IMG/VR virus record: IMGVR_UViG_2850761752_000006
Reading direction: 5' to 3' (one strand)
Source of the DNA: a virus
Lineage: Duplodnaviria > Heunggongvirae > Uroviricota > Caudoviricetes
DNA length: 22,991 nucleotides
Part shown: positions 1 through 22,991 of the stretch, piece by piece
How positions within the stretch are numbered: position 1 is the first letter of the stretch
How the letters are laid out: each line of letters begins with the position of its first letter
Made by a program: the position numbers and the translations under genes
Notes under the pieces: model-generated
What the model was told of the DNA's origin: nothing
What the model saw: the letters and a program-made list of their open reading frames with translations, nothing else
Database searches by the model: none

Positions 1-10035: not shown

Positions 10036-10314
10036 TTACCTCCAGATCCGTTGCTGGAATGTGCAGGACGGACGCGGTGGCCGTTCGGAATAAGGGAGCC
10101 TGACGAAGATTATCCAGTGACGATAATCGAGACTGAGGGCTTTCTTAATCTCGTATCCGTGTCTGCGGTAGCGCTGAATCAGCCATTCAGCCTGTTCTTC
10201 GGTGCAGGGGGCGTGCTGATACCAGTCAGATTTGAATGCATGAGAACGCCGCCCGTGCCTGCTGGCAGGCGCGGCAGAGTTATCCGAATTGTAAAATTTG
10301 GTATCGTGCGCCAT
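10036..10314 (-). CDS. Hypothetical phage protein upstream of baseplate J (possibly a baseplate-module remnant)
   Basis: ORF 10036..10443(-); the first 43 codons overlap the hok terminator, so the likely start is the ATG at 10314 (MAHDTKFYNS...). Family not recognised. Confidence 0.35.
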   Translation of the reverse strand: MAHDTKFYNSDNSAAPASRHGRRSHAFKSDWYQHAPCTEEQAEWLIQRYRRHGYEIKKALSLDYRHWIIFVRLPYSERPPRPSCTFQQRIWR

Positions 10315-10395
10315 CTGTTTTCTCTGCTGGCGCAGCAGGTGCCAGTTGTTCAGGCTGACGGATGGATTGTAAACCAGAACGACCAGAAAAAACAA

Positions 10396-10413
10396 AACCC
10401 GCCGAAGCGGGTT
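10396..10413 (-). terminator. Rho-independent terminator downstream of hok
   Basis: Minus strand reads aacccgc ttcg gcgggtt followed by TTGTTTTTT; 7-bp GC-rich stem, tetraloop, U-tract. Confidence 0.75.
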
Positions 10414-10481
10414 AAGTGCGGGTGCGTTGAGGATGCCTGACACATCAGCGGTGGCGAGGGATTTCTCCCCCGCCGGGTCTC

Positions 10482-10637
10482 TTACTCCTCAGGTTCGTAA
10501 GCTGTGAAGACAGCGACCTCCGTCTGGCCGGTTCGGATTCGTACCTCGCAGAGGTCTTTCCTCGTTACCAGTGCCGTCACTATGACGGTTAAACAGATGA
10601 CGATAAGGGCGATTAACATCGCCTTTTGCTGCTTCAT
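10482..10637 (-). CDS. hok: Hok/Gef-family type I toxin (HokD/RelF-like, 51 aa); in-frame upstream mok-like extension to 10694
   Basis: MKQQKAMLIALIVICLTVIVTALVTRKDLCEVRIRTGQTEVAVFTAYEPEE is a canonical Hok sequence; the extension MLNTCRLASYVPKGKEKQA resembles the chromosomal mokC arrangement as recalled. Confidence 0.9.
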   Translation of the reverse strand: MKQQKAMLIALIVICLTVIVTALVTRKDLCEVRIRTGQTEVAVFTAYEPEE

Positions 10638-10685
10638 AGCCTGCTTCTCCTTGCCTTTCGGCACGTAAGAGGCTAACCTACATGT

Positions 10686-10750
10686 GTTCAGCATGGATTG
10701 AGCCTCAGATTAATGTTAAGCGTCTTGCAGGACGCGTAGTGTTAACTGGG
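10686..10750 (+). ncRNA. Putative Sok-like antisense RNA over the mok start region
   Basis: Inference from hok/sok architecture: plus-strand TTGCCT (10651-10656), 17-bp spacer, TAACCT (10674-10679) would start an RNA antisense to the mok initiation region. Ends not defined. Confidence 0.3.
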
Positions 10751-10896
10751 GCTTTTCTCTATCTGCCTTTTGGTGTTCATGCCTGAGACAGATAGCCTCA
10801 AGCACCCGCAGTCATTCTACTTAACTAAGATTTCCCTGCAAACCGTTTTTGTCCGGCACAGTAAATATCCAACTAAACCAATAGCGTTCGCTGTAT

Positions 10897-11115
10897 TTAC
10901 CGCCAGTATTCAATGCACATGACCGCCATGAACACCCCTAAAAAAAGGGCATTTATATGTCCAAACATTAATATCAAAACATCAATTTTTTCCATATACC
11001 TTGCTGTGAAGATGATGGGCATACATGATGCGAACAACCAGAACGCAACAAACAAAAACTGCAATGCGTTTTTCATTATTCCCCCTACAATCAATGTGCA
11101 ATAACATTTAAACAC
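10897..11115 (-). CDS. Hypothetical small membrane protein (two predicted hydrophobic helices) in AT-rich islet
   Basis: 72-aa ORF with hydrophobic stretches ALQFLFVAFWLFASCMPIIF and ALFLGVFMAVMCIEYW; surrounding DNA strongly AT-rich. Could be non-coding. Confidence 0.3.
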   Translation of the reverse strand: MFKCYCTLIVGGIMKNALQFLFVAFWLFASCMPIIFTARYMEKIDVLILMFGHINALFLGVFMAVMCIEYWR

Positions 11116-11288
11116 ACCTCAATTTGGCCGGACATATAAATATCTAAACCAGAAAAAATCACTTACATAGCGTTACAAACTCTTTAGTCTAAATACTCAT
11201 CGTAAAACATTCCCCATACTTATCAGTCCGTTCCGCGCCAGGTAGCTTATTGCCTTATCTGGCAACCTATAATCAGGTTTCCGCTTTT

Positions 11289-11712
11289 TCAGTTGGCTGG
11301 TCGTTTAACCGACATAGTTAACCCATTAATCTGGTTGCCGGATGCTGGTGGATTTTCGCGTTTTAGTTGTTCATAAAAGTGCACAGCTTTAACCAGTTCT
11401 TCTGATGTAACCGGGACTGGTGGGGCAGTGAATAAGGCCTGAATTTCATAGTTCGGCCTGTCGTTACAATCCTCTTTTTTCGGTACATATTTCCAGTCAC
11501 CAACCCACAACTCCCCCTGAGAGTCCATAACACCTTTTTTCACGTAGCGATATCGCCACGCTATCGGCTCTGCTTCCAGCGATGCCCGTGCAATTTTGAA
11601 TAACTCGCCCTCTACTCGCGCCATCCCTGAATTGGGGTGGCATTTCGTAATCGCTATTTTTAATTTGGCTTCTTCGATTAATTGTTCTTTTGTTAATTCA
11701 GTCATTTTCATT
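11289..11712 (-). CDS. Hypothetical phage protein (141 aa); IS1 inserted about 10 bp upstream of its start codon
   Basis: ORF 11289..11744(-) starts inside IS1; first native ATG at 11712 (MKMTELTKEQLIEEAKLK...). Family not recognised. Confidence 0.55.
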
Positions 11713-11785
11713 ACCGCCCTTTCAGGCGGCGGTAATGCTGCCAACTTACTGATTTAGTGTATGATGGTGATTTTAAGGTGCTTGC

Positions 11786-12061
11786 GTGGCTTCCATTTCC
11801 ATCAGATGTCCTTCCTGCTCCGCTACTGAAGGCGTGGTGCGTAACGGCAAAAGCACTGCCGGACATCAGCGCTATCTCTGCTCTCATTGCCGTAAAACAT
11901 GGCAACTACAGTTCACTTACACCGCCTCTCAGCCCGGTACGCACCAGAAAATCATTGATATGGCCATGAATGGCGTCGGATGTCGCGCCAGTGCACGCAT
12001 TATGGGCGTTGGCCTCAACACGGTTTTACGTCACTTAAAAAACTCAGGCCGCAGTCGGTAA
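11786..12061 (+). CDS. insA: IS1 InsA
   Basis: 91-aa [46 protein letters not shown]... with zinc finger plus HTH. Confidence 0.95.
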
Positions 12062-12483
12062 CCTCGCGCATACAACCGGGCAGTGATGTGATTGTCTGCG
12101 CTGAAATGGACGAACAGTGGGGCTACGTCGGTGCTAAATCACGTCAGCGCTGGCTGTTTTACGCGTATGACAGGATACGGAGGACGGTTGTGGCGCACGT
12201 CTTCGGTGAACGCACTCTGGCCACACTGGAGCGTCTTCTGAGCCTGCTGTCGGCCTTTGAGGTCGTGGTATGGATGACGGATGGCTGGCCGCTGTATGAA
12301 TCACGCCTGAAGGGAAAGCTGCACGTTATCAGCAAGCGTTACACTCAGCGCATTGAGCGACATAATCTGAATCTGAGACAACATCTGGCAAGGCTGGGAC
12401 GGAAGTCACTGTCGTTCTCAAAATCGGTGGAGCTGCATGACAAGGTCATCGGGCATTATCTGAACATAAAACACTATCAGTAA
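11980..12483 (+). CDS. insB: IS1 InsB reading frame (expressed as InsAB' by -1 frameshift)
   Basis: 167-aa ORF overlapping insA in the -1 frame, standard IS1 layout. Confidence 0.9.
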
Positions 12484-12578
12484 GTTGGAGTCATTACCTC
12501 AGGCGGCCTCCTGATGTTCTGAGGGTGCAGAAATCCCTCCGGTTAAGGATTAAATTTTATTTGCTGTGCTAAATTTAA

Positions 12579-13034
12579 TTATTCAGTTTTTATTCCTGCT
12601 CTCAAAACAGCCTCTGCCATTCTGATATCCGGATTTTCTGAAATCATCTTTTCCGGCGAGTCGCAATCACCACCACATTCAGTTATGCGTTCATGACCAA
12701 AACGAATTGTGGTTTTGTGCGCATTAATCATTTGTGTAAGCGCATCTGTCAATTCTGCAATGCGTTTGTCTTTAACTTCCAGCTCTTTCAGTAAAGCCAG
12801 TACGTCAGGAGCGCTAACATCAACGACGGTTACGCGCGATTTCAGGTAATGCTCATCCGCAAAAGTTCGACCAGTTTTAAAATATCCATCATCCCCCTCA
12901 CCTGTGCAGGCATACACAATATGCGTTCTGGAAAATATGCGCTGTATCGACATTTCATCGCCACAAACAGGACATTCCGGCACCTGAATTGGTGAATAAC
13001 GTTCACGTAATGCCTGGTAATTAGTCTTGCACAC
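12579..13034 (-). CDS. Hypothetical phage protein with CxxC zinc-ribbon-like motif and coiled-coil segment
   Basis: 151-aa ORF; GTG start at 13034 preceded by AGGAGA; overlaps the upstream DUF4406-like gene by 14 nt. Contains CPVCG...C and CGGDC motifs. Confidence 0.55.
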   Translation of the reverse strand: MCKTNYQALRERYSPIQVPECPVCGDEMSIQRIFSRTHIVYACTGEGDDGYFKTGRTFADEHYLKSRVTVVDVSAPDVLALLKELEVKDKRIAELTDALTQMINAHKTTIRFGHERITECGGDCDSPEKMISENPDIRMAEAVLRAGIKTE

Positions 13035-13326
13035 TGGCTGTCTCCTGAAAAATCACCGCATGCCCCAGTTTCTCCGCCAGCGCCAGTTCTGCCTTAGCGC
13101 CTGCTGACCGCTGCCAGCCTTTCAGCATGTAAATCGCATCCACACAACGAATCATCGCCATGCAGATATCCATGTACTGCGGCTGTGTCAGCCCGTCCGG
13201 AAGTACTGCCGGGTTTAAGACGGTATGCCCTTCCCGTTTCAGTTCCTCTTCCGCATTGTGAAACGCCTCACGGTTGAAATTTTTATACCCGGTCATTGGA
13301 CCGGCGATATAGACTCTCACCCTCAC
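13021..13326 (-). CDS. DUF4406-like protein (nucleoside 2-deoxyribosyltransferase-like fold)
   Basis: 101-aa ORF beginning MRVRVYIAGPMTGYKNFNREAF..., the YIAGPMTG motif typical of this family as recalled; 4-nt overlap with the upstream gene. Confidence 0.6.
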   Translation of the reverse strand: MRVRVYIAGPMTGYKNFNREAFHNAEEELKREGHTVLNPAVLPDGLTQPQYMDICMAMIRCVDAIYMLKGWQRSAGAKAELALAEKLGHAVIFQETASVQD

Positions 13327-13745
13327 GCCATCACCTCCTGAAAATTACCCTGATAAAACGACAATATGCGCTGCATAACTTCGCTCTTCCGGCACTCGCG
13401 ACAGATTATGTTTAGGCGACTGTCGTAGCGACGTATTTCTCCGTCAGGTAATGACCAGATAAGGTCCGGATCAACCGCAGATGGTTTCTTCAGCTTTGCC
13501 CTTGAGAGCTTTTTACGGGCATTTTGCCAGTCCTTACGCGCCTGTTCAGACGGGAATAACCCGTAACCAGAGTTGTATACATCGCCACTGGCAACCAGCT
13601 CTCTGGCCAGAACGCTCATCAGATATCTTGTTGCCCCAGTTTTAGCTTCCAGTTGTCGTAACGTCTCGCGCCCACTCTGGCGTACGAGTTCAAGAACCTG
13701 CCCTTTAATTTTTTCCCGCTCTTCTTGTGTAAAAACTTTTGCCAC
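13323..13745 (-). CDS. Hypothetical phage early protein (140 aa)
   Basis: ORF immediately downstream of the replication initiator gene; 4-nt overlap with DUF4406-like gene; has a CRECRK motif. Family not recognised. Confidence 0.5.
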   Translation of the reverse strand: MAKVFTQEEREKIKGQVLELVRQSGRETLRQLEAKTGATRYLMSVLARELVASGDVYNSGYGLFPSEQARKDWQNARKKLSRAKLKKPSAVDPDLIWSLPDGEIRRYDSRLNIICRECRKSEVMQRILSFYQGNFQEVMA

Positions 13746-13785
13746 AAGCCCTCCTGAAAATTACCTCATGACCAGAAATTAACAC

Positions 13786-14862
13786 TTACCCCCTGAAGCC
13801 CGGCGGAATTTCGTTATCCGGTTCAGAAATATGATTCACACAACGCTGGTTGTTCGTGCCGCTTACCGGGAGCAACCAGGGGTTCTCAAAATTCCGGTCC
13901 GGTCCAAAAAACGTCGTCGCTCGCTGAACAAATTCCGTTCCCGTTTTCCCGGTAGCCGCCAGGTATCTTGCGTAACGCCTCACGCCATCCAGCATGGCCT
14001 CTGGTGGCACCCCCTCGCGTAATCTGGCCTTCCAGGCACTGAAAGCGGATTTCTTCGGGTTTGCCCCGGCACGCAACGGGTACTCCCGCCAGACCTGTTC
14101 GAACACATCCGGATAATCCACTCGTCCCACAGACTGCCCGGTGTTTTCCGGGACTACCCGATCGGCTTCCCGCTGAATGGCGGAATCGGCTTCAGGCTGC
14201 TGCAGTTGGTGTGATTGCTCCGGACTTGCGGTCATCGCCTGCTGCACAGCGCCCGAATCGGCTTTCAGCGCATACGCTGAATCGGCTTCCGGTGTCGTGC
14301 CTGCTGGCTGACCAGGATTGACGGTCTGAACATCCCCTGCCTGGTTCGTGGCGTTTTTTACGCCATGGACCATAGTGTTTTGATCTTCTTGATCTGTATC
14401 TTTATCTGTATCTTTATCTGTCGTGACTCGTCGTGACATGTGCGTGACATATCGTGACGCGCCGTGACAATCGCCATTTTGTTCCCGCTTTCTTTCCCTC
14501 TCTCGCTGCGCCCTCTTGCGCTCTGCAGGAGATTTTGCGGTTTGCGAAATATTGCCGTTGTCCTCTTTCAGCACCTGGCGTTTTTCCCATCCAGTGATTA
14601 AATCACCATCAAGTACCCGCCCCTGCATCGTCTGCAAAATTGAATCAATTACCTCTTCTGTCACGTCGAGCGCACTTGCCAAATCTTCTGTCGTGACATC
14701 AATGTGACCTCGCGTGACATTTCGTGACGCGCTCACCAGGAGGTGGATATACACTGCCATCACTGTTGCAATTGGCTGCCCTGACACCCTGGCAATTGTT
14801 CGCCACTTAGGGTCATTTGGCATGTCATGCCATAATCTGAGCCAGGCGTTAGCCATACTCAC
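13786..14862 (-). CDS. Phage replication initiator (lambda O-like / YdaU-like) with iterons inside its coding sequence
   Basis: 358-aa ORF with N-terminus MSMANAWLRLWHDMPNDPKWRTIARVSG... resembling a phage replication initiator; contains two clusters of 10-bp-phased CGTGAC repeats; follows the cro-like and YdaT-like genes. Confidence 0.6.
   Translation of the reverse strand: MSMANAWLRLWHDMPNDPKWRTIARVSGQPIATVMAVYIHLLVSASRNVTRGHIDVTTEDLASALDVTEEVIDSILQTMQGRVLDGDLITGWEKRQVLKEDNGNISQTAKSPAERKRAQRERERKREQNGDCHGASRYVTHMSRRVTTDKDTDKDTDQEDQNTMVHGVKNATNQAGDVQTVNPGQPAGTTPEADSAYALKADSGAVQQAMTASPEQSHQLQQPEADSAIQREADRVVPENTGQSVGRVDYPDVFEQVWREYPLRAGANPKKSAFSAWKARLREGVPPEAMLDGVRRYARYLAATGKTGTEFVQRATTFFGPDRNFENPWLLPVSGTNNQRCVNHISEPDNEIPPGFRG
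14422..14468. repeat. Iteron cluster 1: five CGTGAC repeats at 10-11 bp phasing, preceded by a 12-bp tandem repeat
   Basis: CGTGAC at 14422, 14432, 14443, 14453 and 14463; tctgtatcttta at 14393-14404 and 14405-14416. Confidence 0.75.
14692..14728. repeat. Iteron cluster 2: CGTGAC/TGTGAC repeats at 10-11 bp phasing plus one inverted copy
   Basis: cgtgac at 14692, tgtgac at 14703, cgtgac at 14713 and 14723; inverted gtcacg at 14660-14665. Confidence 0.7.
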
Positions 14863-14927
14863 CTCTTTTGATACCGAATCTTTTTACTCACAAATTGCCG
14901 GAAGTGATCCGGTATGAATATTGCGAG

Positions 14928-15353
14928 TCAATGCACAGCCACAATATTTCCTGCAGGGCCACCACGATTCATCTGGTTGAAACCAGCGATCGCCACTGCG
15001 ACAAAATCATCAGCGTCTCTCACCAGTCGTTCCCGCGTCTCCACTAGTTCCCGAAAATAGGCTGAGCTATGGCTGCGCATTCGGGCCACCAGCAGAGGTG
15101 GCATTGCTTTTTCGATAGCTGGTAACAACGCCTGAATTTTTTTAAGCGCATCAGGGGTGTCTTTCTCCACCCAGCGGAAAATTTTCTGAGTATTGCGAGC
15201 CAGGGCTTCCGGATGGCTGTCGTCATACAGTTCCGGGAACGTCATTCCCAGCTCGAAATACGCTTTGGTAATTTTCGCAGCCGGTACTTTTTCGCCGTCC
15301 GGATGCGCCCAGGCATTCATCGCCATGCGGATGTGTTCATGCTTGATTTTCAT
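14928..15353 (-). CDS. YdaT-like protein (Rac-type regulator, CII-position gene)
   Basis: 141-aa ORF beginning MKIKHEHI..., the start I recall for the YdaT family; directly downstream of and overlapping (ATGA) the cro-like gene. Confidence 0.6.
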   Translation of the reverse strand: MKIKHEHIRMAMNAWAHPDGEKVPAAKITKAYFELGMTFPELYDDSHPEALARNTQKIFRWVEKDTPDALKKIQALLPAIEKAMPPLLVARMRSHSSAYFRELVETRERLVRDADDFVAVAIAGFNQMNRGGPAGNIVAVH

Positions 15354-15604
15354 GAATCAACTCCCATCAGCTTTTTCGTAGTAGTTTTATTCCTGCCAAT
15401 AGTTAAAATTGCATCGGCAGAAAATAATCCGTTTGATGCAAGAGCGATTTTTTCAGCGTAATTTGTTTCGCCGGTATATTCTGTGCGAGGCAATTTTCCG
15501 TTATCCATCCATTTATAGATTGCTCTTTGGCTGACACCACAAACGTCGGCCACAACAGCAACGCGAACAGTTTTGATTACATCTTCAAGTGTTTTCTGGT
15601 TCAT
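15350..15604 (-). CDS. Cro/YdaS-like HTH regulator (start at MNQKTLED; longer ORF to 15676 possible)
   Basis: HTH segment VADVCGVSQRAIYKWMDNGKLP; divergent from the repressor gene. The longer start would consume the operator region. Confidence 0.6.
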   Translation of the reverse strand: MNQKTLEDVIKTVRVAVVADVCGVSQRAIYKWMDNGKLPRTEYTGETNYAEKIALASNGLFSADAILTIGRNKTTTKKLMGVDS

Positions 15605-15683
15605 ATCACCCTCACAATGTGAACTTTGAGTACATGCTATAACAGAACTGACAGTACATTCAAGAGCGAATATCATTGAACTT
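15605..15683. promoter_or_regulatory. Divergent promoter/operator region between cro-like and repressor genes
   Basis: 79-bp intergenic region containing AGTACATG (15629-15636) and AGTACATT (15653-15660). Confidence 0.55.
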
Positions 15684-16103
15684 ATGGTTCATGAAGATAA
15701 AGCGCGTAAAGAGTTCGCCAGTAGGCTTGCGCTAGCCTGTGAAAACGCTGGTTATGAACAACATGGAAGGCAGGCAGAAATTGCCCGTCGAATGAAATTA
15801 ACACCAAAAGCGGTTAGCAAATGGTTTAATGGCGAAACAATTCCTCGCCGGGAGAAATTAAGGGAATTAGCAACACTAATAGGAACAACACCAACCTATC
15901 TTTTGGGAGAGGATACAGAAGAAAGTGGACAGGTACGTTTCTATCAGGAGTTAAATCCAAGACAAAAAATCATCATTGACCTTCTGGACGAGCTCCCTGA
16001 CAGTGAGACAGATGAACTTTTAAAAACTCTTGAAGAGAAAAAACAGAAGTACAATGCAATTTACGAAGAGTTAGCACGAAAGAAAAAACAAAAAGCCTCT
16101 TAA
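15684..16103 (+). CDS. DicA/RacR-like XRE-family prophage repressor
   Basis: 139-aa ORF with N-terminal HTH (GRQAEIARRMKLTPKAVSKWFNGETIP) and C-terminal region ...IIIDLLDELPDSETDELLKTLEE... like the DicA C-terminus as recalled. Confidence 0.75.
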   Translation: MVHEDKARKEFASRLALACENAGYEQHGRQAEIARRMKLTPKAVSKWFNGETIPRREKLRELATLIGTTPTYLLGEDTEESGQVRFYQELNPRQKIIIDLLDELPDSETDELLKTLEEKKQKYNAIYEELARKKKQKAS

Positions 16104-16434
16104 ACCAGCATAAATCCGGTAGCGCCTTCCTCCGGGTTTGTGCTTCACTTTATCCCATCTCATTTTTTTACACACAAAATGTACCATAAGCACTTTACAA
16201 CAATGAACGCAAAGTACATTATATACCTGCCACCCACCCCGCCCCACAGAATGCAGGGCAATACTTCGAGTTACCAGGCAGTGGTCAGGGGTTAAGTAGC
16301 CAGCCCGAGGCGTAAGAACATGACGGCAGGGTTCAACTTTAATAACTATGCAGCAGGTTTTTGTTCCGCTACCCCGGCGTTAAGGGGAAATGAGGTCAGC
16401 ATGGATACTATCGATCTTGGGTAATGACTCCAAC

Positions 16435-16938
16435 TTACTGATAGTGTTTTATGTTCAGATAATGCCCGATGACCTTGTCATGCAGCTCCACCGATTTTGA
16501 GAACGACAGTGACTTCCGTCCCAGCCTTGCCAGATGTTGTCTCAGATTCAGATTATGTCGCTCAATGCGCTGAGTGTAACGCTTGCTGATAACGTGCAGC
16601 TTTCCCTTCAGGCGTGATTCATACAGCGGCCAGCCATCCGTCATCCATACCACGACCTCAAAGGCCGACAGCAGGCTCAGAAGACGCTCCAGTGTGGCCA
16701 GAGTGCGTTCACCGAAGACGTGCGCCACAACCGTCCTCCGTATCCTGTCATACGCGTAAAACAGCCAGCGCTGACGTGATTTAGCACCGACGTAGCCCCA
16801 CTGTTCGTCCATTTCAGCGCAGACAATCACATCACTGCCCGGTTGTATGCGCGAGGTTACCGACTGCGGCCTGAGTTTTTTAAGTGACGTAAAACCGTGT
16901 TGAGGCCAACGCCCATAATGCGTGCACTGGCGCGACAT
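16435..16938 (-). CDS. insB: IS1 InsB reading frame
   Basis: Identical 167-aa translation to copy 1. Confidence 0.9.
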
Positions 16939-17132
16939 CCGACGCCATTCATGGCCATATCAATGATTTTCTGGTGCGTACCGGGCTGAGAGGCGGTGTA
17001 AGTGAACTGTAGTTGCCATGTTTTACGGCAATGAGAGCAGAGATAGCGCTGATGTCCGGCAGTGCTTTTGCCGTTACGCACCACGCCTTCAGTAGCGGAG
17101 CAGGAAGGACATCTGATGGAAATGGAAGCCAC
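16857..17132 (-). CDS. insA: IS1 InsA
   Basis: Identical 91-aa translation to copy 1. Confidence 0.95.
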
Positions 17133-17224
17133 GCAAGCACCTTAAAATCACCATCATACACTAAATCAGTAAGTTGGCAGCATTACCCTGCAACCGCTAT
17201 GAAAAAGGCGGGAAAGATGGCATC

Positions 17225-22991: not shown

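Follow-up and report, generated by a model that had tools for sequence, protein, structure and literature searches.

Layout of the locus

The minus strand of the window, by which we mean the whole 22,991-nt stretch of viral DNA that was analysed (IMG/VR record IMGVR_UViG_2850761752_000006), carries between 10386 and 10842 what is, judged from its sequence, a complete hok/mok/sok type I toxin-antitoxin locus of the full-length hokD type (Table 1). A hok promoter, tac, the ucb and dcb boxes, mok, hok, fbi and a terminator follow one another on this strand, and the gene for the Sok antisense RNA lies with its own promoter on the plus strand. The initial annotation had proposed an apparently intact hok/mok locus over 10386-10900, and the description is borne out in that every known cis-element is present and neither an insertion sequence (IS) nor a rearrangement disrupts 10386-10842; the span holds as far as about 10842, whereas to 10843-10900 no element could be assigned.

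Table 1. Elements of the hok/mok/sok locus, in window coordinates.
Feature	Position	Strand	Details
hok/mok promoter	10842..10814	-	-35 TTTGCA (10842-10837), 17-nt spacer, -10 TAGAAT (10819-10814); promoter scan
Full-length hok mRNA	10807..10386	-	about 416-422 nt; begins with tac and ends in the T tract of the terminator
tac box	10807..10796	-	GGGUGCUUGAGG; mRNA 5' end
5' hairpin	10795..10759	-	enclosed by the tac stem; folds
ucb	10754..10747	-	AAGCCCCA; inactive mRNA, paired with dcb/mok Shine-Dalgarno; active mRNA, paired with tac
dcb	10707..10702	-	includes the mok Shine-Dalgarno GAGG
sokT (Sok target hairpin)	10705..10671	-	mok AUG 10694-10692, loop CUGAACA 10691-10685
mok	10694..10482	-	70 codons, same frame and same stop codon as hok; ORF list
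hok toxin gene	10637..10482	-	51 aa; PF01848 HOK_GEF 1-42/42, E=1.2e-23
TACG motif	10499..10496	-	at Tyr47 (TAC 10499-10497); TadA A-to-I editing site, would recode Tyr to Cys
fbi box	10432..10420	-	CCUCAACGCACCC; complementary to tac, duplex -21.5 kcal/mol
Intrinsic terminator	10413..10386	-	hairpin AACCCGCTTCGGCGGGTT (10413..10396), then T tract to 10386; terminator scan
sok promoter	10651..10679	+	-35 TTGCCT (10651-10656), 17-nt spacer, -10 TAACCT (10674-10679)
Sok RNA	10686..10756	+	about 71 nt; coordinates transferred from the 933W sokW annotation

The 51-aa Hok reading frame with its in-frame, mok-like extension, as first described, is confirmed by the Pfam match and the ORF list. Hok is 100% identical to K-12 HokD and matches PHROG 251 ('MokW-like host killing') at E=2.8e-33, the mok product is 94% identical to annotated MokW, and the DNA of the locus and the hokD locus annotated in E. 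coli FDAARGOS_944 are 99.8% identical; in near-identical genomes PGAP calls the gene hokD. The mok Shine-Dalgarno sequence, GAGG (10706-10703, minus strand), lies 8 nt upstream of the mok start, and that of hok, GGAG (10650-10647, minus strand), lies within a hairpin, the helix over it being conserved among 12 intact loci (alignment columns 158-162/179-183). Translation of hok is presumably coupled to that of the overlapping mok.

The leader matches Rfam RF01794 over the full model (1-157) with 115.6 bits (gathering score 59; E=4.8e-26), and the likely +1 of the hok mRNA, the G at 10807, coincides with model position 1. From there it is 113 nt to the mok ATG and 170 nt to the hok ATG, so that an earlier estimate of about 200 bp of leader was roughly right. 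The -10 box of the hok promoter is identical in 933W in the alignment, and the terminator hairpin with U-tract noticed at the outset corresponds to a stem-loop and T tract that are also conserved in K-12 hokD. Single promoter and terminator matches are not significant by themselves, as 0.5 and 0.6 of them, respectively, are expected per region. That a chance ORF or a degraded pseudogene merely resembles hok is nonetheless vanishingly improbable: the small size of the ORF, and nothing else, would suggest it, and chance resemblance is excluded by the Rfam (E=4.8e-26) and Pfam (E=1.2e-23) matches, with the 100% HokD identity and a full set of covarying cis-elements arguing in the same direction.

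Disruption by mobile elements was considered and rejected, since an IS-free prophage copy runs collinear with 9278-11730 at 99.76% identity. The locus is separated from the nearest IS ends by about 1.1 kb on its downstream side (about 9277) and 0.9 kb on its upstream side (11731), and in the comparison of 9278-11730 with the IS-free copy no IS was found in the leader or within about 20 nt past the hok stop codon, where it would remove fbi, the kinds of insertion seen at K-12 hokA, hokC and hokE.

Near its end the hok reading frame contains a TACG motif that is invariant in 12 diverged loci, and the window is identical to K-12 hokD at this site; the K-12 hokD mRNA has been reported to be about 6% edited (PMC12214031, PMC5630033). 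A tRNA-like local hairpin around the motif was sought and discarded, the local fold being no better than that of shuffled sequences (z=0.55), although the motif itself is present. The Tyr that stands in place of the second Cys of Hok may make the peptide less toxic as long as its mRNA is unedited; the HokD coding sequence has been described as lytic when overexpressed (Wilmaerts 2021, as cited in a later paper).

Alternative RNA structures and the Sok antisense RNA

All the elements in the sequence, the alternative pairings of the RNA and the covariation of these pairings are shown directly by the present analysis. Folding of the leader, which the initial annotation had suggested as a check, recovered together with covariation among 12 intact homologs the published tac-fbi, tac-ucb and Shine-Dalgarno-sequestering helices. 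The consensus fold of these loci shows compensatory changes in 20 of its 70 pairs, among them pairs in tac-fbi, in the 5' hairpin (several, columns 13-21/57-65) and in ucb-dcb. The full-length hok mRNA has a minimum free energy (MFE) of -171 kcal/mol (z=-7.3 against shuffled sequences), and in it tac and fbi form 12 pairs with a probability of 0.97-1.0. RNAalifold finds this pairing as well, and relative to IncF plasmid hok it shows a compensatory change from U-A to C-G; among 81 distinct homologous mRNAs tac is invariant and fbi has one variable column. In the same fold dcb is paired with ucb, leaving three of the four mok Shine-Dalgarno bases with a probability close to 0 of being unpaired, and the ucb-dcb helix appears in both the MFE and the consensus fold, with AU to GC compensation.

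Enforcing the tac-ucb pairing leaves the dcb region, the mok Shine-Dalgarno and the mok AUG unpaired. In the isolated 63-nt 5' end the tac-ucb stem has an ensemble frequency of 0.80, and its penalty falls from 11.5 kcal/mol in the full-length mRNA to 1.4 kcal/mol once the 3' end is removed. It is not, however, the MFE structure of the 3'-truncated mRNA, where its probability is about 0.07: the 5' arm of the 5' hairpin can pair with tac instead, giving a small 5' hairpin that is preferred, with tac-ucb 1.4 kcal/mol above it. Because the tac-ucb stem is missing from the MFE of the truncated mRNA, the refolding step leans on the R1 model, and its kinetics are presumed. The Sok target hairpin, sokT, is the third hairpin of the Rfam alignment, and folds of its alleles give about -12 kcal/mol; within its loop, CUGA reads as a YUNR-type motif. 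A sub-threshold match of Rfam isrK to the hok 3' UTR (27 bits, gathering score 50) was set aside as a generic two-hairpin resemblance; an origin of IsrK from a hok 3' end was considered, but IsrK lies downstream of antQ in Gifsy-1 and is therefore not syntenic.

The antisense promoter that had been thought plausible on the plus strand is base-for-base identical to the sokW promoter of 933W/Sp5, in which mutation of the -10 box to GAGCCG (primer YO-421) abolishes antitoxin activity (PMC8621323). Its -10 box fits the consensus weakly, with three of six bases shared, and the promoter was missed by a generic promoter scan because only 7 of its 12 bases fit. The antisense transcript expected from 10680-10760 in the initial annotation agrees with the putative Sok obtained by transfer from sokW, whose Northern probe (YO-592) is an exact match to 10686-10715; probe YO-597, too, fits the window without a mismatch. 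Sok is predicted to have a 5' tail that stays single-stranded (about 10686-10699), followed by a long hairpin and, at its 3' end, a U-rich stretch (-28.5 kcal/mol, z=-3.7), and it is complementary to the mok Shine-Dalgarno and AUG. Its nucleotides 1-43 are identical to those of SokW, from which it differs at two positions only, one in the stem (10739) and one in the loop (10729); the single-nucleotide change at 10739, specific to the window, creates a C.A mismatch in one hairpin of the hok mRNA.

From these elements, and with R1 hok/sok and hokW-sokW as models, a mode of action can be outlined. The promoter upstream of tac would act constitutively to give an mRNA of about 416 nt in which tac is locked to fbi, ucb lies on the mok Shine-Dalgarno and a hairpin covers that of hok, and because of these three pairings the full-length mRNA would be neither translated nor bound by Sok. 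Slow trimming of the 3' end would then remove fbi and allow tac to pair with ucb, exposing the mok Shine-Dalgarno and AUG and the target hairpin. As long as the locus is transcribed, the approximately 71-nt Sok would bind this hairpin through its 5' tail and the duplex would be degraded; as Sok would block translation of mok, the coupled translation of hok would be blocked as well. If the supply of Sok stopped, Mok and Hok would be translated and the 51-aa HokD peptide would damage the inner membrane. The processing of the RNA, the relative stabilities of the two transcripts and toxicity in this host would be expected to follow the precedents: a stable mRNA with an unstable Sok, slow 3' processing and cleavage of the duplex by RNase III are established for R1 and partly so for hokW (PMC8621323 for hokW), and HokW is toxic and neutralised by sokW (PMC8621323).

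Relationship to other hok systems

The family, the RNA mechanism, the toxin (HokD/RelF) and the regulatory allele (sokW) are all published. Very probably the locus belongs to the hok/mok/sok family as a module of the hokD type, a moron that sits in the early (nin) region of a lambdoid prophage which is itself defective. Decay of this prophage shows in its DUF968 gene, truncated by an IS3-family element, in its integrase, interrupted in the same way, and in two copies of IS1, and past the truncated DUF968 gene we found no Q, holin, endolysin or other lysis gene and no lambdoid structural gene.

The comparison with K-12 hokD (relF, in the cryptic prophage Qin) is instructive. The two share 98.5% DNA identity over 10388-10651, including fbi and the terminator, and homology breaks off at 10651, 14 nt upstream of the hok ATG. 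There K-12 has relE and relB in place of the promoter, tac, ucb, dcb, the mok start, sokT and sok, all of which the window keeps; it is because relBE replaces the leader that K-12 retains only the part corresponding to 10388-10651. The neighbourhood is common to both, upstream of the DUF968 (ydfU) and Q genes, with rem lying between hokD and ydfU in K-12 and missing in the window. The statement that no relE- or relB-like ORF lies nearby withstood a tblastn search of the whole window with K-12 RelB and RelE and with a RelB/ParE pair taken from the closest prophage, which returned nothing better than E=0.05. With a full leader and no RelB/RelE homolog in the window, the relB-relE-hokD arrangement of K-12 is thus ruled out here. 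An intact copy without relBE had been singled out as noteworthy, which it is not: the full-length locus is found at 80% coverage or more in 3,927 of 5,426 complete E. coli genomes and is the normal state, and the K-12-type relBE-hokD fusion, which covers only 57% of the locus, is the exception.

The closest characterised relative is hokW-mokW-sokW of 933W and Sakai prophage 5 (AF125520; PMC8621323), with 93% DNA identity over about 440 nt. Both loci are prophage-borne and have mok in frame with hok, and nothing separates them in the sok promoter, the 5' tail of Sok or the target hairpin; tac and fbi are likewise the same. They differ in four C-terminal residues of the toxin (TAYEPEE in the window, VDYESEK in HokW), in the two substitutions in the Sok hairpin, in several more in the 5' hairpin and in position, since hokW of 933W lies near the right end of the prophage and not in the nin region. 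The terminator of the window is missing from 933W because the sequence past fbi diverges.

The archetype, hok/sok (parB) of R1 with its IncF relatives, does not differ in its set of elements or in the alternative tac-fbi, tac-ucb and ucb-dcb pairings, and compensatory changes between the class of the window and the R1/IncF class support these common pairings. In R1 mok lies in a different frame from hok, whereas in the window the two are in frame. R1 hok/sok is plasmid-borne and proven to mediate post-segregational killing, whereas the present locus is prophage-borne, and its Sok hairpin is about 16 nt longer than the Rfam consensus. HokW has been reported to be 44% identical to R1 Hok (PMC8621323). 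The hokC (gef)/mokC/sokC locus of E. coli has a toxin 82% identical to that of the window and mok in frame, a layout that K-12 mokC also has. The intact hokC of strain F8 has the tac and target-loop sequences of the window and a near-identical fbi (UCUUCAACGCACCC), but the sokC hairpin is shorter, and hokC adjoins nhaA/dnaJ in the core chromosome whereas our locus lies in a prophage. In K-12 an IS186 disrupts hokC 20 nt past the stop codon; hokA, hokC and hokE of that strain are thus IS-hit and hokD is truncated by relBE, neither of which applies to the copy in the window.

Possible roles and variation of the Sok-recognition segment

Our best guess for this locus is a selfish module, either stabilising or triggered by stress, that shows little phenotype in normal growth. 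The functions suggested in the initial annotation for this copy, prophage retention or phage exclusion, are proposals only and have no direct support. For retention, intact chromosomal hokA, hokB and hokC are said to have shown neither post-segregational killing nor activation by rifampicin (Pedersen & Gerdes 1999, as cited in bioRxiv 10.1101/2025.08.07.668861). Exclusion would work as abortive infection, in which a lytic phage shuts off host transcription, Sok is depleted and Hok causes cell death ahead of the burst; the only documented case of exclusion is that of R1 hok/sok carried by a high-copy plasmid, and we consider it improbable here.

It is also conceivable, if on balance unlikely, that the locus is inert, that is, intact, transcribed and so perfectly repressed that it is never activated in vivo, hitch-hiking with no part in killing, defence or stress. 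The decay of the prophage, with its truncated DUF968 gene, interrupted integrase, two IS1 copies and lack of Q and lysis genes, would fit such a fate, as would the finding that deletion of hokW-sokW has no effect on normal growth (PMC8621323). Yet every regulatory box is strongly conserved in hundreds of prophage copies, the compensatory changes imply continuing selection on the RNA mechanism, and hokW-sokW has measurable phenotypes after induction (PMC8621323). Those phenotypes, help with lysis and phage release after RecA-dependent induction, raise the further idea that the locus might act as in Sp5/933W, where SOS derepression would lead to loss of Sok and Hok would permeabilise the membrane ahead of holin and endolysin, speeding lysis and release. 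The effect has been shown for a locus of 93% DNA identity with an identical sok promoter and recognition region (PMC8621323), but in the window there is no Q, holin, endolysin or lambdoid structural gene, the integrase is interrupted, the immunity region is unlike that of the closest intact relative, and the locus lies in the nin region and not, like hokW in 933W, near the prophage end. A phage-release role as described cannot apply because the host prophage is defective and has no phage to release, and anything of this kind strikes us as the least probable of these roles.

A separate observation concerns the 20-nt segment recognised by Sok (10681-10700), which comprises the mok AUG and the target loop and is hypervariable. 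Among 81 distinct mRNAs its diversity is 0.31, compared with 0.026 in the hok coding sequence; 120 loci carry 21 alleles of it, the major ones all folding at -12 to -13.5 kcal/mol. In the only four same-genome pairs of co-resident loci, the alleles differ in three and are identical in one, against a chance identity of 0.11. The allele of the window is exactly that of the 933W/Sp5 class, so that when a Stx-type phage comes in, its hokW mRNA could be cross-neutralised by the Sok encoded here. It is tempting to speculate that diversifying selection has produced at least six structure-preserving specificity classes of prophage hokD/W, such that co-resident copies do not regulate each other and the Sok of the window acts on its own class, but we regard this as a long shot. 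Were it true, the Hok-assisted lysis of an incoming Stx-type phage would be blunted by the Sok of the window, and should one of the two elements be lost, the other could make up for it, amounting to anti-addiction or cross-immunity between prophages. The hypervariable segment is the only aspect of the locus that might merit study at the population level.

For E. coli, the comparison identifies K-12 hokD as a truncated derivative of a full-length prophage module, the full-length form being the rule in the species. What is gained is a clean annotation, and the present copy, as an intact hokD locus, is suited to tests of chromosomal or prophage hok/sok function.

Organisation of the hok/mok/sok locus

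The initial annotation had placed an intact hok/mok locus, free of relBE, at 10386-10900, and all the parts it listed are borne out: both reading frames, the leader (RF01794), the terminator and a sok promoter on the plus strand (see the table). Its extent stands except at the upper limit, which is shorter, the functional locus running from 10386 to 10842. The 51-codon frame matches the whole of the Pfam HOK_GEF model (E = 1.2e-23) and also PHROG 251 ('MokW-like host killing'). When the window in full was searched against Rfam, RF01794, named 'sok', matched over its whole length at 10807..10632 (E = 4.8e-26; 115.6 bits, with the gathering threshold at 59). This model has the orientation of hok, so what it describes is the leader of the hok mRNA, and its position 1 follows the end of the hok promoter by 7 nt. 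At the other end, the intrinsic terminator lies 69 nt past the hok stop codon. An IsrK identity (a Salmonella Gifsy-1 sRNA) for the hok 3' untranslated region and terminator (10392-10473, minus strand) was rejected, as the match reaches 27 bits where the gathering threshold is 50 and there is no synteny with isrK; the likeness is probably one of two-hairpin RNAs in general. The sequence immediately upstream of the hok promoter is AT-rich (10850-11290, 36-39% GC), and inside it a hydrophobic 72-aa reading frame (10897-11115, minus strand), unannotated in the RefSeq relative, has no match in Pfam or PHROG.

Features of the hok/mok/sok locus and of the surrounding prophage
Feature	Coordinates	Strand	Basis or detail
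hok promoter, sigma-70-like	10842..10814	minus	TTTGCA-17-TAGAAT; sequence scan
mok ORF, 70 codons	10694..10482	minus	in frame with hok, common stop codon; ORF list
hok ORF, 51 codons	10637..10482	minus	ORF list
hok intrinsic terminator	10413..10396 + T tract	minus	hairpin and T tract; sequence scan
sok promoter	10651-10656 and 10674-10679	plus	TTGCCT, 17-nt spacer, TAACCT; sequence
Sok RNA, ~71 nt	10686-10756	plus	coordinates transferred from 933W sokW annotation
IpaH-type effector gene, 608 aa	1636-3462		LRR_TTSS and NEL E3 ligase domains; adjoins tail-fibre and Mu Gp48-like genes
IS3-family element	8079-9277		100-aa and 272-aa ORFs; cuts DUF968 (ydfU-like) gene, downstream of hok, at ~9277
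IS1 (second), 768 bp	11731-12498		9-bp target-site duplication 11722-11730 = 12499-12507
IS1	16421-17188		replaces ~1.8 kb relative to closest intact prophage
IS3-family element, ~1.3 kb	19948-21254		interrupts integrase gene; ALIL frameshift pseudoknot 20804-20920, 116 bits
tRNA-Ser(CGA)	22013-22101		adjoins prophage

Predicted folding of the hok mRNA and its recognition by Sok

A fold prediction of the leader had been suggested as a check on the locus, and folding recovered the tac-fbi, ucb-dcb and tac-ucb pairings. The full-length hok mRNA is more stable than shuffled controls (z = -7.3), and in its lowest-energy fold the 5' tac box (the first 12 nt, GGGUGCUUGAGG) is paired with the 3' fold-back inhibition box, fbi (CCUCAACGCACCC, 10432-10420), with pair probabilities of 0.97-1.0. 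The upstream complementary box, ucb (AAGCCCCA, 10754-10747), is paired with the downstream one, dcb (UGAGGC, 10707-10702), which contains the mok Shine-Dalgarno sequence and so holds it within the helix, while the hok Shine-Dalgarno is sequestered in a hairpin of its own. Folded on their own, the first 63 nt adopt the alternative tac-ucb stem at an ensemble frequency of 0.80; imposing this stem on the full-length molecule carries a penalty of 11.5 kcal/mol, versus 1.4 kcal/mol without the 3' end that carries fbi, and once the stem is formed the mok Shine-Dalgarno and AUG are calculated to be single-stranded. On this energy model, removal of the 3' end permits the mRNA to refold. In place of the tac-ucb stem, the minimum-energy structure of the 3'-truncated mRNA has tac tied up in a small 5' hairpin, which we take to resemble the metastable hairpin described for R1.

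Helices of the full-length fold also emerge from covariation among 12 intact loci (six chromosomal or phage loci of the hokD/W class, two of IncY-type plasmids, one intact hokC and three hok loci of IncF plasmids). In the RNAalifold consensus the tac-fbi helix shows UA to CG compensation, the 5' hairpin AU/UA/GC and CG/UA, and the ucb-dcb helix AU to GC; the hairpin over the hok Shine-Dalgarno is present too, and 20 of the 70 pairs have compensatory changes. Direct comparison between classes gives tac/fbi as GGGUGC/GCACCC versus GGCGC/GCGCC.

The predicted fold of Sok is an unpaired 5' tail followed by a long hairpin and a U-rich end, and the RNA is complementary to the mok Shine-Dalgarno and AUG as well as to the loop of the target hairpin, CUGAACA. 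It differs from SokW at two positions only, one in the stem of the hairpin (10739) and one in its apical loop (10729). Position 10739 is also the one site in 701 nt at which E. coli FDAARGOS_944 differs; in the mRNA sense the window has C where the other seven hokD-class sequences aligned have T, with the result that a hok-mRNA hairpin acquires a C.A mismatch and Sok a G.U pair.

Variability in the locus is highest, by a wide margin, in the 20 nt complementary to the Sok 5' tail (10681-10700, minus strand), which spans the mok AUG and the target-hairpin loop. Mean pairwise difference among 81 distinct mRNAs from viral contigs is 0.31 in this segment versus 0.026 in the hok coding sequence, and the 120 viral-contig loci (L025-L144) carry 21 alleles, some six of which are comparably frequent. 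The mok ATG is retained in all 21, and target hairpins of the eight commonest are of similar stability (-10 to -13.5 kcal/mol); the allele of the window is that of 933W and Sp5. This hypervariability may reflect selection for Sok specificity classes that do not cross-react. The Tyr47 codon TAC and the G that follows make a TACG motif (10496-10499, minus strand) that is invariant in the 12 diverged loci, and around which local folding predicts no significant hairpin. [quoted passage not shown]

Relatives and prophage setting

The K-12 HokD toxin is 100% identical to that of the window, but the K-12 locus shares only 10388-10651 with it, everything 5' of that being relE-relB instead; the window therefore represents the untruncated form of hokD. 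It is likewise without the lesions of K-12 hokC and hokE, which have IS186 ~20 nt past the gene, and of hokA, with IS150 in its leader, and across 9278-11730 it aligns collinearly, at 99.76%, with a copy in FDAARGOS_944 that is free of IS elements. At least 80% of the 451-nt locus is covered in 3,927 of 5,426 complete E. coli genomes, so that an intact copy without relBE is the rule; the number of places per genome has a median of 2 and reaches 9, and the K-12-type truncation shows as 57% coverage. PGAP names such genes 'type I toxin-antitoxin system toxin HokD', and a 2025-26 survey puts Hok in almost 80% of Enterobacteriaceae genomes, with enrichment in prophages. In phage 933W, where the homologous locus is annotated hokW/mokW/sokW, homology to the window stops right after fbi and does not reach into 10386-10419; the terminator hairpin of the window and K-12 is absent, and hokW mRNA must therefore acquire its 3' end in another way. 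In the K-12 Qin prophage (L003, 2102-2525), rem lies in a 423-nt interval between hokD and the ydfU-proximal region, where the window has only 57 nt (10331-10388); the K-12 counterpart of a 92-aa reading frame of the window (10036-10314, PHROG 1212) is unannotated.

The window is a decayed lambdoid prophage beside tRNA-Ser(CGA), probably locked in place by the interruption of its integrase gene. The segment lost at the IS1 at 16421-17188 comprises, in the closest relative, ydfA, ydfB, ydfC, dicB and the 5' part of an exonuclease gene. That intact prophage has a RelB/ParE-family pair next to its repressor gene; the immunity region of the window is different and lacks the pair. The second IS1 has inserted where a PHROG 660 phage gene (function unknown) begins, 0.9 kb upstream of the hok promoter. 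Q, RusA, tRNA genes and lysis genes, all present in the relative L001, are missing from the window; past the truncated DUF968 gene it has instead an E3 ligase gene of the IpaH type and tail-fibre genes that belong to another type of phage.

Probable activity of the toxin-antitoxin pair

HokW is toxic (Takada et al., 2021) and is neutralised by sokW expressed from its own promoter, the antitoxin activity being partly RNase III- and Hfq-dependent; upon mitomycin C induction sokW is depleted and HokW produced in a RecA-dependent manner, and deletion of the hokW-sokW locus halves phage release (PMC8621323). In that work primer YO-421 changed the sokW '-10 element' exactly from TAACCT to GAGCCG, and the sokW probe YO-592 and hokW probe YO-597 have zero mismatches to the window (PMC8621323). 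Overexpression of the HokD coding sequence itself is reported to cause lysis (Wilmaerts et al., 2021). The lysis-helper role of hokW cannot apply here because the prophage is without lysis or structural genes.

Intact chromosomal hokA, hokB and hokC are reported to give no post-segregational killing, and phage exclusion is known only for high-copy R1 hok/sok. It is uncertain whether a phenotype of the locus could be demonstrated at single copy. The full-length hok mRNA would be translationally locked, 3' trimming would unlock it and Sok would control both mok and hok, a mechanism that is well supported by the sequence and would extend to this copy. The locus is a real, intact and canonical member of a thoroughly characterised family, already known, and is very likely a functional toxin-antitoxin pair.

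Follow-up and report, generated by a model that had tools for sequence, protein, structure and literature searches.

Is a run of three overlapping genes behind a phage replication gene a dedicated functional unit, or a place where separate accessory genes lie packed together? The question is raised by positions 12579-13745 of the window, by which we mean the whole 22,991-nt stretch of phage DNA that was analysed. A sequence-only reading had taken these genes for a co-translated accessory module, possibly with a role in nucleotide metabolism or with an anti-host function. Our analysis favours a different explanation: it is likely that they are three separate accessory genes of the early operon, arranged head-to-tail and translationally coupled, that do not constitute a dedicated unit.

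Gene layout and prophage surroundings

The ORF list and Pfam place three genes on the minus strand: a DUF977 ("LygF") gene at 13323..13745 (140 aa), a DUF4406 gene at 13021..13326 (101 aa) and an Ead/Ea22-like gene at 12579..13034 (151 aa). The overlaps described earlier were recovered, namely 4 nt with the sequence GTGA at 13323-13326 and 14 nt at 13021-13034, and in an E. coli locus of 99.9% identity the NCBI/RefSeq annotation shows these ORFs with unchanged lengths and overlaps. Compared with other alleles, dN/dS is 0.12 for both DUF977 and DUF4406 and 0.31 for the Ead-like gene, indicating that all three are genuine coding genes.

GTG is the start codon of all three genes, and AGGAG precedes each start by 5-7 nt. 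The sequence TTTTCAGGAG is present in three copies in the 23-kb window (0.10 expected), and only at these starts. At the DUF977 start it is included in the 16-nt motif GGTAATTTTCAGGAGG (13750..13765, minus strand), which provides the Shine-Dalgarno (SD) sequence of that gene and is an exact direct repeat of 13334-13349. This second copy (13334..13349, minus strand) is located in the 3' end of DUF977, in codons F-Q-E-V, and is the SD for the DUF4406 start. The remaining copy of the shorter sequence (13042..13051, minus strand) lies in the 3' end of DUF4406, in codons F-Q-E, and is the SD for the Ead-like start. The DUF977-DUF4406 junction is kept across DUF977 allele types in related contigs, and (Y/F)QE at the DUF4406 C-terminus is retained in distant species. 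A search of the minus strand for terminators gave no matches, and the single promoter-like match was at the 3' end of the last gene. The overlaps, the SDs placed inside the 3' ends of upstream genes and the lack of internal minus-strand promoter or terminator matches thus make it very probable that the trio is co-transcribed and translationally coupled, in agreement with the co-translation first proposed.

The element that carries these genes is a decayed, IS-riddled lambdoid prophage of the Shigella type (Rac/lambda-like, defective). The gene order on the one strand is cro-like, YdaT/CII-like, O-like initiator and then the trio, the same as the lambda order cro-cII-O-P-ren (PMC3640518), and the trio follows the O-like replication gene within the early rightward (pR-type) operon. 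Head-to-tail packing and translational coupling are normal features of lambdoid early operons. The position downstream of a replication gene was confirmed, since the gene immediately upstream (13786..14862, minus strand) encodes an O-like replication initiator (phrog_3729, 2e-255); it contains iteron-like repeats, D1/D2 at 14430-14468/14690-14728 and a further pair at 14161-14196/14257-14292. On the other side, an IS1 copy (11731..12498, plus strand) is inserted 80 bp past the Ead-like stop and cuts the trio off from the remaining operon. It is recognised by its InsA/InsB ORFs, its ends and a 9-bp target duplication, TCAGGCGGC; E. coli FDAARGOS_944 carries an uninterrupted version of the insertion site. 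The next early gene (11289..11705, minus strand) encodes 138 aa from the ATG at 11705 and belongs to phrog_660 (8e-47), and its product is the hypothetical protein WP_005069274.1 in the annotation of locus L001. It groups with Ead-like proteins in a single-linkage cluster (c0), and no direct similarity was found between the 138-aa protein and the Ead-like protein.

The arrangement is already known from public genomes and from the published phage Rac-SA53 (KU052037). The lygF-rac19-ead block of that phage matches the trio in gene families and their order, in the 4-nt and 14-nt overlaps and in the lengths of the first two genes (423 and 306 nt), and is located downstream of ydaT-ydaU-ydaV-ydaW; its DNA is 91.5% identical to the DUF977-DUF4406 part of the present locus. 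The two loci differ in the ead gene, which in Rac-SA53 has 678 nt and another C-terminal part, and in the replication module, which is ydaU/ydaV/ydaW in Rac-SA53 and a single 358-aa O-like protein here. No function is given for the three genes in the Rac-SA53 annotation.

Decay of the prophage is evident from its two IS1 copies and two IS3-family elements, from the truncation of its DUF968 gene and integrase and from the loss of the late genes. In surroundings so badly degraded, and with an IS1 only 80 bp downstream, the trio could be a set of functionless leftovers whose tidy layout is historical. This is highly improbable, as none of the three ORFs is truncated by the standard of its family, all share 99-100% nucleotide identity with their counterparts in E. 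coli FDAARGOS_944, their families are under purifying selection (dN/dS 0.12-0.31), and Rac-SA53, an inducible phage, has the same genes. The purifying selection and the occurrence in Rac-SA53 speak for functional families, not for expression of the present copy.

The Ren-like and Ead-like proteins

The 140-aa protein matches DUF977 (PF06163) over residues 1-136, corresponding to model positions 1-134 of 134 (3e-30, 105.4 bits against a gathering cut-off of 22.1), and phrog_142, annotated as 'Ren-like exclusion protein' (7e-47). Residues 1-81 also match phrog_2391, a 'DNA binding protein' (9e-6), and from its sequence the N-domain is probably a winged helix. Alignment of lambda Ren with a profile of seven DUF977 alleles (hhalign 95.3%, E 2.2e-8, 89 columns) revealed homology that spans essentially the whole of Ren, and both proteins fall in PHROG 142. 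The C-terminal 20 aa of DUF977 are 45% identical to Ren in BLASTP, within a C-terminal motif common to both, N-I/L-I/V-x-K/R-E-C-R-x-S-x-x-M-x-R-V/I-L. The position of the genes is shared as well, since both lie directly after replication genes, overlapping or abutting, in the pR operon: lambda ren overlaps the end of P, and DUF977 starts at 13745, 41 nt past the stop of the O-like gene. The place of Ren directly after the replication genes is also held by DUF977 in phages mEp460, POCJ13 and Rac-SA53, in the first two without DUF4406. We conclude that DUF977 is a homologue of lambda Ren and acts as the last gene of the replication segment. It is longer than Ren (140 aa vs 96 aa), with an insertion of about 40 residues between the N-domain and the C-terminal motif, and it follows a single O-like initiator, whereas Ren follows O and P.

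An alignment of DUF977 alleles showed that the N-terminal ~65 aa are variable and the C-terminal ~35 aa highly conserved, and the allele class of the N-domain co-varies with the type of the upstream replication module; the 120 homologues retrieved with the present protein were all more than 90% identical. Ren protects lambda from Rex (RexAB) exclusion. By homology, the DUF977 protein would most likely be made alongside the replication proteins and aid the phage in escaping Rex-type exclusion by resident prophages. Literature searches for "DUF977" and "LygF" returned incidental mentions only, those of LygF in Salmonella genome announcements. The name LygF denotes a gene position in the Sdf region of Salmonella Enteritidis and is not known to be backed by functional data.

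The third protein matches Ead_Ea22 (PF13935), the family named for lambda Ea22 and P22 Ead, with 4e-20 and 73.2 bits against a cut-off of 27, and only over residues 4-105, which correspond to model positions 3-90 of 139. Among 28 homologues (alignment A2), C24 and C43 never vary, and C21 and H62 are retained in at least 90%. Its AlphaFold model (pLDDT 83) has a 44-residue helix at 76-119 preceded by beta-hairpins, of which strands 29-33 and 38-42 are predicted with moderate confidence (pLDDT 62-85), and its matches to zinc-ribbon HMMs were all below threshold. The zinc-ribbon-like and coiled-coil features noticed earlier thus seem a reasonable description, judged from the conserved C21/C24/C43/H62 and from the hairpins and helix of the model. 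The protein is built from a conserved Cys3His N-terminal beta domain, a long helix and a swappable, variable C-terminus. No significant fold match to the model was found in the PDB or BFVD. Chance-level matches to Lar restriction-alleviation zinc-ribbon proteins (E 0.16-2) recurred and were discounted.

Ea22 of lambda is described as a tetramer with N-terminal, coiled-coil and C-terminal domains and as favouring lysogeny (PMC10834534). The Ead-like protein shares this three-part plan, with a coiled coil between a short N-terminal part and a C-terminal domain, and the high sequence diversity with conserved ends of the Ead_Ea22 family is also found in the Ead-like proteins here. BLASTP gave no pairwise similarity to lambda Ea22 (E 1.6), with nothing detectable outside the Pfam N-terminal region, and the two proteins differ in that the Ead-like protein has the conserved Cys3His N-domain and in the C-terminal region, which in Ea22 has been solved by NMR and here has no PDB match. 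Their genes also differ in location, as ea22 belongs to the leftward exo-xis region of lambda and the Ead-like gene to the rightward early operon, after the replication gene. The Ead-like protein would form a coiled-coil oligomer in which a Cys3His N-domain is combined with an exchangeable C-terminal 'business end'; if it acts as lambda Ea22 does, it would probably bind a host factor and bias the decision between lysis and lysogeny.

The DUF4406 protein and its predicted activity

The 101-aa protein matches DUF4406 (PF14359) over residues 4-93, nearly the whole model (2-91 of 91; 9e-38, 129 bits against a cut-off of 22), as well as phrog_355 (5e-48), and the YIAGPMTG motif noticed earlier occupies residues 6-13. 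PHROG families labelled MazG-like or 'hydrolase' also matched the DUF4406 domain. Its AlphaFold model has a pLDDT of 91.2, and a Foldseek search of the PDB with this model placed nucleoside 2-deoxyribosyltransferases (NDTs), MilB/BcmB and DNPH1 on top (probability 1.0, TMq 0.71-0.76); the 14 matches at E<=1e-3 are all NDTs, with MilB, DNPH1 and BcmB next. The NDT-like fold previously attributed to DUF4406 is therefore borne out by a confident model and by structural matches of the highest probability. DUF4406, NDT, the dNMP N-hydrolase DNPH1/Rcl and the CMP N-glycosidases MilB/BcmB have in common a Rossmann-like (three-layer alpha/beta) fold, and the family differs from these enzymes in its size of about 100 aa vs 135-160 aa (TMt about 0.5), so that the C-terminal elements of NDT are missing from DUF4406. 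The protein also scores below the threshold of the NDT family PF05014 (14.5 vs 28.8 bits) and is about 50 residues shorter than NDTs. Sequence searches of solved structures with each of the three proteins and with the DUF4406 profile gave nothing meaningful.

Among 148 DUF4406 representatives, G9 is conserved in 100%, Y51 in 99%, S74 in 98%, G76 in 96% and E80 in 97%, and Asp53 is not conserved family-wide. In the model, Glu80 sits in the helix 75-87 that follows the strand 64-67. This near-invariant glutamate, with S-x-G before it and in the helix after the third strand, would correspond to the nucleophile site of the known enzymes, where the catalytic residue is E98 in L. leichmannii NDT and E104 in human DNPH1, which makes E80 the candidate in DUF4406. 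The Y-F-C-G-S-I-R-G-G loop of DNPH1 also resembles the N-terminal Y-I-A-G-P-M-S/T-G of DUF4406. Glu80 is thus a putative nucleophile; its mapping to NDT and DNPH1, drawn from fold and motif position, stays inferential because neither hhalign alignment of the DUF4406 profile, to human DNPH1 or to L. leichmannii NDT, was significant. The enzyme sequences used in these alignments are identical or near-identical to PDB chains.

DUF4406 is probably a nucleotide or nucleoside N-glycosidase, and the NDT fold gives plausibility to the nucleotide-related activity that had been suggested before as a possibility. Most likely, a (deoxy)nucleoside 5'-monophosphate or a nucleoside would be attacked by Glu80 at C1' and lose its base by way of a covalent sugar-enzyme intermediate, the route taken by DNPH1, MilB and NDT. 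An activity of this kind would trim or sanitise the nucleotide pool during phage DNA replication.

The same chemistry admits a second use. DUF4406 could be a counter-defence enzyme instead of a housekeeping enzyme of the pool, destroying NAD-derived or nucleotide immune signals, or NAD+, by Glu-dependent N-glycosidase chemistry as in TIR-type and NDT-like effectors. Its fold is common to enzymes that cleave nucleotide N-glycosidic bonds, NDT-like domains serve as effectors in retron defence systems, and the gene is a small accessory-region gene widespread in phages, whose family comprises 17,717 cluster representatives with a literature limited to incidental mentions for DUF4406 and to nothing for PF14359. 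We nevertheless regard this use as quite unlikely. DUF4406 has no match at E<=1 to the PADLOC models, which include retron effectors; the 36 longest of the top 150 representatives contain no second Pfam domain and so no informative fusion; and its neighbours fit DNA or nucleotide metabolism, the gene lying just after O/DnaB/DnaC/P genes in several Enterobacterales loci and adjoining DNA methylase or helicase genes elsewhere.

Linkage of the three genes

A survey of 5,426 E. coli genomes revealed very unequal frequencies. The DUF977 allele was found in 4,104 genomes (6,357 places), DUF4406 in 1,200 genomes (1,451 places) and the present Ead allele in 29, and the contiguous full trio in 19; DUF977 without DUF4406 is about four times as frequent as DUF977 with it. 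Outside the species, 77 of 80 DUF4406 loci are without DUF977 and their neighbours are highly variable. The slot following DUF4406 is variable too: Ead_Ea22 occupies it in 23 of 51 distinct variants, and DUF4752, DUF7167, DUF551 and others in the rest, and the present Ead allele follows DUF4406 in eight of 80 related phage contigs. These data do not support the proposal of an accessory module and indicate that the linkage of the trio is local synteny, the three being accessory genes that are common in lambda-like prophages of E. coli/Shigella and shuffled independently of each other. The appearance of a cassette results from the way in which lambdoid genomes hold gene order while swapping alleles at conserved junctions. 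The module reading was to fall if the genes lacked conserved linkage and all had known nin-region housekeeping functions; the evidence comes near to this for linkage, but no gene of the three has an experimentally established function.

The first two genes call for separate consideration. By tblastn coordinates, DUF977 lies against DUF4406 in 68 of the 80 phage contigs of E. coli type, a biased sample because the contigs were those with the DUF4406 closest to the query, and the junction is always overlapping or abutting. This adjacency could reflect selection for the pair and not synteny alone. DUF977 and DUF4406 would then be a genuine functional pair, and the Ead-like gene a variable addition to it; one possibility is a counter-exclusion or counter-defence unit whose small N-glycosidase is regulated or targeted by a DNA- or protein-binding partner. 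Such a pairing would agree with the persistence of the adjacency across divergent DUF977 N-domains (41-99% DUF977 identity), with the nearly constant junction and C-terminal ~35 aa of DUF977, with the coupling of translation by the 4-nt GTGA overlap and with the recurrence of the trio, with identical overlaps, in the inducible phage Rac-SA53. We consider it unlikely, however, since the 6,357 places of DUF977 vs 1,451 of DUF4406 mean that most DUF977 copies have no partner, DUF977 is alone in mEp460 and POCJ13, and 77 of 80 DUF4406 loci in other species do without DUF977. Moreover, the DUF977 allele follows the upstream replication module and not DUF4406, and Ren works in lambda, which has no DUF4406 gene.

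A toxin-antitoxin system, with an HTH antitoxin and an enzyme toxin, was rejected because DUF977 and DUF4406 are each common without the other. The suggested anti-host function found no backing either, as no anti-host or defence-related family was matched: DUF977, like DUF4406, had no PADLOC match at E<=1, the Ead-like protein had only a chance-level match to LmuB (E 0.031, 10.6 bits), and NCBIfam gave no matches for DUF977 or DUF4406 and only chance-level ones, below threshold, for the Ead-like protein. We see only a slim chance that the Ren-like protein and the DUF4406 enzyme cooperate as a counter-exclusion or counter-defence pair, in which the enzyme, directed or regulated by the Ren-like protein, would break down a nucleotide-derived signal or substrate used by an abortive-infection system. 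If true, such cooperation would explain for the first time how the 'Ren' phenotype, known for decades, comes about, and would assign a function to a family of more than 17,000 sequence clusters.

As a system, the trio carries little weight: it is routine lambdoid prophage architecture, and the arrangement breaks down outside E. coli and its close relatives. Two smaller points about its members may still be of use. DUF977/"LygF", which some three quarters of complete E. coli genomes carry, is homologous to Ren but longer, and for it Rex exclusion offers a concrete genetic assay. DUF4406, which lies right behind replication genes in several temperate-phage loci of Enterobacterales, is a very large family of proteins that have the deoxyribosyltransferase fold in minimal form and a near-invariant glutamate, and it makes a reasonable target for enzymology.

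Gene structure and prophage context

The three minus-strand ORFs that the sequence-only reading had described between 12579 and 13745, with overlaps of 4 nt (GTGA) and 14 nt, were recovered at exactly these coordinates: a DUF977 gene (13745-13323, 140 aa), a DUF4406 gene (13326-13021, 101 aa) and an Ead/Ea22-like gene (13034-12579, 151 aa). All three start with GTG, preceded at 5-7 nt by AGGAG, and within the 22,991-bp window the 10-mer TTTTCAGGAG is found at these three starts and nowhere else (0.10 expected by chance); the exact 16-nt repeat GGTAATTTTCAGGAGG contains its first two copies. NCBI annotates the same three genes, with the same lengths and overlaps, at a locus of E. coli FDAARGOS_944 that is 99.9% identical. 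These ORFs are real genes. Their dN/dS values against other alleles are 0.12 for DUF977, 0.12 for DUF4406 and 0.31 for the Ead-like gene, and the inducible phage Rac-SA53 carries the same trio with identical overlaps, annotated without function.

The window is a decayed lambdoid prophage located between pgl and mtfA, and it is a defective remnant. It contains an IpaH-type E3 ligase gene, two IS1 copies and two IS3-family elements (these two and the second IS1 lie at 8079-9235 (+), 16435-17132 (-) and 19988-21201 (-)). Both the DUF968 gene (9276-10034) and the integrase gene (21340-21984, 214 aa) are cut short, and late genes are absent, the Q, lysis and head genes of the E. coli relative being missing. 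One could take the trio in such a remnant for inert relics; with the dN/dS values and the Rac-SA53 copy at hand, we consider this very improbable. Together, the IpaH-type gene, the IS elements, the truncations and the lost late genes point to a Shigella-type host, Shigella or enteroinvasive; the closest DUF4406 cluster bears a name from Shigella boydii. The tail-fibre genes of the remnant adjoin the IpaH-type effector gene (1636-3462 (+), 608 aa), whose product pairs a type III secretion LRR domain with a NEL E3-ligase domain at the C-terminus.

Minus-strand genes run from a cro-like HTH through YdaT/CII-like and an O-like replication initiator of 358 aa to the trio, after which comes IS1. Direct repeats in the O-like gene (14430-14468 / 14690-14728 and 14161-14196 / 14257-14292), which are GTGAC-rich and contain ATCGGCTTC, look like origin iterons and, as in lambda, where ori is within O, they lie inside the initiator gene. 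Our scan found neither a minus-strand terminator-like site nor an internal promoter-like site within the trio, and this, combined with the overlaps, makes transcription of all three genes from the early rightward promoter, with coupled translation, the natural reading. Such packing is the norm in lambda, where the O/P/ren and nin genes overlap in the same way. The SD-bearing junctions are kept across related contigs and are partly protein-encoded, with a C-terminal FQE in both DUF977 and DUF4406; they would suit translational coupling and recombination joints equally well. A complete IS1 (11731-12498, 768 bp), flanked by perfect 9-bp target duplications (11722-11730 / 12499-12507; TCAGGCGGC), sits 80 bp past the Ead-like stop and 25 bp ahead of the start of the next early gene, and should deprive the early genes downstream of transcription from the early promoter. 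In E. coli FDAARGOS_944 this IS1 is absent and the target site is intact.

The DUF977 gene and lambda ren

The DUF977 protein matches its Pfam family at 3e-30 and is assigned to phrog_142, 'Ren-like exclusion protein'. Its C-terminal 20 residues are 45% identical to the C-terminus of the lambda ren product, and a profile of seven divergent DUF977 alleles aligned with Ren over 89 columns (probability 95.3%, E 2e-8), with an insertion of about 40 residues. By sequence, DUF977 is a homologue of lambda Ren. In lambda the gene order is cro-cII-O-P-ren (PMC3640518), with ren directly after O and P, and DUF977 has the same position in the window. Phages mEp460 and POCJ13 also have DUF977 in the Ren position, without DUF4406 behind it.

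Among related contigs, the N-terminal ~65 residues of DUF977 are variable (41-99% identity) and their type tracks the upstream replication module (O-like as against DUF1627, DnaC-like or P-like); hardly any variation is seen in the last ~35 residues or at the junction with the following gene. By this pattern DUF977 behaves as the closing part of the replication segment, and a recombination joint inside the gene is suggested, with alleles that are mosaic within it. The name LygF, used for it in phage records and a positional gene name from Salmonella Enteritidis, carries no function, and a literature search for it gave incidental mentions only.

Fold and putative activity of DUF4406

The second protein matches Pfam DUF4406 at 9e-38 and belongs to PHROG 355, labelled 'nucleoside 2-deoxyribosyltransferase' (NDT). 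Our AlphaFold model (23 homologues) is confident, with pLDDT 91.2 and pTM 0.84, and has four beta-alpha units. The top Foldseek matches in the PDB are exclusively NDTs (2a0k, 8pqr, 6qai; E 4e-5 to 1e-3), below which come the MilB/BcmB CMP N-glycosidases and human DNPH1; every one of these matches has probability 1.0 and a TMq of 0.71-0.76. The NDT-like fold given in the sequence-only reading is correct. The protein is below the PF05014 threshold and about 50 residues shorter than NDT, DNPH1 and MilB; it is a member of the fold superfamily, not an NDT proper.

An exhaustive profile search revealed 17,717 cluster representatives, 5,824 of them at E<=1e-10. Near-invariant positions among 148 of the top representatives are G9 (100%), Y51 (99%), S74 (98%), G76 (96%) and E80 (97%). 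E80 lies in the helix after strand 3, with S-x-G ahead of it, and would occupy the place of the glutamate nucleophile in NDT, DNPH1 and MilB; likewise, the Y-I-A-G-P-M-S/T-G loop resembles the phosphate-binding Y-F-C-G-S-I-R-G-G of DNPH1. Both equivalences are kept as putative, since hhalign gave no significant alignment to DNPH1 or NDT, whose sequences had been verified.

DUF4406 directly follows O/DnaB/DnaC/P genes in several Enterobacterales loci and adjoins DNA methylase or helicase genes in other taxa. Our best guess is an N-glycosidase of (deoxy)nucleotides or nucleosides, which would edit the precursor pool in phage replication. The same predicted enzyme might serve counter-defence; fusions, defence-model matches and the literature gave no clue to function, and we rate this role as improbable.

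The Ead/Ea22-like gene and linkage of the trio

The Pfam Ead_Ea22 match of the third protein is limited to residues 4-105. A comparison of 28 homologues shows conservation of the first ~85 residues, in which C24 and C43 never vary and C21 and H62 are kept in at least 90%, and free exchange of the middle and C-terminal parts. Conserved ends (N-terminal xNYQALRE... and a short C-terminal tail, AGIKxKGE) were also observed across the homologues compared, and could be recombination linkers or functional tails. The model (pLDDT 83) has a small beta domain, a 44-residue helix (76-119) and two short helices, with no significant match in PDB or BFVD. Several chance-level BFVD matches (E 0.16-2, not significant) were to zinc-ribbon proteins of the Lar restriction-alleviation type; Lar is a function found also in the Rac prophage. 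Lambda Ea22 is described as a tetrameric, pro-lysogenic, three-part protein (PMC10834534), and the layout here fits that description, although the two proteins show no pairwise similarity and their genes lie in different operons. The next early gene beyond IS1 (11289-11705 (-)) encodes a 138-aa phrog_660 protein with no Pfam match, which joins the Ead/Ea22-like single-linkage cluster via mosaic intermediates; direct similarity to the 151-aa protein was not found.

A megablast-sensitivity census covering 5,426 complete E. coli genomes found the DUF977 allele in 4,104 genomes (6,357 places), DUF4406 in 1,200 (1,451 places), the window's Ead allele in 29 (30 places) and the contiguous trio in 19. 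In the 80 IMG/VR contigs whose DUF4406 genes are closest to that of the window, DUF977 abuts DUF4406 in 68, as a genuine pair would, and window-type Ead follows in 8. Of 51 distinct variants, 23 have an Ead_Ea22-positive gene after DUF4406; in the others that gene is DUF4752, DUF7167, DUF551 or unannotated. Of 80 other-species loci, with DUF4406 40-66% identical, 77 lack DUF977; genes flanking DUF4406 in this set belong to hundreds of unrelated clusters. The unequal counts, the variable following gene and the DUF977-free loci argue that the pairing is as expected from conserved lambdoid order, and a genuine DUF977-DUF4406 pair seems unlikely. A near-universal Ren-like gene would end the replication segment, and a shared pool would supply the genes for the slots behind it.

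Of the earlier proposal, co-translation and the nucleotide-related fold are upheld; the idea of a dedicated module or of an anti-host system is not. The trio probably represents early accessory genes that are translationally coupled and independent of each other: a homologue of Ren, a putative N-glycosidase of the NDT fold and a regulator of the Ead/Ea22 type. Its sequence and arrangement are already known and functionally uncharacterised; useful leads are that DUF977 has a homology to Ren open to testing and that DUF4406 is a large unstudied family.

Follow-up and report, generated by a model that had tools for sequence, protein, structure and literature searches.

The initiator gene and its internal repeats

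The window analysed here, meaning the whole stretch of 22,991 nt, carries on its minus strand a gene that is placed after cro-like and cII/YdaT-like genes and is followed by a DUF977/Ren-like gene (Table 1). No phage loader or helicase gene was found after it in this prophage. Phage Tritos presents the same layout, and no loader or helicase is annotated anywhere in its genome. The protein matches over its full length the PHROG 3729 family, 'replication initiation protein' (E 2.2e-255, residues 3-358 to profile positions 1-356 of 356), and its relatives are named 'phage replisome organizer' by NCBI. No Pfam family was matched by the whole protein at E<=0.01. When the N-terminal domain was searched at E<=10, the only matches were Phage_rep_org_N and HTH_Crp_2, the former (PF09681) with 16.5 bits (E 0.0086), below the cut-off of 23.3, and with residues 7-125 aligned to model positions 1-119 of 121; similarly, TIGR01714 reached 15.4 bits against a cut-off of 49.8. 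A Foldseek search of the PDB gave no significant match for the initiator, and a profile search of PDB sequences returned only marginal DnaT matches, to variable C-terminal parts. The predicted N-terminal domain superposes on solved winged-helix domains, the nearest being the DnaD N-terminal domain with a low rmsd. From its PHROG match, its fold and the position of its gene, the protein is a replication initiator. It is made up of the N-terminal winged-helix domain, a basic helix, an acidic DKD/DTD linker, a C-terminal domain and a tail ending in EPDNEIPPGFRG. This tail shares 13 of 19 residues with the C-terminus of Rac YdaU (BLASTP), is also present in a protein of Stx phage 75/02 and in many homologues, and aligns with the final 24 residues of the DnaT model NF002770 (E 7.5e-4).

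The initiator gene is found in 2,699 of 5,426 complete E. coli genomes, its best matches, among the matches listed, being annotated 'hypothetical protein', and relatives are distributed across Gamma-, Beta- and Alphaproteobacteria and their phages. The literature searches yielded no account of this initiator family or its origin. The copy studied here has IS1 elements on its flanks, and the prophage may be defective.

The whole window was scanned for the motif YGTGAC on the plus strand, which corresponds to GTCACR on the coding strand. An earlier note made from the DNA letters had described nine direct copies in two clusters at 10-11 bp spacing, plus one inverted copy, all placed in the replication initiator gene. 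The motif scan recovered every one of them, and both arrays lie within the 358-aa reading frame. The distal copies start on the plus strand at positions 14422, 14432, 14443, 14453 and 14463 (spacing 10, 11, 10 and 10 bp) and encode C132-H-G-A-S-R-Y-V-T-H-M-S-R-R-V-T147 in the linker between the two domains. In the alignment of homologues, this array forms a conserved island within an otherwise variable linker; the homologues mostly have three or four distal copies, and the present gene carries an extra 21 bp, equivalent to seven codons or two iterons. The proximal copies start at 14692, 14703 (TGTGAC), 14713 and 14723 (spacing 11, 10 and 10 bp) and encode A45-S-R-N-V-T-R-G-H-I-D-V-T57, which in the predicted structure corresponds to the end of helix 1 and the loop between helices 1 and 2 of the winged-helix domain. 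Most genes of the GTCACR class have an inverted copy at the corresponding place (about +179 to +218 of the gene), but the CGAACGC class has none; the V67 codon contained in the inverted copy is GTG in 21/21 homologues. No pronounced AT-rich tract was found in the spacer that separates the arrays (GC 42-62%), in which the run 14480-14519 (plus-strand positions) is made up exclusively of purines on the coding strand (AT skew -1.0).

The motif is not enriched at the scale of the window (25 matches against 21.6 expected), so the signal resides in clustering and phasing. Ten of the 25 matches fall in 307 bp, for which the remaining 15 matches, spread over ~22.7 kb, would predict ~0.2 (Poisson P(>=10) ~2e-14, for one such span). 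The related phage Tritos has, over its complete genome, just two GTCACR arrays, both of them inside the orthologous gene. The suggestion that having two clusters is less usual was right about the presence of two arrays here but not about their being a peculiarity of this copy, as two arrays are the norm in the family. The distance from array to array varies from ~220 to ~350 bp across the family and, because of this variability, no fixed helical phase can be claimed between them. The helical phasing of one array relative to the other was considered and turned out to be uninformative, given these variable distances and the uncertainty of the helical repeat over 260 bp.

The distal array is adjoined by an AT-rich tract that reads (ACAGATAAAGAT)n...GATCAAGAAGATCAAAAC on the coding strand and encodes TDKDTDKDTDQEDQN. 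Its GC content is 27.5% at 14380-14419, against 54% for the gene. The 12-bp tandem repeat previously said to encode a DKDTDKDTD linker was found in this region as three copies of TCTTTATCTGTA (14387-14422), which encode TDKDTDKDTD on the minus strand. The GC minimum adjoins the distal array in 31/41 genes according to an automatic criterion and in 39/41 according to inspection of the table. The Asp and Lys codons of the tract are frozen as GAT and AAA (e.g. 22/22 and 19/20), even in hosts with 60-69% GC, although these genes often use GAC and AAG at other places. The tract is a candidate unwinding element and, like both arrays, is preserved at the DNA level irrespective of what the codons encode. 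The inverted repeat located directly beyond it is possibly an origin-flanking palindrome, an assignment made with lower confidence than that of the other parts: the best inverted repeat past the AT tract was matched by <=10% of shuffles in 17/45 family genes, ~4.5 being expected by chance. Rfam gave no match in 12400-16500, and a scan for promoters and terminators returned no more sites than shuffled sequence; the 'promoter' called at 14444-14471 is nothing other than two of the iterons. The DnaA box nearest to the origin region, a site with one mismatch at 14884-14892, falls outside it, and such boxes show no enrichment over the window.

Table 1 Features of the initiator gene, in window coordinates
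Feature	Position	Strand	Description
Replication initiator gene, 358 aa, GTG start	13786..14862	-	Open reading frame and PHROG match
C-terminal tail RCVNHISEPDNEIPPGFRG	13789..13845	-	Candidate docking peptide for host replication machinery
Inverted repeat, 13-nt arms, 5-nt loop	14342..14372		Directly beyond the AT-rich tract
AT-rich tract, candidate DNA-unwinding element	14376..14421	-	Contains the 12-bp tandem repeat; lowest GC within the gene
Distal iteron array	14422..14468	-	Five GTCACG on the coding strand; gene nt 394, 404, 414, 425, 435
Inter-array spacer, 223 bp	14469..14691	-	Encodes helix 2, helix 3, wing and basic helix of the initiator
Single inverted iteron copy	14660..14665	+	GTCACG on the plus strand; coding strand GAC GTG ACx = D66-V67-T68
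Proximal iteron array	14692..14728	-	Four GTCACR on the coding strand; gene nt 134, 144, 154, 165

Codon conservation and motif co-variation

The codon usage of the arrays was studied in 24 homologous genes from hosts of 33-69% GC, by comparing 14 iteron codons with 51 other conserved codons. The codon entropy is 0.20 bits in the former and 1.51 bits in the latter (Mann-Whitney p=5e-8), and when only 4- and 6-fold degenerate codons are taken into account the separation is complete (0.23 vs 1.89 bits). The frozen codons of the proximal array are GCG (22/24), TCA (23/24), GTC (24/24), ACG (24/24), GGT (24/24), CAC (23/23), GTC (24/24) and ACG (23/24), and those of the distal array are CAC (21/21), TCA (24/24), GTC (24/24) and ACG/ACA. 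Synonymous change has reached saturation in the remainder of the domain. The iterons also encode invariant amino acids, and part of the conservation could act on the protein; the synonymous-site result is therefore the sole evidence that separates the DNA level from the protein level.

The earlier note had held that the iteron hypothesis would fall if the repeats were only codon-level repeats of the protein. In that case, the protein would need a repeated peptide, SR-x-VT, and the DNA repeats would be no more than its trace, without a function of their own. Such an explanation could account for the invariance of the encoded residues within the GTCACG subfamily and for the presence of ASRxVT in both segments. 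Nevertheless, the nine direct copies are spread over reading frames 0, 1 and 2 (VT four times, C/G-H twice and SR three times) and their period of 10-11 nt is not a multiple of three. Moreover, the synonymous positions of the hexamer are frozen across this range of host composition, whereas other invariant residues use four to six codons, and the linker that contains the distal segment is predicted with low confidence and is otherwise variable. All these points make the peptide explanation extremely improbable; as judged from the sequence comparisons, the repeats are DNA-level elements and not codon repeats. Since the arrays overlap codons, it is the DNA sites that determine the peptide segments encoded there, namely the linker and, in the DNA-binding domain, a surface loop. 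Expansion of these segments mostly proceeds in 21-bp steps, each equal to two helical turns or seven codons. One reading frame is barred by stop codons in two of the motif variants.

The homologues can be split in subfamilies that have GTCACG, GTAACG, GTGACG or CGAACGC at the same two gene positions, both arrays of a gene being alike. Divergent relatives were retrieved with a scan of genome contigs and a viral scan seeded with distant subfamilies, as a single viral scan with the N-domain had given only ~99% identical loci. In an unbiased test, the top periodic 6-mer of the distal zone was then sought at least twice in the proximal zone of 62 non-redundant genes, and it recurred in 54/62, against 1/804 control zones. 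The identity of the hexamer shifts jointly in both arrays between subfamilies of the initiator N-terminal domain. The sites are tied to this domain, since the only DNA in common with Pseudomonas phages is the part coding for the N-domain, including both arrays, and the flanking genes and C-terminal domains differ. The homologue alignment provided no clean determinant among residues outside the iteron-encoded segments that would track the iteron class; in one gene (L108), for instance, the iterons are GTCACG and the protein background is GTAACG-like. In 8/62 genes (e.g. L110, L112 and L119) the proximal array is either missing or unrecognisable, and it therefore cannot be strictly essential.

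A candidate two-part origin and its alternatives

The locus is probably a phage replication origin located inside its own initiator gene and built in two parts. The proposal that the repeats are iterons bound by the initiator and serve as the origin of the prophage is supported, as far as the sequence goes, by the identity of the gene, the frozen codons, the co-variation of the motif and the AT tract. The best reading is that the distal array and the AT tract would make up the core and that the proximal array would be auxiliary. Successive hexamers would be occupied, along one face of the helix, by monomers of the N-terminal winged-helix domain. The complex nucleated at the distal array would melt the adjoining AT-rich tract, in a way comparable to lambda O at ori-lambda and SPP1 G38P at oriL, and the C-terminal domain and its IPPGFRG tail would then recruit the host helicase machinery. 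About 260 bp upstream, the proximal array and the inverted copy would provide an auxiliary platform for initiator binding. This platform may cooperate with the distal array via a DNA loop or wrap, or set the occupancy of the initiator, and would be dispensable in a few lineages. The role of the proximal array is the weakest part of the model. A plasmid collection contained only 11 records, among them two circular episomes of P. aeruginosa, each of 50.9 kb, which are phage genomes and provide at best weak support for autonomous replication.

Several alternative scenarios may be considered. It is rather unlikely, yet far from negligible, that only the distal array and the AT tract constitute the origin, the proximal array being a control element and not part of the firing machinery. 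Initiator bound to it could stop transcripts that start at the early rightward promoter, a form of autoregulation, or the array could titrate or handcuff the initiator like P1 incA or F incC. Iteron plasmids commonly carry a second, regulatory set of iterons, and the proximal array has no adjoining AT-rich tract, is missing in some lineages that retain the distal sites and the AT tract, and lies 134 nt into a transcribed gene, where RNA polymerase would run into it if it were bound. Nevertheless, the sequence cannot tell such an element from one with an enhancer or looping role, and the same orientation, the same motif and the tight co-variation of both arrays fit either reading; in addition, a restraint on copy number is less obviously useful for a lytic burst than for a plasmid. 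A more doubtful possibility is that the proximal array is a self-referential module, in which iteron DNA encodes a surface loop of the domain that reads it, or, in a related version, an autoregulatory roadblock inside the gene or a handcuffing element. In the self-referential case, a single nucleotide change could alter the site and, at the same time, a segment of the reader that affects specificity or oligomerisation, so that origin and initiator could switch specificity together (GTCACG, GTAACG, GTGACG, CGAACGC) and mutually incompatible replicon types could arise among co-resident prophages. The related version would provide a phage with a plasmid-style origin-plus-control iteron system contained wholly within one gene.

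It seems very unlikely that the arrays are used by another protein or process, be it a host factor such as CRP (half-site TGTGA), a partition or packaging site, or a boundary for the exchange of domains by recombination. The distal array and the DKD linker are found exactly where unrelated C-terminal domains join the N-domain, and the conserved DNA could thus also be a recombination joint, but this would leave the proximal array, the one-turn phasing and the frozen AT-rich codons unexplained. The hexamer changes between subfamilies (GTAACG, CGAACGC) whose hosts overlap, and a host factor would not show such co-variation. In the particular case of CRP, TGTGA is present in only one of the nine direct copies and has no partner at CRP spacing; host CRP sites were rejected on account of this lack of inverted partners and of the co-variation of the motif. 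As for packaging, the packaging genes of Tritos lie elsewhere in its genome, without an array there.

The candidate two-part origin would be a variant of the lambda-type origin design, in a prophage replication gene of E. coli and its relatives that is very common but unstudied. If this interpretation is true, it pins to the base the origin of one of the commonest enterobacterial prophage types, and at least four classes of iteron specificity become readable from sequence, which would allow replicon compatibility to be predicted and origins to be annotated. It would also offer a clean natural case of a DNA element that dictates protein sequence, as illustrated by the frozen synonymous sites, the barred frame and the 21-bp expansion. 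Finally, this module, in which one gene supplies both initiator and internal origin and no loader is present, would serve as a compact candidate replicon in tool building and as a test case for the way a loader-less initiator recruits DnaB.

Comparison with known replication systems

Lambda and the Stx phages have validated iterons and an AT-rich tract inside the initiator gene O, with 4 iterons in lambda and 6 in Stx phages (PMC7466680, PMC3349717). The lambda iterons are 18 bp long, are each bound by an O dimer and form a single cluster (PMC3349717). As in these phages, the candidate origin described here is situated in the initiator gene, in the part for the linker that joins the N-terminal DNA-binding domain to the C-terminal domain. 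It consists of an iteron array with ~40 bp of AT-rich DNA directly after it, iteron numbers differ between relatives, and the gene comes after cro and cII in the early rightward operon. In contrast, the initiator is not an O homologue (Phage_rep_O is absent among the N-domain matches at E<=10) and its iterons are direct repeats of 6-7 bp, one per helical turn of 10-11 bp, instead of 18-bp units. Likewise, a second array lies ~260 bp upstream, within the sequence coding for the DNA-binding domain, and no P-type loader gene follows the initiator. The comparison with lambda-type origins, made in the earlier note, consequently holds for the iterons and the AT tract at the inter-domain linker, but it does not extend to O homology, to a single cluster of 18-bp iterons or to a P-type gene; the resemblance to the lambda origin is by analogy only.

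In phage SPP1, oriL lies inside the organizer gene 38 and comprises AB-box direct repeats bound by G38P and an adjacent DNA-unwinding element (PMC5737612, PMC6316719). Both systems have direct repeats and an unwinding element (here a candidate) within the gene of the initiator itself, both initiators lack an AAA+ domain, and the N-domain of the present protein spans the full Phage_rep_org_N model, below threshold. Nevertheless, the sequence similarity is marginal, and the second repeat set of SPP1 is a separate origin, oriR, located ~13 kb away with its own unwinding element, whereas here both arrays share the same gene. SPP1 also encodes a loader and a helicase (G39P and G40P), neither of which is encoded by the present prophage.

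A comparison with Rac ydaU, which had been recommended as a check, was carried out and showed that it is not a homologue: BLASTP aligns only the last 19 residues (E 8e-6), and the present initiator has no match to DUF1376, the N-terminal domain of YdaU. Both genes are positioned after homologues of ydaS and ydaT, and the proteins resemble each other in the DKD/DTD linker and are nearly identical in the IPPGFRG tail at the C-terminus. The ydaU gene also has internal direct repeats in its middle part, but these are AAGCAGATGTTCAA-like, with spacings of 33, 33 and 12. The N-terminal domains are unrelated, and in Rac the DnaC-like ydaV lies downstream.

The last comparison concerns iteron plasmids. 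In P1 (incC/incA) and F (ori2/incC), one iteron cluster stands beside the unwinding region and the other is regulatory; their iterons are ~19-22 bp long, flank the rep gene and are read by Rep proteins of the WH1-WH2 type. No Rep_3-type domain was detected in the present initiator with Pfam, either in the whole protein or in the N-domain, and the arrays, with their 6-7 bp repeats, are inside the initiator gene instead of flanking it. What the locus has in common with P1 and F is the presence, close to the initiator gene, of two separate clusters of one initiator-binding repeat, a binding that here is putative.

Hexamer arrays and their conservation

Both groups of YGTGAC hexamers (GTCACR on the coding strand) lie inside the initiator gene. 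The earlier note had described nine direct copies in two clusters, one inverted copy and a 12-bp tandem repeat, and this description is accurate. The 307 bp concerned hold 10 of the 25 YGTGAC matches of the 23-kb window, where about 0.2 would be expected from the remaining density, and repeat finders independently recovered the arrays (repeat D1, two 39-nt arrays that are 72% alike) and the period-10/11 tandem.

Features of the initiator gene and its surroundings
Feature	Position	Strand	Remark
IS1 copy	11786-12483	+	InsA, InsB ORFs
DUF4406 gene, then Ead/Ea22-like gene		-	after DUF977/Ren-like gene
DUF977/Ren-like gene	13323-13745	-	directly after initiator gene
Initiator ORF, 358 aa	13786-14862	-	contains both arrays
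C-terminal tail, ...EPDNEIPPGFRG	13789-13845	-	ends IPPGFRG
Inverted repeat, 13-bp arms	14342-14372		immediately after AT-rich tract
12-bp tandem TCTTTATCTGTA x3	14387-14422		repeat finders
Distal array, YGTGAC x5	14422, 14432, 14443, 14453, 14463	+	motif search
YGTGAC, single opposite-orientation copy	14660-14665		motif search
Proximal array, YGTGAC x4	14692, 14703, 14713, 14723	+	motif search
YdaT/CII-like gene	14928-15353	-	directly before initiator gene
cro-like HTH gene	15350-15676	-	first in minus-strand gene order
cI-like repressor	15684-16103		transcribed divergently from minus-strand genes
IS1 copy	16435-17132	-	InsA, InsB ORFs identical to other copy

Such repeats could merely reflect codon-level repeats of the protein. 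Relative to the start codon, the first bases of the nine direct copies are nt 134, 144, 154, 165, 394, 404, 414, 425 and 435; all three reading frames are therefore used, and the hexamers encode V-T in four cases, S-R in three and G-H or C-H in the remaining two. When 24 genes are aligned by codon, the codons overlapping hexamers are essentially invariant (GTC, ACG and GGT 24/24 each, CAC 23/23, TCA 23/24 and 24/24), as is GTG at the inverted copy (21/21); invariant residues of the N-terminal winged-helix domain (N-domain) outside the hexamers are each encoded by four to six codons. Codon entropy averages 0.20 bits at 14 iteron codons versus 1.51 bits at 51 other conserved codons (p = 5e-8), and for 4- and 6-fold degenerate codons the entropies of the two groups are completely separated. 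Shared ancestry cannot explain this freezing, since both kinds of codon are compared within the same genes. The use of three frames and the frozen synonymous sites rule out codon-level protein repeats; judged from sequence, the repeats are DNA elements.

The homologues came from phages of Pseudomonas and Aeromonas and from a survey across bacteria that took one genome per species. In loci ranging from 33% to 69% G+C, 3-4 GTCACR copies are kept at about +130 to +165 and 3-5 at about +390 to +435, with a spacing of 10-11 bp, and most GTCACR loci also keep the inverted copy near +197. The DNA sites leave their mark on the protein. Residues 45-57, encoded by the proximal array, are placed by the structure model where helix 1 ends and in the loop leading to helix 2, and the distal array codes for a conserved island within an otherwise variable, low-confidence linker. 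It is in this loop and this linker that the alignment is hypervariable, and both grow by added iterons: the distal array of the window has 7 extra codons (21 bp, two iterons) relative to most homologues, and the loop is expanded by 7 codons in each of four loci (L085, L104, L107, L108), by 14 in L118 and, exceptionally, by 23 in L109. The 21-bp step keeps both reading frame and helical phase.

More distant subfamilies without GTCACG carry another hexamer at the same two places of the gene: GTAACG (L104, L107, L114, L118), GTGACG (L124) or CGAACGC (L111, L113, L115-L117, L121-L123, L126). The ACG core is common to all variants, and GTAACG and GTGACG are barred from the third frame because TAA or TGA stop codons would arise there. 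A motif-blind test was run on 62 non-redundant genes, after the addition of 80 diverse viral contigs, by taking the commonest distal-zone 6-mer with one- or two-turn spacing and seeking it in a 200-nt proximal zone. It recurs at least twice there in 54/62 genes, versus 1/804 control zones from the same loci. Two arrays sharing one lineage-specific motif are therefore a hallmark of the initiator family, and what the earlier note had considered a less usual arrangement is the family norm, not an oddity of the window copy. The DNA common to the window and the Pseudomonas phages is limited to the part coding for the N-domain; the sites thus travel with this domain and not with neighbouring genes or host.

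The initiator protein and its setting

Over its whole length, the protein matches PHROG 3729 ('replication initiation protein', E 2e-255). Pfam gave no match to the whole protein at E<=0.01; its N-terminal 130 residues align with the whole Phage_rep_org_N model below threshold (16.5 bits versus a cut-off of 23.3). Of 5,426 complete E. coli genomes, 2,699 contain the gene, the best matches listed being annotated 'hypothetical protein'; it is also present in sequenced phages, Tritos and Evi among them. It is the sole replication gene annotated in Tritos, and no phage loader gene is present in the window or annotated in Tritos.

Initiators with unrelated N-terminal domains share the C-terminal tail: it occurs in many family members, in the Stx phage 75/02 protein and in Rac YdaU (13 of 19 residues identical), and the very C-terminal end of the E. 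coli DnaT model is a further match (E 7.5e-4). The tail has the look of a portable peptide for docking onto a host replication protein, and this could explain how the initiator manages without a loader gene. Immediately following the DKD linker (about 14376-14421), at least four unrelated C-terminal regions are found attached to the N-domain (L001, L002, L003, L120, L125): a DnaT-like PF17948 domain, the domain of the window (also in Stx phage 75/02), a P7869 type, and a region with a YYVY...GIS.NPW motif, taken to be GIY-YIG-like, in L120 and L125. The candidate origin therefore sits at a module-exchange junction.

The family members L120 and L125 are missing both standard arrays and have instead, after the N-domain (gene nt about 307-375), TACGTAG/ACTACG repeats, which may be a different site type or serve a different function. 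The Stx phage 75/02 protein (L003) combines the C-terminal domain of the window with a different N-terminal domain; its gene has no CGTGAC arrays and contains, at 3089-3118 and 3206-3225, a (TTCCTG)n tract coding for an EQEQEQ linker, and copies of ATCATAAAA/ATGATAAAA spaced by 11 bp.

The two inverted IS1 copies bracket the immunity and replication module of the window. As its best species-level match is S. flexneri (L084, 98%), the window may derive from Shigella. The interval between the cI-like gene and the exonuclease VIII gene (about 823 aa) contains, in Tritos, several small ORFs together with DicF, dicB and ydfD. The window has IS1 in place of the DicF-dicB-ydfD segment and a shorter exonuclease ORF (736 aa, TTG start), which points to an IS1-associated deletion and a possibly defective prophage.

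The AT-rich tract and the candidate origin

Directly beyond the distal array, 14380-14419 is the GC minimum of the initiator gene (27.5% versus 54% overall), a tandem repeat coding for TDKDTDKDTD. The linker of the homologues is (GATAAA)n or (GATACA)n, with Asp and Lys codons frozen as GAT and AAA even in 60-69% GC genomes; outside the linker, these genes often use GAC and AAG. The start of the minimum lies no more than a few bases from the final distal iteron in 31 of 41 genes under an automatic criterion, and in 39 of 41 when the same table is inspected. Two GATC (Dam) sites lie 9 bp apart in the tract of the window (14382-14385 and 14391-14394) and are not conserved in homologues, where the tract is (GATAAA)n. 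Inverted repeats after the tract are commoner than chance (17/45 family genes at shuffle p<=0.1), many of them being CCCCC-N4-GGGGG and coding for a P-P-x-x-G peptide; as a family feature they are only suggestive.

A description of the origin of this initiator family was not found in the literature. In the best-supported model, the winged-helix domains of the initiator would occupy the hexamers, one per helical turn, with the distal array opening the adjacent AT-rich tract, and the C-terminal part of the protein would then recruit the host helicase machinery. The proximal array is strongly conserved, yet some lineages retain the distal sites and the AT tract without it, and we therefore infer an auxiliary role. 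Looping may let it cooperate with the distal array, or it may serve as a control site, blocking transcription of the gene or titrating the initiator.

Comparison with known in-gene origins

An origin inside the initiator gene, with iterons and a DUE, is a textbook principle. The distal array and AT-rich tract of the window match the arrangement of ori-lambda, where iterons are followed by an AT-rich tract in the linker-coding part of the initiator gene (PMC3349717, PMC7466680), and of SPP1 oriL, where both also lie inside the initiator gene (PMC5737612). Nevertheless, the initiator family is unrelated to lambda O, and is related to SPP1 G38P only via the sub-threshold match to the replisome-organizer N-domain model.

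Homology to Rac YdaU was rejected, as the initiator protein aligns with it only over the last 19 residues (…IPPGFRG). The Rac ydaU gene of E. coli K-12 (L129, 3972-4063) has four mid-gene AAGCAGATGTTCAA-like direct repeats spaced by 33, 33 and 12, and a TNKDTDKD stretch of YdaU aligns with the DKDTD linker of the window. The layout of ydaU suggests the same kind of in-gene origin in a different initiator family.

The biology is expected, but the initiator family is very common and unstudied, and it offers an unusually clean case of overlapping DNA and protein constraints. What differs here from textbook in-gene origins is the short sites one turn apart, the bipartite architecture with one array within the sequence coding for the DNA-binding domain, and the specificity classes that can be read directly from the sequence.

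Follow-up and report, generated by a model that had tools for sequence, protein, structure and literature searches.

Introduction

The immunity region of coliphage HK022 is reportedly covered by studies of Oberto et al. from 1989 and of Carlson and Little from 1993. The C-terminal half of its repressor CI is a RecA-cleavable oligomerization/peptidase domain. Adjacent operators are bound cooperatively by HK022 CI, with looping between OL and OR (PMC8053113), and three oR and two oL sites of 15 bp each are annotated as "repressor binding sites" in the phage sequence (GenBank X16093.1).

A further described class of immunity repressors, that of DicA, lacks a RecA cleavage site and is relieved by antirepressors or destabilization (bioRxiv 10.1101/2023.04.14.536235). 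In intact relatives of the locus described here, i.e., phage Tritos and Escherichia coli SCU-113, a leftward promoter reads into ydfA-ydfB-ydfC-dicF-dicB-ydfD-recE, which constitutes a Qin-type dicB operon.

MxiE box promoters of Shigella type III secretion system (T3SS) effector genes are reportedly the subject of a study by Mavris et al. from 2002. The consensus of the MxiE box is given as GTATCGTTTTTTTAnAG (PMC9769918), of which positions G1, G6, T7–T10, T12, A14 and A16 are essential, and the box is located at −49 to −33 from the transcription start (Bongrand et al., 2012, PMC3299695). For ipaHb, the same study cloned the 5′ UTR to +331, omitting the last 12 bp, remarked on an unusual C at the expected start site and demonstrated that the ipaHb box works when transplanted into the ipaH9.8 promoter, the native ipaHb promoter being weak (Bongrand et al., 2012, PMC3299695).

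In this study, we analyzed a stretch of 22,991 nucleotides of a Shigella prophage remnant (hereafter the window), in which a short motif recurs around an immunity repressor gene and in a palindrome upstream of ipaHb. Judged from the sequence, this motif most probably belongs to the operators of a lambdoid switch of the HK022 immunity type, the ipaH palindrome being unrelated to them and representing a MxiE box; we assign this reading a probability of about 0.88.

Results

Predicted operators around the repressor gene

The immunity region of the window comprises two divergent genes:

15684–16103, plus strand: immunity repressor, 139 aa, Pfam HTH_3
15350–15604, minus strand: Cro-like regulator, 84 aa, 60% identity to HK022 Cro from Met1 (E 1e-33)

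A sequence-only reading had placed copies of the motif on both sides of the repressor gene and at the ipaH palindrome, and all of its coordinates were found to be correct. Between the cro-like gene and the repressor gene, AGTACATG occurs at 15629–15636 and AGTACATT at 15653–15660, while AGTACATT at 16213–16220 and AATGTAC at 16178–16184 are located downstream of the repressor gene. The 10-mer ACAGTACATT is indeed identical at 15651–15660 and 1267–1276, and this match grows to an 11-mer, as ACAGTACATTC at 15651–15661 equals the reverse complement of 1240–1250.

The real unit behind these copies is a 15-bp dyad, TGAAC-N5-GTWCA, of which AGTACAT represents the right half plus flanking bases. With 0.09 matches expected in the window, the exact dyad was found at three distinct sites, all of them in the immunity region (four matches if both strands of the palindromic OR3 are counted). 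OR2 joins this set once one mismatch is allowed, and altogether five dyad sites were obtained, three exact, one with one mismatch and one with two mismatches. In addition, an unbiased repeat finder placed OR1, OR2 and OL1 into one family with 24-bp spacing. The five sites, none of which is assigned to a strand, are listed here with their score in a weight matrix built from the five annotated HK022 sites alone, and thus independent of the window, and with their HK022 counterparts (L001 coordinates):

15620–15634: predicted OR1 operator, TGAACTTTGAGTACA, exact dyad, 13.2 bits (rank 5), HK022 oR at 430–444
15644–15658: predicted OR2 operator, AGAACTGACAGTACA, one mismatch, 16.8 bits (rank 2), HK022 oR at 454–468, 24 bp from OR1 in both
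15677–15691: predicted OR3 operator, TGAACTTATGGTTCA, 18.7 bits (rank 1), HK022 oR at 487–501, sequence identical and the cI ATG likewise inside
16180–16194: predicted OL2 operator, TGTACCATAAGCACT, 15.3 bits (rank 4), HK022 oL at 1262–1276
16204–16218: predicted OL1 operator, TGAACGCAAAGTACA, exact dyad, 16.5 bits (rank 3), HK022 oL at 1286–1300, 24 bp from OL2 in both

OR1 to OR3 are located between the divergent cro-like and repressor genes, and OL2 and OL1 downstream of the repressor gene, with centers at 15627, 15651, 15684, 16187 and 16211 and hence spacings of 24, 33 and, from OL2 to OL1, again 24 bp. OR1, the right half of which carries AGTACATG, is positioned in the cro leader, immediately past the −10 of the cro-ward promoter, and the right half of OR2 carries AGTACATT. 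OR3 is a perfect palindrome without AGTACAT and includes the repressor start codon (15684). OL2 includes the inverted AATGTAC and appears as a weakened copy, featuring a T-to-C change at a conserved half-site position (GCACT in the window vs. GTACT in all relatives), whereas OL1 includes AGTACATT at 16213 and overlaps the −10 of a leftward PL-like promoter. The first reading had recognized the GTACA half only, while the TGAAC half, OR3 and the promoter overlaps were passed over.

Enrichment of the motif in the window

A shuffle test of motif enrichment showed an excess that has two separate causes. AGTACAT is present in six copies compared to 1.78 expected, a number reached by 1 of 100 shuffles, and AGTACATT in four copies compared to 0.54 expected, which none of 100 shuffles reached; the nominal excess of the 7-mer and the 8-mer thus stands, but no excess is left without the operators. 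Three of the six AGTACAT copies are operator halves (OR1, OR2 and OL1), two are palindrome arms and one is coding (13172). Since the two palindrome arms are the arms of one palindrome, they count as a single event, and with the operators set aside one further AGTACATT locus faces 0.54 expected, which is no excess. Similarly, the operator regions and the remaining window have four 10-mers and one 11-mer in common, compared to about 6 and about 1.6 expected according to our own estimate, which assumes uniform base composition.

Homology to HK022 and conservation of the sites

A distant DNA search matched the cro-oR-cI region of coliphage HK022, and the window operators and the annotated HK022 oR/oL sites occupy exactly the same alignment columns. 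Under the HK022-only matrix, the five sites of the window rank 1–5 of about 23,000 positions with 13.2–18.7 bits, and the sixth-best position reaches 9.7 bits. The sequence-only reading had suggested that the motif copies may be operator half-sites, an idea that gains support from this homology of the dyads to annotated HK022 operators together with their five top matrix ranks.

The footprint comparison included HK022, Tritos, vB_EcoS-666R9, Citrobacter phage Omnitron, Klebsiella phage 2 LV-2017 and Providencia phage PSTNGR2lys. In these six relatives, half-sites and spacing are invariant, while the 5-bp centers, the flanks and the surrounding intergenic DNA vary, a pattern which, as far as alignments can tell, is a classical phylogenetic footprint. 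Moreover, the location of the repressor ATG inside OR3 is invariant in seven phages. The window and HK022 have in common the 15-bp dyad, the OR3 sequence, the number of sites, the 24/33/24-bp spacing, the overlaps with pR- and pL-type promoters and the repressor ATG within OR3. With the predicted operators, the well-known HK022 operator family gains a member that had not been annotated before.

Differences to HK022 were observed as well. The window lacks an equivalent of the additional operator that HK022 has downstream of cro, and an OL3-like site was not found in it either. The neighboring genes are nun and cII in HK022, but ydaT, a replication gene and ydfA-dicB-recE (Qin/Rac-like) at this locus.

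Repressor and Cro-like proteins

Residues 4–102 of the repressor display 47% identity to HK022 CI (E 6e-32) with a nearly identical recognition-helix region (TPKAVSKWFNGE vs. TPKAISKWFNGE), so that the homology to HK022 extends to the DNA-binding domain of the repressor as well as to Cro. The same 255-bp cro-like gene is annotated by RefSeq in E. coli SCU-113. The HK022 CI alignment ends at residue 102, and the C-terminal half of HK022 CI is absent from the 139-aa window repressor, which instead has a DicA-like C-terminal domain: its C-terminal part aligns to a DicA-type repressor of enteroinvasive E. coli (EIEC) over residues 30–139 (E 2e-14). Pfam matches of the repressor are restricted to helix-turn-helix families, an S24 peptidase domain was not found among them, and a search of the PDB yielded only a marginal match to the N-terminal domain of P22 C2. 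A RecA-cleavable lambdoid CI of the LexA/S24 type was rejected based on the length of 139 aa, the missing S24 domain and the end of the HK022 CI alignment at residue 102.

Traits of the DicA class are present in the repressor, namely a C-terminal segment of the LPESE...FNKLFEEL type and, in Tritos and SCU-113, a ydfA-dicB type operon context. DicA/DicC of Qin and the Gifsy-type systems, whose short repressors are controlled by antirepressors, resemble this locus in having a short repressor (~135–139 aa) that is not RecA-cleavable and features a homologous C-terminal segment, as well as a divergent cro-like gene. With Qin, the locus further has in common a downstream PL-like promoter (dicBp in Qin), which leads into ydfA-dicF-dicB in the intact relatives Tritos and SCU-113. 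In contrast to DicA/DicC, the DNA-binding domain and the operators of the window are of the HK022 and not of the DicA/P22 type, and no operator motif common to the window and the DicA regions of K-12 or EIEC was found. According to these comparisons, an HK022 DNA-binding specificity appears to be naturally combined with a DicA-type repressor body devoid of the RecA-cleavable domain, which is mildly new.

Predicted promoters and proposed switch

Three promoter-like sites accompany the predicted operators:

15648–15676, plus strand: maintenance-promoter-like site for the repressor gene, CTGACA-17-TATCAT, 10/12 in the consensus scan, putative function
15636–15663, minus strand: PR-like promoter for cro, predicted by homology, −35 TTGAAT at 15663–15658 and −10 TATAGC at 15641–15636
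16194–16222, plus strand: PL-like promoter, TTTACA-17-CATTAT, from the consensus scan, geometry as in annotated HK022 pL

The maintenance-promoter-like site has its −35 inside OR2 and ends 7 bp short of the repressor ATG, so that the repressor mRNA would be leaderless or nearly so. The PR-like positions were transferred from the annotated −35 and −10 of HK022 pR (L001 468–473 and 446–451). This promoter is situated between OR1 and OR2 and overlaps OR2 at its −35; its −10 TATAGC is poor but preceded by TG, and the consensus scan did not call it. The PL-like promoter faces ydfA and, in intact relatives, the dicF-dicB-recE operon. Its hexamers, TTTACA and CAT(T/C)AT, are conserved in six phages, and its −35 is bracketed by OL2 and OL1.

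By analogy with HK022, repressor dimers would bind neighboring dyads cooperatively and thereby block the cro-ward and the leftward promoters. Occupancy of OR3, which holds the repressor start codon and the likely transcription start, could result in negative autoregulation, while Cro would compete for the same operators. The C-terminal domain is DicA-like and lacks a self-cleaving peptidase, which suggests a RecA-independent relief of repression; judging from the DicA/Gifsy class, this could proceed via an antirepressor or protein instability.

Left operon and state of the prophage remnant

The left operon of the window is interrupted by an insertion element:

16421–17188, no strand assigned: IS1 copy, truncating ydfA (start 16320)

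Intact relatives have ydfB-ydfC-dicF-dicB-ydfD and the 5′ end of recE where this copy stands; in contrast to Qin, the dicF-dicB cargo has been deleted by IS1. With ydfA cut and neither the dicF-dicB block nor the recE 5′ end retained, the switch in the remnant would control a largely emptied left operon. The switch itself may be partly degraded, as reflected by the T-to-C change in OL2 and the missing counterpart of the HK022 operator downstream of cro.

Synteny of the window with the EIEC ipaHb prophage is restricted to positions 1–6634. The right flank is tRNA-Ser/mtfA and not ybhA, and several IS elements interrupt the window. ipaHb and the immunity region may thus perhaps not originate from the same phage.

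The palindrome upstream of ipaHb

The features at the left end of the window are as follows:

1636–3462, plus strand: ipaHb, Pfam NEL and LRR_TTSS, ORF of 1827 bp, RefSeq name of the homologue ipaHb
1241–1276, no strand assigned: perfect 16+4+16 palindrome, AATGTACTGTTTTTTT-AAAG-AAAAAAACAGTACATT, upstream of ipaHb
1244–1260, plus strand: MxiE box of the ipaHb promoter, GTACTGTTTTTTTAAAG, within the left arm and loop of the palindrome

The size of ipaHb in Table 1 of the promoter study agrees with the window ORF (PMC3299695). At 15 of 17 positions, 1244–1260 matches the MxiE consensus, with differences at positions 4 and 5, and every essential position is kept. This was the sole match in the window in a consensus search allowing up to three mismatches. 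Given a UTR of 331 plus 12, i.e., 343 nt, +1 falls on position 1293, which places the end of the box (1260) at −33; base 1293 is a C. The ipaHb box therefore agrees with MxiE box promoters of Shigella T3SS effectors in sequence as well as in its distance to start site and ATG, and the left arm and loop of the palindrome are an activator site that has been published and tested by experiment. Downstream of them, the right arm occupies the spacer that leads to the −10. In the proposed scheme, the weak ipaHb promoter would be activated by MxiE/IpgC while type III secretion is active. The MxiE model by itself does not account for the perfect 16-bp inverted repeat in which the box is embedded; neither "palindrom" nor "inverted repeat" occurs in the text of Bongrand et al. 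(2012, PMC3299695).

Further candidates were considered for the palindrome. A second, opposite-strand MxiE box was rejected, as the inverted arm GTACTGTTTTTTTCTTT loses A14, A16 and G17 and gives no match at up to three mismatches; a functional box on this strand is unlikely. A truncated pin invertase gene starts about 95 bp away from the palindrome. Half-sites of pix/gix-type crossover sites are of the TTATCAAAAACC type, and a Pin/Gin/Hin crossover site was rejected by inspection, the arms (AATGTACTGTTTTTTT) being unlike this half-site. Separately, a minus-strand promoter-like site with its −35 inside the palindrome faces the truncated pin gene.

Discussion

The sequence-only reading had suggested the region upstream of ipaH as a possible further target of the prophage repressor, and the palindrome arms do carry the motif found beside the repressor gene. 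Such an idea is reasonable a priori, as prophage regulators can control host genes, the precedent being a cryptic-prophage regulator, YdaT of Rac, acting at the host promoter of rcsA (PMC11879457). Each arm features a perfect outer half-site plus flank, i.e., AATGTAC as in OL2 and CAGTACATT as in OR2, and the nominal over-representation of AGTACATT in the window would be in line with additional sites. Nevertheless, we regard it as very improbable that the repressor binds the palindrome and modulates the effector gene, e.g., by competing with MxiE. The halves TGTAC (1243–1247) and GTACA (1270–1274) are 22 bp apart instead of 5, and with their centers separated by 27 bp, or about 2.6 helical turns, a single dimer is unable to reach the two at once. 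Within the palindrome, the highest-scoring 15-mers attain 6.97 and 6.4 bits (ranks 18 and 24), compared to at least 13 bits for the true operators, and about 8.5 sites equal to or better than these are obtained per shuffled window with the HK022 matrix; the 10/11-mer common to palindrome and operators is within chance expectation. Moreover, the 36-bp palindrome is conserved beside different immunity. An unchanged copy is present in EIEC FDAARGOS_943, whose ipaHb prophage resides at the same pgl-side locus but has a DicA-type repressor of just 29% identity along with CTTAGG-type repeats; AGTACAT was not found in the control regions of this prophage, nor was any exact TGAAC-N5-GTWCA dyad within 74 kb. 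A second S. flexneri copy (1a 0228) is likewise identical, and no HK022-type operators were found within 12.6 kb around it. The immunity module is also far commoner than ipaHb, occurring in 1047 of 5426 complete E. coli genomes, about a fifth, compared to 6 for ipaHb. Taken together with the fact that this sequence is already explained as a MxiE box, repressor binding upstream of ipaH is unsupported, and the AGTACATT common to palindrome and operators is a chance resemblance. A variant in which the two perfect AATGTAC half-sites bracketing the MxiE box are contacted weakly by the short repressor, as half-sites or with the aid of looping, seems scarcely more than conceivable to us; if true, transcription of a type III effector would be tied to the immunity status of the prophage, and the unusually weak ipaHb promoter in S. 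flexneri would be explained.

Chance was also weighed for the copies around the repressor gene, which are located in AT-rich intergenic DNA. The motif is short, and a rare shuffle also gives six copies of the 7-mer, but the full dyad is about 40-fold enriched and restricted to the immunity region, its sites are homologous position for position to annotated HK022 operators, and the half-sites are kept across four host genera, which renders the probability that chance explains all AGTACAT copies negligible. For the palindrome, a role as terminator or RNA hairpin for leftward read-through into the truncated pin invertase gene appears unlikely. A minus-strand scan did call a terminator-like hairpin (16-bp stem, 4-nt loop) with CTATTTTATA as its tail, and the RNA fold reaches −16.1 kcal/mol (z = −8.6); a perfect palindrome, however, yields such fold statistics automatically, the stem is mostly A-U with just three G-C pairs, and the T tract is discontinuous. 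With respect to the plus strand, the palindrome is located upstream of the ipaHb start site (1293) and hence outside that mRNA, and the transplant experiments showed its left arm to work as a MxiE box. The assignment of the motif to HK022-type operators, and of the palindrome to the MxiE box, consequently remains our preferred reading.

For Shigella virulence regulation, the outcome is negative, as we obtained no evidence of ipaH control by the prophage repressor, and the upstream element of ipaHb is already known as the MxiE box. In terms of annotation, the analysis provides base-resolution predictions of operators and promoters for an immunity module carried by roughly one in five complete E. 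coli genomes as well as by the viable phage Tritos. Since the repressor is intact and 100% identical to that of Tritos, the Shigella remnant may continue to provide immunity against phages whose operators are of the HK022 type, such as Tritos and possibly HK022.

Operator sequences of the remnant and of HK022

Among the operators around the repressor gene, OL2 (16180-16194) differs at position 16191, where the window reads GCACT, whereas HK022, Tritos, vB_EcoS-666R9, Klebsiella phage 2 LV-2017 and Omnitron all read GTACT. OL2 of the Shigella remnant carries a point change within a conserved operator half-site. A further difference concerns a dyad that belongs to HK022, GGTACTAAAAGTACA, located past cro and about 270 bp beyond OR (L001 163-177; HK022 immunity region, GenBank X16093.1), which has no counterpart in the window. 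An extra HK022 operator is mentioned in PMC8053113, and this dyad probably represents it.

Mobile elements and a composite or rearranged prophage

The following features were located in the window:

1-762: pgl, left flank
about 763-1148, minus strand: truncated pin-type DNA invertase gene
1229-1258, minus strand: promoter-like site (TTAAAA-18-TATAAT) facing the truncated pin gene
10632-10807: hok/sok type I toxin-antitoxin locus (Rfam sok match, 115.6 bits)
11731-12497 and 16421-17188: two IS1 copies, mutually inverted and 100% identical
19988-21201: IS3-family element, containing at 20804-20920 a frameshift pseudoknot of ALIL type
21340-21984: partial tyrosine integrase gene, adjoining the IS3-family element
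22013-22101: tRNA-Ser(cga), right flank
22155-22991: mtfA-like M90 peptidase gene, right flank

The inverted IS1 pair flanks the block comprising Ead, DUF977, a replication gene, ydaT, cro and the repressor gene, and its right copy cuts short ydfA (start 16320). Absent from the window are ydfB-ydfC-dicF-dicB-ydfD and the 5' end of recE, which are present in Tritos and in E. coli SCU-113. The hok/sok locus adjoins a DUF968 (ydfU-like) gene.

Upstream of ipaHb, the -35 element of the minus-strand promoter-like site falls within the ipaHb palindrome. The stretch that separates the truncated pin gene from the MxiE box of ipaHb contains a G6 homopolymer (1186-1191). S. flexneri 1a strain 0228 has G21 at this place in its second copy of ipaHb (L003, 6047-6067); the tract may vary in length, or the difference may be an artefact of assembly.

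In EIEC FDAARGOS_943, the ipaHb prophage sits between pgl and ybhA, and synteny of the window with this prophage ends at 6634. The right flank of the window instead carries tRNA-Ser and the mtfA-like gene, so the prophage in the window is a composite or rearranged remnant.
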